DNA of 59,131 bases, taken from positions 1-59,131 of the forward strand of contig CAZRXW010000002.1 in assembly GCA_964604195.1 (NCBI GenBank), given 5' to 3'. The notes under the pieces were generated by a model that worked only from the letters and a program-made list of their open reading frames with translations, searched no databases and was not told where the DNA came from. Shown here piece after piece: positions 1 through 59,131 of this stretch. Position 1 is the stretch's first letter. Each line of letters opens with the position of its first letter. The DNA comes from an uncultured Bdellovibrionales bacterium (lineage in GTDB: Bacteria > Patescibacteriota > Minisyncoccia > Moranbacterales > UBA1568). A program made the position numbers and the translations under genes.

Positions 1-52
1 TCTTCAAATCCGCTCCTTTCAGAGTGTTACCTATGTATCTCATCTTCTTCAG
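1..52. repeat. Left arm of a perfect 52-bp inverted repeat located exactly at the two window termini
   Basis: Bases 1-52 are the exact reverse complement of 59080-59131. Identity ends at base 53/59079. How far it extends outward cannot be seen. Confidence 0.9.
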
Positions 53-64
53 TGTAGCAAACAT
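1..64 (-). CDS. 5' end of an ORF running off the left edge (MFATLKKMRYIGNTLKGADLK..., alternative ATG at 43), product unknown
   Basis: Open frame with ATGs at 64-62 and 43-41, immediately 3' of the DGR template repeat. The identical start (ATG 59089) runs off the right edge inside the other repeat arm. There is no sequence to assign a family. Confidence 0.25.
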   Translation of the reverse strand, partial: MFATLKKMRYIGNTLKGADLK

Positions 65-70
65 ACCTCT

Positions 71-104
71 GCAAAAAAGAAAAACCGCGACCTCTAGGTG
101 GCGG
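71..104 (-). terminator. Terminator-like hairpin plus T-run directly 3' of the template repeat (possibly DGR spacer RNA structure)
   Basis: Minus strand reads ccgccacct-ag-aggtcgcgg followed by tttttctttttt. The stem is 4+4 bp with one G/G mismatch. Confidence 0.35.
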
Positions 105-120
105 AAAAGACGATAGTTTC

Positions 121-246
121 GGGAGAGGAAGACCAACTGATTGTTGTCATTCCACCTATTGTCAGGCTGCGCATTGTTCGTGTTGAGCTTCAACCTGTCA
201 TCATCAGCATTGAGGTTGAACACGTTCAGGTTGCCATCGCGATCGG
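121..246 (-). repeat. DGR template repeat (TR), non-coding copy
   Basis: Aligns without gaps to 588-713 (offset 467). Of 27 mismatches in 126 bp, 25 are positions where this copy has A on the minus strand. The conceptual translation is Asn-rich (AAY codons): DGNLNVFNLNADDDRLKLNTNNAQPDNRWNDNNQLVFLSR. There is no start codon, and a TAA lies upstream in frame. Confidence 0.85.
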
Positions 247-552
247 TTGTGTATGCTCGGCCATCCGTACCACTGTCCGTCTGATTCACAATGTGTGAAA
301 AAGATTGGACTGTATTTTACTTGGGATCAAGAATCCACCAGACGAGCACACCAAGTATCTTCTTTTTTGAGAGTCTCAGTACCCTCCTCCGGAAAAAGCC
401 GTGACCGTCCGGATTCAGGGCAAGAGAATAGTCGATCAACCGTCGGTAAATCGTAACCAACCGATACCAGCTGACTAATATGAGTGTAGCGAAGAAAACA
501 AAAATTCCAAAGTGTCAAAGAATCCCAGATCCAAGATGTAAAAGCCAAAGGT

Positions 553-2544
553 TCAAAGAGACACTTGCTTGCCCGCCTCTGGCGGGCGGGAGAGGAAGAC
601 CAACTGACAGTAGCTATCCCACCAATCGCCAGGCCGCGCATAGGCCGCGTAGAGCTCCAACCCGTCAACACCAACACCGAGGCTGAACACGCGCAGGTCG
701 CCACCGCGATCGGCCACGGGTTCCATAGCTATGACTTTCCAGTCGGTTCCAGGATACTTAAGCCGAAGCTGTGGTCCGACTTCGGCAGGACAGAGCTCGA
801 GACCCGAAGATTTGGCTTTGTCGAATATTTTTCTGGTAGTGGCACCACTCGGGAAACCAAGCTCAGCGACAGTGAATTGGACCAGCTCGTACTGTTTTGA
901 TTCTTGGCTAAACTTGGTCTTGGAGAGTATGTCTTGGCCCCAGTCACCGAGGAAGATATTTTTTCTTTGCAATGCTTCCTCTGCTTTTAGAGGAGTATTG
1001 ATCTTGGGATCCGTTTCGAGGGTGTAGGTAAAAATCTTCTCTTCGGGGAACTGGGTATAGAGATGGTCGATATGAGAGAGGTGAGACTGGATGATCCGGT
1101 GTGTCTCGGGATTCCAGGGACCGACATAAGCCTTGGTATCCGCATTGACTTCACTCGGACTATGAGCGAGCTGATCAGGGCTACAGTCGAATATAGTGAG
1201 CATATCTTTCTCTGGGTTGCGACTTTTGCGAAGCTCGGCAATACGTGGGTCTTGTTCATAGCCAGACTGCCTGATTGGATGATCAATTTCGTAGAGGAAA
1301 GTGAGATCAGTTTTATCAAGGGGTTCTTGGCGTAGGTGCTTGAGGTGAATCCGTGCAAGCTCTCGCATATCAACCATTGTCCCTTGCCATTCGTCACCAC
1401 CCGGGAGAGATCGAAGTTTCTCTTCCACAACTGGGTTGATATAGTCATCCAAGTGCTGCTTAGCTTTCTCATTATTCATGATCCCCCGGACTTCGGTAAT
1501 GCCATGCTCCCCTGACTGGACGATACAGGCCCGCGGAATAACTAGATTTCCATCGGCATCCTCAGAATAGTAGACATAGATATCAGATTCTTCGAGATAT
1601 TTGGTCGCATAGCCTTCTCCTGCGATACACCACTGGGTTTGCCACTGGTTGAGGGTTTGAGTGAGATCATATGGATTACTTCCCTTGGGAAAGTGACGCC
1701 ATTTACCTTTTGTGATCGGGAGGCGCTCTTCGGGCAACTTGAGCGAACGAACATGTTCAAGTTCAAAGGCATAGAGTTTACTGAAATGAGCTGATTTCAG
1801 TAAAGCCTCAAGATTGCCCCGCTTTGAATCGTCTAGTACTTGAGCAGTGGTTTGACCCAATGCTTTCGCTTTGACCGCATCAAACACCCAGGCCAAGGCT
1901 TGCTGGTTGAGTTCAGGGAAAGAAGCAATCGTGTTCTCAGTACGTTTGTTCCAAGTTTTACGCGTTTCGTCATAATTTCCTAGTTTGAGCATTTCAGCAA
2001 AAGCCCAGTAGCGGAAAGCTGAATCAACATTTATAGCTTCTGGTCCAGTGAGATAATCGAACCATTGGTTGAGGCGAGCTGTTTGGTCATCAATCACTAT
2101 CGCTTGAACTCGCTTCCGTTCTTCATCAGGTATAGCATAAGTTGCAAAGTCTTGGCTGGTAGACTGTTCGAATTGAGAGAGGATTTCTAGTCGGAGTATC
2201 TCATCATTCAGAGCATCTCGTTCATACCCATGGCGCTCCGCGAAATTCCCGAGAAGGACGCCTTTAATATACTCATCGGTGATATTTTCAGGTTGAGTGA
2301 TGTACTGGGGATAAATGGCTTGCTTGAGAAAAAGACGTCCTCGTTCTCCAGTTGCTCGATCAGTTCTTTTGGTAATCCGTTCAATACGAGCGAGGTACTC
2401 GGGAATCCGGTCCTCAAGTTTTGGAGGAATTTTCTCTAACTTCTTTAAGCGTTTAGCCCTATGGACAGTGTCTTCGACTGCTCCACGAAATTCTGACTTG
2501 GTGCCATAGTAGGATTTAAGGAATAAGGTTTCGGGAGAAGGCAT
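553..2544 (-). CDS. DGR target protein (663 aa), variable C-terminal ~45 residues, N-terminal body of unknown family
   Basis: Long ORF whose last ~130 nt are the variable repeat. The C-terminus ...DRGGDLRVFSLGVGVDGLELYAAYARPGDWWDSYCQLVFLSR loosely resembles C-type-lectin-fold DGR variable regions (RGG...P..R....F-[RL]). Confidence 0.8.
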   Translation of the reverse strand: MPSPETLFLKSYYGTKSEFRGAVEDTVHRAKRLKKLEKIPPKLEDRIPEYLARIERITKRTDRATGERGRLFLKQAIYPQYITQPENITDEYIKGVLLGNFAERHGYERDALNDEILRLEILSQFEQSTSQDFATYAIPDEERKRVQAIVIDDQTARLNQWFDYLTGPEAINVDSAFRYWAFAEMLKLGNYDETRKTWNKRTENTIASFPELNQQALAWVFDAVKAKALGQTTAQVLDDSKRGNLEALLKSAHFSKLYAFELEHVRSLKLPEERLPITKGKWRHFPKGSNPYDLTQTLNQWQTQWCIAGEGYATKYLEESDIYVYYSEDADGNLVIPRACIVQSGEHGITEVRGIMNNEKAKQHLDDYINPVVEEKLRSLPGGDEWQGTMVDMRELARIHLKHLRQEPLDKTDLTFLYEIDHPIRQSGYEQDPRIAELRKSRNPEKDMLTIFDCSPDQLAHSPSEVNADTKAYVGPWNPETHRIIQSHLSHIDHLYTQFPEEKIFTYTLETDPKINTPLKAEEALQRKNIFLGDWGQDILSKTKFSQESKQYELVQFTVAELGFPSGATTRKIFDKAKSSGLELCPAEVGPQLRLKYPGTDWKVIAMEPVADRGGDLRVFSLGVGVDGLELYAAYARPGDWWDSYCQLVFLSRPPEAGKQVSL
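571..587 (-). promoter_or_regulatory. GC-rich hairpin immediately 3' of the variable repeat (candidate DGR target-recognition stem-loop)
   Basis: gcccgcc-tct-ggcgggc is a perfect 7-bp stem that abuts the invariant 20-bp end of VR (588-607). It is absent at the corresponding TR position. Confidence 0.55.
588..713 (-). repeat. DGR variable repeat (VR) inside the 3' end of the 663-aa gene
   Basis: Counterpart of TR 121-246. The first 20 bp (588-607, the 3' end on the coding strand) are identical to TR, like an IMH. The substitutions elsewhere fall at TR adenines. Confidence 0.85.
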
Positions 2545-2586
2545 ATATTTCTCATTTGGACTGTTTATTTTTGATTTTTAATCTCT

Positions 2587-5010
2587 TTAGGCCTGCCATT
2601 TTTCTCGGGCAGCTTGGTCGGCCAGTGGATCATCGCCATACTGGAGAGTCGCGCTTTCCTCTCCCTCAGCTGGGATCAGAACCGTACGGCGCTTGTTTTC
2701 TTCAATACTAATCACCCCTCGTTCTTCCAACAGGTCTGTGATTCGAGCCGCCTTGGGGTAACCAATTTTGAGATGGCGCTGGAGATAGGTTGTTGATACC
2801 TTTTGAGTCCGAATGACCAAGGCTTTGGCTGCATTGTAAATGGACTCATCATCATCGCCATCCAGTGGGGTATCCAAATCAATCGGGGCAGCGTCAGTCT
2901 CACTTGGAGATTTTTTTTCATTACTACCACTAATATCTTCACCAATTTCATCCCATCCTTTTTTAATTTTCTGATCTACCATGAAGTGAACTACCTTCTT
3001 CACTTCATCCTCAGATACATACACTCCTTGGATACGCTGGAGATTCGAAGCTTCTGCAGAAGAATACAGCATATCCCCCTGTCCCAAAAGTTTTTCAGCT
3101 CCACCAGTACCAAAAATCGTACGCGAATCTATCTGGGTCTTCAGTTGAAAGGAAATACGAGCTGGAATATTAGCCTTGATAAGTCCAGTGATCACATTGA
3201 CTTCTGGACGCTGCGTCGCGAGTACAAGATGGATTCCCACCGCACGTGCTTTTTGGGCCAAACGAACAATAAGACTTTCGACTTCTTTCCCATGGGCCAT
3301 CATAAGATCGGCCATTTCATCAATAACAATAACAATCTGAGGAAGTCTCTCGAGGAATTCTTCTGTTGTTGTGTTGGTATCAGAATTAAAGATCTGTTTC
3401 TTTTCGCCTCGAAGCATCTTCTCACGATACGAGAAAAGATCTCGTGACCCTACCCCTTCCAAAACCTTATATCGCCGTTCCATTTCTCCCAAAGCCCACT
3501 TAAGAGCATTGACTACTTTGTGACTATCTACAATAACATCGGTTTTGAGATGTGGAATATTACGATACAAAGATAGCTCTACTCGTTTAGGATCAACGAG
3601 TATAAGCTGCAAATCCTCCGGTGAATTCTGGTAAAGCAGGGAAAGCAGGAAAGTATTAACGCAAACACTTTTTCCAGAATTGGTAGCACCAGCAATCAAA
3701 ACATGCGGCATTTTGGCAAGATCAGCAAAAATCATCTTCCCAGAAACGTCCTGACCAAAGATCAGTGTCAAATTGGAAGCCCGACTCCGGAATTCTCTCG
3801 ACTCAAGAAAATTACGCAGCCTCACCGTAGCTTTCGTCTTATTGGGCACCTCAATACCAATCAGCGATTTCCCTGGAATCGGAGCTTCGATGCGTACTTG
3901 GTGAGCCGCTAAAGCGAGAGCGAGGTTATCATTAAGAGCTGTAATTCGAGATAGTTTAACCCCTACTGCTGGACGAAAAGTATACTGGGTAACTGTTGGC
4001 CCCTGCTGCACCTCACCTGGTTCCACTTCAATACCAAAATACTTGAGGGTACGAATGATGATATCCTGATTTTGAACAATATCCCCACCCTGGCCATTCT
4101 CTTGAGAAGCTGCCAAAAGCTCGAATGGCGGAAGCTCCCAACGCATTGAAACTCTCGGTTTTTTTGGTCGAATAAAAGCAGGGACAAGCACTGATTCATC
4201 TTCGGATGGATCCATAGAGACAGAGAGCTCTTCTCTCTTTTCATCTTCATCGTCACCGACAAAGCGAACCTTGGTAATGTTTTGCTCATCAAGAGCAGCC
4301 AGGGAATCCTTCTTATCCTCACTCATCTCTTGTCGATGCTCTTTCTCATGAGCAAAGACTTGCTCCAAAGAAAGATGGTCCGTATCCTGTTTCTCCACCG
4401 AAATTGCAACTGTTTCTGGAATACTAGAAACAATTCCATCTACCACAGAGGACTCGGGATTGTGACGAAAAAAGCGCGATCGTACACCTTGCAAAAAATG
4501 ATATAGAGACACATTAAAGGCAGCAATTACCCCTATAGCAAAAATGGCGAGTAAAACTACGGTGCTAGCTACCTTGCCCATCGCACCATTAAGCCCAGCA
4601 ACAAGCGAGTAACCCAAGAAACCTCCGCCAATACCATCAAGAGCAGCTTTTTTGAGTTCTCGGTTAGTATCTCCAAGAAAAAGATGCGAGAGACCAAGTA
4701 TTGCTATATAAGCCAAAGCGAGAGCAACATACCTTATGACATCCTGAAAAGTTGTCTCCCGATACCAAAACAGCATCACTCCAACCAAAGCAAATAGCGG
4801 TGGCAGAAGCCAACGACTCCATCCAACCGCAATCCCAAGCCATTCATCAATGGTAACCCCAAATATTCCTGCTCGATTAATGAAGCTGAGGAAAAAAATA
4901 ATAGCGAGCGTAAAAAAACAAATAGCCCATATGCCTCGCTTAGCCTCAGAACCCAAAAAGGACCCCTCTTCAGTTACACTTTTTTCCTCGTCTTTTTTCT
5001 TGCGTCCCAT
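2587..5010 (-). CDS. ftsK: DNA translocase FtsK/SpoIIIE
   Basis: N-terminal TM helices, Walker A GATNSGKS, VIVIDEMADLM, and a C-terminal winged-helix gamma-like domain. Confidence 0.95.
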   Translation of the reverse strand: MGRKKKDEEKSVTEEGSFLGSEAKRGIWAICFFTLAIIFFLSFINRAGIFGVTIDEWLGIAVGWSRWLLPPLFALVGVMLFWYRETTFQDVIRYVALALAYIAILGLSHLFLGDTNRELKKAALDGIGGGFLGYSLVAGLNGAMGKVASTVVLLAIFAIGVIAAFNVSLYHFLQGVRSRFFRHNPESSVVDGIVSSIPETVAISVEKQDTDHLSLEQVFAHEKEHRQEMSEDKKDSLAALDEQNITKVRFVGDDEDEKREELSVSMDPSEDESVLVPAFIRPKKPRVSMRWELPPFELLAASQENGQGGDIVQNQDIIIRTLKYFGIEVEPGEVQQGPTVTQYTFRPAVGVKLSRITALNDNLALALAAHQVRIEAPIPGKSLIGIEVPNKTKATVRLRNFLESREFRSRASNLTLIFGQDVSGKMIFADLAKMPHVLIAGATNSGKSVCVNTFLLSLLYQNSPEDLQLILVDPKRVELSLYRNIPHLKTDVIVDSHKVVNALKWALGEMERRYKVLEGVGSRDLFSYREKMLRGEKKQIFNSDTNTTTEEFLERLPQIVIVIDEMADLMMAHGKEVESLIVRLAQKARAVGIHLVLATQRPEVNVITGLIKANIPARISFQLKTQIDSRTIFGTGGAEKLLGQGDMLYSSAEASNLQRIQGVYVSEDEVKKVVHFMVDQKIKKGWDEIGEDISGSNEKKSPSETDAAPIDLDTPLDGDDDESIYNAAKALVIRTQKVSTTYLQRHLKIGYPKAARITDLLEERGVISIEENKRRTVLIPAEGEESATLQYGDDPLADQAAREKWQA

Positions 5011-5137
5011 AGAATTCTTAGAAGTTTTTCTTGTTATGTACTTCTGGCATTGGTGTCATATCCCCGGCCATACGGCGAGCCGCCTCTAGATCAAAGTTAT
5101 TATCCAAAGCCCACTGTATCCTCCATTGATATTTCTC

Positions 5138-5743
5138 TCACTCATTCTGAGATCCAGCCAATTTCCCTTCCAAAGTTTGAATATCCGCTTCAATGGCTCT
5201 GCGTACATCACTGCAACGTTTTTTGTAAGTTGCTAGCCCCTCCTGGGCTATCATAGCAGCCAACATTCCTTTCCAAGTATCAAGGTCTCGCTGCTTACTA
5301 TCCACACTCACCATCTGACGCGCCGCGCTATACAAAGAATCTTCAAAAGCTGCAGTATCTCCCTGCGTACGAGACAGGTCTCTCTCTAGAGCTTCAAGGA
5401 TCATCTGCATGGAATATATTTCACCCCGTTTATGCCTCTTCTCCATTAGCTCATGCTGCAGTTCCTCAAGGTTTTCATAACAGGCTACGCCCTTACCTCC
5501 GGTTTCGTTTGATACCAACACATTCTTTTGAGTAGGTAGCATCAGTGGTTGTTGTTCAATAGTACCAGACGCATCTTCTTGTTTTTTTCTTCCCTCCACC
5601 GATTGGCCAAGGCCCACTGCTCGACGCATATCAGCAAGAATTCTCTCCGTTTCAGTCGTGTACTTACTGCCCGGTACACCAAAAGAAGGGGCCAGTGGCT
5701 TTGTTGGTTTCGTTGGACTCAATATTTTTTCAAACCAAGACAT
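5138..5743 (-). CDS. Hypothetical protein (201 aa)
   Basis: ORF in operon-like spacing upstream of ftsK. No recognisable motif. Confidence 0.6.
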   Translation of the reverse strand: MSWFEKILSPTKPTKPLAPSFGVPGSKYTTETERILADMRRAVGLGQSVEGRKKQEDASGTIEQQPLMLPTQKNVLVSNETGGKGVACYENLEELQHELMEKRHKRGEIYSMQMILEALERDLSRTQGDTAAFEDSLYSAARQMVSVDSKQRDLDTWKGMLAAMIAQEGLATYKKRCSDVRRAIEADIQTLEGKLAGSQNE

Positions 5744-5819
5744 AAAAAAGGAATAGGGGCTCCCCTCCTCTATTGTACGCTGCTTTCTTTACTCAAGGCA
5801 AACCCAAAAAGATTTTGTT

Positions 5820-6044
5820 TCATTCTTCATCAGGATGAGACTCCTCCTCATCAAGGAAAGCAAGCAACTCCTCAGTCAACTGTTCAAATTCTCGAGCTGA
5901 TTCTTCCAAGGAAGAATCAGACTCTTTTTGCCTTGATTCGTTTATCAGCCTCGCCTCGAGCAAGCGCTTGTCTATGTTATCGAGCCAAATATCTGTCTCA
6001 TCTTGAGTGGGGACTACTTGGTGAATGTCTGTAGAGGTACTCAT
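5820..6044 (-). CDS. Hypothetical small acidic protein (74 aa)
   Basis: ORF tightly packed (8 nt) after the 362-aa ORF. Very acidic composition. Confidence 0.45.
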   Translation of the reverse strand: MSTSTDIHQVVPTQDETDIWLDNIDKRLLEARLINESRQKESDSSLEESAREFEQLTEELLAFLDEEESHPDEE

Positions 6045-6052
6045 AGAAATAT

Positions 6053-7141
6053 CTATTCCATACCGACTGGCCGACGCATTGGTGGCCGGAGTCGCAATGG
6101 TCGCTTTTCAACTTTTTTCTTCTTTTTCTGGCCCGTAATTGGATCGAGCGACTCATCGAGACGGGATACCCCCAACAAAGGAACTTTCTTTTTCTCAAGC
6201 ACCTTACTCATATCCTTGAGATCCCAAATCCGACCACGTGTTTTATCAAGCTTTCTTTCTAAACGCAAAATCTGATCTACTTTGAGCTGAGCCCGCATCC
6301 CTGCCAAACGCGCAGCTGCCTCCAAATCGTTTTTAACCCGCCCTCTTTTTTCGAGACGCCACTTATGAGCCGTTTCCTCATTAATTTTCTGGAGGGCCTC
6401 ATACTCTATCTGAAGCAGCTTTAGACGGTCAACCATTTCTCTTTCAGTTGTTTGTAAAATCAAAGACTCAGCCTGATTAGCAGCAAGCTTTTTATTCACT
6501 GGACTATTAACCCGATCGATCACCGCATTCGCCCTAGTCTCATGATCTCTCTGAAGATCACGAATACGTCCAAGGCGCTCTTTCTTTTCTAATGCCTTCA
6601 ACGAAAGCGAGGCATGTCGCTCTTTTTTCTTTTCTATCTCTTCACGCAAAGTAGTGAGTGCTTTATCGGAAACACCACTCCCCAGTACGCTCAATAATGT
6701 TTCTTTTTCCTTGAGGGACCTTTCAGCTTCCTCAAGTTCAATCCGGGCTTCCTCCGCTTTGATGTTTATTTTATTATGTCTCGCATCAGCCCGCATAACT
6801 GCCGAGTCAATATCTGCTGTCTCTAACCGATCTCGAAGCATCCGTACTCGATCAAAAATTCTTCCCATAGGACCAATCTGATCCAATTTTTCTATTCCAC
6901 TCTTTATCACCGAAGCCGCACCATCTCTTACCTGCTTATTCACTCCCTCAATACGAGAAGCAAGACTTGGTTCTGATGGAGAGTTGGCTGGAGAAGATAC
7001 TGGAAGAGTTTCTGTACCCGAACGTTCTGCGCCAGGAACTACTGCCAAAACCGAATCCAGCTCGACTTTAGAATCAACTTCATTTATTACCTTTCGCTGA
7101 GGAGATTCAACAACAGCTCCTTCCATAGAGTTAATATTCAT
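6053..7141 (-). CDS. Hypothetical coiled-coil protein (362 aa) with a poly-Lys/Arg tail
   Basis: Long ORF with heptad-like E/K/R/L-rich composition. No enzymatic motif. Confidence 0.65.
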   Translation of the reverse strand: MNINSMEGAVVESPQRKVINEVDSKVELDSVLAVVPGAERSGTETLPVSSPANSPSEPSLASRIEGVNKQVRDGAASVIKSGIEKLDQIGPMGRIFDRVRMLRDRLETADIDSAVMRADARHNKINIKAEEARIELEEAERSLKEKETLLSVLGSGVSDKALTTLREEIEKKKERHASLSLKALEKKERLGRIRDLQRDHETRANAVIDRVNSPVNKKLAANQAESLILQTTEREMVDRLKLLQIEYEALQKINEETAHKWRLEKRGRVKNDLEAAARLAGMRAQLKVDQILRLERKLDKTRGRIWDLKDMSKVLEKKKVPLLGVSRLDESLDPITGQKKKKKVEKRPLRLRPPMRRPVGME

Positions 7142-7230
7142 TTCTTTACCCTTCCATTATAGTCTACTTATGATTGACAAAAAACCACCCGCTAGAGATA
7201 AAGCAAGTCCTTCAATTTACTGTAGACAGA

Positions 7231-8232
7231 TTATTCACCAAACATTCGCCCAACGATGCGACGAGCAACACGATAGACTATCCAAATAAGTCCGAAGATA
7301 ATGAGGAGTATCGGTAGACCAGAGATGAGAAAGACGACAAGTCCACTCCCCAACGAAAGAAGTGCATCTACCAAAGTATTGAGAGCTGCTTTAAAGACAT
7401 TCCCTCGCTGGAATTCACCAGGGTTAGCCTGTACTTGAGGATCTTCGGTAACATTCACGCTAATAGTAGCGAGAGTTGTTTGTCCCTCTAGATACCGTAG
7501 TTGCTGCTCCAATGATTCAATCTCCGTACGCACATTGGTAAGCTGCTGAGTCACTTCAATAACGTCAGTCACTTTCGTAGCAGAACCAAGGAGATTCTCA
7601 TATGCCTTTTCCTCAGCCTGCTTATTGTTGATCCGAGCCGAGAGGTCAATATGCTGAGCGGTTATATCAGCCACTCCTGCATTTTCATTCACTACCTGAT
7701 CAGCCGTCTGCTTCATTTCTGCAAGTGCAACATCAAAACGATCAGCTGGGACTTTTACCGTAATCCAAGCTGATTTGAGCCCCCATTCTGGCTGATTTAT
7801 ATTGGCATTCTCTACAAAACCACCACCATTTTTGGCAATTTCACGAATCTTGCCTACGGTCCAATCAAGACTCTTGGTACGCAAATCAAGCGAGGCCGTG
7901 CTGGCTACTTTTCGATCAGCGCTCACCACACTACCACCACTCATTAGCATAGCAGGAGCCATCTTCATCATCGGCATAGCATCCACCGATCTCTCATCCA
8001 TTTCCAATGATTCAGGAGCTGGCGCCATCATAGGCGACATAAAACGGCCACCGCCAGCATTTGGCTGATCTATAACATGGCATCCTCCCTTCATACCCTT
8101 ACAAGAATGGGCTTGATAACCAGCCTTACCTCTTCCAAAAGAAAAAACTGATGCTACAAATAAGACAAGAGCAATCGAAGCAAGTCCGAGTATGCCAACT
8201 GCTAATGCTTTTGTTACACGTGGACTGAGCAT
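7231..8232 (-). CDS. DUF4349-like membrane-anchored protein
   Basis: N-terminal TM segment, central VKVPADRFDVALAEMK...DITAQHIDLSARINN...coiled coil...ISVNVTE pattern, and C-terminal TM helices, all typical of DUF4349. Confidence 0.6.
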   Translation of the reverse strand: MLSPRVTKALAVGILGLASIALVLFVASVFSFGRGKAGYQAHSCKGMKGGCHVIDQPNAGGGRFMSPMMAPAPESLEMDERSVDAMPMMKMAPAMLMSGGSVVSADRKVASTASLDLRTKSLDWTVGKIREIAKNGGGFVENANINQPEWGLKSAWITVKVPADRFDVALAEMKQTADQVVNENAGVADITAQHIDLSARINNKQAEEKAYENLLGSATKVTDVIEVTQQLTNVRTEIESLEQQLRYLEGQTTLATISVNVTEDPQVQANPGEFQRGNVFKAALNTLVDALLSLGSGLVVFLISGLPILLIIFGLIWIVYRVARRIVGRMFGE

Positions 8233-8244
8233 GATATTTTGAAA

Positions 8245-8282
8245 ATTAAAAAAGTAGACTCTGTATCAAAAGTCTACTCTTT
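8245..8282 (-). terminator. Rho-independent terminator of the atp operon (bidirectional shape)
   Basis: agtagact-N10-agtctact is an 8-bp stem flanked by an A-run and a T-run, located 20 nt after the atpC stop. Confidence 0.7.
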
Positions 8283-8302
8283 TTGGTCAAAAAGGCAATC
8301 GA

Positions 8303-8746
8303 TTACTCAGAAATAATCTGAGGCCCACGCCGACTAGCATGCTTTCTCGCTACTTTAATACGCACCAATTCCTTCTCCAGTGCCGCCGCTACTCGTGCAT
8401 ACTCTTCCTCACTCATATCTGCCGCCTGACTTCTGAGTTCCTCTGCCCTTTGTTTGGCTGCTTCTGCTCGCTCGATATCTATTGCCTCCGCTCGTTCAGC
8501 CGTATCAGCCAACACCGTAAGGGTATTGTGATCAAACTCTACAAAACCACCGGAAAGAGCAAAGGAGGCTTGCGTTTCATCTGCATGAATAAGAATAGCC
8601 TCACCAGCTCCAAGCGAGCCAATGTACGGCATGTGCTGAGGAAGAATCGTCACCTCTCCTTCTTCAACAGGAAGAGTAACCCGAGCCACTTCCTCCTCTA
8701 ACACCACTCCTTCTGGAGTAACGATTTTGAGAGCCAGCGTCTGCAT
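8303..8746 (-). CDS. atpC: F1 ATP synthase subunit epsilon
   Basis: Sequence similarity (IVTPEG...ILPQHMP...GGFVEF...) and position after atpD. Confidence 0.9.
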   Translation of the reverse strand: MQTLALKIVTPEGVVLEEEVARVTLPVEEGEVTILPQHMPYIGSLGAGEAILIHADETQASFALSGGFVEFDHNTLTVLADTAERAEAIDIERAEAAKQRAEELRSQAADMSEEEYARVAAALEKELVRIKVARKHASRRGPQIISE

Positions 8747-8748
8747 AC

Positions 8749-10230
<1,482 letters not shown>

Positions 10231-10235
10231 ATGTT

Positions 10236-10371
10236 CGCAATGAGCTTTCGGGCTGTGTTGCTGTGAACCCCTCCTGGGTCATCGTCGGGGAATGACTCCC
10301 CACCCCAGAAGGTCCTACGTTCACACCCCGGGCCACGTTGCATCGACATGCCGTGGCCCTCCCTCTTTTTC
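10236..10371 (+). ncRNA. Candidate ~135-nt structured sRNA, family not recognised
   Basis: It lies between the promoter above and an intrinsic terminator (gggccacg..cgtggccc plus tccctcttttt, 10330-10370). Predicted hairpins are GCAAUGAGCU-UUCG-GGCUGUGUUGC and nested GUGAAC/CUGGG/GGGGA stems. There is no plausible ORF. Confidence 0.4.
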
Positions 10372-10463
10372 TAAACAACTCACGAGACTTAATTCTCTTA
10401 AATCTCGAATTGTGGCTTAGAAAACTTGCTTCTTGTTGTTGGCTATTGGTTGTTTGTTGTTGG

Positions 10464-11372
10464 TTAGCCCGCCACCGCCGCCATCCCCGCCGAAAGTTCC
10501 GCAATTTCCTGGGTAATTTTTTGTTGACGGAGCTGGTTGTAGGTAAGAGTGAGGTCAGCTACCATTTCCTTGGCTGCATCCGTAGCACTGCGCATGGCAA
10601 CCATTCGAGCTGCTTCCTGTGAAGCATTGGATTCCAGCACGGCATGATAGAGCTCGGCTTCGATGAGACGCGGAATAAGTGTCTCGAGCACCTGGGTTGG
10701 AAACGGCTCAATAAGAAAATCACCAGCCACCACCTCGTCTGTCTTAAAGCCAATCTCATCCAACATCTTTTTAGCATCCTTCTCAATGACCGGGAGCAGT
10801 GCCCTCAGTTTCGTTTTTTGTACCAAGGCCGAGACATAATCGGTATACACCATCACTACCCGATCTACTCGCCCAGATTGAAACTCTTCCAAAAGAATCC
10901 TCGTCACCGGTCGCATATCAGTTACTCGTGGGTAATTAAACACATGAGGGAACGAGGCAAGAATTTCTCCTTTCCCCCCAGGGCGGGTAAACATCCGTCG
11001 CACCGCTTGCTCCCCCTTTTTCCCCAAGGTAACAAAGACTGCCTCTCTTTCTTGATCAGCTTTTCGTGCCTCCCTCAGTTTCTTGAGCACCTGACTATTA
11101 AACGAGCCGCACAGTCCACGATTGGAAGTAATAACAATATAGAGCTCTTTCTTCACTGGTCTTTCCACCAAGAGTGGATGACTTTCTCTCTGTACAGCTT
11201 CGGTCACTCGATGAAGCACAGAAAGGGCTGACTGAGCATATGGACGCATAGCGAGTGCCCTTTCGACAGCTCGCCGCATTTTGACAGCGCTAATCATCTC
11301 CATAGCCCGGGTAATTTTTCCCGTGCCTTTGACTCCTTTGATACGTCTTCGAATGTCTTTGCCACTTGGCAT
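10464..11372 (-). CDS. atpG: F1 ATP synthase subunit gamma
   Basis: The N-terminal IKGVKGTGKITRAMEMISAVKMRRA and C-terminal LTYNQLRQQKITQEIAE helices are typical of gamma. Confidence 0.93.
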   Translation of the reverse strand: MPSGKDIRRRIKGVKGTGKITRAMEMISAVKMRRAVERALAMRPYAQSALSVLHRVTEAVQRESHPLLVERPVKKELYIVITSNRGLCGSFNSQVLKKLREARKADQEREAVFVTLGKKGEQAVRRMFTRPGGKGEILASFPHVFNYPRVTDMRPVTRILLEEFQSGRVDRVVMVYTDYVSALVQKTKLRALLPVIEKDAKKMLDEIGFKTDEVVAGDFLIEPFPTQVLETLIPRLIEAELYHAVLESNASQEAARMVAMRSATDAAKEMVADLTLTYNQLRQQKITQEIAELSAGMAAVAG

Positions 11373-11389
11373 ACCCAGTTTCAGTAAAA

Positions 11390-12889
11390 TTAAACAGCAA
11401 ACCCCTTCTTAAACTTTTCAATAAATTCTTTGAGAGCTGCTTCTACTGCCTCGGTCAGCGCTTTATCTTTGAGCAGGAGTTCTTTCACTGATTGCCCTTC
11501 GCTATCGAGCGCCACGAGGAATTCGCGTTCGAAACGATTGATATCAGCTACCGCTACATCATCGAGATAGCCACGAGAAAGTGCATACAAGACAGCCACT
11601 TCTTTCTCTACCGGTAGTGGTGCATACTGGGGCTGTTTCAGGACCTCAACCGCTCGACGTCCGCGCTCAATGAGTGACTTGGTCTTTTCATCGAGGTCTG
11701 AACCAAATTGAGCAAAGGCTTCGAGTTCACGAAATTGAGCGAGGTCGAGTCTGAGTGTTCCCGAAACCTGCTTCATAGCTTTGATCTGAGCTGCCGAACC
11801 CACGCGCGATACTGAGATACCGACGTTTAAAGCTGGACGAATTCCTTTGTAGAAAAGATCTGACTCGAGATAAATCTGCCCATCGGTAATAGAAATCACG
11901 TTGGTAGGAATATAGGCCGACACATCCCCTGCCTGAGTTTCGATGATCGGAAGCGAAGTCAGTGATCCACCACCATGCTCAGCACTCATCTTGGCACTGC
12001 GCTCGAGAAGCCTTGAATGGACATAGAATACATCTCCTGGATAGGCTTCACGACCTGGCGGCCGACGAAGAATGAGGGAGATCTGACGATAAGCTACAGC
12101 ATGCTTGGAGAGATCATCATAGATAACCAAGACGTCTTTCCCTTGGTCCATAAAGTATTCACCCATAGCGGTAGCAGCATAGGGGGCAATATATGAAAGG
12201 GCAGCAGATTCCGATACACCCGCCACTACGATAGTGGTGTACTCCAGAGCACCAGCCTTTTCGAGCTCCGCTTTAATACGAGCCACCTTTGATTCCTTTT
12301 GTCCGATAGCCACGTACATACAGAGGACATTCTGCCCTTTCTGATTGATAATCGTATCGATAGCTACCGCTGTCTTTCCGGTCTGACGGTCACCGATAAT
12401 AAGTTCACGTTGCCCACGGCCAATAGGAATAAGAGCGTCGATAGCCTTGATACCCGTCTGTAGTGGCTGATGAACTGATTGCCGAGTAATCACTCCGGGA
12501 GCAATTTTTTCTACTGGATAGAATTTTTCGGACTTCAGTTCTCCCTTGCCATCGATTGGTTGACCAAGCGCATTGACAACGCGACCTACCACTCCTTCGC
12601 CAACTGGAACGGAAAGAATACGGCCCGTAGCCTTTACTTGCATTCCCTCATGAATATCACCCATCTCACCCATGACCATCACTCCTACCTCGCTTTCTTC
12701 AAGGTTGAGCGCTACTCCGAGTGTGCCATTATCAAACTCCACCATTTCCGATGCCATCACCTCGGACAGTCCAGCGACACGCGCAACACCATCACCCACC
12801 TCCAGGACGGTGCCAATCGCTTCACGCACGGCAGCATGGTGAAACTGGGAAAGTTCTTTCTTCAGTTCTTCAATGAGTGGATTGGACAT
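11390..12889 (-). CDS. atpA: F1 ATP synthase subunit alpha
   Basis: Walker A GDRQTGKT, and [33 protein letters not shown]. Confidence 0.97.
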
Positions 12890-12902
12890 AAGCGCAAGGT
12901 AA

Positions 12903-13298
12903 TTACAATTGACGTTTGAGTTCTTTTAAAACGCGGGTGAGAGAAAAATCATATTGAGTATCTTCCGTAAACATTTTCACACCACCGATGAGTTTTGGAT
13001 CTTCCTGAAAAAGGCTTTCTACTTTTTTCCCATCGTGACCAAAAAACTGCTGAGCTTTTTCTGCAAGAGCGCTCCGCATCGCCCCATCCAACTGCTGTGC
13101 CGAAACAACAGTTACCGTCTTTCTCCCCTCACGTTCATCGAGGAGTTTCTCGAGCGAACTCTCCACTGATGTCAGTAGCCCGAGAGACCGTTTACGACGG
13201 AGAAATGCTACAAGATTTTTCGCCAGTTCACTCGCTTCTACCCCTCCCTGTTCGAGCGAGAGTACCGCAGAAGCAATTTTGTTTGGGAGAAGACGCAT
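12903..13298 (-). CDS. atpH: ATP synthase subunit delta (short, 131 aa)
   Basis: Position between atpF and atpA, plus a C-terminal OSCP-like [18 protein letters not shown]. The N-terminal domain is shorter than usual. Confidence 0.75.
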
Positions 13299-13303
13299 AC
13301 TTC

Positions 13304-13807
13304 TTATTGCTTCACCTGAGTTCTCTCCAATGACTGCCTCACAATTTCTTGATTGAGACCAGTATCAACTTTTTCACCAAGGATCTGCTTGGTCGCAAGG
13401 AGTACTGCATCGACTATCTCTGTCTTCGCCTCACGCAGAAGTTTTGACTGCTGTTCTGCTAAATGAACATCAGCTTCAGCAATCATGCGATCAATTTTCT
13501 GTTTTGTTTCATCAAGCATCTTCGCATCACGCTTTTTGGCTGAGACTTCCGCCTGAGACAAGATAGCGCGAGCTTCTTCTCGAGCAGCCGACAGGAGTTT
13601 TTTCTCCTCCTCCCGAGCAGCATCAAGCTGAGCTCGAGAAGTCTCCGCATCCTTGAGACCTTGTTCGATACGCTCCGTCCGTGACTCGAGTGCCCGGAGA
13701 ATTGGGCCATAGGCATACCGCTTAAGCACCCAAAGCAAGACTAAAAAGTTCACTGCTTGCGCTATAAGCAGTTTCCAATCGATACCGAGTTTGGAGAGAA
13801 TTTCCAT
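13304..13807 (-). CDS. atpF: Fo ATP synthase subunit b
   Basis: A single N-terminal TM helix followed by a long charged helix, in the expected operon position. Confidence 0.85.
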   Translation of the reverse strand: MEILSKLGIDWKLLIAQAVNFLVLLWVLKRYAYGPILRALESRTERIEQGLKDAETSRAQLDAAREEEKKLLSAAREEARAILSQAEVSAKKRDAKMLDETKQKIDRMIAEADVHLAEQQSKLLREAKTEIVDAVLLATKQILGEKVDTGLNQEIVRQSLERTQVKQ

Positions 13808-13829
13808 AGGAGAGAAAACCCGGCACTAT

Positions 13830-14084
<255 letters not shown>

Positions 14085-14143
14085 TTAAGAATTTATCCAG
14101 TATACCGCTTTTCTCTACTCCTGTCCATCTCACGAGAAATTCC

Positions 14144-14899
14144 CTAGTGCTCCGGTTCCAAGGTAGCCCCTTTGAGAAAAACAAGCGTGAGCATAGCGAA
14201 GACGATGGCCTGGATCAGACCGACAAACACCTCCAGAAAGAGGAATGGGAGTGGGAGAAAATATGGCACCAAGTGGAGCATCACGATAAGGAGCACTTCT
14301 CCAGCAAAAACATTTCCAAACAAACGAAAGGTGAACGAGACCGTTTTTCCTACTTCTGAAATGAGTTCAAGTACCCCTACCAAAGTCCCAATACCATACG
14401 GTTTATGAAAGGGACTGACCAAAAATTTCTGGGCATACTTCGTCACTCCGAGAGCAGCGATACCCGTGAACTGGATGGTGATCACAGCAATGAGTGAGAG
14501 AGCTAGAGTAAAGTTGAGATCAGCCGAGGTAGCCCGAATAAATGGGATGATCGTATGACTTCCTTCAGCATGATGACCGGTCAGTCCAATCGTATGCATC
14601 CCTGGAAGCAGCCCTACCCAATTAGAAAAAAGTACAAAAAGGAAAATGGTAGCGATCAGTGGGAAAAATTGGAGAGCTTGCTTACGATCTTGAGTTACCG
14701 ACTGAATAAGATCGAGTAAAGCCTCAAATATGACCTCCATCACATTCTGCTTCCCAGTTGGTATTTCTCTCCAGTTCACAGCTACCGAACGACAGAGCCA
14801 GATGAGACCAAGCGTCACCAAAACACCAATCAGAAGTGTGTTGGTAATGGGGAAGTTCCCCAGAGAAAAAAGTTGTTCGGCAGCAATAGAAATTTCCAT
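14144..14899 (-). CDS. atpB: Fo ATP synthase subunit a
   Basis: Polytopic protein with the FRLFGNVFAGE motif (essential Arg). Confidence 0.93.
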   Translation of the reverse strand: MEISIAAEQLFSLGNFPITNTLLIGVLVTLGLIWLCRSVAVNWREIPTGKQNVMEVIFEALLDLIQSVTQDRKQALQFFPLIATIFLFVLFSNWVGLLPGMHTIGLTGHHAEGSHTIIPFIRATSADLNFTLALSLIAVITIQFTGIAALGVTKYAQKFLVSPFHKPYGIGTLVGVLELISEVGKTVSFTFRLFGNVFAGEVLLIVMLHLVPYFLPLPFLFLEVFVGLIQAIVFAMLTLVFLKGATLEPEH

Positions 14900-14960
14900 A
14901 CAAAAAAGCGCTCAAGAGCGCCTCTAGTGTAGCAGTGGAAACAGTATGGGTCAAACGATC

Positions 14961-15374
14961 TCAATGGAGTGGCCCAACATATCCTTTAGCTTTCCGTAAA
15001 AATTCCCCCGTTCGGTTTGCTCGTCCTTCAAGTTGGGAGAGTGATTGAGTTAATCGGCTACGCTCCTCCACTGAAAGAGCTGGGTCATCAAGCTGATGCC
15101 GCAAACTCATTATATCGGTCTGGAGCTGAGTATAACGAGCTTCCTGTTGCTCTAAGAGCGCTATTGCCTCTGGACCAACAAGTAACTCCTTCATCTCGCT
15201 CCCCTCGAGGAGATCACGAGTAGAATCAGTGAAATCCTCATTAGGCTGGTGATGAGAGAGCGGATGGAACTCATTTACAGCAGCCTCATCGTCATCCCGA
15301 AAGATAGCCTGCGCCTCAGAAGGTACTTCTGCAGGTCTCCCTGGTCTTGGTGATGGCGCTTCAAATTTCATCAT
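14961..15374 (-). CDS. Hypothetical protein (137 aa)
   Basis: ORF in a co-directional cluster upstream of the atp operon. No motif. Confidence 0.5.
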   Translation of the reverse strand: MMKFEAPSPRPGRPAEVPSEAQAIFRDDDEAAVNEFHPLSHHQPNEDFTDSTRDLLEGSEMKELLVGPEAIALLEQQEARYTQLQTDIMSLRHQLDDPALSVEERSRLTQSLSQLEGRANRTGEFLRKAKGYVGPLH

Positions 15375-15398
15375 ATACAGAATATTGACTCAGTGACA

Positions 15399-15851
15399 TT
15401 AAATTTCTGGGCCATCAGGAAAAGCCATACGATACCTCGCTTTCCTTGCCTCGAGGCCCATCTCAGCAATTTTTAATTCATTATCAGCAATACGTTGCTC
15501 GAGCTCCCGAGCGAAAGTCTCAGCTTCTTTGCGCCGTTCAATAATATCCGCATTTACCTCAGGACTATTAGCCATATTGCTCATCATCCCAACAAACCCA
15601 GCGATCGAACCAAGAGCTTTGGCTTGCTTTTGCCGATCGGAAGCAATCTCAGCCTCAAGCACTTTCTTTTCAGTCTCAAGAGCAAGAATAGATTGTTGCT
15701 CAGCTTGTGCTTCTTCTGCTTTGACAGCTTTCTGTTCTGGAGTCAGTATTGCTTCCGACTTTACTTCAACACCCTTATCACCAGCCTGAGCTTCTGTTTC
15801 AGCTGCTATATGAGCAACCCAATCGAGCTCAGCATGATCCATTTTTCCCAT
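15399..15851 (-). CDS. Hypothetical coiled-coil protein (150 aa)
   Basis: ORF with A/E/K/Q-rich helical composition. Confidence 0.55.
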   Translation of the reverse strand: MGKMDHAELDWVAHIAAETEAQAGDKGVEVKSEAILTPEQKAVKAEEAQAEQQSILALETEKKVLEAEIASDRQKQAKALGSIAGFVGMMSNMANSPEVNADIIERRKEAETFARELEQRIADNELKIAEMGLEARKARYRMAFPDGPEI

Positions 15852-15869
15852 AATTCTATATGTTATTTA

Positions 15870-16952
15870 TCAGATCCCAACAAAGAGCTTGAGGTACCTA
15901 AGAATACTTCGCTCCAATACCTCCTGCATCAGGTCGCGCGTATCATTATCCTCTTCAATCTCTATTTTTGCTTTTAACCCTGTAATCTTGAGTAACATCT
16001 CATTCCTAAGCCCCTCGAACTCAGCTCGTTTCTCTTGAGCAACCGGCAAAAATTCTCGCTTTGAGGTAAGAGCTAGAGCTCGCTGCTGAGCTACCCACTC
16101 ATCAGCGCGCTGAGCAGCCTGGCGAGCCGCCTCCCAAAGAGCATCCTCAGACGGCATAGCTGGTGGCCGACCATTGAATATCTCATTAACCCCACCACCA
16201 GCAGGCACGCTCCGCAAACGAGTAGCTACCTCTTGTGGAGTTTCCAATCTAGGGTCATTTGTTTGTAACACCACACTCCCTGTAGTATGAGAGGTTATCA
16301 CAGCATCCCGCCACTCATTATCACGCTCAACTTTTTTATTAGATTTTTCAATCTCCACCCCCTCAAGCGCTCGCAGCGATTCGGCAGTGATACCAGGCGC
16401 CGTGTTTGACTTGGGAGCTAAGCGTGCCGCTGAACGTCTTTTGGCGTAGTCATCCCCTCCCAATACTACACCCGAGGAAAGCCCTGGGTCCTGGAGAGTC
16501 GCCTCCAAAAATCGGGGGGTCGTACGTAAATCATCAAGTCCTCGTTCACTTATCGGGGAAGCAGTATAACTTGTTTTAGGAGCAGGGACAAATCCGGCCC
16601 CGTAACGACTCGGATCATCACTCTGAACATGGGCGACTTGCGGCAAAAGAGGATCATTAAAAACTGGATGCTGGAGATTTTGTTCAAGAGTTTCTGCATT
16701 AATCTTCTGTTCTCCTATCCCCACCGTACTCACCGGAGTACTGGCCAGTACATCACCTCGAGGGAGTACTTTTGAAGGATCTGCGAAAGGAGAAGTCTTT
16801 TCTTCTTGTGAAGGCAGTGCAGATGGTTGATTATCGGCTCCGCTCACTCGCCGAATAAGAGCCTGCGTCTCCGCAAAAGCAGCTTGCTCTTCTGTACTTA
16901 GCTTCGGTTTCTCAGTCGGAGATCGGCCAAAAATTCTATCCATGAGACCCAT
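15870..16952 (-). CDS. Hypothetical protein (360 aa), low-complexity N-terminal half
   Basis: Long ORF with no recognised domain. Confidence 0.6.
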   Translation of the reverse strand: MGLMDRIFGRSPTEKPKLSTEEQAAFAETQALIRRVSGADNQPSALPSQEEKTSPFADPSKVLPRGDVLASTPVSTVGIGEQKINAETLEQNLQHPVFNDPLLPQVAHVQSDDPSRYGAGFVPAPKTSYTASPISERGLDDLRTTPRFLEATLQDPGLSSGVVLGGDDYAKRRSAARLAPKSNTAPGITAESLRALEGVEIEKSNKKVERDNEWRDAVITSHTTGSVVLQTNDPRLETPQEVATRLRSVPAGGGVNEIFNGRPPAMPSEDALWEAARQAAQRADEWVAQQRALALTSKREFLPVAQEKRAEFEGLRNEMLLKITGLKAKIEIEEDNDTRDLMQEVLERSILRYLKLFVGI

Positions 16953-17002
16953 AAAGGGAATCTGTCAAAAATTATTTTTCTTTCTGATAGTATACCACGA
17001 GC

Positions 17003-17863
17003 TCAGGACTCTTCAGGGGTATCAAACCTGCCAAAAACACTTTCTACATTACGATCTACTGCATCCTGCACTAACCCTTTGTCTACCCCCTGAAGATAAG
17101 CAATGGCCTCGACTACCCACAGGACAAAGCTCGGCTCATTCCGTTCTCCTCGCTTGGATTGTGGAGCAAGAAAAGGGCAGTCAGTTTCAGTAAAAATTCG
17201 CTCCAGCGGAATGAGTTTTACGGTTTCGGTCAAATCATCCTTGGTACCCAACACCGTTTTCTTCACTGGGTAGGTAATGTTTCCCGTAAAAGAAAAATAC
17301 ACCTTTGGAAGAGTAAGTAATTTTCTCGTTACCTCAGCGTCACCCATATAACAATGAAGAATGATCGCTCTTAGCTCTCCACTCTCCTTCTCCAATATTT
17401 CGTACATATCCTCGTATACCTGACTTTCGCCTATCTCTCCTCGGGCATGTACAATAAGCGGCAATCCTAGTTCGACAGCCAATCTCATTTGAGCGAGAAA
17501 TCCGGCTCGCTGCCACGCTTTTTGTTCATCGGTAATTGGTTTAGTTTTGTCATGAGCGAAGTATTCCAGCCCACACTCACCGATAGCAATGACCTTTTTC
17601 TTGGCAGCCAATTCTCTCAAAGCATGAATTGAGTGGCCGAGCTCTTGTACTGATCCCTCAGTAGCAAACTCCTGCGGATGAATACCAACGCTCGCATACA
17701 CACATTCGTACTGTTCAGTCAGCATTACTGCTTGCCGACTCTCTTCCACCGTACAGCCAATCACAAACATATTCTCGACACCGGCCGCGCGAGCGCGCTC
17801 AATCACTGCGTCACGATCCGCGTCATAGGTATGCCAGTAGAGATGAGTATGGATATCGTACAT
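17003..17863 (-). CDS. tatD: TatD-family metal-dependent hydrolase
   Basis: MYDIHTHL...(HxH), the conserved GECGLEY, and the overall TatD pattern. Confidence 0.88.
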   Translation of the reverse strand: MYDIHTHLYWHTYDADRDAVIERARAAGVENMFVIGCTVEESRQAVMLTEQYECVYASVGIHPQEFATEGSVQELGHSIHALRELAAKKKVIAIGECGLEYFAHDKTKPITDEQKAWQRAGFLAQMRLAVELGLPLIVHARGEIGESQVYEDMYEILEKESGELRAIILHCYMGDAEVTRKLLTLPKVYFSFTGNITYPVKKTVLGTKDDLTETVKLIPLERIFTETDCPFLAPQSKRGERNEPSFVLWVVEAIAYLQGVDKGLVQDAVDRNVESVFGRFDTPEES

Positions 17864-18021
17864 GCTGGTTGAATAGTAAACATAGAATATCGAACCTTAG
17901 CTAACTTGCCAAAATTCGAACCTCAAAATCAAGGTGTCATATTTTATGGTTTGAGATCATAAATTTGATTTTTTGATCATGGAATGCTACGGTACGAGCG
18001 TCATTTACTCTGGAGAGTACC

Positions 18022-18156
18022 ATGAAGAATGAGGGCCCAAGCCCGTTATCATTTGCTGCAATCCTTTCGATTGCCTTGGCCGCAATTGCGATCATTTTCA
18101 GCACTGACATTCCATGGGCTAACATTGGTGAAGCATTAGCCTCCATGTGGCGCTGA
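18022..18156 (+). CDS. Small membrane protein (44 aa), below the ORF-track cutoff
   Basis: GGAGA Shine-Dalgarno 5 nt before the ATG, one TM helix (LSFAAILSIALAAIAIIF), and an intrinsic terminator right after the stop. It competes with the 81-aa minus-strand ORF 17937..18182. Confidence 0.4.
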   Translation: MKNEGPSPLSFAAILSIALAAIAIIFSTDIPWANIGEALASMWR

Positions 18157-18183
18157 GCCCACCCATCCATTGCTCCACCCACG

Positions 18184-18210
18184 GCGGCCGGAACCTCGGC
18201 CGCTTTTTTT
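18184..18210 (+). terminator. Intrinsic terminator
   Basis: gcggccg-gaacct-cggccgc followed by T7. The T-run overlaps the convergent metG stop codon. Confidence 0.7.
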
Positions 18211-19693
18211 ATTTAATCCGTTGAAAGAGTGGTTCGACTTTCCCCGTTTGGAGAGCCGTCTCAATTTTTTCTGAGGTCGACGGAAGGAATGGTTTGAGAA
18301 GAGCTGCTATCACGCTTACTTGTCCGAGAAGATTTTCCATTACCTCTTTAAACTTCACCTCATCCGTTTTGGCGAGTTCCCATGGCTTCGTTTCATCCAC
18401 ATACTTGTTCGCCTCACGTACCTTGGTCCAAATATATTCCAAGGCATCAACTATCCGGTATTCTTCAATCAGTTGCTGTATTTCTCTTCCTAATTCTTGG
18501 TTCTTGGTTCTTGATTCTTGATTCTGAGCGAGGCGCATAACTCGACTCACGAGATTCCCCAGGCCATTGGCAAGATCAGCATTGTACTTCTCCGTCATTT
18601 TTTCCCACGACAAATCCCCGTCTTTGGAGTAAGGCAAAGCAGTCAGGAGGAGATAGCGCGTCCCATCGATACCAAATTTCTCCACGAGTTCACTTGGATA
18701 AATCACATTCCCAAGTGACTTCGCCATCTTCTGTCCGTTGATCGTGAGGTATTCGTGAGCATAGATGGTAGTCGGCAAAGGGAGCCCTGCTGAAAGGAGC
18801 ATGGCTGGCCAATAAATGGCGTGGAAACGAAGAATCCCCTTCCCAATCACGTGCACCCGCTCCGAATCACTCGCCCAAAACTTCTGATAAAGTTCGCCAC
18901 CCTCGGCATAGTCGAGGGCGGTAATGTAGTTGGAGAGAGCATCCACCCACACATACATAATCTGCAATTCATCTCCTGGTACCGGCACCCCCCAATTTCT
19001 CGCCCTCGCTACCGAACGGGAGATAGAGAAATCCTCTAGTCCCATTTTGATAAATGACACCACTTCATTCTTGCGATAGTCAGGATAGATTTTGAGCTTG
19101 TCACTTTCAATCAACTGCAAAAGTTGGTCCTGATAATTGGACAGTTTGAAAAACCAGTTTTCTTCCTCCACCACTTCTGGTTCTTTCTGATGATCAGGAC
19201 ACTTTCCCTCGACGAGATCTTTCTCAAGTTTAAATTCTTCACAACCAACACAGTAAAGGCCTTTGTAGGCTTTTTTGTAGAGATCTGCTGGCTTGAAAGC
19301 ACTCCACATTTTTTGTGCTCCAGCAAAATGCCGCTTCTCCGTGGTACGAATAAACTCATCAAACGAGAGATCAAGTGAACTTGCGAGTGCCTTAAACGCT
19401 TCGGCATTTTCGGCTACAAATTCTTCCGTTGGTCGGCCAGCTTTTTCAGCTGCCTGGACATTCTTGAGACTATTCTCATCAGAACCAGTCAGAAAATACG
19501 TCTCGTCACCAGCAAGACGATGATAGCGTGCAACGACATCCGTCAAAACCTTTTCCACCGCGTGCCCCACATGCGGTGCCGCATTGACATAATCAATGGC
19601 CGTAGTAATAAAAAATGGCTTATTTGAAGCTTTTTCTGACATATTCAAAGAATTTTTTGCCAATTTTTGGCTTATATGAGCCAACTCTATCAC
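18209..19693 (-). CDS. metG: Methionine--tRNA ligase (no C-terminal tRNA-binding extension)
   Basis: HIGH-type AAPHVGHA, KMSKS-type KMAKSLGN, and a CXXC knuckle. The likely true start is the ATG at 19642 (MSEKASNKPFFITT). Confidence 0.95.
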   Translation of the reverse strand: MIELAHISQKLAKNSLNMSEKASNKPFFITTAIDYVNAAPHVGHAVEKVLTDVVARYHRLAGDETYFLTGSDENSLKNVQAAEKAGRPTEEFVAENAEAFKALASSLDLSFDEFIRTTEKRHFAGAQKMWSAFKPADLYKKAYKGLYCVGCEEFKLEKDLVEGKCPDHQKEPEVVEEENWFFKLSNYQDQLLQLIESDKLKIYPDYRKNEVVSFIKMGLEDFSISRSVARARNWGVPVPGDELQIMYVWVDALSNYITALDYAEGGELYQKFWASDSERVHVIGKGILRFHAIYWPAMLLSAGLPLPTTIYAHEYLTINGQKMAKSLGNVIYPSELVEKFGIDGTRYLLLTALPYSKDGDLSWEKMTEKYNADLANGLGNLVSRVMRLAQNQESRTKNQELGREIQQLIEEYRIVDALEYIWTKVREANKYVDETKPWELAKTDEVKFKEVMENLLGQVSVIAALLKPFLPSTSEKIETALQTGKVEPLFQRIK

Positions 19694-19716
19694 CTTTTTT
19701 CGCTCCTGAGAATGAG

Positions 19717-19745
19717 TTGACTTTGATACTTTTTTGGTGTATAAT
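19717..19745 (+). promoter_or_regulatory. Near-consensus sigma70-type promoter
   Basis: TTGACT (19717-19722), 17 bp, TATAAT (19740-19745), 58 nt upstream of the ATG at 19804. Confidence 0.55.
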
Positions 19746-19803
19746 GTTGTGAACGGTCATCGTGCCGTTTGTAGTTCCCCAACAACTCTCGTGGAGAAAG
19801 AAC

Positions 19804-20142
19804 ATGGATTTTGCCAACGAAACCCGGGTGATCGATGAACAGCTCTCTGGCTTCGACGCCTACCTGTTCGACACCATCATGGGTATGGCCATCGTCATCG
19901 GCTGGTTGTGGGCAACGACGTGCTACCTGCTGAGCCCTCACTGGCTGCCACTTGAAACCAAGCGTGCTTGGCGCCGAGCTCTCGGCAAGGACTGGTCTCA
20001 AATCAAGTGGACCAAGCAGGACTTCCGTCAGGTTGGACTACAACCGCCCAAGCGCGAAGTCAGCGGCATTCGAATCGCGGTCGTGATGGCCGTAATCATC
20101 ATCACGACACTCATCACCTTCAGGCCAACCCCTTTCCAATGA
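19804..20142 (+). CDS. Hypothetical two-TM membrane protein (112 aa), locally GC-rich
   Basis: GGAGA Shine-Dalgarno 6 nt before the ATG at 19804 (the ORF track starts at 19762). Two hydrophobic helices. A stem-loop (20148-20177) lies after the stop. Confidence 0.55.
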   Translation: MDFANETRVIDEQLSGFDAYLFDTIMGMAIVIGWLWATTCYLLSPHWLPLETKRAWRRALGKDWSQIKWTKQDFRQVGLQPPKREVSGIRIAVVMAVIIITTLITFRPTPFQ

Positions 20143-20186
20143 GCCCCGAGCCCGACGCTTCTCATAGCGCCGGGCTCAAAAACTTT

Positions 20187-20855
20187 TTAATAGGCAATGA
20201 TCACAAATTCTCCCTTGGTTTTATTGGGATCAGAGGCAAGATAAGTAGCAACTGTTTCAGCATTCCCCCGCACTACTTCCTCAAACATCTTGGTGAGTTC
20301 GCGACCAAGAATTATTTTTTTCTCTGGTGCGAAAGTTTTCAAGAGTTCCAAATTTTTGATTACTCGGTGAGGTGATTCATAGTACACCGTGGGAATATCG
20401 CTTTCTGCCACTCGTTTGAAAAATGTTTCTCGGCCTTTTTTGTGTGGCGGAAAACCAAGAAAAGAAAACTCCCGCATATCAATACCAGCAATAGATACCA
20501 TCGTCGCTAGCGCCGACACTCCAGGTACCGGAACGACGATAATATCAGATGTCAGCGCTAATGAAACCAGGACATTCCCTGGATCAGAAAGTCCCGGAGT
20601 CCCAGCATCAGTCACGAGTGCCATCGACTCGCCAGCCTTCAAGCGTTCAATGATTTGAGCAAGCTTTCCCCTCTCTGTATGTTCGTGACAAGAGAGTGTG
20701 GGCGTAGCGATCTCGTAATGAGAAAGCAGCTTCTTGGTCACCCGAGTATCCTCAGAAAGTACGAGGTCTACCTGCTTCAGCACCTCCAAAGCGCGCACTG
20801 TCATATCTCCGAGATTGCCAATTGGTGTCGCGACAATATAGAGTATCCCGAGCAT
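20187..20855 (-). CDS. rsmI: 16S rRNA (cytidine1402-2'-O)-methyltransferase
   Basis: LYIVATPIGNLGDMT...EDTR...and the tetrapyrrole-methylase-like fold pattern of RsmI. Confidence 0.9.
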   Translation of the reverse strand: MLGILYIVATPIGNLGDMTVRALEVLKQVDLVLSEDTRVTKKLLSHYEIATPTLSCHEHTERGKLAQIIERLKAGESMALVTDAGTPGLSDPGNVLVSLALTSDIIVVPVPGVSALATMVSIAGIDMREFSFLGFPPHKKGRETFFKRVAESDIPTVYYESPHRVIKNLELLKTFAPEKKIILGRELTKMFEEVVRGNAETVATYLASDPNKTKGEFVIIAY

Positions 20856-20857
20856 AT

Positions 20858-22132
20858 CTAGACTTTAAATCTCACCAACGGAACGAGTTTCTTTTGGTCC
20901 GGATGTGGCCCAATAACAGCGAGGTTGAGTTTCTTATTCTGGAAAATATCTTTGGCCACGCGGAGCACATCGTCGGCAGTTACTTTGTCGATAAGTTTCG
21001 CTTTCTCTTTGGGAAGAACAATCTCACCACGAATCGTTTCTTGGGTGACAAGATATTCCACCACATCATCCGATCCCTCGAGTCCCATAGCCATTTTCCC
21101 TTTAATATATTCTTTGGCCTTCTTGAGCTCTGCTGCATCTACTTTTTCCATCGCAATCTTGCTGTACTCTTCGAGAATAACGCGGATCGTCTCCTCGAGA
21201 TTCTCGTGCTCTACACCACACTGGGTCGCGAGATACCCTGCCTCATGATAACTCTCTATCCCCGTGTGCACTGAATACGCAAGACCACGGCGCTCACGAA
21301 CCGCCATAAAGAGCCGTGAAGACATCCCCCCACCGAGAATAGTAGCGAGTACCGAGAGAGCGTAACGGTCAGGGTGGTACATGTCATAAGCCCGCACCCC
21401 GAGCAGCATATGAGTTTGGTCAGTTTTCTTCTCTTGGACAAAGACCTCTGGTTGTGTTTGCTTGACGGCATTCTTTTTGAAACTTGGTTTCTTCCCCGTG
21501 CGAATATGCGAGAAGCGTTCTTCGATCATTTTCTTCATCCGCTTGGGATCAAATTTTCCCGCCACCCCAACGACGACATTCTCAGCGACATATCCTCGAG
21601 CGAGATACTTCATGAAGTCCCGACGCTGGAACGATTTGATATTAGACTTTGGTCCCACAATTTCCCAACCTAGTGGCGTATCGCCATAGAGATGAAGTTC
21701 CCAGAGATCATTGAGATGCCTCATCGGCATATCCTCATACATATTGATCTCCTGCAGGATGGCTCCGCGCTCGCGATCGATTTCTGCTTGCTCGATCTTG
21801 GCATTCATGAAGATATCCGACACGACATCGAGGGTGATATCGGCGTGATGCGCCTCGACTTTGGCATAATAGGCGGTGCGGTCCTTGCCGGTATAGGCAT
21901 TATACTCGGCTCCGACAGCATCAAGCTCTTTACTAATGTCGAGAGCCGTCGGCCGTTTCTCTGTTCCCTTAAAAAACATATGTTCGAGAAAGTGCGCCAA
22001 GCCATTCTCAGCTCGCGTCTCGTAGCGGCTCCCTACTCCCGTCATCACGAGGACCGTTACCGTTTCATTTTCCTCCATCGGGGCCAAAATAATCCGCAAT
22101 CCATTCTTCAAAGTATGTTTCTTGTAGTGCAT
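20858..22132 (-). CDS. M16-family (pitrilysin/insulinase-like) zinc peptidase
   Basis: Inverted zinc motif HFLEHMFFKG (HxxEH) and a typical length of 424 aa. Confidence 0.9.
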   Translation of the reverse strand: MHYKKHTLKNGLRIILAPMEENETVTVLVMTGVGSRYETRAENGLAHFLEHMFFKGTEKRPTALDISKELDAVGAEYNAYTGKDRTAYYAKVEAHHADITLDVVSDIFMNAKIEQAEIDRERGAILQEINMYEDMPMRHLNDLWELHLYGDTPLGWEIVGPKSNIKSFQRRDFMKYLARGYVAENVVVGVAGKFDPKRMKKMIEERFSHIRTGKKPSFKKNAVKQTQPEVFVQEKKTDQTHMLLGVRAYDMYHPDRYALSVLATILGGGMSSRLFMAVRERRGLAYSVHTGIESYHEAGYLATQCGVEHENLEETIRVILEEYSKIAMEKVDAAELKKAKEYIKGKMAMGLEGSDDVVEYLVTQETIRGEIVLPKEKAKLIDKVTADDVLRVAKDIFQNKKLNLAVIGPHPDQKKLVPLVRFKV

Positions 22133-22145
22133 ATCGATCCATTCA

Positions 22146-22448
22146 TTAATTTACTGATTCTTCACTCAGGACTTCATTGAGAAGACTTTCGATCTCCTCC
22201 TCAGAAAAACTGGTTATATCCGTCCCTTGATCACTGACCCTCACAGAAAACTCATGCCATTTTTCATAAAGACCGGTGAGATGATCTGGATGGAGTGTTG
22301 TCAAAAAATTGGTGGTAGTTTCTTTTTTTGAAGTCACGCCAAGTCGAAAGGCTAGCTCAAAAAGCGTCAGCTTCTCTTTATGATTCAGCCCCTGAAGTTT
22401 CTCTAGTTTTAGCTGTTGCTCGGACCTTGGTGTTTGTTCGAAATTCAT
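22146..22448 (-). CDS. Hypothetical protein (100 aa)
   Basis: ORF packed between glyQS and the peptidase gene. Confidence 0.5.
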   Translation of the reverse strand: MNFEQTPRSEQQLKLEKLQGLNHKEKLTLFELAFRLGVTSKKETTTNFLTTLHPDHLTGLYEKWHEFSVRVSDQGTDITSFSEEEIESLLNEVLSEESVN

Positions 22449-22453
22449 AGGTA

Positions 22454-23896
22454 TTACCGTTTCAGAAACTGCGAGAGATCCTCGATCTTTACTCGTTCCT
22501 GTTTCATCGTATCGCGGTCACGAACAGTCACCGTCCCAGTGAGAGATGCATCCTCCCCTGCACCAAGCGTGTCAAAATCAATCGTAACACAAGAGGGTGT
22601 CCCAATCTCGTCCTGACGGCGATAGCGCTTCCCCACATTGCCATTGTCGTCGAACTCAACCCGGAAATCTTTCTTGAGAACCTGATAGACTTCCCGAGCT
22701 TTCTCAACAAGCTCTGGCTTATTCTTGAGGAGCGGAAAGACCGCAACTTGTACCGGGGCAAGCTGCCTGGGAAATTTCATCACGATACGGGTATCCCCCT
22801 CTCCAACCGTCTCCTCAGTGTAAGCATCAGTCATCACCGCAAGAAAAGTCCGCTCAAGTCCGACAGAAGTCTCCACAATCCACGGAATATATTTTTCATT
22901 TGTCTTGGGATCGGTATACGAAAGATCGACTCCCGAGAATTTGCTGTGCTGAGTGAGGTCGTAATCACTCCTATTGTGCACGCCTTCAAGCTCTTTGAAA
23001 CCAAAAGGAAAGTTATACTCAATATCCCAGGCTGCCTTGGCATAGAACACGAGATTTTCATGTTCATGCCAACGAAGATTTTCTGCTTTGAGTCCAAGTG
23101 CTTCTGTATAGTAATTGAAGCGCTTCTTTCGCCACTCCTCATACACTACTGCTGCGTCACTCGGATGCACAAAATACTGCATCTCCATCTGCTCAAATTC
23201 TCGTTTGCGAAAAATAAACTGCCGAGCAGTGATCTCGTTACGAAAAGCCTTACCGATCTGTGCAATCCCAAACGGTACTTTTACCCGCGAACTATCGAGG
23301 ACATTCTTGAAATTCACATAAATCCCTTGGCACGTCTCGCCGCGGAGATAGGTCGGGTTCTCAGTCCAGCCTGCCCGGCTCCCATCTGGGGACGGGTCAC
23401 CGGTAAAATTTCCCAGATTTGACTGGACCAGGAGATTAAAATTCTTGGCCTCAGTGAAATTGCTCTTCCCGCACTTGGGACACTTCACTTCCTTTTCGTG
23501 CTCAGAGAAAAGTACATTAATCTCAGCTTCGGTCATTTTCTCATCAGCAAAAATACCAGCTGCCTCGAGGAGATGGTCGACACGCACCCGGGTATGACAC
23601 TCTTTACATTCAGCGAGAGGGTCTGAGAATCCCCCCACATGACCCGAGGCTTCCCAGACTTTTGGGTGCATAAAAATGGCACTGTCGATCCCGACGATGT
23701 TGTCGTGATCATAGACCATTGCCCTCCACCAGGCTTCGCGAATATTTTTGGCCAGTTCTACTCCATATGGACCAAAATCATAGACCGCTGCAAAACCGCC
23801 ATAGATCTCCGACGATGGGTAGATAAAACCACGGCGTTTCGCGAGAGAAATAATTTTTTCCATGAGATTTTCAGGGGCAGCCATAATGTTTGACAA
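22454..23896 (-). CDS. glyQS: Glycine--tRNA ligase (homodimeric class II type)
   Basis: RRGFIYPSSEIYGG...YDFGPYG, class II motifs and a C-terminal anticodon-binding domain. The likely start is at 23884. Confidence 0.95.
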   Translation of the reverse strand: MSNIMAAPENLMEKIISLAKRRGFIYPSSEIYGGFAAVYDFGPYGVELAKNIREAWWRAMVYDHDNIVGIDSAIFMHPKVWEASGHVGGFSDPLAECKECHTRVRVDHLLEAAGIFADEKMTEAEINVLFSEHEKEVKCPKCGKSNFTEAKNFNLLVQSNLGNFTGDPSPDGSRAGWTENPTYLRGETCQGIYVNFKNVLDSSRVKVPFGIAQIGKAFRNEITARQFIFRKREFEQMEMQYFVHPSDAAVVYEEWRKKRFNYYTEALGLKAENLRWHEHENLVFYAKAAWDIEYNFPFGFKELEGVHNRSDYDLTQHSKFSGVDLSYTDPKTNEKYIPWIVETSVGLERTFLAVMTDAYTEETVGEGDTRIVMKFPRQLAPVQVAVFPLLKNKPELVEKAREVYQVLKKDFRVEFDDNGNVGKRYRRQDEIGTPSCVTIDFDTLGAGEDASLTGTVTVRDRDTMKQERVKIEDLSQFLKR

Positions 23897-23913
23897 AATA
23901 GTGAAAGATACGT

Positions 23914-23941
23914 ATTGTACAATTTCTCTTTAACAAGTCAA
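23914..23941 (-). promoter_or_regulatory. Candidate promoter of glyQS
   Basis: The minus strand reads TTGACT, 16 bp, TACAAT, ending about 18 nt before the ORF start. Confidence 0.4.
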
Positions 23942-23977
23942 TAGTACCAACATCTCGCTGGTCCATCAACCTAACAA

Positions 23978-24271
23978 GTGGGGCATCGTATGTCTTTTGA
24001 CATTGGTTGGCTCCCCTTGGGAGTCCTCGTACTGTTTACTGCCATCTTTGTCACCTGTGCCCGCCTCCACATGAGGTATGACTTTGAACGGAAGCCGCTA
24101 TTCAGATGGACACCTCTTCTAGAGAGGACTCTCTCGATCCTGTCATCAATGAAATGGGTCATGATCGGGTTTCTCATCGGTAGCCTTACCGTATTCGTAT
24201 TGCAAGAGGTTTGGTTCTGGTTATACTCAACCCCTCTCCCCTTCAATCCGTTTCTGAAAGGTTCTCCATGA
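23978..24271 (+). CDS. Hypothetical membrane protein (about 93-97 aa)
   Basis: Two to three hydrophobic helices. Alternative ATG at 23990. The stop overlaps the next start (ATGA). Confidence 0.5.
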   Translation: MGHRMSFDIGWLPLGVLVLFTAIFVTCARLHMRYDFERKPLFRWTPLLERTLSILSSMKWVMIGFLIGSLTVFVLQEVWFWLYSTPLPFNPFLKGSP

Positions 24272-24441
24272 TCCAAACCTCATTGGAGATATTCAGCCAC
24301 GAGTTAACACCCTGTCAGCTCATCGCTGGCGGCATCACTCTTGGCTTCATCCTCATTGCTGCCATCGGATGGATCCTGTTCTTTGTGTGGACATACCGTT
24401 TGGATACCCCTCCACATCATGAGCATGAGTCGGACTACTAG
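24268..24441 (+). CDS. Hypothetical single-TM protein (57 aa)
   Basis: ATGA overlap with the upstream ORF, and the TM helix IAGGITLGFILIAAIGWILFFVW. The ORF-track version starts at 24211. Confidence 0.45.
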   Translation: MIQTSLEIFSHELTPCQLIAGGITLGFILIAAIGWILFFVWTYRLDTPPHHEHESDY

Positions 24442-24449
24442 GAGAACCT

Positions 24450-24815
24450 ATGCCTAATCAGCCAGTCCCGTGGATCCATCCAGTATTCCGCGAGTACATT
24501 CGGACGCTCAAGTCAGATGCTACCTCTGTATTTGCCTTTGCAAGCGCTGTCAGAGAAGCAATACGACATCCTCTCCTCAAGAAGAAGTCAATGGCGACAC
24601 TCCTAGCCGCACTGAGAGAACGCAACTGGATAGTGGTCGAACACGAACTTCGATCATGCATCGGGCAACTCATCCAAACCCTCCCCGAAGAAATTCTCTC
24701 TGCAACAGCGAGTAAAGCCTCACTCGAAGAGAAGGCCCTCATCATCTGCGGACTACGGCTACTTGCCGCTCAGGCTCATTGTTTCCGTGAGATGTCCCCT
24801 TCCATCAGAAGATAA
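24450..24815 (+). CDS. Hypothetical protein (121 aa)
   Basis: AGGAGA Shine-Dalgarno 5 nt before the ATG. Third gene of a plus-strand mini-operon. Confidence 0.55.
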   Translation: MPNQPVPWIHPVFREYIRTLKSDATSVFAFASAVREAIRHPLLKKKSMATLLAALRERNWIVVEHELRSCIGQLIQTLPEEILSATASKASLEEKALIICGLRLLAAQAHCFREMSPSIRR

Positions 24816-24868
24816 TCTCTGATGACTGAGAGGGGTTCGGCACCAAACGCTTTAGCGAGAGGTGCCTT

Positions 24869-25990
24869 TCATTTTTTATGACTCCATGTACGAAGAGCCG
24901 TCATCAACCGTAGGTAAAATCTGAGGTTATGTTCTGAAGCTAATACGAGGGCGAGCGGCTCACCCACCCGAAAGAGATGATGGAGATAGCTTGGTGTATA
25001 CGATGTACACAGGGTACAGTCACATGTCTGATCTACAGTCGTGTCATCCTGTTTATACTGTTCGTTGCGAATGTTGATGGTAGTAAAAAAATCTCTTTGT
25101 TCGAGAGAACCTGCCGGGTTCCACAGAAAAAGCCTCCCGTGCCTCCCTTCACGCGTCGGGATAACACAGTCAAACATATCCCAACCAAGTTCATAAGAAC
25201 GAACGATATCCTCGGGTGTTCCAATACCGAGGGCAAATCTCAGTGCATCTTCTGGAATAGCGGCTGCCGTTACTCGTATAATTTCTTCGAGAAAATTTCC
25301 CTGTGCGTCGATATGCCGACCACCAAACCCGTAGCCATCAAAGTCAAGTTTGGCAAGTTCCTCGGCACAGTATTTCCGCAGTTCTGGCATTATCCCTCCT
25401 TGAACCACTCCAAAAATGAGTGGGCGATTCGCCTCAGTGAATCCTCGCTCTTGTACGAGTCGATCGTATTCATCACGACAACGTTTTGCCCAGCGAAGAG
25501 TGCGCTCCACTGACTCACGCATCTCTCCTTCCTCTACATCATTGGGTCTTGGATCATCAAGACACACGATCATATCCACCCCCAAGTCAAACTGTATTTT
25601 GATCGATCGCTCTGGCGTGAGAAGATACTTTGACCCATCCAGAATTGATCGAAATTCTGCCCCTTCCTCAGTGATACGACCAAGCTCTGGATTCTTGTGG
25701 ATTAGCGAAAACACCTGGTACCCCCCAGAGTCCGAAAGAACTGGCCGGGACCAGTGCATAAATTGATGGATGCCACCGGCGTCTTTGATCCGCTGTTCCC
25801 CAGGCTGAAGCATAAGATGATACGTATTCACCACCAGTGCCTCAAGCACCATAGACTCGAGCCGAGCTGAAGTTAACCCGCGAACCGTAGCCCTCGTCGC
25901 ATCCGGCATAAAGAACGGGGTCTGGAGCTCCCCGTGTGCCGTCTTGAGTATTCCCTTTCGTTTGGGTGTAGTATGAGTCAGGGTAAACAT
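24869..25990 (-). CDS. tgt: Queuine tRNA-ribosyltransferase (tRNA-guanine transglycosylase)
   Basis: LSDSGGYQVFSL, the zinc site CDCTLC...H, and overall Tgt similarity. Confidence 0.95.
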   Translation of the reverse strand: MFTLTHTTPKRKGILKTAHGELQTPFFMPDATRATVRGLTSARLESMVLEALVVNTYHLMLQPGEQRIKDAGGIHQFMHWSRPVLSDSGGYQVFSLIHKNPELGRITEEGAEFRSILDGSKYLLTPERSIKIQFDLGVDMIVCLDDPRPNDVEEGEMRESVERTLRWAKRCRDEYDRLVQERGFTEANRPLIFGVVQGGIMPELRKYCAEELAKLDFDGYGFGGRHIDAQGNFLEEIIRVTAAAIPEDALRFALGIGTPEDIVRSYELGWDMFDCVIPTREGRHGRLFLWNPAGSLEQRDFFTTINIRNEQYKQDDTTVDQTCDCTLCTSYTPSYLHHLFRVGEPLALVLASEHNLRFYLRLMTALRTWSHKK

Positions 25991-26057
25991 AGTAAGAATG
26001 AAAACAGGCTACCGCAAAAAGGGCATCTGTCACGGATACCCTACTTCAAAACTCCTC

Positions 26058-28031
26058 TTACTCAAGAATATGACCAGCTGCAACATGAGCCACTGGTACC
26101 TCAATACTTTTTCCAGTGAAGGAATCTTTGGCAATGAAAACACCATTATTAATAAGGTTCGATATCGGTTTCAATCCTCCGGGCGCTGGAATAAAGCTGA
26201 TTTGGAAAACAGCTTGACGAGCATTACTCTCCCCTGGTTCAAGTGACCTAAGATCCCAAACCAGTTCCCCGGTACGAATGTTGTATTTCAGGGAATTACT
26301 CTCACCAGCCAGAACCGATGTAAATTGCACAGAACTTGGAAGAGTCATGGTCCAACGAGCATCATTGAGCGTATTAAGATCAGTCGAGACAGCAAGTCTC
26401 ACTGTATATGTTGTTGTTTCTCCAATTTTTGGCGGAAAAGGTCCTGAATTAGGAAACTGAGCATCAGCATATTCAACCTGTATCAATGGTCTCGCAAAAG
26501 AATTTACCTTAACCAAGCTTTCACTCTGTGGAACAAAAGCCTCCGTATTTTGTCCGTGCGGAAGATCGGGACTATCCAAAGAAACACTGGTCCTAATTTG
26601 AATATTTCGTCTACCCAAATCTGAAAGATTCGATTTGACCTTTACTCCAAAAGAAATATCGCCCTGTTCCCCTGGTTCGAGACTTCGTAATTCCGGGATT
26701 TCTGATGCGCGAAAGACCAGCTGCTGTCTCGAGCGATCATAACTTACTCCTTGAGGAATAGTCATACCTTCCATACTGAGATATTCGGCATCCAGTTTTA
26801 CCGTAGCAACAATATCACGGATACCTACGTTGCTATTATTGCGAAAAAAAATTCGATTCAGCAGAAACTGTCCAGAATCAACTGATCCTCCATTATTATC
26901 TACATCCAAACTCACCGAGAGTGGAGGTGAAAGAACCTTGGTAAGTTTTTCTTCCTGAGCCAAGCTGAGAAATTCTCCGTCACCCTGTTCTTTGCCAAGA
27001 CGAGCAATAAGCCTCCTGGCATCCCCTGCAATTCCCCGTATCTCCCCCTTAATGCTAATCGTTCCCTCTGATCGAGGTTCGAGTCGACTAAGAACCCAAC
27101 GATTCTCTTCTCGAGATGGATTCGGAACGAAGCTTGTAGGAGTAAAGCCCTCTGGATAATCGAGCAGCAACTGGATATTGTCGACCATCTCCGTACTCTC
27201 ATTACGGTATTTGACGACATACTCCAGTGATTGACCCAAAGTAAGCGATGGGGGGCCAGTTATCTCTAACTTGAGGGAAGAGGTATCCACAGCCACCGTC
27301 CACTGCCCTATTACTTCAGTGGGATTTGTAATACCCCTCGGACTCGAACGCAAGACTGCCTTGAAAAACGCGGTCTTCTTTTCAAACGCCTGGAGTGTCC
27401 CTGTAAGCTTCAACTGGCCACTACTCTTCCCAGGAATAACTGGGATTGTGTATGTTGCTCTGGAGAGCGCCAGTTTCCAGCCCCCAGTAGCCTGTGGTTT
27501 GAATGACTCAGGAAAAGTAAGAGAGAGCTCAACATCTGTCAGCCCAAGCAAATTATCATTTTTATAATCAAAGAGAAGAGTAAGTTCATCTCCAGTCTGA
27601 ACCATTTCTGGACCAGTAACCTGGAGATCAACACTAGTAGTATCAAAAAGGAAAAGTCTTTGACCAACAAATCCAGCTAGCATGAACAAAGAAAGAAACC
27701 CTAAAGACAAGATCAAAATAAACTTGCGTCGACGAGCCTTATGCTCCCGTTCCTGTTTTTCCGTTTCCATCGCAGGGGCTAGTTTCTTTGGGGGAGCATC
27801 GGTCCACACAGAGGAGGAGGGGGTGATGTGCTGGTGCTCATGAGAAGCGATAGTGTCACTAATACGATCAGCATCATCCCTTGGCTGAGATGATTGGAAA
27901 TCCCTTTTGTAGACAGCTTTGTTGAGATCTTCAAGAGACATATACTTTATACTACCAGATTTTGATAGAAAAATGACAGACTTATCTACGAATCCACGCA
28001 AGAAACAATCCTCGAAATCGCTCAAGCTCAA
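26058..28031 (-). CDS. Membrane-anchored surface protein with repeated beta-sandwich (CARDB/DUF11-like) modules
   Basis: One TM helix (FILILSLGFLSLFMLAGFV) followed by repeated units of the type L[EQ][IV]TGP...G..L.....Y.N. The start is probably at 27941 (MSLEDLNK), because the listed start overlaps recO by 50 nt. Confidence 0.65.
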   Translation of the reverse strand: MSLSDFEDCFLRGFVDKSVIFLSKSGSIKYMSLEDLNKAVYKRDFQSSQPRDDADRISDTIASHEHQHITPSSSVWTDAPPKKLAPAMETEKQEREHKARRRKFILILSLGFLSLFMLAGFVGQRLFLFDTTSVDLQVTGPEMVQTGDELTLLFDYKNDNLLGLTDVELSLTFPESFKPQATGGWKLALSRATYTIPVIPGKSSGQLKLTGTLQAFEKKTAFFKAVLRSSPRGITNPTEVIGQWTVAVDTSSLKLEITGPPSLTLGQSLEYVVKYRNESTEMVDNIQLLLDYPEGFTPTSFVPNPSREENRWVLSRLEPRSEGTISIKGEIRGIAGDARRLIARLGKEQGDGEFLSLAQEEKLTKVLSPPLSVSLDVDNNGGSVDSGQFLLNRIFFRNNSNVGIRDIVATVKLDAEYLSMEGMTIPQGVSYDRSRQQLVFRASEIPELRSLEPGEQGDISFGVKVKSNLSDLGRRNIQIRTSVSLDSPDLPHGQNTEAFVPQSESLVKVNSFARPLIQVEYADAQFPNSGPFPPKIGETTTYTVRLAVSTDLNTLNDARWTMTLPSSVQFTSVLAGESNSLKYNIRTGELVWDLRSLEPGESNARQAVFQISFIPAPGGLKPISNLINNGVFIAKDSFTGKSIEVPVAHVAAGHILE

Positions 28032-28722
28032 TCAGTGTTTGTGGCCCTACTAAAATCTTGGTAATTGAAAATAATGGATAACTCCCAAAAATCCTCAGGG
28101 CCTTGATCGCCTCTTCGCTTACTATGATGCCATCACGAACATGGTTTGCGTAACTTAGATTGATGACTCCTCCTTGGCTTGGACTCAAAATATACCGTTG
28201 ACCAGAAAGGAGTTTTTCTCCAGAAAAAACGCACTGTTGAAGCTGAAGTGTATACCCTAAGTGAAACGCTGTCTGAAAAAAGAAACCACTGTCTACGAGT
28301 TGGATCCGCTGAGACTGATCTTCTCGTGCGAACAGCTCCATAGTAAGCAGGTATTGTGCAAGCATATCAAAAAGAATCTGATCTGGTTCATCGGGCTCAA
28401 CTAATTTATCCAAAATATTGAGCGCAGCTACTACCAAACGAAGAACTTCAAAATTTTCACGTGTGGTACCATGAGAATTTTCGAGAATTGCCCCAACTAC
28501 TTTTCCCATCCCTCTCGTCCGTACTATGGTGATATCAACCTCCGAACCCGTTTCGAGAGCACTCGCCAATTTAGCCTCGCTCTTACGCACTCCCTTAGCG
28601 AGAGCAGTGATCTTTCCTGCCTCTCTGGTAAAGAAAGTATAAATACGATCTGTTTCTCCCACCTCTCTTTTTTTCAAAACCAGAGCACGGTATCGATATT
28701 CCATAAATTCTATCGGTATCAA
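27982..28722 (-). CDS. recO: DNA repair protein RecO
   Basis: N-terminal OB-fold signature ALVLKKREVGETDRIYTFFTREAGKITALAKGVRK, and a typical length. Confidence 0.85.
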   Translation of the reverse strand: MIPIEFMEYRYRALVLKKREVGETDRIYTFFTREAGKITALAKGVRKSEAKLASALETGSEVDITIVRTRGMGKVVGAILENSHGTTRENFEVLRLVVAALNILDKLVEPDEPDQILFDMLAQYLLTMELFAREDQSQRIQLVDSGFFFQTAFHLGYTLQLQQCVFSGEKLLSGQRYILSPSQGGVINLSYANHVRDGIIVSEEAIKALRIFGSYPLFSITKILVGPQTLIELERFRGLFLAWIRR

Positions 28723-28757
28723 TCAGTATGTCGAGACCACCTTCTAAAAAGAGGGGG

Positions 28758-30308
28758 CTAAAAAACAATTTCATCACCTGCCTGAATTCCTGAAAGAACT
28801 TCGGTCATGCCATCTTTCTCAATACCCGTTTCAATGACTCGATTCTGCTCTCCCCCATTCTCAATAACCCGAACCGTCCACCGGCCACCCTGTAGTTCGG
28901 TTGCATCTGTGGGAATACGCACCACTCCACCATGAGCCGTAGTAGCAACGATAGCATCACCAAGCATCCCCATACGTACAGGAGTTTTGCTTGCCTCAGA
29001 AAGAGTAGTGCGGACCCGAAAATATATTCCTCCGTCTTTCTCAACCTCTTGAGAATCAATTCTAGTGATCACTCCAGAAAAATCTTTCTCTGGATAAGCA
29101 TTGAGGCGCAGTATCACTTGATTTCCAAGAGACACTCCAACAATTTTTTCTTCGGGAATATCAGCTTCGACTTCGAGTACTGGATCAGCCAAAACCACCG
29201 CTGTCTGCCCCGCCTGAACATACTCACCTACTCGCGGAAAAATTTTCTTTACCAACAAATCAGGGAGTGGTGTAGTAAGTGTCGTCTGTTTGAGTTTCTC
29301 TTCAATAATATCCATCTGGCTTTTAGCAGCAGCTGCTACGCTAAGCGCTGCCTCGATATCCTGTTTTTCTGTACCAGCTAGACGGTAATCAAGTTCGCTT
29401 CTAGCAACCGACACTCCTTTGGTGGCTACCTGGTAGGCTGCATCGCTTGTCCCAAGAGCAATAGCTGCCTCAGCTACCGCCGTACGAGCCAAGGACAAAG
29501 ACTCTTTCCAGGCATCAATAGTATCCTGAGAAATAGCACCCGCCGTAAGGGCATTGACTCCTTTACCTACGAGATCCAGATATTCCCGAACAGCATCAAT
29601 ATTTTTTCTTCCCTTCTCAAGATACCGCGCCACATTCCCAGATGCCTTCATGTCATCCACATCATCCTTCCACTCATCAAGCAAATCTCCTATATCTTGG
29701 CGTTCAGATTCAATATCCGATTTTAGACCAGACTCAGTGGGTGTAAAACTCAGAACCGGATTACTGTCTGGGGTAGAAAAAATAACATCAGTCTTGGCGT
29801 GAACAACATCATCAGCCTGAACAAAAGCGTTTGTGACAACGTTGAGCACTTCTTTTTTACTCCCACTAAGCGCACTCTCAGAACTCTGCTTTTTCTGTTC
29901 AAGGATCAAAAGTTCTTCAAAACGAGCTCCCTGTTTCAGTTTTTTCACAATAGCCTGCCCTTCATTGTAGCTTGCCTCAGCTTTCTTAAACTCCAACTCC
30001 CATTCTGTCTTCTCCATCTGAAGAAGAGGCTGATGAGCCCCATTCATTTTTTGACCTTCAACACCCATAACAGCCTCTATCTTCCCGGCAAAAGGAAAGG
30101 AGAGCGAGTATTGTTCTTTGGCTACCACTTTTGCATTTTGCACCCGCACCGAGGGATTGCCTGACTCATACGTGGCTATCACTGTTCGAGATCTGTTCGG
30201 CGTATCAGACCAAAGCCAAGCAAGTTTTTCTGGCCACCAATAAAAGACCACTCCCAGTAGTATTGCTCCTCCGACGACTATGGTAATGATCGGTGCCAAA
30301 AACTTCAT
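28758..30308 (-). CDS. HlyD/MacA-like periplasmic adaptor of an ABC efflux system
   Basis: N-terminal TM anchor, a long coiled-coil hairpin and C-terminal beta-barrel segments. It sits immediately upstream of the ABC ATPase and the FtsX permease. Confidence 0.75.
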   Translation of the reverse strand: MKFLAPIITIVVGGAILLGVVFYWWPEKLAWLWSDTPNRSRTVIATYESGNPSVRVQNAKVVAKEQYSLSFPFAGKIEAVMGVEGQKMNGAHQPLLQMEKTEWELEFKKAEASYNEGQAIVKKLKQGARFEELLILEQKKQSSESALSGSKKEVLNVVTNAFVQADDVVHAKTDVIFSTPDSNPVLSFTPTESGLKSDIESERQDIGDLLDEWKDDVDDMKASGNVARYLEKGRKNIDAVREYLDLVGKGVNALTAGAISQDTIDAWKESLSLARTAVAEAAIALGTSDAAYQVATKGVSVARSELDYRLAGTEKQDIEAALSVAAAAKSQMDIIEEKLKQTTLTTPLPDLLVKKIFPRVGEYVQAGQTAVVLADPVLEVEADIPEEKIVGVSLGNQVILRLNAYPEKDFSGVITRIDSQEVEKDGGIYFRVRTTLSEASKTPVRMGMLGDAIVATTAHGGVVRIPTDATELQGGRWTVRVIENGGEQNRVIETGIEKDGMTEVLSGIQAGDEIVF

Positions 30309-30314
30309 ATCTTG

Positions 30315-31094
30315 TTATTGTACCACTCCACGCAAAGCATCGTCTCTCCCCTGGACACTCGAGATTTTCCCATCTTTAAAATAAATCTGCCGCATAGCCC
30401 GTGCTGCCTCATCTGGTTCGTGCGTAACGAGAATAATCGTCTTTCCGTACCGCCTATTTACTTGGTACAGGAGATCCATAGTCTTGCGAGAATTTTCTGT
30501 ATCCAGATGAGCCGTTGGTTCATCAGCCAAGATAAGGACCGAGTCCTTGGCCACCGCCCGACCAATAGCAATACGCTGCTGCTCACCCCCCGAAAGCTGC
30601 CTCGGAAAAAGATGGGCTCGATGACTGAGGCCAAGAAGCTCGAATATCTCTCGCGATTTTTCCTTGGCCTCCGCAGCTGTTTTTCCCTGAAGCCGCAGTT
30701 GAAAAATAATATTCTCTTCCGCTGTATAACTCTCAATGAGATTGAAGAATTGAAAAATAAAACCCAAAGAATTTCGTCGAAATTCTGCCTTCTCATGCTC
30801 GGTCATATGTGATACATCACGATCATTGAAGTAAATACTGCCAGCCGTTGGTTCATCCAAAAGTCCCATAACATTGAGAAGGGTACTCTTCCCCGACCCA
30901 GAATGCCCCGTAATAGCAATAAATTCGCCAGGGAAAATATCCAGATCAACTCCCTTGAGAGCAAACACAGGGATACCGCCCTCAAATTGATATTCACGAG
31001 TTACTTGACGAAGACTCAGGATAGCCCGCTTGGGACCGATAGGCTTTGCCAAAGATGAGCTCAGTTCAGAGGGATGATTTTGAGGGAGTTCCAT
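30315..31094 (-). CDS. ABC transporter ATP-binding protein (MacB/LolD type)
   Basis: Walker A GHSGSGKST, signature LSGGEQQR, Walker B ILADEPT. Confidence 0.93.
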   Translation of the reverse strand: MELPQNHPSELSSSLAKPIGPKRAILSLRQVTREYQFEGGIPVFALKGVDLDIFPGEFIAITGHSGSGKSTLLNVMGLLDEPTAGSIYFNDRDVSHMTEHEKAEFRRNSLGFIFQFFNLIESYTAEENIIFQLRLQGKTAAEAKEKSREIFELLGLSHRAHLFPRQLSGGEQQRIAIGRAVAKDSVLILADEPTAHLDTENSRKTMDLLYQVNRRYGKTIILVTHEPDEAARAMRQIYFKDGKISSVQGRDDALRGVVQ

Positions 31095-31096
31095 AA

Positions 31097-32287
31097 TTAG
31101 CGAACGTTACGCATATCATCAATAATCCTCGTGCGAGCAGCAATCCAAACTGGAGCTGAAGCACCAATCAAAGCCGAGGCAAATACGGTGAAGGCCGTCT
31201 GAACAAAGATTGAACTTGTTTCAATAATCCGAAAATCTCCAATCAAAAGTGGGATAGGGTTACTAGCTGACCAAAGTGTAATGAGGGTAAAAAAGAGTGA
31301 GCCAATACTGGTGCCAACAAGGGCATACACAAAGGCTTGAGTAGCATACGCGCACATAATAAAACTCTGAGGTGTACCCATAGATTTGAGGATGCCAATT
31401 TGACGACGCTTCTGATTGACGTCGATATAGATAACAATACTGATCACGAAGAAAATAGTGACGAGAAGCAAGTCACGAATGGAGAGCGTGATAAACTTAA
31501 CCGCTGCCATAATATCGCGGACATATTGTGATTCTTCTTCCCAAGTACGCACTACTACCGAAGGAAACTCGTTCTGAAGCGTACGACTCGCTAGCTCTAC
31601 ATTTACATCTTGGCGTAGTTTGATCACAATTTGAGCATTTCTGCTGGAACTATCAATCTGCTCAAGATCACTCTTCTGGAGGAAGAGCGCATAATTAGGA
31701 GAGAAATTTTTACCATCGATAATCCCTCGAACTCGCATTGGCCGATAGTTGCCAGTAGCCGTTAATACTTGAATCGTATCACCAACATGAAGCGATAGGC
31801 CATCCCCTTCAATTCCTACGAGATCATCCGCCAAACTCTTCCCCAATACTGCTTCATCAGTGTTGTGACTTTCGGTAAAGAAACTCCCCTCTATAACTTG
31901 CTCCTCTAGCCACGTCACACGACTATCATCGGCAGTAGTAATACCGATAGTCCGAAATGGTACCGACTTCTCCTCTTCATAACGCACAACTGTCTGAGCG
32001 TGACTCCGCTTGGAAAAAGCATCCACGGTCGGAAGCAATCTCAGGCGAGACTCGATAATATCACTCTGCCGAATACTCGTATCACCACTCCTCGGCGAAA
32101 TAACAATATCTCCGAGCCAGCCGCGCTCTCCCTCGATAAGCATCGTCCGAAATCCCTCAAGTACTCCTAGGGTAAGCAAGATCGCCGTAGCAGCTGCTGC
32201 TAAAACAGTCAAAATCAAAACAAGCAGAGCCTTGCTGCGGATCGTATCACGAAAGATATAAGAGAAAAACAGGGAAAGCAGGCGCAT
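31097..32287 (-). CDS. ABC transporter permease, FtsX/MacB family
   Basis: TM1, a large extracytoplasmic domain, then 3 TM helices (FtsX-type topology). Confidence 0.85.
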   Translation of the reverse strand: MRLLSLFFSYIFRDTIRSKALLVLILTVLAAAATAILLTLGVLEGFRTMLIEGERGWLGDIVISPRSGDTSIRQSDIIESRLRLLPTVDAFSKRSHAQTVVRYEEEKSVPFRTIGITTADDSRVTWLEEQVIEGSFFTESHNTDEAVLGKSLADDLVGIEGDGLSLHVGDTIQVLTATGNYRPMRVRGIIDGKNFSPNYALFLQKSDLEQIDSSSRNAQIVIKLRQDVNVELASRTLQNEFPSVVVRTWEEESQYVRDIMAAVKFITLSIRDLLLVTIFFVISIVIYIDVNQKRRQIGILKSMGTPQSFIMCAYATQAFVYALVGTSIGSLFFTLITLWSASNPIPLLIGDFRIIETSSIFVQTAFTVFASALIGASAPVWIAARTRIIDDMRNVR

Positions 32288-32353
32288 GAATAAAGGCTAT
32301 AGCTCTCCTGCCATTATACCCGCTCCCCTAGGAGGGTGTCGAAACAACGAAGA

Positions 32354-32878
32354 CTACCCAACAAACGACCGCACCTCTCTCATGAGTTCGGCCACTGGCT
32401 TATCCGTGTTAAGAACGAGTTGTTCACCGGGCATATCATGGTAAGAAAAATACTTCAACTGAAAATAATTGGGGGTCAGTCTCTCCTGATCGTGATGCGC
32501 ATGATGACGTGGACGATCATGGATACGTGCTTGGCGCACTACTTCACTCACAGTACACACAATACATTTCAAAGAAACTTGATATCGCTCCATCCACTGC
32601 TCGAAACGAATCACATTTTCACTGTGATCAAACGGGGCTTCCAAAATAATATCAACGCCATTTCGAATTGCATCTTCAGCTAGATCCAGCATAAGGAAGA
32701 TGGACTGCTTCCCTGTTCGAGTACTATCCTCAAGCGTTTTGCCTCCCTCAAGTTCATACAAACGCTCCTTGAGAGCATCTTTATGAAGACAGAATATATT
32801 TAATTCCTGTGAAACAAGCTGCGCGAGCATGGTTTTGCCTGTTCCGCTCTCCCCACAAAAGACAATGATGTGGCTCAT
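32354..32878 (-). CDS. P-loop NTPase/kinase-like protein (AAA_33-like)
   Basis: Walker A GESGTGKT at the N-terminus, 174 aa, and a 4-nt overlap with the ileS stop. Confidence 0.65.
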   Translation of the reverse strand: MSHIIVFCGESGTGKTMLAQLVSQELNIFCLHKDALKERLYELEGGKTLEDSTRTGKQSIFLMLDLAEDAIRNGVDIILEAPFDHSENVIRFEQWMERYQVSLKCIVCTVSEVVRQARIHDRPRHHAHHDQERLTPNYFQLKYFSYHDMPGEQLVLNTDKPVAELMREVRSFVG

Positions 32879-35793
32879 ATCCGTTTAAGAGAAAATCTGA
32901 AAGCCTCATCGCTGAGCTTGGTAGTTTCTGTATGCTCAGCATCAGTGAGTTCACCTTTTCGCACCTCAGTCGCGAGCACTTCTTTGGCAATCATATCCTG
33001 AAACTTCTCAAAGACTGATTGTTTACCGGTGTAGCCGAGAATAATTCGATCCTCGACATTGAACCCCGCCTTCTTACGGCCTTCTTGAATCGCTCGAATC
33101 ACTTCCCGCGCTTCCCCTTCGAGTTTCAGTTCGGGATATTCTGTAAAATCAATCCAAACAGAAGTATCGGCGGGATTATCTGTAGAACCCTCACTTTCAT
33201 AGTTCTTTACATTCAATTCCTTCATTACAATGCTCTCCAACTCCTTTCCAAGAGAACGGGCATGTACCGCCATTAACGGTTGCCGCACCTTGATTCCATG
33301 TTTCACACGATCATTCAGCCCCTCTGAAACAATAAACCGTGCAAGGCCCATGTCTGCATTCAGCTTTTCATGAACAAGCGATTCATCCACAACGGGATAC
33401 TCAGCGAGATGAACAGATTCTTCACCGGTCAAATTGCGATAGATTTCCTCAGCGATAAATGGTGTGAATGGCGCCATCAGTTTGGAGAGCGTGACGAGGA
33501 CCGTATAGAGCGTCTGATACGCCTGTTCTTTGTCGCCATCGTCCTCGCTCTTCCAAAACCGGTCTCGCGAGCGACGGATATACCAATTGGACAGGTTGTC
33601 GACAAACGGCGTAAAGGCGCGGGTGGCTCGGTTGAGCTCATACTTTTCCATCGCCATATTTACCTCTTTGATGAGTAGTTGAAGTTCCGAAAGAATCCAA
33701 CGATCCAGCAAGTTAGAAGTTGGGGGGTTGGAGTTAGAAGTTTGAGGTATCCACCCATCAATGCTCGCGTATGTCATGAAGAACGAGTACGAATTCCAGA
33801 GCATACGGAACACATTGCGCTGGATATCGGACAATTCGCGTTCAGAGAAGTTGAGATTCTCGGCCGCTACCACCGGTGAAGAAAGGAGGTAGTAGCGCAG
33901 GACATCCGAGCCATACTTATCGAGAATTTCCATGGGGTCCGGATAGTTCTTGAGTTTCTTGGACATCTTGCGACCATCTTCAGCCAGAACGATACCGTTG
34001 ACGATAACATTTTGGAACGCTTTGGTTTCCTTGATCCCCGTCGCAATCACGTGGAGATAGTAAAACCAGCAGCGTGTCTGATCAACACCCTCCGCGATGA
34101 ACTGCGCCGGAAATGCAGCATCGAACTTTTCTTTGTTCTCAAAGGGATAATGCCTCTCACCATAGGGCATCGAACCAGAGTCAAACCAGGTATCAAGGAC
34201 ATCCGGAACGCGCCGCATCACGCTACCACACTTCTCACAGGGAACCATCACCTCGTCCACAACATGTTTGTGGAGATCATCTATTTTTTTTCCAGAAACC
34301 TGCTCAAGTTCCGCTACCGATCCAAAGACCCTCAGTTCACCACAATCACAGCGCCACAGTGGCATAACACTCGCCCAGTAGCGCTGCCGGCTAATGGACC
34401 AGTCGCGTGCGCCCTCGAGCCACTTGCCCCAGCGGCCGGCCTTGATATGCTCAGGTGACCAATTGATATCACTCGCAAGATCAATCATTTTTTCTTTCCT
34501 CTCTGCAACACGAACAAACCAGGATGATGTCGCGTAGTTGAGAAGCGGTGTATCACAGCGCCAGCAGTGGGGGTAGCTGTGTTCGTATTTCTCCTTCGAA
34601 AATAATGTCCCCCGCTGTGCCAAATACTTGAGAATCTCCACATCCATCGCGCTCGGATCATCTTTGCTTTTGACCGGCTTCCCAGCGAAATCCATCACCT
34701 CTCCTTTCATCGTACCGTCCATATTCACATGCTGTACCCACGGCAAATTATTCGCCATCCCGAGCTGCATGTCGTCTTCGCCAAAGGCCGGCGCTTCATG
34801 GGCGATGCCTGTCCCCATGTCAGTCGTCACAAAATCTGCGTAATAGATCTTCCATCCGTTTTCGCGATTCTTCAGTGATTCATCTTTCGCGTAGTAATCA
34901 AAGAGCGGTTTGTAGGCTTTACCAAAAAGTTCGGAGCCTTTGTATTCATCAACAACTGAATATCCCTCCTCACCAAAGATATTTTTCAAACGATCTTTGG
35001 CTACGATAAAACGGACCGCCTCGCCAACTCCCTCATCCTTCTTTTCAATCGTCACATACTCAATGTCCTTATTCACGGCAAGTGCGACATTACCTGGCAG
35101 GGTCCATGGGGTTGTCGTCCATGCCAATACCGAAGTCTTAATTGGTTCACCGACAAGTTCAAACTCCGCCGTCACTGCGAGGTCCTTCACGTCCTTGTAC
35201 CCCTCGGCCACTTCGGACTGCGAGAGAGTCGTCTCGCAACGCGGGCAGATGTGCATGGTGCGATAGCTCTCGTAGATGAGACCTTTGTCCCAGAGTTCTT
35301 TGAACACCCACCAGACGCTCTCCATGAAATCGCGATCCATGGTGCGATAGGCATTCTCCATGTCCGCGAAGCGGCCAAACCGCCGCATCACTTTCTTCCA
35401 TTCATCGACATACTCCAGGACTTTGGAACGGCAAACCTCATTGAACTTAGCCACGCCAAGCGCCTCGATCTCTTTCTTATGACTGATACCCAGTTCCTTC
35501 TCAGCAATATTTTCGATCGGGAGACCATGGCAGTCCCAGCCCCACTTGCGCTCCACCTGGTACCCACGCATAGTCCAGTAACGAGGCACCGTGTCTTTGA
35601 TTGTACTTGCGACGATATGCCCATAGTGCGGCGTCCCCGTGGCAAAGGGCGGGCCATCATAGAAAACATAGCGACCCTTCGGAGAGGGTTTGGTAACTGA
35701 CTTCGCGAAGACGTCTTTGTCCTCCCAATACTGAACGATTTCTTCTTCGAGCTCTGGAAAATTTACTTTGGCATCAACTTTTTTGAATGGCAT
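32875..35793 (-). CDS. ileS: Isoleucine--tRNA ligase (type 2 / eukaryote-like architecture)
   Basis: FYDGPPFATGTPHYGH (HIGH), KMSKKLKN (KMSKS) and a CP1 editing domain. Confidence 0.95.
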   Translation of the reverse strand: MPFKKVDAKVNFPELEEEIVQYWEDKDVFAKSVTKPSPKGRYVFYDGPPFATGTPHYGHIVASTIKDTVPRYWTMRGYQVERKWGWDCHGLPIENIAEKELGISHKKEIEALGVAKFNEVCRSKVLEYVDEWKKVMRRFGRFADMENAYRTMDRDFMESVWWVFKELWDKGLIYESYRTMHICPRCETTLSQSEVAEGYKDVKDLAVTAEFELVGEPIKTSVLAWTTTPWTLPGNVALAVNKDIEYVTIEKKDEGVGEAVRFIVAKDRLKNIFGEEGYSVVDEYKGSELFGKAYKPLFDYYAKDESLKNRENGWKIYYADFVTTDMGTGIAHEAPAFGEDDMQLGMANNLPWVQHVNMDGTMKGEVMDFAGKPVKSKDDPSAMDVEILKYLAQRGTLFSKEKYEHSYPHCWRCDTPLLNYATSSWFVRVAERKEKMIDLASDINWSPEHIKAGRWGKWLEGARDWSISRQRYWASVMPLWRCDCGELRVFGSVAELEQVSGKKIDDLHKHVVDEVMVPCEKCGSVMRRVPDVLDTWFDSGSMPYGERHYPFENKEKFDAAFPAQFIAEGVDQTRCWFYYLHVIATGIKETKAFQNVIVNGIVLAEDGRKMSKKLKNYPDPMEILDKYGSDVLRYYLLSSPVVAAENLNFSERELSDIQRNVFRMLWNSYSFFMTYASIDGWIPQTSNSNPPTSNLLDRWILSELQLLIKEVNMAMEKYELNRATRAFTPFVDNLSNWYIRRSRDRFWKSEDDGDKEQAYQTLYTVLVTLSKLMAPFTPFIAEEIYRNLTGEESVHLAEYPVVDESLVHEKLNADMGLARFIVSEGLNDRVKHGIKVRQPLMAVHARSLGKELESIVMKELNVKNYESEGSTDNPADTSVWIDFTEYPELKLEGEAREVIRAIQEGRKKAGFNVEDRIILGYTGKQSVFEKFQDMIAKEVLATEVRKGELTDAEHTETTKLSDEAFRFSLKRI

Positions 35794-35794
35794 A
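35774..35794. repeat. Copy A of a 21-bp perfect direct repeat (covers the ileS start codon and codons 2-7)
   Basis: tcaacttttttgaatggcata is identical to 36379-36399. Confidence 0.9.
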
Positions 35795-35840
35795 GGCTTG
35801 ACAAATTGATAATTCAGAGTATACTCGGGTTAGATCACTA

Positions 35841-35890
35841 CGGAAAAGACCCTCGTGCGGATACGTCCTCACTGGGGGCTTTTCTTTTTT
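35841..35890 (-). terminator. Intrinsic terminator after the Fic-NYN cassette (bidirectional shape)
   Basis: Hairpin 35850-35878 (CCCUC-GUG-GGA / UACG loop), with U-rich tracts on both strands. Confidence 0.6.
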
Positions 35891-36404
35891 ATCTCGACTG
35901 GCGCCATAGTTTGTGTTTGACATCATTCAAGTAAACGATTCGAGCACCTGTTTTCTTGAGAAGAATGGAACATTTTTGGACAGGGACAGGCGAAAGAATA
36001 GTGCAAGCTATCCCCTTCTCGAGCCAGAACTTGGCCAGTGAAGCGTAGTCGCCATCGCTCGAAACCAAGATTACTGACTGCACACTCTTTTCGTAAACAT
36101 CTCTTACAGCACGTAACACAAGGTCAGCATCACAATTACCCTTGGCTTTCCCCTCTCTATCGTAGACCACTTCCTTGAAAATAAGTTGATACCCAGTAGC
36201 CTGAAGGGAAGTATAGAGAGCTGCGTTTTTGGGTATGAGCCCAATAAACAAGTTAGCTTCGCTCACACCAAACTTCTGACGTAGCCATGAACGAAAATGT
36301 CGATAATCAAGGGACCATTCGAGCGACCTCACACCTTGATGAAGATTGGCCCCATCAATATACGCGATCACTTGTGACTCAACTTTTTTGAATGGCATAA
36401 TCAT
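35889..36404 (-). CDS. NYN-domain (LabA/DUF88-like, PIN-related) putative RNase
   Basis: YIDGANL...KGNCDADLVL...VILVSSDGDYASL is the NYN signature. Residues 3-9 (MPFKKVE) are encoded by the 21-bp copy of the ileS start. Confidence 0.8.
   Translation of the reverse strand: MIMPFKKVESQVIAYIDGANLHQGVRSLEWSLDYRHFRSWLRQKFGVSEANLFIGLIPKNAALYTSLQATGYQLIFKEVVYDREGKAKGNCDADLVLRAVRDVYEKSVQSVILVSSDGDYASLAKFWLEKGIACTILSPVPVQKCSILLKKTGARIVYLNDVKHKLWRQSR
36379..36399. repeat. Copy B of the 21-bp perfect direct repeat (start of the NYN gene)
   Basis: Identical to 35774-35794. Confidence 0.9.
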
Positions 36405-37486
36405 GACAATAGCTTTTTATTCTTTTCCTGCTCTTTCTTTATCATCATCTTGAAATGTTCCAACAAGCTCATTTCTCCCGTTTCTGTATTAATCTGATAT
36501 TCTAGCTTCTCTGGATGAACAATCAAATCAATAAGTATTTCGGCTTTTCTCTTTTTTAGTGCCCAGTATTCTTCTATAAGCCCATACATTTGATCCTTAC
36601 TCAACTCGAATGCAAGTTTTCCTTCCAAAATTACCGAGCGCTCACCATAGGCTTTCAAAAATACATTTCTATTAGGAAGTTTTGCTATGAACTTAAAGGC
36701 CGCATAGAATGCATGTTCATCATCCATACAAATAGTCCTAAAGCTCTTTTTCATGTCATCAGTCACCCCATCTTGAAACACCATCTCAGCCCACCGCTGC
36801 TCGTTAAATAAATTTGTGACATTTTCCGGATTTTGCGCTGAGTTGCTCAGGCCAATCTGATGAGCAATAATATTGCCTCGTTCTCTTCCAATAAGCCCTG
36901 GGTTAATATCAACGTAAAGACTCCCATCCTCGCTCAATACATTCTGTATCTTTTCATCGCCGCCTTCATCACGATTGTTCGTAAGTAGCGTATATATGAA
37001 CCTACTCGTTCGGCCGTTTGCATCCTCATATGCGTGGATTTCATTGACACATGCAGAAAGAAGTAGTGCCACATCGTCCGTGGCTCTCCCATCTTGTACC
37101 ATGGCTTTCATCCCAGCATGCGTTTCTTCAAAAAGCTCTGTTTTATCTTCTTCCCGAGGCGGAATGACCGTACTGTCCGGATTATGTACGCCCGGGACCA
37201 ATGCGACATCACTTCCATCCATTCTCCAATCCTCTTTATTCTTTCCACGCAAAATACCATTTACCCCGTTGATCAGTTCTATGAAATCCTCCTTGCTAAG
37301 ATGGTTCAGAAACTCACGCTTTGATTGTTCATCCCTAAAGACTTCTTCAAATTTTCTCCCCTCAAAAGCTTTTATCTCCGTGGCAAAATCAAGCAATCGC
37401 GTCATTACCTTAGCTCTTTTTTCTCTATTAGAAATCAATGAAGATTTCTCGAGCATATGATCACAAAAACAAAAAATCCTTAACAC
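36401..37486 (-). CDS. Fic/DOC-family protein
   Basis: Fic active-site motif HAYEDANGRTSR (HxFx[DE][GA]NGRxxR). The stop overlaps the NYN start (ATGA). The listed GTG start lies inside a terminator hairpin, so ATG 37456 or 37405 is more likely. Confidence 0.8.
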   Translation of the reverse strand: MLRIFCFCDHMLEKSSLISNREKRAKVMTRLLDFATEIKAFEGRKFEEVFRDEQSKREFLNHLSKEDFIELINGVNGILRGKNKEDWRMDGSDVALVPGVHNPDSTVIPPREEDKTELFEETHAGMKAMVQDGRATDDVALLLSACVNEIHAYEDANGRTSRFIYTLLTNNRDEGGDEKIQNVLSEDGSLYVDINPGLIGRERGNIIAHQIGLSNSAQNPENVTNLFNEQRWAEMVFQDGVTDDMKKSFRTICMDDEHAFYAAFKFIAKLPNRNVFLKAYGERSVILEGKLAFELSKDQMYGLIEEYWALKKRKAEILIDLIVHPEKLEYQINTETGEMSLLEHFKMMIKKEQEKNKKLLS

Positions 37487-37501
37487 GCTCTTGTGCTAAG
37501 G
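37462..37501 (-). terminator. Intrinsic terminator ending the nirK transcript tail
   Basis: The minus strand reads ccttagcac-aagagc-gtgttaagg (9 bp, one G-U) followed by attttttgttttt. Confidence 0.6.
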
Positions 37502-37800
37502 ACGCTTCGACTAGGCTCAGCGTGGTACCACCTTGGCTTCGCAATAACCAATCATCAAAAACCAAGAAACAAGATGATTAGATTGCCTTCATGATGCATT
37601 ATGACGGATGCCTCCGACAGGGTCTACTCTTTCTGTCATTCCAAGCGCAGTCGAGGAATCTTGCTTGAGATCCTCATGTCGCTTCTGCTCCTCAGGATGA
37701 CAACTATTTCTTCCTGCAGCTCGGGGCTGATAACCCCTCAAACGCCTTTCAAAATTGTATAGCAACGATACCATTTTATATTGTTTTTTGCAACCAATTA

Positions 37801-38862
37801 TTAATGCCCGTGAGCGGCAGCGCTAGGATCGATTTGTCCTTCGAAAACATCTTTGTTTTCTTCACCAGTAACTTCAAGAGTGCCCCAAGCCCCCCTGTCG
37901 AGACGAGCCAGTGCATGATCGACGAGGATATATCGTCCTGGGACATCTAACTTGAATTCAACCATGGCCGCTCCTCCGGCTGGTACAAGGGTCGTCTGTA
38001 CATTCTTGAAGAGTGCTCCACCAACGGAAGCCTCTGGATAAACAGTGTCAAAGATTTCGCCGATCACATGGAAGGAAGAAATATGATTCACGCCGCCATT
38101 GCCGATATAGATGCGGACCGTCTCGCCGACTTTGGCCATCATCTTGCCATTCACACCCCCCACTCGACCGTTGAACGTAAAGTATTCGGCATCGCCCGAG
38201 AGCATTTTCCCAGCATCGATCACCTGAAGACCCTTGGCACCCATTTTCTCCGAAGTGTAAATCTCGCCCTGCATGACATAGAACTCTCGGTCTACCTTGA
38301 GTAGCCCCTCTTTGGGTTCGACCAAGATCATGCCGTACATGCCATGCGCCATATGGTTGGCCACATTGGGATGAGCGCAATGATAGACATAAAGACCTGG
38401 CTTGAGGGCCCGGAAACGGAAATCTTTGGACTCGCCCGGCGCTACATTGGTTGCAACCGCCCCACCGCCAGGACCCGTCACCGCATGGAGGTCGATACTG
38501 TGATGGTGAAGACTGGTCGGATTATTGGTGAGAGTAAGGTGCACTCGGTCCCCCTCGCGTACACGGAGAAATGGTCCGGGGACTTTACCATCAAAGGTCC
38601 AGTAATTCATCGTAACGCCTGGTGTGATTTCTGAGAGCACTTCCTTGGCCGTGATCTGAATCTCAACTTCGCGCTCCGCCTGCGCTGCGGGAACTGCATC
38701 GTTTCGAGTGACATCTGGATTAGCGGCAATATCAGCCACCCGTTCAAACTGGTTAAAACGCGAGAAAAAACTGAAAACATTTTTTAATGGCAGCCATGGT
38801 CCTTCAGACGGACCATACGTTTCGAGACCAAAGGGAAAAGTGATGGCGCTCGGCACCCCCAT
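37801..38862 (-). CDS. nirK: Copper-containing nitrite reductase (NirK family multicopper protein)
   Basis: Cu ligand patterns HHHSIDLH, AVTGPGG and YVYHCAHPNVANHMAHGM (Cys-His-Met type 1 site), with two cupredoxin domains. The frame stays open upstream to an in-frame TGA at 38911-38913. Confidence 0.85.
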   Translation of the reverse strand: MGVPSAITFPFGLETYGPSEGPWLPLKNVFSFFSRFNQFERVADIAANPDVTRNDAVPAAQAEREVEIQITAKEVLSEITPGVTMNYWTFDGKVPGPFLRVREGDRVHLTLTNNPTSLHHHSIDLHAVTGPGGGAVATNVAPGESKDFRFRALKPGLYVYHCAHPNVANHMAHGMYGMILVEPKEGLLKVDREFYVMQGEIYTSEKMGAKGLQVIDAGKMLSGDAEYFTFNGRVGGVNGKMMAKVGETVRIYIGNGGVNHISSFHVIGEIFDTVYPEASVGGALFKNVQTTLVPAGGAAMVEFKLDVPGRYILVDHALARLDRGAWGTLEVTGEENKDVFEGQIDPSAAAHGH

Positions 38863-38910
38863 TGGGACATAGAGGAAAAGGCAGGTACCAAAGAAAAAAA
38901 GGAAGAGCGC

Positions 38911-39039
38911 TCAAGTCATCGCCCGCGAGTGGAGCTTGCGGAGGACCATAAAGATAAAAAGTCCACCGACGCCAATCGCAATCATCAAGCCTACTCCTTG
39001 AAGAAGAAGGTATTTCACAAATGAAAAAAGTTCAAACAT
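38911..39039 (-). CDS. 42-aa TM ORF, in frame with nirK but separated from it by TGA (a separate small protein or the severed NirK N-terminal anchor)
   Basis: ATG at 39039, 10 nt after the nrdG stop. It encodes MFELFSFVKYLLLQGVGLMIAIGVGGLFIFMVLRKLHSRAMT, then TGA, then 16 in-frame hydrophobic codons before the nirK ATG. Confidence 0.35.
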   Translation of the reverse strand: MFELFSFVKYLLLQGVGLMIAIGVGGLFIFMVLRKLHSRAMT

Positions 39040-39049
39040 AGACAGGAAG

Positions 39050-39754
39050 TTAATTTCTTATGCCAACAAAACTGACACTTGTTTCAAAACTTTTACGAAT
39101 GGTTTCTAATTCATCTTGAGAGAAAGGATGGTACTCCGCGAAGCTAGCGCGAAGCGTATGCCCGGGCCGAAATGTCTGGAGAAAGAACTGCCTGGCTCCA
39201 GCGGTGAGTGCCTGGAGTGCCTTGAGCACTTCTTTGGTGTGGACTTCTTTAATGAGTGTAGTACGAAACTCGTAATCAACGGAAGAGGAGCGTAATAGAT
39301 TAATACTCTCGTTTATATACTCCGGCTTTACTATAGGTCCGACCAGTCTTGGATATTCGGAAAGTGAGGTTTTTACATCCATGGCGACATAATCAATGAG
39401 TTTCTCATCCAAAAGTTCTCTCAACATCGTCGGATTATTGCCATTGGTATCGAGCTTGGTGAGAAAGCCTCGCTCTTTCACTTTACAGAAAAAAGTCGGA
39501 AGATCGTGCCAGATAGTAGGCTCTCCGCCCGAAACGACCACTCCGTCGAGAAGGCCTCTGCGTCCGTCGAGAAAATTGAAGAAAGTCTCTTCCGAGATGA
39601 AATTCGGCGCAAGCTCACGCACCCTTTCCGGCAAGACAAACTCGGGATTGTGACAAAATCCGCAGCGCATATTGCACCCCGGGGTAAAGGCAATACAGGC
39701 TACTTTCCCTGGATAATCAAGCAGAGTGAAACGTTGGATAGCCGAAAACTTCAT
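39050..39754 (-). CDS. nrdG: Anaerobic ribonucleoside-triphosphate reductase activating protein (radical SAM)
   Basis: CNMRCGFCHNPE (CxxxCxxC) cluster motif, size, and position next to nrdD. Confidence 0.9.
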   Translation of the reverse strand: MKFSAIQRFTLLDYPGKVACIAFTPGCNMRCGFCHNPEFVLPERVRELAPNFISEETFFNFLDGRRGLLDGVVVSGGEPTIWHDLPTFFCKVKERGFLTKLDTNGNNPTMLRELLDEKLIDYVAMDVKTSLSEYPRLVGPIVKPEYINESINLLRSSSVDYEFRTTLIKEVHTKEVLKALQALTAGARQFFLQTFRPGHTLRASFAEYHPFSQDELETIRKSFETSVSFVGIRN

Positions 39755-39945
39755 GCTTGTGGTTCGCCATAACAGGCCTCAAACTGAACATTGTCCGCCA
39801 CACATTCCTCAAAATGCTTGCGTGAGTAGTGCTCGGCTTTCTTACCGGTATTGAAATGTGACACTGGTCGGTGATACCCCATCACCCGCGTCCACACTTC
39901 ACACCGCGTCCGCCCTGCATTGATATCTCCCTCTTGCATACTCAT
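39751..39945 (-). CDS. Stand-alone NrdD C-terminal glycyl-radical domain (64 aa)
   Basis: CEVWTRVMGYHRPVSHFNTGKKAEHYSRK matches the conserved NrdD C-terminal radical loop (R-[IV]-x-G-Y...N.GK..E). It is in a different frame from the nrdD body, and its stop overlaps the nrdG start (ATGA). Confidence 0.75.
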   Translation of the reverse strand: MSMQEGDINAGRTRCEVWTRVMGYHRPVSHFNTGKKAEHYSRKHFEECVADNVQFEACYGEPQA

Positions 39946-39983
39946 GATGTTATGAAATTAATTTTTTATTTACTTATCATCGA

Positions 39984-40124
39984 GACTGAAACGGCTGAAC
40001 GGAAAAATTCGTACTTAGCCAATCTCCGTGAAACGAAAGCACTCACAAAAGGAAGGTGAACTGAGCTCAACCAGTTTTAGGGATACCACGCGATCTACGA
40101 ATTTTGAGTACAGGCGTTTCAGTC
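39984..40124. repeat. 141-bp imperfect palindrome (MITE-like or structured RNA) between the two nrdD pieces
   Basis: Perfect 10-bp arms gactgaaacg (39984-39993) / cgtttcagtc (40115-40124), plus an inner perfect 10-bp pair tacgaatttt / aaaattcgta on the coding strand. The arms are alignable over about 32 bp. Confidence 0.7.
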
Positions 40125-40133
40125 ATAGAAATA

Positions 40134-42341
40134 TCACCGATGGGCGGCTGTACTGGCATACTGCTTACGATAATCCTGATCAAGCCGTTCACCATCCGCG
40201 ATACCAAGCACAGCATCGCACTTGGGACAGAAATCGTGCTCACCATCGAGATAGCCGTGCTTGGGACAAATTGAGAATGTGGGAGTGATAGTGATATACG
40301 GCAGCCGATAGCGAGTGAGTATTTTTTTCACCAAGTTGCGGCAGGCTTCGGGCGAGGAGATACGCTCGGTCATATAACAGTGGAGTACGGTCCCGCCAGT
40401 GTACTTCGTCTGGAGATCATCCTGATGCTCGAGTACCTCAAAGACATCGTCGGTAAAGCCTACTGGCACCTGACTCGAGTTGGTGTAGAAGGGAGCATCG
40501 GGAGTCCCAGCTTGCAAAATATCAGGAAAACGCTTCCTATCCTCCTTGGCAAAACGATAGGTCGTTCCCTCAGCCGGGGTCGCTTCGAGATTGTAGAAAT
40601 TTTTGGTTTCTTCCTGAAAAGATTTGATTTTTTCTTGCATATGCTCGAGTACAGCAACGGCGAACGCGTGGCCCTCTTTGGTGGTAATATTCTCCACATC
40701 GTTCGTAAAATTACGGATTGCCTCATTGAGACCGTTGAGTCCAATGGTAGAGAAATGATTCTTGAGATAGCCCAAGTAACGTTTGGTGTACGGAAAGAGT
40801 CCTCGATCGATCCACTCCTGAATCACCTTACGTTTCAGTTCAAGCGAAGTCTTGGCGAGCTCCATCAGGCGATCAATCTCGGCATAGAATTTCTCCTTAT
40901 CTCCCTTGGCCAGATAACCAATCCGAGCGAGATTGAGGGTGACGACCCCAATCGAGCCGGTCATTTCGGCTGAACCAAAGAGTCCTCCACCTCGCTTCCG
41001 AAGTTCCCGAAGATCGAGTTGCAAGCGACAACACATTGACCGCACATCGCCCGGATTGAGGTTAGAGTTTACAAAATTCTGGAAGTAAGGAGTGCCATAT
41101 TTAGCCGTCATCTCAAAAAGAGGGAGATTCTTCTCGCTTTCCCAGTCAAAATCCTTGCCAACATTGTACGTAGGAATCGGAAAGGTAAATGTACGTCCCC
41201 GAACATCTCCCTTCATCATCACTTCGATAAAGGCTCGATTGACGATGTCCATCTCTTTCTGAAGTTCGCTAAATGTATACGAGAAAGGCTTGCCACCCAA
41301 GAGGAGCCTCTTGTCTCGTAGATCAGCCGGGCAATCCCAGTCGAGGGTGATATTGGTAAATGGTGTCTGAGTCCCCCATCGCGATGGAATATTGAGGTTG
41401 AAAACAAATGACTGGATGTTTTGGTACACATAGTCATACACCTTTTCCTCGATATATGTTGCCTCATTTTTTTTCGAGACAAATTTTATGTTGAATTTCT
41501 TGATATCCTCCCGTAGTTCCAGTTCATACTTTTTCACATAGGGCGCCATGTACGTATCAAAGCTCGAGAAAGCTTGTGCGCCCGCCCACTCATTTTGGAG
41601 TGTCCCAAGAAAGTTCACCATCTGGGCTACCGCCGAAGAAAGATGTTTGGGTGAGCCCGACTCAACTTTACTCGGCACCCCGTTGAATCCTTCTTCAAGC
41701 AAAACTCTCAGGCTCCAGCCAGCGCAGTATCCCGAAAACATAGAGAGATCATGGATATGATAGTCGCCATTCCGATGCGCCTCACCCACAGCTTTGGGAT
41801 AGATATGCGAGAGCCAGTAATTGGCCACCACATTGCCAGCCGTATTGAGAATCAGCCCCCCAAGTGAATATCCTTGATTAGCATTCTCTGCAACACGCCA
41901 GTCTACTTTTTCGAGATACTCCTTAATAGTTTTTTCCACCTCCACCACTACATTCTTATCTTCCCGAGCTTCACGTCGTTTCTCTCGATAGAGGATGTAG
42001 GCTTTGGCCATCTCAGCATAGTCATACCGGATGAGCACATCCTCCACCGCGTCCTGGATCTCTTCAACCGAAGGAATAGCTGCAGCATATTTTGCCTCAA
42101 GTTCGACTTCGACTTCTTTAGTCAGAGTGTCGACTATGGCAATGTCATTTTTTCCTACTGCCTCAGCCGCCTTGCGTATCGCCTCATGGATTTTCCCAAG
42201 TTCAAAATCAACAATACTCCCGTTGCGTTTTTGCACTTTGTAGAGCGGCATATGATTGGAATGAATGTTAGTCTTGCACTGTATTAAACGTGCCCAAAAG
42301 AAAAAGGTGTCACCGGACACCTCCCAACTATCTTCCTTCAA
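40134..42341 (-). CDS. nrdD: Anaerobic ribonucleoside-triphosphate reductase (class III), body lacking the glycyl-radical C-terminus
   Basis: ATP-cone start MPLYKVQKRNGSIVDF (the likely true start is 42251), the class III core, and the Zn site ICPKHGY...CPKCD. After CPKCD come 26 non-conserved residues and then a stop. Confidence 0.9.
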   Translation of the reverse strand: MKEDSWEVSGDTFFFWARLIQCKTNIHSNHMPLYKVQKRNGSIVDFELGKIHEAIRKAAEAVGKNDIAIVDTLTKEVEVELEAKYAAAIPSVEEIQDAVEDVLIRYDYAEMAKAYILYREKRREAREDKNVVVEVEKTIKEYLEKVDWRVAENANQGYSLGGLILNTAGNVVANYWLSHIYPKAVGEAHRNGDYHIHDLSMFSGYCAGWSLRVLLEEGFNGVPSKVESGSPKHLSSAVAQMVNFLGTLQNEWAGAQAFSSFDTYMAPYVKKYELELREDIKKFNIKFVSKKNEATYIEEKVYDYVYQNIQSFVFNLNIPSRWGTQTPFTNITLDWDCPADLRDKRLLLGGKPFSYTFSELQKEMDIVNRAFIEVMMKGDVRGRTFTFPIPTYNVGKDFDWESEKNLPLFEMTAKYGTPYFQNFVNSNLNPGDVRSMCCRLQLDLRELRKRGGGLFGSAEMTGSIGVVTLNLARIGYLAKGDKEKFYAEIDRLMELAKTSLELKRKVIQEWIDRGLFPYTKRYLGYLKNHFSTIGLNGLNEAIRNFTNDVENITTKEGHAFAVAVLEHMQEKIKSFQEETKNFYNLEATPAEGTTYRFAKEDRKRFPDILQAGTPDAPFYTNSSQVPVGFTDDVFEVLEHQDDLQTKYTGGTVLHCYMTERISSPEACRNLVKKILTRYRLPYITITPTFSICPKHGYLDGEHDFCPKCDAVLGIADGERLDQDYRKQYASTAAHR

Positions 42342-42353
42342 TTTTTCCTTAAT

Positions 42354-43421
42354 TCAAGCCAAAACTGATCGCAGTTTCTTCCGGCTTCTCGAGAGGATAA
42401 GTTTTACCGCATTCTCTGTTTTGCCGAGCTTCTCGGCCACCTCACGAGCCCGGTAGCCATCGCGGTACGTCAAAAGCATGACCAAGCGCTCTCCCGCTGA
42501 AAGTGATGAGAGTAACATATTAAGCGTCTCCAAATCAGGAGCCCCTCCCTCACTCATAACCTCATCAAGAGCTGCATGATTCTGGACTGTTGCTTTCGAT
42601 ACTCCTCGGTAATAGTCAACCAGGAGATTGTGGGCAACGTGGAGTAAATAGGTATAGTATGAAGCATTGGCCACTCGAAACCGAGGAAGCGCCCGGAAGG
42701 CTCTTACAAAAACCTCTTGAGCAAGATCTTCCGCCTCGTCATGAGAACTGAGGCGACGCAAAAAGTATTGTCTCACCAGCTCTCCATATTTCTCATACAA
42801 AAAAGCGAAAGCAGCTGGATCCTGCTGAGCTGATTGGACCAGCATTCTATCCTCAAAACGCCGAGCAAGTCCTGCTTGCGCCGGTAGGATAAGTTCTTCT
42901 CGCAAAAATTGAGTCAAATCCAGCTGACGTGTTGGAACAATAGTCAGGGATTTATCAGCATCTGAGGACTGGAGCATTTCGAGAAACCGCTGCCATGAAC
43001 TTGGGGCTTGATGCCAACTCTCAGCCTCACTAAGGAACCTCCGATGGAATTCGTGTTCTTGTACCTCCGAACGAAACTGCGGGTGTATCTCTAGAAAATA
43101 CTCCGTTTCCCCATCCTGATTTTTGACAGGAGCAATCTGGAGAGTTTCCCATTGTCGACTCTTTCCTTTAGGTTGATTCTGAAAACGACCCACAAATGGC
43201 TTGCCTTCATCCCCGATCCTCTGCCAGAGCAATTGATAAAAAGAGTACGACATGCGGCCACCCCAGAGTTCGCCTGGTTTCTTGCCAATAATTTCTGCCA
43301 CCGAAAAACCCGTCCGTCTTTCCACTGCCTGATTAGCATAAAGAACTCGTGAAGTAAGATCCGTCACCAACAGACCTCCGGGGATTTGATCAAACCATGT
43401 AGCCAGCGAAAGTGTCGACAT
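42354..43421 (-). CDS. PAS-domain / sigma-70-family (ECF-like) sigma factor fusion
   Basis: The N-terminal ~110 aa are PAS-like (LLVTDLTSRVLYANQAVERRTGFSVAEIIGKKPGELW...). The C-terminal half has region 2 (AEDLAQEVFVRAF) and a region 4 HTH (REVAEKLGKTENAVKLILSRSRKKL). Confidence 0.8.
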   Translation of the reverse strand: MSTLSLATWFDQIPGGLLVTDLTSRVLYANQAVERRTGFSVAEIIGKKPGELWGGRMSYSFYQLLWQRIGDEGKPFVGRFQNQPKGKSRQWETLQIAPVKNQDGETEYFLEIHPQFRSEVQEHEFHRRFLSEAESWHQAPSSWQRFLEMLQSSDADKSLTIVPTRQLDLTQFLREELILPAQAGLARRFEDRMLVQSAQQDPAAFAFLYEKYGELVRQYFLRRLSSHDEAEDLAQEVFVRAFRALPRFRVANASYYTYLLHVAHNLLVDYYRGVSKATVQNHAALDEVMSEGGAPDLETLNMLLSSLSAGERLVMLLTYRDGYRAREVAEKLGKTENAVKLILSRSRKKLRSVLA

Positions 43422-43469
43422 AGGACTGTGCCAAGGCAGGAAACGAAATTATCCCGATCACGCATGTAT

Positions 43470-44156
43470 TTATTTGTACTCGTCTGCCCGATGAGCTGAC
43501 ATATTCCGATGAATAATCTCATCATTTTTGATCGAGACAAAGAGCTCGTACTCACTCTTTACGTGCCGGCCATAAAACTCGAGGAAGTCGGAGAGAATCG
43601 GCCGATCCTTGAGCTCCTCAGTGTGACTCTCCACAAATCGACTATACTGCGAAAAAGCATGGTCTTCGAAAAGATAATTAAGTTGCAGCGCACTTTTGGG
43701 ACTGAAGAGGTAGAGGATAAACGAGGCCGTGGCGTAGAAGAAAGAAAAAAGAAGTGGGATAAGCGTGTGACGAATCAAACCATCCTCGCCATATTTCTTG
43801 GCAAGCTGCGAGAGAACAACAACATGCATCGTCTCATTGTCCTGTGAGCCTCGACCAAAACGGGAAGTTTTGGAAAGTTCAATAGCCTTCTTTTCATTGG
43901 AATAAAACATCGTCAGCAGCATATAGCTCGCCACTTCCCACGATTGGTATGGAATTCGAGCAATCACCTCAACCGCCTTGAATTTCCCGTATGATGGATC
44001 GTGGCCATAAACAAGGTTACCGCACGTCACCAACAGTGTCCCTAAAATTTTTGGGATGATACCAACTGGATAATTGTCGTACGATTTCTTGTACTCATCG
44101 AGCATCTGAGTATCTTCGAGGGACTTGAGGAGTGCTTCGTGTTGTATCTTGTCCAT
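43470..44156 (-). CDS. Alternative oxidase (AOX/PTOX) family di-iron carboxylate protein
   Basis: All four iron-ligand motifs occur in order: VEVIARIP (E), DNETMH (ExxH), FEDHAFSQY (E), NDEIIHRN (ExxH). Confidence 0.8.
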   Translation of the reverse strand: MDKIQHEALLKSLEDTQMLDEYKKSYDNYPVGIIPKILGTLLVTCGNLVYGHDPSYGKFKAVEVIARIPYQSWEVASYMLLTMFYSNEKKAIELSKTSRFGRGSQDNETMHVVVLSQLAKKYGEDGLIRHTLIPLLFSFFYATASFILYLFSPKSALQLNYLFEDHAFSQYSRFVESHTEELKDRPILSDFLEFYGRHVKSEYELFVSIKNDEIIHRNMSAHRADEYK

Positions 44157-44236
44157 AAAAAAATTTCCTCACCGGAATTACCTTTTTAGTCTAGCACTAG
44201 AGGTCAGGGATGCGAAAAACCCAAGATTTCCCTCTC

Positions 44237-44845
44237 TTAGACGGTGGGGGCAAAAAATTGAGTTACTTCAACAGCACTAATCACAGCACAGCTCCCTTTT
44301 TGAGGATACCAACCACTATCTCCCTGCTCCGCCCCTACGGGCTCCCCAAGAAGTTCAGCATATAGCTCTTGCAATGTATCGAGGTGTGACACTATCACGA
44401 TGTGTTTCCCCTGAAAAACAGACTGCACATCAAGCAGTAGTGATCGCACCCGCTCTCGAATATCCATGTATCCCTCAATACCCTGATCAGGGTCACCCAC
44501 CGTCCGCCCTCCATGTTGCTCCATAAAATCAAGGAAACTCTGAATATCCTTTCCTTCAAAAGAACCAAAACGAGTTTCCGTAAGCCGGGTATCAATCGAA
44601 CGCGGCACCTCTAAAGACTCCTGCAAAATAGCCGCTGTTTCTTTTGCTCGTGCGAGTGGTGAAGCAATAATAAAATCTATTGGGAATTGCTTGAGGTAAA
44701 AAGCTGTTCCTCGCGCTTGTTCTTTCCCTTTCACAGTAAGATGATATTCTCCTCGCCCTGCTCCATTAAGAATATCTCGCACATTGTTTTCTGCCTCTCC
44801 GTGCCGCACCAGATAGTACGTATTGGCTTTATATTGATCGAGCAT
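44237..44845 (-). CDS. Histidine phosphatase family protein (phosphoglycerate-mutase-like)
   Basis: Catalytic RHGE motif (YLVRHGEAENN) and a downstream SHLDT. Confidence 0.85.
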   Translation of the reverse strand: MLDQYKANTYYLVRHGEAENNVRDILNGAGRGEYHLTVKGKEQARGTAFYLKQFPIDFIIASPLARAKETAAILQESLEVPRSIDTRLTETRFGSFEGKDIQSFLDFMEQHGGRTVGDPDQGIEGYMDIRERVRSLLLDVQSVFQGKHIVIVSHLDTLQELYAELLGEPVGAEQGDSGWYPQKGSCAVISAVEVTQFFAPTV

Positions 44846-44981
44846 AGATTTTCCCTATAGCCTGCGCAGCGTGATAAATATCCATTCCAATGGCAACTAT
44901 AAAAACAAGCGCCAGTGACACCACGATCTTTACCGCAAAAATAAGTGTTGCTTCATCAATTTTTCTTTCTGTTTTGGCCAT
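44829..44981 (-). CDS. Possible 50-aa single-TM protein (below the ORF-track cutoff)
   Basis: Encodes MAKTERKIDEATLIFAVKIVVSLALVFIVAIGMDIYH... and fills the argS-phosphatase gap. The Shine-Dalgarno is weak. Confidence 0.3.
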   Translation of the reverse strand: MAKTERKIDEATLIFAVKIVVSLALVFIVAIGMDIYHAAQAIGKIYARSI

Positions 44982-45016
44982 ACAAAAAAACTCTTTGTGC
45001 TATCACCTATTCCCGA

Positions 45017-46639
45017 TTACATTTTTTCTGGGGCTGAAACTCCAATAAGTCTGAGGGATTCTCCAAGTACTATTCGTGTAGATCGAACAAGAGCGAGACG
45101 AGCCTGAGAAATTTCTTTCTTCTCAGTATCAATTACTTGGCAATCAGCATAGAACGAATGAAGTCTATCAGCGAGACGGATAGCGTACTGTGGGAGCTGA
45201 TGTACTGTTTTTTCGCTCGCCATCCGCTCAATGAGCTCAGGAAAAGCGATAAGTTCCCGTATGAGAAGCTTCTCTTTCGGATGAGAGAGGAGAGCAAGTT
45301 GCTCTGCATTGGGTTCTAAAGATTCCTCTTCGGCCTTACGGAGAATACTCGAGAGCCGAGCATAGGCATACTGCACATAATAGACCGGGTTCTTCTCACT
45401 CCACTCTTCAGCAAGACCCAGATCGAAATTCATATGGGTATCGGGAGAATACATGAGAAAGAAAAATCGAGCCACATCATGACCTACCGACTCAATGAGC
45501 TCATCAATGCCTACCACATTCCCCGCTCGCTTACTCATCCTTACTTCCTCCCCATTTTTCATCAGTCGCACCAGTTGCACAATCGCAAAATGAATTTTTT
45601 CCTTAGGAAAACCAAGGGCTTCGGCAGCAGCTCTAAAACGATTGATATAACCATGATGATCAGCTCCCCACGTTTCGATAAGAAGAGTGAACCCACGTTC
45701 CATTTTGTTCAATATATAACCACAGTCTGAAGCAAAGTAGGTTTTGGATCCGTCTTGTTTTACGATCACGCGATCTTTATCATCACCATATTCCGTCGTC
45801 CTGAGCCACAAAGCCCCCTCAGATTCAAACGTTTTCCCTCGTTCCTGAAGGAGCGCGAGAGCTTTATCGACATACCCATCCTCGATCAGTTTCTTTTCCG
45901 AAGTCCACACATCAAAATGTACCCGCATCACCTCTTTGGTTACCGGCTGAATCATCTCTTCGAGAATAATCTTGGCCGCCTGTTCCCCAGTCGCTCGAAC
46001 CTCATCACTCTTACCAAGTCGCTCGGCAAGCTTTTCAATATATTCACCGCCATAGACTACTTCACTATCTTGGAGGACACTGTGCCCCAATTTCATTACC
46101 TGCTCCCCCGCATCATTCACATAATATTCATTGGTCACTTCAAAACTTGCTTTCTTCAAAATACGAGAAAGAGTATCGGCATAAAATCCGCCCCGACCAT
46201 TCCCGAGGTGTAGTGGCCCCGTCGGATTGGCGGAGATAAATTCATTGTTCACGTTCTCCCCGTCACCCTGCATTGAGCTCCCATACCGCTCGCCTACCTT
46301 GAGAATATGCTGGAGGGCTTCACTATAAGCTCCATCGGAAAGATAGAAGTTAATATGCCCCGGCCCAGCAATCTCTACTTTTTCCAAAAAATTTTCTTCT
46401 TGATTCTTGATTCTTGATTCAATATTCTCTTTTAAGAGTTCAGCTACTTCCCGCGGGTTCCTCCCGAGCTCCTTTGCTACTATGAGGGCAATATTGGTGG
46501 TATAGTCGCCAAACTGCTCATCGGTCGGCCGAATAAGCATGAGCTTCCCAACATCAAAACGCCCGAGCCTCCCTTCCTCGAAAAGCTGGATCACGGTCTC
46601 TTTCAAAATTCGCTCGAGTTGTTCTTTCATCCTTCTCAA
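45017..46639 (-). CDS. argS: Arginine--tRNA ligase
   Basis: SANPTGPLHLGNGR (HIGH region), the MSKR-type loop MSKRAGN, and a DALR anticodon-binding C-terminus ending in M. Confidence 0.95.
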   Translation of the reverse strand: MRRMKEQLERILKETVIQLFEEGRLGRFDVGKLMLIRPTDEQFGDYTTNIALIVAKELGRNPREVAELLKENIESRIKNQEENFLEKVEIAGPGHINFYLSDGAYSEALQHILKVGERYGSSMQGDGENVNNEFISANPTGPLHLGNGRGGFYADTLSRILKKASFEVTNEYYVNDAGEQVMKLGHSVLQDSEVVYGGEYIEKLAERLGKSDEVRATGEQAAKIILEEMIQPVTKEVMRVHFDVWTSEKKLIEDGYVDKALALLQERGKTFESEGALWLRTTEYGDDKDRVIVKQDGSKTYFASDCGYILNKMERGFTLLIETWGADHHGYINRFRAAAEALGFPKEKIHFAIVQLVRLMKNGEEVRMSKRAGNVVGIDELIESVGHDVARFFFLMYSPDTHMNFDLGLAEEWSEKNPVYYVQYAYARLSSILRKAEEESLEPNAEQLALLSHPKEKLLIRELIAFPELIERMASEKTVHQLPQYAIRLADRLHSFYADCQVIDTEKKEISQARLALVRSTRIVLGESLRLIGVSAPEKM

Positions 46640-46817
46640 AATAGCCCAAAAAAGCCAAAAAGTGAAGGCTTTCTACTATACATCACCAAAACCACGACCG
46701 TAGTTTTCGTGATTAACAAGGGTAAAACAAAAACTGCCGGCACCCTCTTTGGGGGTACTCAGCAGTTCGATAGGGTACAGAACCGTCGAAGGTGTGGATC
46801 AGCGTCGAACGTAGCGA

Positions 46818-47315
46818 CTAGCGCTCGATGATGTAGGTCTCAGGCAGCGAAAGTGCCCGCCGTCCATCTGCAAGCGTGATAGTCGCGTAGATGGCGAGGT
46901 ACCACTCGATCTTCCGATCGGAAGGGCCGCCCCTGAAAACAATCCGGTCACCGAGAGCAAGCCCCTCGACAACACACTGCCACACCGGCCCGGGGTTGTG
47001 GTAGGAGAATTGCTGCATTGTGAAGACGTAGCTAGCCCCCGGTATCTCATAGATGATCCCCGGCGCGAATGGGTATTGAACCCGCAGAACATCGCCAGGC
47101 TCCGAAACAAGGATGGGAGGGAGAAAAACCTTGTCCTCGATCTGTCTGATACCGTAAGCCTGGTAGTTCAGGAATTGCGGTTCTTGCGAGTACCTCAGCT
47201 CGCAGACCTTGGCACCAGCCGGCACGGCATCACGGTCGTCATCCCCACCACCACAGGCAGCGACGAGAAAGGCGGTCGTGATGGCGACCAGGACAAATAA
47301 AGAACGTTGAAACAT
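46818..47315 (-). CDS. Hypothetical lipoprotein (165 aa), GC-rich gene
   Basis: Lipobox LVAAC after a signal peptide. The local GC content is visibly above that of the neighbours. Confidence 0.6.
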   Translation of the reverse strand: MFQRSLFVLVAITTAFLVAACGGGDDDRDAVPAGAKVCELRYSQEPQFLNYQAYGIRQIEDKVFLPPILVSEPGDVLRVQYPFAPGIIYEIPGASYVFTMQQFSYHNPGPVWQCVVEGLALGDRIVFRGGPSDRKIEWYLAIYATITLADGRRALSLPETYIIER

Positions 47316-47416
47316 GAGACTCCCCTTTCAAGGGAAAAAGTGGAAGAAAGTTGGCTTGCACGTCCCCAAGGGACATACAGGCTCCCCATGAGGACTGCGT
47401 ATCCTACAACGAAACC

Positions 47417-48412
47417 TTAAATCTGTAAAGAGAAATCTTGATTGGGTACAATAGTTGAAATATCCGGGTTTCCCGCGCAGGTCTCGCTACAATAATTACT
47501 CAACTTGGCCATACAACCCACACACTGAATAAACAATCGATTGCATTCGACATTGCTACAGTTGGTATAGTCATCACACGCGCTGCCGCAAGTGAAACAT
47601 GCACCCAAAACATCCTCGGTGATCCGTTCACTCATGCGATGATCAAAGACAAAGTTTTTTCCTTTGAATTTTGATGGAAGCTTTTCTCGTTCGATCTGGT
47701 GTTTGTAATCAATAATGCCACCATGAAGTTGATAGACGTCGTGGAAGCCATAATGTTTGAGATAGGCACTCGCTTTTTCACAGCGAATCCCGCCAGTGCA
47801 GTAGAGCATAACCTTTTTCTCCTCCTTACCCACTAGCGCTTCCCTTACAAGTGGGAGTTCTTCCTTAAAAGTCTTGGCATCTGGTGCGATAGCCTTCTCA
47901 AAACGGCCGATGGTAGATTCATAGTTATTCCGCATATCCACGACTACTGTTTCGGGATCATCCAAAAGTTCATTCCATTCGCGAGCACTGAGGTGTGTCC
48001 CCACATTCGTCACATCATATTCATGTGGAGCCAGTCCGTCAGCAACAATTTGTTTTCGCACCTTGATCGTGAGTTTCCAAAAAGCATCGTTTTTCTGCTC
48101 TACCCCCACCTTAAACGGCACCCCAGCAAAAGCTCGTCGGGCATAGAGTAGCTCTTTGAAACGCTCAAAATTTGGCTCGGGCACGCTGATCTGAGCATTG
48201 ATTCCCTCAGTCGCGAGATATACCCGGCCCAAAACCCCAAGCCCCTGCCACTCCGCGTAGAGCTCATTGCGCAGCATCTCTGGCTGGTCAAGGATCACGT
48301 ATCGATAAAATGAAATCACTCGCCGAGCGAATGTTTCTTCCGCCAGTCGTTTAAAGGCCTCTTCTTTGGATAAATGGTTCCGGAGATGGTGAGGGGTTCG
48401 GTTCATATGCAA
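47417..48412 (-). CDS. trhO: Rhodanese-domain tRNA uridine(34) hydroxylase (UPF0176/YceA family)
   Basis: ISFYRY...GRVYLATEGINAQISVP and the rhodanese active-site loop CTGGIRCEKA. Confidence 0.85.
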   Translation of the reverse strand: MHMNRTPHHLRNHLSKEEAFKRLAEETFARRVISFYRYVILDQPEMLRNELYAEWQGLGVLGRVYLATEGINAQISVPEPNFERFKELLYARRAFAGVPFKVGVEQKNDAFWKLTIKVRKQIVADGLAPHEYDVTNVGTHLSAREWNELLDDPETVVVDMRNNYESTIGRFEKAIAPDAKTFKEELPLVREALVGKEEKKVMLYCTGGIRCEKASAYLKHYGFHDVYQLHGGIIDYKHQIEREKLPSKFKGKNFVFDHRMSERITEDVLGACFTCGSACDDYTNCSNVECNRLFIQCVGCMAKLSNYCSETCAGNPDISTIVPNQDFSLQI

Positions 48413-48521
48413 TCCTCATCCTAGTCGAAAAAGATCAAAAAGTGAAGAGCAAACTCCTTATAAAATTTTTTCCGGACACCCTCATGAGAGAGTGTCCGGG
48501 TATGAATGAACCTCAAGAAAG

Positions 48522-49175
48522 CTATCTTGGCACAAGCAACCTGACAGCCTCTTGATAGGCCTCATCGATCACCCTCGAAATTTGTTGAACTTGAGCATCG
48601 AAGTTGGATGTCATCATCGAGTGAATTGTCCGAACAACAAGCACTCCGTTGCCGCGTTCCACAGTAACTCTGAGGCCGCACCGAACTTCGATGGCGGTAG
48701 CACTCATTTCCTGACCACCGAGCCCTGATACTTCGAGATTACAGCTCACCGGTAGCGAGGAGGCAGTCATGAGGTTTCCCCAACGGTACTCCTTGAGAAG
48801 ATTGTCAATAACCTTCTGAAACAAAGCATCAGCAAGACCAATACGATCTCGTTCGCTCATACCGATGGCAACTCGGATGGGATCACCCACCTTCCTGACC
48901 ATAACCCCAGTCCTCACACCGAGGGACTTGATCTCGGTGATTGGGTTGAGGCCAATGATCACTGGTCGTCCTTCCCTGAAGGCCTCATCCATCTTTCTCT
49001 TCTTGTCAGGATCACTGGAATCGATGACTGTCGGTTTTCCGCCGCTCTCCATCTGTTTGAGCATCGCGTTGAGATCAATCTCACCCGACACCTGAGTGGT
49101 TTCCGCTGACTTGGTAGCACAGGCCGCACTCAGGAGTGCGATGACACAAAGAACAAGGATTCGGGTTACACTCAT
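48522..49175 (-). CDS. Hypothetical lipoprotein (217 aa)
   Basis: Signal peptide with the lipobox LLSAAC. Confidence 0.6.
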   Translation of the reverse strand: MSVTRILVLCVIALLSAACATKSAETTQVSGEIDLNAMLKQMESGGKPTVIDSSDPDKKRKMDEAFREGRPVIIGLNPITEIKSLGVRTGVMVRKVGDPIRVAIGMSERDRIGLADALFQKVIDNLLKEYRWGNLMTASSLPVSCNLEVSGLGGQEMSATAIEVRCGLRVTVERGNGVLVVRTIHSMMTSNFDAQVQQISRVIDEAYQEAVRLLVPR

Positions 49176-49314
49176 CTCTAGCTCCTAGCTTTGTGGTCGT
49201 AGGTGACCACAGTTGAAAAGACTTGTTGATCACTCGACTCGACATATTGGCATTTTTGCGCTATTCTGTCAACTACTCTTTGCGGCTTTTTTGGGCCATT
49301 ATAGAGTCAGATAT

Positions 49315-49764
49315 ATGAGTAAAGTCATTGCTCACAACCGAAGAGCTAGCTACGACTACAGTCTCCAAGACCACTTTGAGGCTGGTATTGTCCTGACTGG
49401 TCCCGAAGTACGAAGCGTCAAAACCGGCCACGCTAGCCTCAGAGGTGCTTTTGTGACTATCCACAATGGTGAACTCTGGCTCACCAATGCCCTCATCCCC
49501 CGCTACCGCCATGCCGGGGAGAAAGTTCCCCATGAAGATACCCGGTCTAGAAAGCTTCTCCTCAAGAAACGAGACATCTCTTCGCTTATAGGGAAAATCC
49601 GTACCGAAGGCTTGACTTTGGTCCCCATTCGCTTGTATAGTAAGAGGCGACTTGTGAAACTCGAGTTCGCCGTAGCTAGAGGAAAAAAAGAATACGATCG
49701 TCGAGCAGATATCGGAAAACGCGAAGTCAAGCGCCGTATCGAACGAGTCATGAAACAGTATTAG
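49315..49764 (+). CDS. smpB: SsrA-binding protein
   Basis: IAHNRRASYDY...EAGIVLTGPEVRS...K and a basic C-terminal tail. The start is taken at ATG 49315 rather than the ORF-track 49213. Confidence 0.93.
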   Translation: MSKVIAHNRRASYDYSLQDHFEAGIVLTGPEVRSVKTGHASLRGAFVTIHNGELWLTNALIPRYRHAGEKVPHEDTRSRKLLLKKRDISSLIGKIRTEGLTLVPIRLYSKRRLVKLEFAVARGKKEYDRRADIGKREVKRRIERVMKQY

Positions 49765-49808
49765 ACCGTCCCCGTCTTCCAGTCTCAAGTAAGAGAGAGT
49801 GGCACACG

Positions 49809-50211
49809 GGGGTTGTTTATAGACTCGACAGGCTGTACTTTCAAAATAGGCAAGCCGATCTTGATGGCATGATCGTAAAAATCGCTATCACGATGATAAA
49901 CGCAAACTTCATCACCAAAGCCAAGAACGCAATCGCTTCTGCTTTTGCTCCTTCTTTCGCTTTTGCTCGCGCCTAATCGCGCGCAGCCATCAGCTCCCTG
50001 ACTTCCGATAGGGAATCGCTGGTGCCATAACCATCGGGACGACACGAGGAGCTTCTCTCTCCTTTCATCCTCAAAGTCGTATGCGAAAGGAAGCTTCTTG
50101 AAAGATTTTGTCTTCTTTCTACTCTCTTGAAGTAAATAAAGAATGACTATGCTTGTAGAGTATTTTGGAAAAACTTCACTGGACATGGGTGCAATTCCCA
50201 TCAACTCCACC
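49809..50211 (+). ncRNA. ssrA: tmRNA (one-piece)
   Basis: The 5' GGGGUUG pairs with the 3' CAACUCC, including a G3-U70 wobble. The T-arm is GGGUGCAAUUCCCAUC followed by ACC. GACUCGACAGG is like the E. coli GAUUCGACGGG. The tag reading frame is 49902-49976 and encodes ANFITKAKNAIASAFAPSFAFARA*. The gene is adjacent to smpB. Confidence 0.9.
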
Positions 50212-50234
50212 TCTATTTTTTAAACATCACTACC

Positions 50235-50783
50235 GTGAGACGAAGACGCCACAATCGACCGAAACCGAAAGTTGTTGTAAAGCAACGCTACCGAGTCAAT
50301 GAGCAAATCTTGGCTGCGGAGATTGTCGTTATTACTGAAGCTGGTGAAAACCTCGGGACCATGACTCCCGAAGCAGGCATGGCGCTCGCTCGTGAACGTG
50401 AACTCGATCTCGTCGAGGTTTCTCCTCAAGCAGTGCCACCCGTCTGTCGCCTCACCGATTACGGCAAGCTCCAGTATCACGCTGCCAAGCAAGCTCAAGC
50501 CGCCAAAGCCAAGCAGAAGAAAGTAGAAACCAAAGGTGTCAGACTCGGGTACCGCACTGAAAAACATGACCTTTTCTTCAAAAAGACTCAGGCAGAAAAA
50601 TTCATGATGAAAGGTCACAAAGTAAAAATTGACATGATGCTTCGCGGTCGTGAAAAAGCTATGGCCGACAAAGCCAAGGAACAACTGCTCGCTTTTGCTG
50701 AATCCATCGCTGTTCCTCACAAAATTGAGGAAAACGTAACCAAAGGACCACGAGGTTTCTCTATGACGGTCGCTCCCGAATAG
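50235..50783 (+). CDS. infC: Translation initiation factor IF-3
   Basis: RVNEQI...VVITEAGENLG, LDLVEVSP...PVCRL.DYGK, and a C-terminal domain. The start is a non-ATG codon, as is usual for infC. Confidence 0.92.
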   Translation: MRRRRHNRPKPKVVVKQRYRVNEQILAAEIVVITEAGENLGTMTPEAGMALARERELDLVEVSPQAVPPVCRLTDYGKLQYHAAKQAQAAKAKQKKVETKGVRLGYRTEKHDLFFKKTQAEKFMMKGHKVKIDMMLRGREKAMADKAKEQLLAFAESIAVPHKIEENVTKGPRGFSMTVAPE

Positions 50784-50858
50784 CCTATTCTGATTCCTCT
50801 TGCCAAGATGAGGAAAGTACGCTAGAGTGATGTATCTTCAATTTGACTCCTAAACAGT

Positions 50859-51059
50859 ATGCCCAAGCAGAAAACGAAGAAGGCAGTAGCCAAAAAATTC
50901 AAAGTTACCGGCAGCGGCAAGCTCAAGCGACGCGCTACTGGCCAAAATCACTACAATTCCCGTGATACTGGCCGATCTACCCGAGCCAAGCGTCTCGACA
51001 GTGGTATCGCCGTTCCAGCCGAGGAGATGAATCTCAGGAAGGCCCTCCCCTACGCATAA
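50859..51059 (+). CDS. rpmI: 50S ribosomal protein L35
   Basis: MPKQKTKKAVAKKFKVTGSGKLKRR. Confidence 0.93.
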   Translation: MPKQKTKKAVAKKFKVTGSGKLKRRATGQNHYNSRDTGRSTRAKRLDSGIAVPAEEMNLRKALPYA

Positions 51060-51090
51060 CCGTAACTAGTATCAGCAATCTTTCATCTGT

Positions 51091-51435
51091 ATGACTCGAG
51101 TCAAGCGCGGCGTAATGACCAAAAAACGCCACAAGAATATTTTAAAGAAGGCCAAAGGCTTCCGTTGGGGCCGCAAAAAGCTTTTCACCAAGGCCAAAGA
51201 AGCCGTGATTAAGGCTGGCAAGTACGCCCGTCGCGACCGACGTGCCAAAAAGCGCAGTTTCCGCGCGCTCTGGATCGTCCGTCTCAATAATGCCCTCCGC
51301 ACCAACGGGACTACCTACGCCAAGTTTATCGCCCTCATGAAAGAGAAAAATATCACTCTTGACCGAAAGGTTCTCTCTCAGATGGCTATGGAGCATCCTA
51401 CCGTCTTCGCCAAATTCGTTGAATCAGTGAAGTAA
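51091..51435 (+). CDS. rplT: 50S ribosomal protein L20
   Basis: MTRVKRGVMTKKRHKNILKKAKGFRWGR. Confidence 0.95.
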   Translation: MTRVKRGVMTKKRHKNILKKAKGFRWGRKKLFTKAKEAVIKAGKYARRDRRAKKRSFRALWIVRLNNALRTNGTTYAKFIALMKEKNITLDRKVLSQMAMEHPTVFAKFVESVK

Positions 51436-51466
51436 AATTCTCTCTTGTACTTGTACTCAGAAATAA

Positions 51467-51494
51467 AGACCACCCTTCCTGGGTGGTTTTTATT
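51467..51494 (+). terminator. Intrinsic terminator of the infC-rpmI-rplT unit
   Basis: gaccaccc-ttcct-gggtggt followed by ttttatt. Confidence 0.75.
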
Positions 51495-51520
51495 ATGCTC
51501 CATTGAAAAAATCAGGAATA

Positions 51521-52201
51521 TTACTGAGACTTCTTTATAACCCAGATTTCAAATACTCTTTCAATCAGTTCCGCCAGCCGACTTCTCTGTTCAGAAGTAA
51601 GCGAGGTTTTAGAATGATCTAGACGAAAGTTATAGTAGACTTCACCAAGCATCCAGGCTCCTATCAACTCGGCCATATCCTCATATGTTTGCATATCCAG
51701 CAGACTACCTTGGCGTTTCATAGCTTCTGTTTGTTCTCTGTAAATCAACTCATCAGATAATCCGCTCATTCGGCCAGTCTGAGCAAGAAAGGCATAAAGC
51801 TCCAGATATGAATGCGAATACTCTCGAATCTCATTTAATTTGTTGTCCAAAAAATGTGCTAAATCCCTATCAAAAAAATCCTGGATAAAGTGAGCGTACT
51901 CATGTGATACTTTGACATGCACTTGATCAGCCGCTTCAACTACTCCCCACCCCCAACGATTGACTGTTTCTATCGGCACTACTTCAAGGCCAATACTCAG
52001 GACAGCTCTATCACCTCTCCGGGCTGAGCTGACCCAAGAACTTTCATTTTCGACTACTCCAATACCACCTAAAACTTCTTGAGCAAGATTAAGAGGTAAT
52101 TTCTTATCACCATAATCTCTAAACATTTGTTCGAGAGCTACCTCGTCGAAGAGAGTAGGCTGTTTTAGAGATTCAGGAGTTGGCCAATTTGGTTCTGACA
52201 T
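51521..52201 (-). CDS. Hypothetical protein with an HExxH motif (possible zinc metallopeptidase)
   Basis: VSHEYAHFIQD is the only recognisable element. Confidence 0.5.
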   Translation of the reverse strand: MSEPNWPTPESLKQPTLFDEVALEQMFRDYGDKKLPLNLAQEVLGGIGVVENESSWVSSARRGDRAVLSIGLEVVPIETVNRWGWGVVEAADQVHVKVSHEYAHFIQDFFDRDLAHFLDNKLNEIREYSHSYLELYAFLAQTGRMSGLSDELIYREQTEAMKRQGSLLDMQTYEDMAELIGAWMLGEVYYNFRLDHSKTSLTSEQRSRLAELIERVFEIWVIKKSQ

Positions 52202-52256
52202 AAGAAAATTTAATTGAATCCAGTATACCAGTTTCTCAATCTGACATCAGTAATAT

Positions 52257-52287
52257 AAAAACAAGGCTCATGAGGCCTTGTTTTTAT
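52257..52287 (-). terminator. Intrinsic terminator (bidirectional shape) after the DsbA-like gene
   Basis: aaaa-acaaggc-tcatgag-gccttgt-tttt. Confidence 0.7.
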
Positions 52288-52311
52288 AATTCATCTCCTC
52301 AAGAGGATAAG

Positions 52312-53235
52312 TTACTGAGCCAGGTATTTCTCGATCGTTGCTTTGAGTGAAGCAAGCGGCATAGCGCCAACAGCGAGTTCGCCCACGACATTGCCCTTGG
52401 CATCGAGTTTTCCAATCACAAACGATGGAGTGCCTGAGACACCGGCAGCCGAACCATCACTCATATCCTTAGCAATCTCATCCTTGAACTTCTCACTCGT
52501 GGCACACTGAGTCACACTAGCGACATTCACTCCGAGCGACTTCAAAATTTCGTCCTGCTTTCCTTCTGGGAGACCCTTAGCATTGGTCTGGGTAGCCCCA
52601 AAATAAGCGTCGTTGAAGGCAAAGAAAGCTTGGTCACCTTTGGCTTCACGAACGCACTGAGCCAGATTGGCAGCCTTACTAGCCATAGGCTCATGGAATG
52701 GAAGTGGGTAGTCGCGGAAAGAATATACTGCTTTACCGCTATCCACAAACTCCTTTACCAGCTCTTTATAGGTTTCCTTGTGAAACTTCTGACAAAATGG
52801 ACATTCATAGTCACTAAACTCAACAATCGCCACTTTCGCTTTTCCCTTATTACCCAAAACAGCATCATCATCAAGCGACACAGTAGCCTTCTTGTCCCCA
52901 GCTGGCTGCTGCGCTGTCGGAACATTTTGAGCCCCCTGATTACCCGTTGGCACTAGAGCAGCACTTCCTCCGGTCCGCGAAGACGAGGTAAGGATACTAG
53001 CTGCCACAATCAAACTTCCTAAGAGAATAGCTCCAGAGAGAGTCCAGACTGCATTCTCCTTTCGGCAGGAAGTTCTGCAACCCTTCCCTGACTCACAAGA
53101 ACCCTCACTCGAGCAACCACAGCCAGCCTTAGAGCTCGTCTCGGCCTGAACCATGCTTGGCGATTCCGACTTCACGTCTTCCATAGTGCAAATAGAAATA
53201 CAAGTTACTCTTTTAGTATACCAAAAACGAGACAT
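52312..53235 (-). CDS. DsbA-family thiol:disulfide oxidoreductase, membrane-anchored, with a Cys-rich N-terminal tail
   Basis: Thioredoxin-fold active site CPFC (EFSDYECPFCQKFH). One TM helix is preceded by GCGCSSEGSCESGKGCRTSC. The likely start is at 53184. Confidence 0.8.
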   Translation of the reverse strand: MSRFWYTKRVTCISICTMEDVKSESPSMVQAETSSKAGCGCSSEGSCESGKGCRTSCRKENAVWTLSGAILLGSLIVAASILTSSSRTGGSAALVPTGNQGAQNVPTAQQPAGDKKATVSLDDDAVLGNKGKAKVAIVEFSDYECPFCQKFHKETYKELVKEFVDSGKAVYSFRDYPLPFHEPMASKAANLAQCVREAKGDQAFFAFNDAYFGATQTNAKGLPEGKQDEILKSLGVNVASVTQCATSEKFKDEIAKDMSDGSAAGVSGTPSFVIGKLDAKGNVVGELAVGAMPLASLKATIEKYLAQ

Positions 53236-53252
53236 TCGTGGATATACCTATA

Positions 53253-54512
53253 CTAGAGGGCTCGCAGCCAGTTTGGAGCAAAGATAAGGATACTCCCCAA
53301 GATAAGCATCAATATTCCCCCCACCAGATTGGACCACTTGGCATATTGGGTAGTCATATGGAGCTTCTCTGCACCCCAAAGAGCCAGTCCAAAAACAAGA
53401 AAGTCATCAACCATGTACCCGAGAATATAGATAAACATCAAGCTCTGAGTACCCAGAAAAGAGAGGTTGTTCATTTCGAGGATCTTGGTAAAAGCCTGCG
53501 GAATACCAATAGAACAAGCAAACTCGATAATATTTACCGAAAAAGCTAAGAGAATAACTCCTCCAGCCGTTAGCCACGTAAATGGTTCAGTAGCCAGTTT
53601 CCGAATTCTTCCAGAAATCTTTGCACGTTCTTCGAGATTGACTACTTTGCAAGTGCCATCCGAGGTATACCACTCATAGAGGAAGAAAGCCCCTCCTCCC
53701 AAAGAAAGGAGACCAACAAAAGGCGTTACCCATCGATCCAAGCCAACAAAATCCCATGTAGTAAACCAAACATTGAGGATGAGATAGTACATTACTGTCT
53801 CAGCCAAAATAAACAGTCCGGCCACGGCCAGAAGCCTCTCGCGGGAACGCATTTGTATCAATACCAAAAGGAACGTCACCAAAACCCACATAGCACACGG
53901 ATTGAACCCATCAATAAGACCGAGTACGGCCGCTAGCGTTGGCAGTGAATAGCGCGTTACATCAACCACTCCCATGAAAGGAATCTTAATCAGAAAGGGT
54001 TCTTCTTCCAAAATACAGCCCTCCCCCGTATCACAAGTGCCAGCTTCTACCCGCTCTACCACCCCTTCATCCTGAGACAAATACGTAGCGAGACCCACTC
54101 GAGACTTACCTATCTGATTCTCAATAATCCGTTCAAGCATAACCCCAGTGGTATCTGGCTGGTCAAAACCCTGAATAACATGATTACCGATCAGAATGAT
54201 CGGGGTAGCCTGGGAGAGCCCCTCCTTTTCAGCAATCTGACGAAAGAATTTCATCCCCTCCTCAGTCCGAACATTGTAGGAAACAACTTCAATGTGGGGA
54301 TTTTCTGGAACTAATTCAAACGATTTCAGAAACTGTCTCAAATCCTGACAATGCTGACAGTCATCTCGTTCAAATACCTCGACTAGCACTGCTCCAATAT
54401 CATTTTGATGTACTCCTCCGTGAGCTAAAATCTCTCCAGGAATAATGAAGGATAGAAACATCACTGGCCAGAGCCAGAGCCTCAGGCTCCATGCATGAGA
54501 AGAAAAAATCAT
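53253..54512 (-). CDS. Glutaredoxin/thioredoxin-like domain fused to a DsbD/CcdA-like polytopic membrane domain
   Basis: Signal/TM segment, CQHC (CxxC) with TPIILIGNHVIQGF, then about 6 TM helices containing FNPC and EFACS cysteines. Confidence 0.5.
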   Translation of the reverse strand: MIFSSHAWSLRLWLWPVMFLSFIIPGEILAHGGVHQNDIGAVLVEVFERDDCQHCQDLRQFLKSFELVPENPHIEVVSYNVRTEEGMKFFRQIAEKEGLSQATPIILIGNHVIQGFDQPDTTGVMLERIIENQIGKSRVGLATYLSQDEGVVERVEAGTCDTGEGCILEEEPFLIKIPFMGVVDVTRYSLPTLAAVLGLIDGFNPCAMWVLVTFLLVLIQMRSRERLLAVAGLFILAETVMYYLILNVWFTTWDFVGLDRWVTPFVGLLSLGGGAFFLYEWYTSDGTCKVVNLEERAKISGRIRKLATEPFTWLTAGGVILLAFSVNIIEFACSIGIPQAFTKILEMNNLSFLGTQSLMFIYILGYMVDDFLVFGLALWGAEKLHMTTQYAKWSNLVGGILMLILGSILIFAPNWLRAL

Positions 54513-54515
54513 ACT

Positions 54516-55304
54516 TTAATTTATCGTCATACTAGCATAATCAGTAAGAGACTTTTTGGACAATTGGTACTCACTTGCTATCCAGCTATTCACCCGCACC
54601 AACGGGGTGAGAAAGTTACGCCAGGCCAAGATCTTGACTATGATGTACGCCGTAACTAAGATAATCATTTCCACCAGTGCCTGTGTTGAAAGTCCATTGA
54701 TAAGAAATCGGTGAATAACAGCAAAAAGAGCCATAACGTAAACGCTACGGTGAAGCCATTTCCAATTGCGCCCACCCAAAAGACGATTGGCAATATTATT
54801 GGAGGTAAAGAGCAGTGGCAGAGTGAGAGAAAAGGCCAGAAACCCAAAAAGAAGTGGGCGCTCCCACCATGCGAGCAGTGGTGAGCTCAGCTGTTCCAGA
54901 AAATATGGGGAAAGAAGTGGATCAGTGAGGTAGCCTATACCATGAACAGCAGCCAAATAACCAAACATGATCCCAAGCTCCCGCCGGAGACCCATGAGTT
55001 GTTGCAAAATACGCATACGAAAAATCTTGGAGAGAGGCGAGAGGAAAAGGATGGCAATCAAAAGATTCCCTGAAAGCTCGCCAAACTGATGACGGAGATC
55101 AGGAAAAAAGAACCCAAAGAGACTCAGATGAGCCAGAACTAGCAAACCTCGCTTCACCTGAAAATAGTAACGTCCCAACCAATCACACAGTGCATCATGA
55201 AGATGGAAAGATATTTGAAGGAAAGAACGAAGGGAAATCATAAAAATAGTAATCAATGTTTGAGCTGAGTAAAGAAGAGTAGCAGGATAGTAAGCAAAAT
55301 ACAC
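54516..55304 (-). CDS. Ferric-reductase-like transmembrane protein (MsrQ/YedZ-like haem-b membrane subunit)
   Basis: Six TM helices with paired histidines in LAAVHGIGY and WLHRSVY...AVIHRF. The start is uncertain. Confidence 0.5.
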   Translation of the reverse strand: MYFAYYPATLLYSAQTLITIFMISLRSFLQISFHLHDALCDWLGRYYFQVKRGLLVLAHLSLFGFFFPDLRHQFGELSGNLLIAILFLSPLSKIFRMRILQQLMGLRRELGIMFGYLAAVHGIGYLTDPLLSPYFLEQLSSPLLAWWERPLLFGFLAFSLTLPLLFTSNNIANRLLGGRNWKWLHRSVYVMALFAVIHRFLINGLSTQALVEMIILVTAYIIVKILAWRNFLTPLVRVNSWIASEYQLSKKSLTDYASMTIN

Positions 55305-55437
55305 TGGAGTACTCCCATCAGAATAATAGTACGCGTCTTGAGTGAAATACCAGCCATAATAGTTCTATCATACCGAGAAGGGCGGTACAGGACAACAGCG
55401 AAGAGCTCCTCTATATGATAGAATAGAGAAAAATCTC

Positions 55438-56829
55438 ATGTCCGATACCCCTGAAAAAATACCGGTTTCTTTAGTTCGACCGGCAGCCATTCCTTCGCCC
55501 GCTGCTCCTGCTCCCAATGTCGATCCCCTTATCGTGATCGATAAATTGCGTATTATCTACAACCAGGGGAAATCCAACGAGACAAGAGCTCTTGAGGAAA
55601 CTAATCTTACCATCTACCCACACGAATACGTTATTATCTTTGGGCCATCTGGTTGTGGTAAATCAACCCTGCTCTACTCCATTTCTGGCCTTCAGCGAGC
55701 AACCTACGGTGAGGTTCGCATTAAAGGCAAGGCTATCTCTAAAATGAGCGAACAGGAAGATCTTGAAATGCACCAAAAAGAAATCGGGATGATTTTCCAG
55801 GCCTTCTACCTTATTTCCTCCCTAACCATTCTTGATAATGTTTGTCTTCCGCGTGTATTCCGCGGAGAAATACCGGCTACCCGTAAAAAAGATGGTCTCG
55901 CTCTTTTGAGACGTTTTGGTATTGCCGAACAAGCCGACAAAATGCCCAACCAGCTTTCTGGCGGACAAAAGCAGCGCGTAGCCATCGCTCGCTCCATCGT
56001 AAATAGCCCAGATATTATCCTTGCTGATGAACCAGTTGGTAACCTCGACTCGGAATCCGCTCAAAACGTACTGGATATCCTCAAGGAACTCAATGACATC
56101 GACAAAAAAACCATCATCATGGTGACTCACAATCCGGAGCACCTTGTTTATGCTGACCGAGTAATCTACATGAAAGATGGTCGCGTAATCAAAGAAGAGG
56201 TCTTTAAAGAGAAACGGCCAATAGTCAAAGAAAAGAAACCTGAGGAAATTGAGGAAGAAAAGAAAGCTGAAGATAGCGAGCTCAAGCTCCTGATGAATTC
56301 CTTCAAGAATCTCTTGCCTCAGCAGATCGACATGCTCCTCATTCCCTTCAAAGCCAAACAGCTTCTCGCTCATTTGCTTTCACAACTCTCAGAAGAACAG
56401 GTTTCTATGGCCGAGGCTTTTCTCAAAGAGCTGCTCTTTAAAAACATCGACCTCTCAACCTTTGAGAGCAGGCTCGATCTCGATATTGATCAGGGTGGAG
56501 CTGGTTGGAATCGAATGCGTTCCAAAGCCTTCAGCGAGCGCGTCCAAGAAATCCTCGATGTCACTCAAAAAATTCATCGCGCTCCAAGCGAGGCCGTCCT
56601 TACTTTATCCCAGTACATAGAGCATTACTTCAAGCTCAAGCTCTCTCCTGAACAAAAACTCCGTCTTCAAGCCGCTCTTAAACAGCGCCTCGGAAGCGCT
56701 ATTGGCCAACTTGAACTCGCTCGTAAGCTGGATAAGTCCCTCCCTCAAGGAGGGGTAGGTCTCCGCAAAGACACTGTAGAGAAAATCACCCGGGAAGTAG
56801 AAATCATTATGCTTCTCAAATACAGTTAG
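55438..56829 (+). CDS. ABC transporter ATP-binding protein with a ~230-aa C-terminal extension
   Basis: Walker [24 protein letters not shown]. The residues after about 235 have no recognisable domain. Confidence 0.88.
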
Positions 56830-56832
56830 ACT

Positions 56833-58020
56833 ATGCGCTTTTTCGATATTCTCAAACTTTCTCTTCGTATGTTCAAGGCACGTACCATGCGTACGCTCCT
56901 CACTATTCTTGGCATATCCGTTGGTATCGCTGCTATTATGTTTCTCGTTTCTTTTGGCTATGGACTTCAGAGAACTCTTCTCCAGAAAATTACGACTTCC
57001 GACGCCCTCGTCTCACTCGATGTAACCAGTGGTAAAGATCAAGAGGTAAAACTCAACACTGAGACCATAGAGAAAATCCGTGCCATTGAAAACGTCATCG
57101 ATATCATTCCCGCTCTCGAACTCTCTGGGCAAGGAAAATTTGATAACCTCACCCTCGATGTTGCTACCGTTTCTACTGGACCAGCCTTTCTCAAAAGTGA
57201 AGGGCTCAAGATTCTCCACGGTCGCCTTTTTGATGCTGGCACTAGAAGAGAAGTAACTATTACCAAAGGAGTAGCTCAAGTATTCAACGTCACTCCAGAA
57301 AGCCTCATTGGTAAAACTGTTGCCCTCACTCTTTTTCAGGGCGAAGCCAGCGGTAAACGAGGAACAAGCTACAATCTTGGCGAAGCCTACACCATTGTTG
57401 GAGTTGCTGAGGGAGATGAGAATATCGTCTATATTCCTATAGAATCCCTCCAGGGAGTACCTATTGGAAGCTACACGAAACTCAAAGTAAAATGCCGATC
57501 TACCGACGTTATTGAGCCAGTAAGGCAGGCGATCGATACACTTGGACTAACCGCATCCTCCATTTCCGAAACAATCGACCAAGCCAATAAGGTCTTCCAG
57601 GCTATCCAGCTTATTCTCATGGTTTTTGGTATGATTGCCCTGATTGTTTCTGCTATTGGTATGTTTAACACCATGACCATTACTCTTCTCGAACGTACTG
57701 AGGAAATTGGGATCATGAAAGCTATTGGGGCTTCAAAAAAGGATATCTCACTCATGTTTGTAATGGAATCAACCCTTATGGGTTTTCTAGGAGCTCTGGG
57801 TGGTGTTATCATTGGTTTCTTAAATGGGGTGGTTATTAATATACTCATTAACGCTATCGCCACTCGTTTTGGTGGTGAAGCCGTCTCCCTCTTCTACTCA
57901 CCACTTTGGTTTATCATGACTGTCGTTGGTTTCGGTGCTTTTGTTGGCTTTATGACTGGAGTCTTTCCGGCGCGCAAAGCAAGTCGCATCGATGCCTTGG
58001 ATGCTCTCAGATACAAATAA
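56833..58020 (+). CDS. ABC transporter permease, FtsX/MacB family
   Basis: TM1, an extracytoplasmic domain, then 3 TM helices. It starts 3 nt after the ATPase gene. Confidence 0.85.
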   Translation: MRFFDILKLSLRMFKARTMRTLLTILGISVGIAAIMFLVSFGYGLQRTLLQKITTSDALVSLDVTSGKDQEVKLNTETIEKIRAIENVIDIIPALELSGQGKFDNLTLDVATVSTGPAFLKSEGLKILHGRLFDAGTRREVTITKGVAQVFNVTPESLIGKTVALTLFQGEASGKRGTSYNLGEAYTIVGVAEGDENIVYIPIESLQGVPIGSYTKLKVKCRSTDVIEPVRQAIDTLGLTASSISETIDQANKVFQAIQLILMVFGMIALIVSAIGMFNTMTITLLERTEEIGIMKAIGASKKDISLMFVMESTLMGFLGALGGVIIGFLNGVVINILINAIATRFGGEAVSLFYSPLWFIMTVVGFGAFVGFMTGVFPARKASRIDALDALRYK

Positions 58021-58032
58021 CCTCCTCAACAG

Positions 58033-58057
58033 AAAAAGCGGCCTCAGGCCGCTTTTT
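58033..58057. terminator. Bidirectional intrinsic terminator between convergent genes
   Basis: aaaaa-gcggcc-tca-ggccgc-ttttt. Confidence 0.75.
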
Positions 58058-58083
58058 CATAATGAACGAAAGTAACCTCCGCT

Positions 58084-58548
58084 TTATGACTTCGATACCA
58101 GACCAAAAAGATTTGACCACTGCTCTGGCTTGAGAGTTACCAAAAGCACTCCAAACGTAATAAAAAGAACGCCCCAAAACTTTGCCCACGTAAACTCTTC
58201 GCCGAGAAAGAATACCGCCAGTACCAACAAAAAAACAAGGGAAAGTCGATCAATGGCATTTACAGCCGTTGCATCACCACCCGCTTTGAGCGCCATAAAG
58301 CCCCAAAGCCAAGAGAGACCGCCAAATATCCCAGTGAGAACAATAAAAAGAATAGTTTTAGGAGAAGTCTCCATCACTCCTTGAAACTTACCAAGAAGCA
58401 GCGCCGTTCCACCCATAAAAACAGCAATGGAGAGGCCACGAATGGTAGTGGCTACGGTTGCATCAATACCAACAATACCAATTTTTGAGAGTACCCCAAC
58501 AACTGCAGCTGCAAGAGCCGCTAAAAATGCATATACTACCCAAGACAT
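58084..58548 (-). CDS. EamA-like (DMT superfamily) small transporter
   Basis: 154 aa with five hydrophobic helices, like a single EamA repeat. Confidence 0.65.
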   Translation of the reverse strand: MSWVVYAFLAALAAAVVGVLSKIGIVGIDATVATTIRGLSIAVFMGGTALLLGKFQGVMETSPKTILFIVLTGIFGGLSWLWGFMALKAGGDATAVNAIDRLSLVFLLVLAVFFLGEEFTWAKFWGVLFITFGVLLVTLKPEQWSNLFGLVSKS

Positions 58549-58603
58549 AAAATAATCAATAAATTAGTTTCAACCCCCACCTCATAATCAAGATTACCAA
58601 ATA

Positions 58604-58990
58604 TCATAAGTGGTGTTCATGTTCATCTCGGTCAGCTTCTTCTTTGGTCTCATGATTAGTTCCTGCAAGATGTTCACTCGGAGCATAGACAGTGAAGAGT
58701 TTGAGCGGGATAGCTCCGGTATTTTTGAAATTATGCCTCGTTCCTGCTGGAACGAAAAAGAGATCTCCTTCATCAAAAGATTCTGTGACTCCATCAATAA
58801 TCGCTTCCCCCTGTCCGGTAACAAATACCAGTGTCTGATCAACGCCATGTATTTCCTCGCCAATCTCTTCTCCGGGTAAAATCGACATGAGCATCACTTG
58901 TGAATGAGTCCCTGTCACCACCTCACGGCGAAACCAGTCATTCTGCCGAGTAAGCTCCAAAATATCTTTATGCAGTAATGTTTTTTCCAT
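58604..58990 (-). CDS. Cupin-domain protein
   Basis: Cupin motifs G..IGEEIH.VDQ and GDLFFVPAGTRHNFKN. Confidence 0.8.
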   Translation of the reverse strand: MEKTLLHKDILELTRQNDWFRREVVTGTHSQVMLMSILPGEEIGEEIHGVDQTLVFVTGQGEAIIDGVTESFDEGDLFFVPAGTRHNFKNTGAIPLKLFTVYAPSEHLAGTNHETKEEADRDEHEHHL

Positions 58991-59079
58991 ATGTTTCCTT
59001 GATAAAGAATTACCTCCACCTGAAGAATACCCTATTTTTAGTAGGGCAAATAGCCCAAATCATCACCATTCCTACCTCC

Positions 59080-59131
59080 CTGAAGAAGATGAGATACATA
59101 GGTAACACTCTGAAAGGAGCGGATTTGAAGA
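59080..59131. repeat. Right arm of the 52-bp terminal inverted repeat
   Basis: Exact reverse complement of 1-52. It contains the same ORF start (ATG 59089, plus strand) running off the edge. Confidence 0.9.

What the first reader, a model, noticed from the sequence alone, without database searches (positions are those of the whole stretch)
121..2544. Diversity-generating retroelement signature: adenine-specific TR/VR pair at the 3' end of a 663-aa gene
Segments 121-246 and 588-713 align base for base without gaps. Of the 27 mismatches, 25 are positions where the non-coding copy (121-246) has A on the minus strand and the coding copy has C, G or T. The two exceptions are a G-to-A and a C-to-T. 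The 20 bp at the 3' end (121-140 and 588-607) are identical, as expected for an IMH-like anchor. The template copy translates into an Asn-rich (AAY) string. The variable copy forms the last ~45 codons of a real ORF. This is the diagnostic pattern of DGR mutagenic retrohoming. The target N-terminal body matches no family I recognise, so both the ligand-binding scaffold and its function are open. No reverse transcriptase (YxDD-type ORF) is present in the window, so it must lie off the left edge or elsewhere.
Basis: partly seen in the sequence, partly recalled or inferred. Interest (0 to 1): 0.85.

Follow-up and report, generated by a model that had tools for sequence, protein, structure and literature searches.

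The report
IS-truncated diversity-generating retroelement locus
This is a genuine diversity-generating retroelement of the type common in tiny "candidate phyla radiation" bacteria, but a mobile insertion element has cut off its enzyme genes, so it is an ordinary and probably disabled example.

Summary
Window 120-246 (TR) and 587-713 (VR) align without gaps over 127 nt. Of 27 mismatches, 25 sit at TR adenines on the minus strand (P about 4e-12), and all fall at codon positions 1 or 2. VR forms codons 611-653 of a 663-aa ORF.

Relatives of the target protein form a large Patescibacteria/DPANN family. In 29 of 80 GTDB loci the gene is followed by the same cassette: conserved non-coding leader, TR, avd on the opposite strand, RT. 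This is the known "B3" architecture of CPR DGRs, so the DGR reading is supported.

Only the last 14 codons of avd remain (53-97, + strand). They abut the end of a 1134-bp rve-type IS element (window 1-51), and an inverted copy ends the other end of the contig (59081-59131). No RT or intact avd is present. All 10 independent contigs that reach this point carry the same junction. What lies beyond the IS is unresolved.

A side finding is that the roughly 210-nt leader upstream of TR is a strongly covarying structured RNA with no Rfam match.

Verdict: a new member of a known kind. Interest is modest.

The parts
553..2544 (-). DGR target gene, 663 aa. It has an N-terminal module of about 540 aa with unknown function and a C-terminal VR-bearing domain of about 120 aa.
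   Evidence: ORF listed. There are 497 homologues at E<=1e-3, from Patescibacteria and DPANN. No Pfam, NCBIfam or PDB match. AF2 pLDDT is 87.7.
587..713 (-). Variable repeat (VR), codons about 611-653. The last 21 nt (587-607) are identical to TR, as expected for an IMH.
571..587 (-). GC-rich hairpin GCCCGCC-AGA-GGCGGGC immediately 3' of VR. It is absent after TR.
   Evidence: Read directly from the sequence. It corresponds to the inverted repeat downstream of IMH described for the Bordetella phage DGR (PMC5758913).
483..491 (-). -10-like box CGCTACACT. It aligns with a family-wide extended -10, TGnTATAAT.
   Evidence: Alignment A3. It was not called by the simple promoter scan because there is no -35.
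271..481 (-). Structured non-coding leader 5' of TR. Window coordinates: hairpin 1 at 443-465; hairpin 2 at 389-412; A-tract plus ACTTGGTGTG at 347-371; hairpin 3 at 324-336; AAGTAAAATACAG at 310-322; hairpin 4 at 271-310.
   Evidence: RNAalifold on 18 loci predicts 45 pairs, 36 of them with compensatory changes. 93.8% of cells are paired, against 37-49% when partners are slid, and 0 of 500 shuffles reach this value. No Rfam match.
120..246 (-). Template repeat (TR). It is non-coding and rich in AAY codons.
73..104 (-). Hairpin CCGCCACC-TAGA-GGTCGCGG followed by TTTTTCTTTTTT. It could be a terminator, an Avd-binding stem-loop, or both.
   Evidence: Conserved in 21 loci, with compensatory changes in 3 of 5 pairs. 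It was not called by the simple terminator scan. A 'putative Avd-binding stem-loop just downstream of TR' is described in bioRxiv 10.1101/2023.10.23.563531.
53..97 (+). 3' remnant of the accessory gene avd: 14 codons plus the stop, CSKHTSAKKKNRDL*.
   Evidence: AAG AAA AAC CGC (KKNR), two further codons and a stop, at the position where relatives' Avd ends ..NPEKKNRTM* and ..NPEKKNRVF*. Upstream of codon -14 the sequence is IS, not avd.
1..51 (-). First 51 nt (left inverted repeat) of a 1134-bp IS element encoding a 347-aa HTH plus rve/rve_3 transposase. The contig ends here.
   Evidence: Window 1-52 equals the reverse complement of 59080-59131. The repeat continues for 1134 nt in L103, L110 and L114. 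The terminal inverted repeats are shown.
59081..59131 (+). The same IS end in inverted orientation at the other end of the contig.

Best explanation
The locus is a chromosomal diversity-generating retroelement of the CPR (Patescibacteria) type. Its architecture is target(VR) - leader - TR - (avd, opposite strand) - RT, the 'B3' architecture.

Shown here:
- The TR/VR pair carries adenine-specific substitutions confined to codon positions 1 and 2.
- There is an IMH-like identical 3' end, followed by a GC hairpin after VR only.
- A conserved, covarying RNA leader lies 5' of TR, and a hairpin plus U-run lies 3' of TR.
- A 14-codon 3' stump of avd abuts the end of a multicopy IS element that terminates the contig.
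- The same target family sits next to intact avd and RT genes in many other genomes.

Inferred from the established DGR mechanism (Bordetella phage BPP-1):
- A leader-TR RNA was reverse-transcribed by an RT-Avd complex that misincorporates opposite template adenines.
- The cDNA replaced VR, rewriting up to 36 adenine-templated positions in about 26 codons of the C-terminal binding domain.

Inferred for this copy:
- The IS insertion, possibly followed by IS-mediated rearrangement, separated TR from avd and RT and destroyed the avd reading frame.
- Diversification is therefore now off unless an RT-Avd pair is supplied from elsewhere in the genome, and the present VR is a frozen product of past activity.
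For: - A-bias and codon-position bias.
- Homologous loci L013-L017 and 28 further GTDB loci have a VR at the same place, a TR 300-480 nt downstream, and bAvd and RVT_1 genes. Mismatches there are only or mostly at TR adenines.
- The B3 architecture makes up 90% of the CPR DGR set (PMC5758913). CPR DGRs form their own clade, and their targets lack recognisable domains (PMC8144416).
- Leader structure. The leader stays upstream of TR in the inverted cassettes L050, L059 and L066 (alignment A3). The strict composite motif, which matches L050 and L066 but not L059, is found in 22 of 33 TR-positive loci and 1 of 53 TR-negative loci.
- avd stump and IS junction.
- The same junction is present in all 9 contigs carrying the exact target protein that reach it, from 9 different sequencing runs or assemblies, and also in L110 and L114.
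- The contig break points fit a repeat boundary. Contigs run 27-28 nt into the IS in Logan assemblies, 51-52 nt in the window, and 139 nt in a contig named k141.
- There is no RT or intact avd in the window.
- Two non-adenine TR/VR differences exist, and no VR variant of this protein is present in a 15-billion-protein collection even though it was found on at least 15 contigs.
Against: - No RT was seen for this genome, so 'DGR' rests on the TR/VR signature plus homology of the cassette.
- Inactivity is not proven. TR, leader, both hairpins and the VR reading frame are all intact.
- Two non-A mismatches lie within the range seen in relatives with intact avd and RT (0-6).
- Relatives with intact cassettes also show almost no VR variants in the database. 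P0014 has the same sequence on 21 contigs and one V>A variant.
- The IS copies are 100% identical over 1134 nt, so the insertion may be recent.
- The only contig that crosses the IS (L110) joins it to uvrA rather than to avd or RT. However, other contigs join one 5' flank to different 3' flanks, so such links are unreliable.
Confidence: 0.8

Rival explanations
1. The DGR is complete and still active. Either the IS is a simple insertion, with the rest of avd (lacking only a basic 14-residue tail) and the RT lying just beyond it, or a second DGR cassette in the genome supplies RT-Avd in trans. In both cases VR still diversifies.
For: All cis elements on the target and TR side are intact. The count of non-A mismatches is within the range of intact loci. 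The leader is conserved across the family, so a paralogous RT-Avd could recognise it. Some relatives have two TR copies or duplicated target ends with one RT (L051 and L020).
Against: The avd reading frame is interrupted in every sampled population. None of the IS 3' flanks recovered (uvrA, tuf, a methyltransferase-like gene and one other) is avd or RT. No VR variant is known. In the Bordetella system Avd and the RNA flanking TR are both required for cDNA synthesis.
Confidence: 0.17
2. The IS junction is an assembly artefact, and avd and RT follow TR normally in the real genome.
For: IS elements commonly cause misassemblies. Contigs that traverse this IS are demonstrably inconsistent with each other.
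Against: The junction itself (TR - hairpin - 14 avd codons - IS end) is identical in the window, in 8 Logan contigs and 1 ENA contig carrying the exact target protein, and in L110 and L114, which come from different runs and assemblers. No contig shows TR followed by an intact avd.
Confidence: 0.02
3. This is not a retroelement product. It is an ordinary local duplication of the gene's 3' end that diverged by point mutation or gene conversion.
For: None beyond the existence of a direct repeat.
Against: The A-specific bias has P about 4e-12 and there are no third-position changes. The non-coding copy is the one rich in AAY. Homologous loci pair the same repeat with avd and RT.
Confidence: 0.01

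Closest known systems
CPR/DPANN DGRs with architecture B3, TR-(avd)-RT (Wu et al. 2018, PMC5758913; Paul et al. 2017, cited from memory because the paper was not readable here; DGR clade 2 of Roux et al. 2021, PMC8144416)
   Same: The order and strands match in relatives: target(VR), TR, avd on the opposite strand, RT. The host group is Patescibacteria. The target has no recognisable domain, signal peptide or TM segment annotation. The TR is rich in AAY.
   Different: In this copy avd is reduced to 14 codons by an IS, and no RT is linked. I could not check whether this particular target family is one of the published 'UVR' classes.
Bordetella phage BPP-1 DGR (mtd-avd-TR-Sp-brt)
   Same: Adenine-specific TR-to-VR information transfer. 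VR lies at the C-terminus of the target. There is an IMH-like identical end plus a GC inverted repeat after VR only. A stem-loop lies directly 3' of TR.
   Different: In BPP-1 all genes are on one strand, and the functional non-coding RNA (the 140-nt Sp) lies 3' of TR. Here avd is antisense directly 3' of TR, and the large conserved structured RNA lies 5' of TR.
C-type-lectin-fold variable proteins (Mtd, TvpA, archaeal AvpA, TaqVP)
   Same: The domain is a small alpha/beta C-terminal domain with secondary-structure order beta-alpha-alpha-beta-beta-beta-beta. VR covers the last strands and loops. Scaffold residues (V, F, L, A, P, W, F) are encoded by A-free codons.
   Different: No significant structural match was found. 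The best PDB neighbours are CTLDs (rhodocetin, BDCA2, Bd2740 C-terminal domain) at TM 0.35-0.48 and E>0.1. None of the solved DGR variable proteins appears among the top 50 matches shown for either model.
rve-type DDE insertion sequences (IS481/IS3 superfamily; JGI names relatives 'transposase InsO family')
   Same: A single 347-aa ORF with HTH and rve/rve_3 domains. Imperfect terminal inverted repeats of about 22 bp. Many identical copies sit in different flanks. A 3'-end to 5'-end junction, as in a circle or tandem copy, is seen in P0128.
   Different: No target-site duplication could be verified. Exact IS family assignment was not tested against ISfinder.

Membership tests
Diversity-generating retroelement (DGR) | A near-identical TR/VR pair whose differences fall at adenines of the TR | tested here: met
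   25 of 27 mismatches are at TR adenines, P=3.8e-12.
Diversity-generating retroelement (DGR) | VR lies inside a protein-coding target gene, in frame, and TR adenines sit at codon positions 1 and 2 (AAY codons) | tested here: met
   VR is codons 611-653 of a 663-aa ORF. No TR adenine is at position 3. 11 of 42 codons are AAY.
Diversity-generating retroelement (DGR) | IMH at the VR 3' end versus a non-identical IMH* at the TR end, with a GC inverted repeat after VR only | tested here: met
   21 nt are identical, after which VR continues GCCCGCCAGAGGCGGGC and TR continues AAACTATCG. This is sequence-level evidence only.
Diversity-generating retroelement (DGR) | A DGR-clade reverse transcriptase gene linked to the TR | tested here: not met
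   No RT is present in the 59 kb. The contig ends in an IS 69 nt after TR. The rest of the genome was not available, so absence from the genome is not shown.
Diversity-generating retroelement (DGR) | An accessory gene (avd) next to the TR, as expected for architecture B | tested here: not met
   Only the last 14 codons and the stop remain (53-97, + strand). The rest is replaced by the IS.
Diversity-generating retroelement (DGR) | Orthologous loci carry the complete cassette | tested here: met
   29 of 80 GTDB loci, plus L013-L016, have an A-biased TR/VR pair. In those whose contigs extend far enough it is followed by bAvd and RVT_1.
Diversity-generating retroelement (DGR) | Ongoing VR hypervariation within populations | tested here: inconclusive
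   The 90%-identity cluster holds one sequence on at least 15 contigs. Intact relatives look equally invariant in consensus assemblies. Reads were not available.
C-type lectin fold variable protein | The VR domain adopts the CLec fold | tested here: inconclusive
   The AF2 domain model has pLDDT 88.7. Foldseek against PDB and BFVD gave nothing at E<1e-3. CTLDs recur among weak hits at TM 0.35-0.48.
rve-type IS element | A DDE (rve) transposase, terminal inverted repeats, and multiple identical copies in different contexts | tested here: met
   PF00665/PF13683 plus HTH domains. Inverted repeats TGAAGAAGATGAGATACATAGGT and TGTACAAGATGAG-TACATAGGT. Identical 1134-nt copies with at least 7 different 5' flanks. 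A target-site duplication was not verified.

The most novel reading that the evidence does not exclude
In the B3-type DGRs of CPR bacteria, the RNA elements that recruit RT-Avd and set up priming may be carried by a structured leader of about 210 nt located 5' of the TR. The leader has two hairpins with the conserved loop motif CGGYTAMGGCTT, a third hairpin, and conserved single-stranded tracts. In the Bordetella paradigm these elements lie in a spacer 3' of the TR, so this would be a permuted DGR RNA. In addition, the RT of this clade may be switched on and off by slippage of a (GA)n tract inside its 5' coding region. The window carries an intact copy of the leader but has lost the RT side.
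Probability: 0.35. Interest if true: 0.65.

Novelty: new member of a known kind. Interest (0 to 1): 0.35.

Why it matters
As a DGR, this locus adds nothing categorically new. CPR bacteria are already known to be rich in DGRs with exactly this layout and with targets of unknown function.

It is useful in three smaller ways:
- It is a clean natural example of a DGR disabled by an IS insertion, with all target-side cis elements still intact. It can therefore serve as a "frozen VR" control for population studies.
- The target family is large (hundreds of members in Patescibacteria and DPANN). It occurs with and without a DGR, and its N-terminal module of about 470 aa is also fused to other C-terminal domains. 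That makes it a good system for asking what CPR cells diversify and why.
- The comparison set assembled here exposes a strongly covarying leader RNA 5' of the TR, and a (GA)n tract in the RT gene. If confirmed, these bear on how the most common DGR architecture in nature primes reverse transcription and how it is regulated.

Tried and rejected
1. Extending the contig. Exact-pattern scans for the post-TR/IS sequence found nothing in GTDB genomes, JGI metagenomes or IMG/VR.

2. Looking for the RT beyond the IS.
   - I looked up the transposase and several of its C-terminal read-through variants.
   - The flanks recovered are uvrA, tuf, a methyltransferase-like gene and others. None is avd or RT.
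   - Contigs crossing the IS pair flanks inconsistently, so I do not rely on the TR-IS-uvrA link in L110.

3. An apparent Avd-like stretch (SVTYVSHLLQCSKH) just left of the stump turned out to lie inside the IS. I rejected it as a chance match.

4. A 28-codon ORF after the TR (MFATLKKMRY...), which might have been an RT start, ends in a stop within the IS. It is not an RT.

5. VR invariance across samples as evidence of inactivity. I downgraded this because intact relatives show the same invariance.

6. Function of the target. Pfam, NCBIfam, a PDB sequence profile, and Foldseek against PDB and BFVD all found nothing significant.

7. The Rfam search, which includes the RT-1 to RT-19 motifs of Weinberg et al. 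2017, found no match to the leader.

8. The simple promoter and terminator scan did not call the -10-like box or the post-TR hairpin in the window.

9. Paul et al. 2017 could not be read.
Full report
**1. The observation**

The repeat finder returns 120-246 versus 587-713, 127 nt, ungapped, 79% identical. On the minus strand, which is the coding strand of ORF 553..2544, 25 of the 27 mismatches have A in the downstream non-coding copy: A>G 17, A>T 6, A>C 2. The other two are C>T and G>A.
- 25 of the 36 TR adenines are changed.
- The probability of such a concentration on adenines is 3.8e-12.
- Every mismatch is at codon position 1 or 2. The TR has no adenine at a third position, and 11 of its 42 codons are AAY.
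- The 3'-terminal 21 nt are identical. After them VR runs into a GC hairpin (GCCCGCC-AGA-GGCGGGC, 571-587), whereas TR continues with unrelated A/T-rich sequence. This is the IMH / IMH* / inverted-repeat arrangement known from the Bordetella phage element (PMC5758913).
- No RT is encoded in the 59 kb.

**2. What the target is**

The 663-aa protein has no Pfam, NCBIfam or PDB-sequence match, but it is not an orphan.
- 497 relatives were found at E<=1e-3. Nearly all named ones come from Patescibacteria (CPR), with some from DPANN archaea.
- About a third of the best hits align over the full length at 38-53% identity. The others share only the N-terminal 70% or so and carry different C-termini.
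- The window is itself a whole 59,131-bp contig.
- AlphaFold with 40 homologues gives a confident model, pLDDT 87.7, which has no significant neighbour in the PDB.
- The C-terminal 119 residues, modelled alone, reach pLDDT 88.7 with secondary-structure order beta-alpha-alpha-beta-beta-beta-beta. They recurrently but weakly hit C-type-lectin-like domains: rhodocetin, BDCA2 and the Bdellovibrio Bd2740 C-terminal domain, at TM 0.35-0.48 and E>0.1. Nothing significant appears among viral models.
- A CLec-like fold is therefore plausible but not shown.
- In the family alignment the conserved VR residues (G615, V619, F620, L631, A636, W642, F650) are those encoded by A-free TR codons. The positions between them vary freely.

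**3. Evidence from related loci**

Contigs carrying relatives P0014 and P0025 show this order: target, about 300 nt of spacer, a TR with only A-type mismatches (20/20 and 19/19), bAvd (PF22296) on the opposite strand starting about 16 nt after the TR, then an RVT_1 gene on the target's strand.

I also scanned one genome per GTDB species and recovered 80 loci, nearly all titled as Patescibacteria-group or unclassified 'uncultured' MAGs.
- 29 have an A-biased TR/VR pair with this geometry.
- Three of these (L050, L059, L066) have the TR-avd-RT unit inverted relative to the target.
- About 30 loci with at least 2 kb of downstream DNA have no TR, avd or RT.
- A few look decayed: L073 and L077 have a TR but no RT, and L063 and L038 have only avd fragments.

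This is the 'B3' architecture TR-(avd)-RT, which Wu et al. report for 90% of CPR DGRs (PMC5758913). Roux et al. place CPR DGRs in their own clade, with targets that lack recognisable domains (PMC8144416). The window therefore holds a member of a known and common kind of DGR.

**4. What is at the left edge**

Aligning the window with the relatives shows everything conserved up to and including the post-TR hairpin and the last codons of avd. Window 53-97 on the + strand reads CSKHTSAKKKNRDL*, and relatives end ..NPEKKNRTM* or ..NPEKKNRVF*. Homology then stops.
- The outermost 51-52 nt of the window are repeated in inverted orientation at the other end of the contig, at 59080-59131.
- Contigs from other samples continue this repeat for 1134 nt. 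It is an IS element with a 347-aa HTH plus rve/rve_3 transposase and imperfect terminal inverted repeats. Identical copies sit in many different flanks.
- Contig break points behave as expected for a repeat boundary. Contigs run 27-28 nt into the IS in the Logan assemblies, 51-52 nt in the window, and 139 nt in a contig named k141.
- The TR / avd-stump / IS junction is identical in all 9 contigs that carry the exact target protein and reach that point, from 9 different runs or assemblies. It is also identical in L110 and L114.

So avd is truncated 14 codons before its stop in every sampled population, and the RT is not linked to the TR.

**5. What lies beyond the IS is unresolved**

One megahit contig (L110) crosses the IS and continues into the start of uvrA, with no avd or RT. 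However, other contigs join one 5' flank to different 3' flanks, and the reverse: L123 versus L126, and L123 versus L124. Traversals of this identical multicopy IS therefore cannot be trusted. None of the recovered 3' flanks is avd or RT. Exact-pattern scans of GTDB genomes, JGI metagenomes and IMG/VR found no further copy of the junction.

**6. Mechanism and present state**

By homology with the characterised Bordetella system, the TR RNA would be copied by RT-Avd with misincorporation opposite adenines, and the cDNA would replace VR. The 25 A-specific differences are the record of that process. For this copy the accessory gene is broken and the RT is unlinked, so I consider it probably inactive in cis, at about 0.6 within the overall explanation.

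Points against over-reading this:
- All cis elements on the target and TR side are intact.
- Two non-A mismatches lie within the range (0-6) of loci with intact cassettes.
- The absence of VR variants in the database is also seen for intact relatives.
- The IS copies are identical, so the insertion may be recent.
- Supply of RT-Avd in trans from another cassette cannot be excluded.

**7. A conserved structured RNA 5' of the TR (side result)**

In all 26 aligned loci, the 230 nt or so between the target's end and the TR are conserved. This includes the three loci where the cassette is inverted, so the element belongs to the TR unit and not to the target's 3' UTR.
- It begins with an extended -10 box (TGnTATAAT; the window has the weaker CGCTACACT at 483-491).
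- It is followed by two hairpins with the conserved loop CGGYTAMGGCTT, an A-rich tract plus ACTTGGTGTG, a third hairpin, AATAAAATACAG, and a fourth hairpin that leads into the TR.
- RNAalifold on 18 sequences predicts 45 pairs, 36 of them with compensatory double changes.
- On that structure 93.8% of cells pair, against 37-49% when partners are slid by 1-3 columns, and 0 of 500 column shuffles reach the observed values.
- A strict composite motif occurs in 22 of 33 TR-positive loci, always just upstream of the TR on its strand. It occurs in 1 of 53 TR-negative loci, and that one is a decayed DGR.
- Rfam has no match in the window or in relatives.

In the Bordetella element the essential non-coding RNA lies 3' of the TR, and only 20 nt upstream are needed. 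A published survey of other DGRs examined only 40 nt upstream of the TR. Here the 3' side is occupied by antisense avd after a short hairpin and U-run. That hairpin resembles the 'Avd-binding stem-loop just downstream of TR' described in that survey. The 5' leader may therefore carry the RT-Avd recruiting functions in this architecture. This is inference, and I could not check Paul et al. 2017 for prior description.

**8. Other things seen**

- Most intact relatives have a (GA)n tract of 10-45 nt inside the 5' end of the RT ORF. L013 and L014, the same element from two samples, differ by one GA unit (44 versus 42 nt). The conserved N-terminal peptide is out of frame with the RT body in L013 and in frame in L014. 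Over 13 loci the split is 6 in frame and 7 out of frame. This looks like slipped-strand phase variation of the RT. A full-text search found no paper linking DGRs with such repeats.
- The L013 and L014 cassettes are also inverted relative to a flanking block containing serine recombinases.

**9. Verdict**

- The DGR interpretation is supported, with the correction that the element in the window is an IS-truncated copy with no linked RT.
- It is a new member of a known kind.
- Interest is modest (0.35). The leader RNA and the (GA)n tract in the wider family are the parts most worth following up.

Noticed in passing
L013:10895-10938 and L014:10895-10936; also L015, L017, L027, L032, L080, L085, L088, L091, L095: A (GA)n tract of 10-45 nt lies inside the 5' coding end of the DGR RT and encodes (ER)n. 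The same element differs by one GA unit between two samples. That difference puts the conserved N-terminal peptide MRDNAHPKQIPLF out of frame (L013) or in frame (L014) with the RT body. Across 13 loci, 6 are in frame and 7 are out of frame. This looks like slipped-strand phase variation of DGR activity.
   Followed up: partly
window 271-491 (- strand); L013:10172-10385, L015:10050-10263 and 20+ other loci: A conserved, strongly covarying structured RNA leader of about 210 nt lies immediately 5' of the TR. It is preceded by a TGnTATAAT box and has no Rfam match. It travels with the TR when the cassette is inverted.
   Followed up: yes
window 1-51 and 59081-59131; L103, L107-L126: The 59-kb contig is bounded by inverted copies of a 1134-bp rve-type IS. 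The transposase ORF has no stop inside the IS and reads into the flank, which produces many C-terminal variants. The 3' flanks begin with 3-4 nt followed by CTTGAC, CTTGAA or CTCGAC (resembling a -35 box) upstream of genes such as uvrA and tuf. One variant (P0128) encodes an IS 3'-end to 5'-end junction, as in a circle or tandem copy.
   Followed up: partly
L013 versus L014 (whole loci): The target-TR-avd-RT cassette is inverted relative to a neighbouring block (Zn-ribbon recombinase, resolvase, Polbeta, NYN, PemK) in two samples. Large serine recombinase genes flank it. The DGR cassette may be invertible or mobile.
   Followed up: no
window 1135-2544 (- strand), residues 1-470 of the target; P0047-P0120: The N-terminal module of about 470 aa is a large CPR/DPANN family with no Pfam, NCBIfam or PDB match. 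Invariant residues include W305, C306, R338, E351, R353, G354 and Q363. It is also found fused to other C-terminal domains (LRR and others) and occurs without any DGR. The AF2 model is confident but has no structural neighbour.
   Followed up: partly
L051:6454-6923 / 9560-10029 and L020:6583-7012 / 8823-9252: Some relatives carry a second, 99-100% identical copy of the target's 3' end, and L051 also has two TR copies next to one avd-RT pair. These look like multi-target or recently duplicated cassettes.
   Followed up: no
window 450: A single SNP (T in the window, C in L110) is the only difference over 626 nt between the window and a contig from another sample. The VR is identical in both.
   Followed up: no
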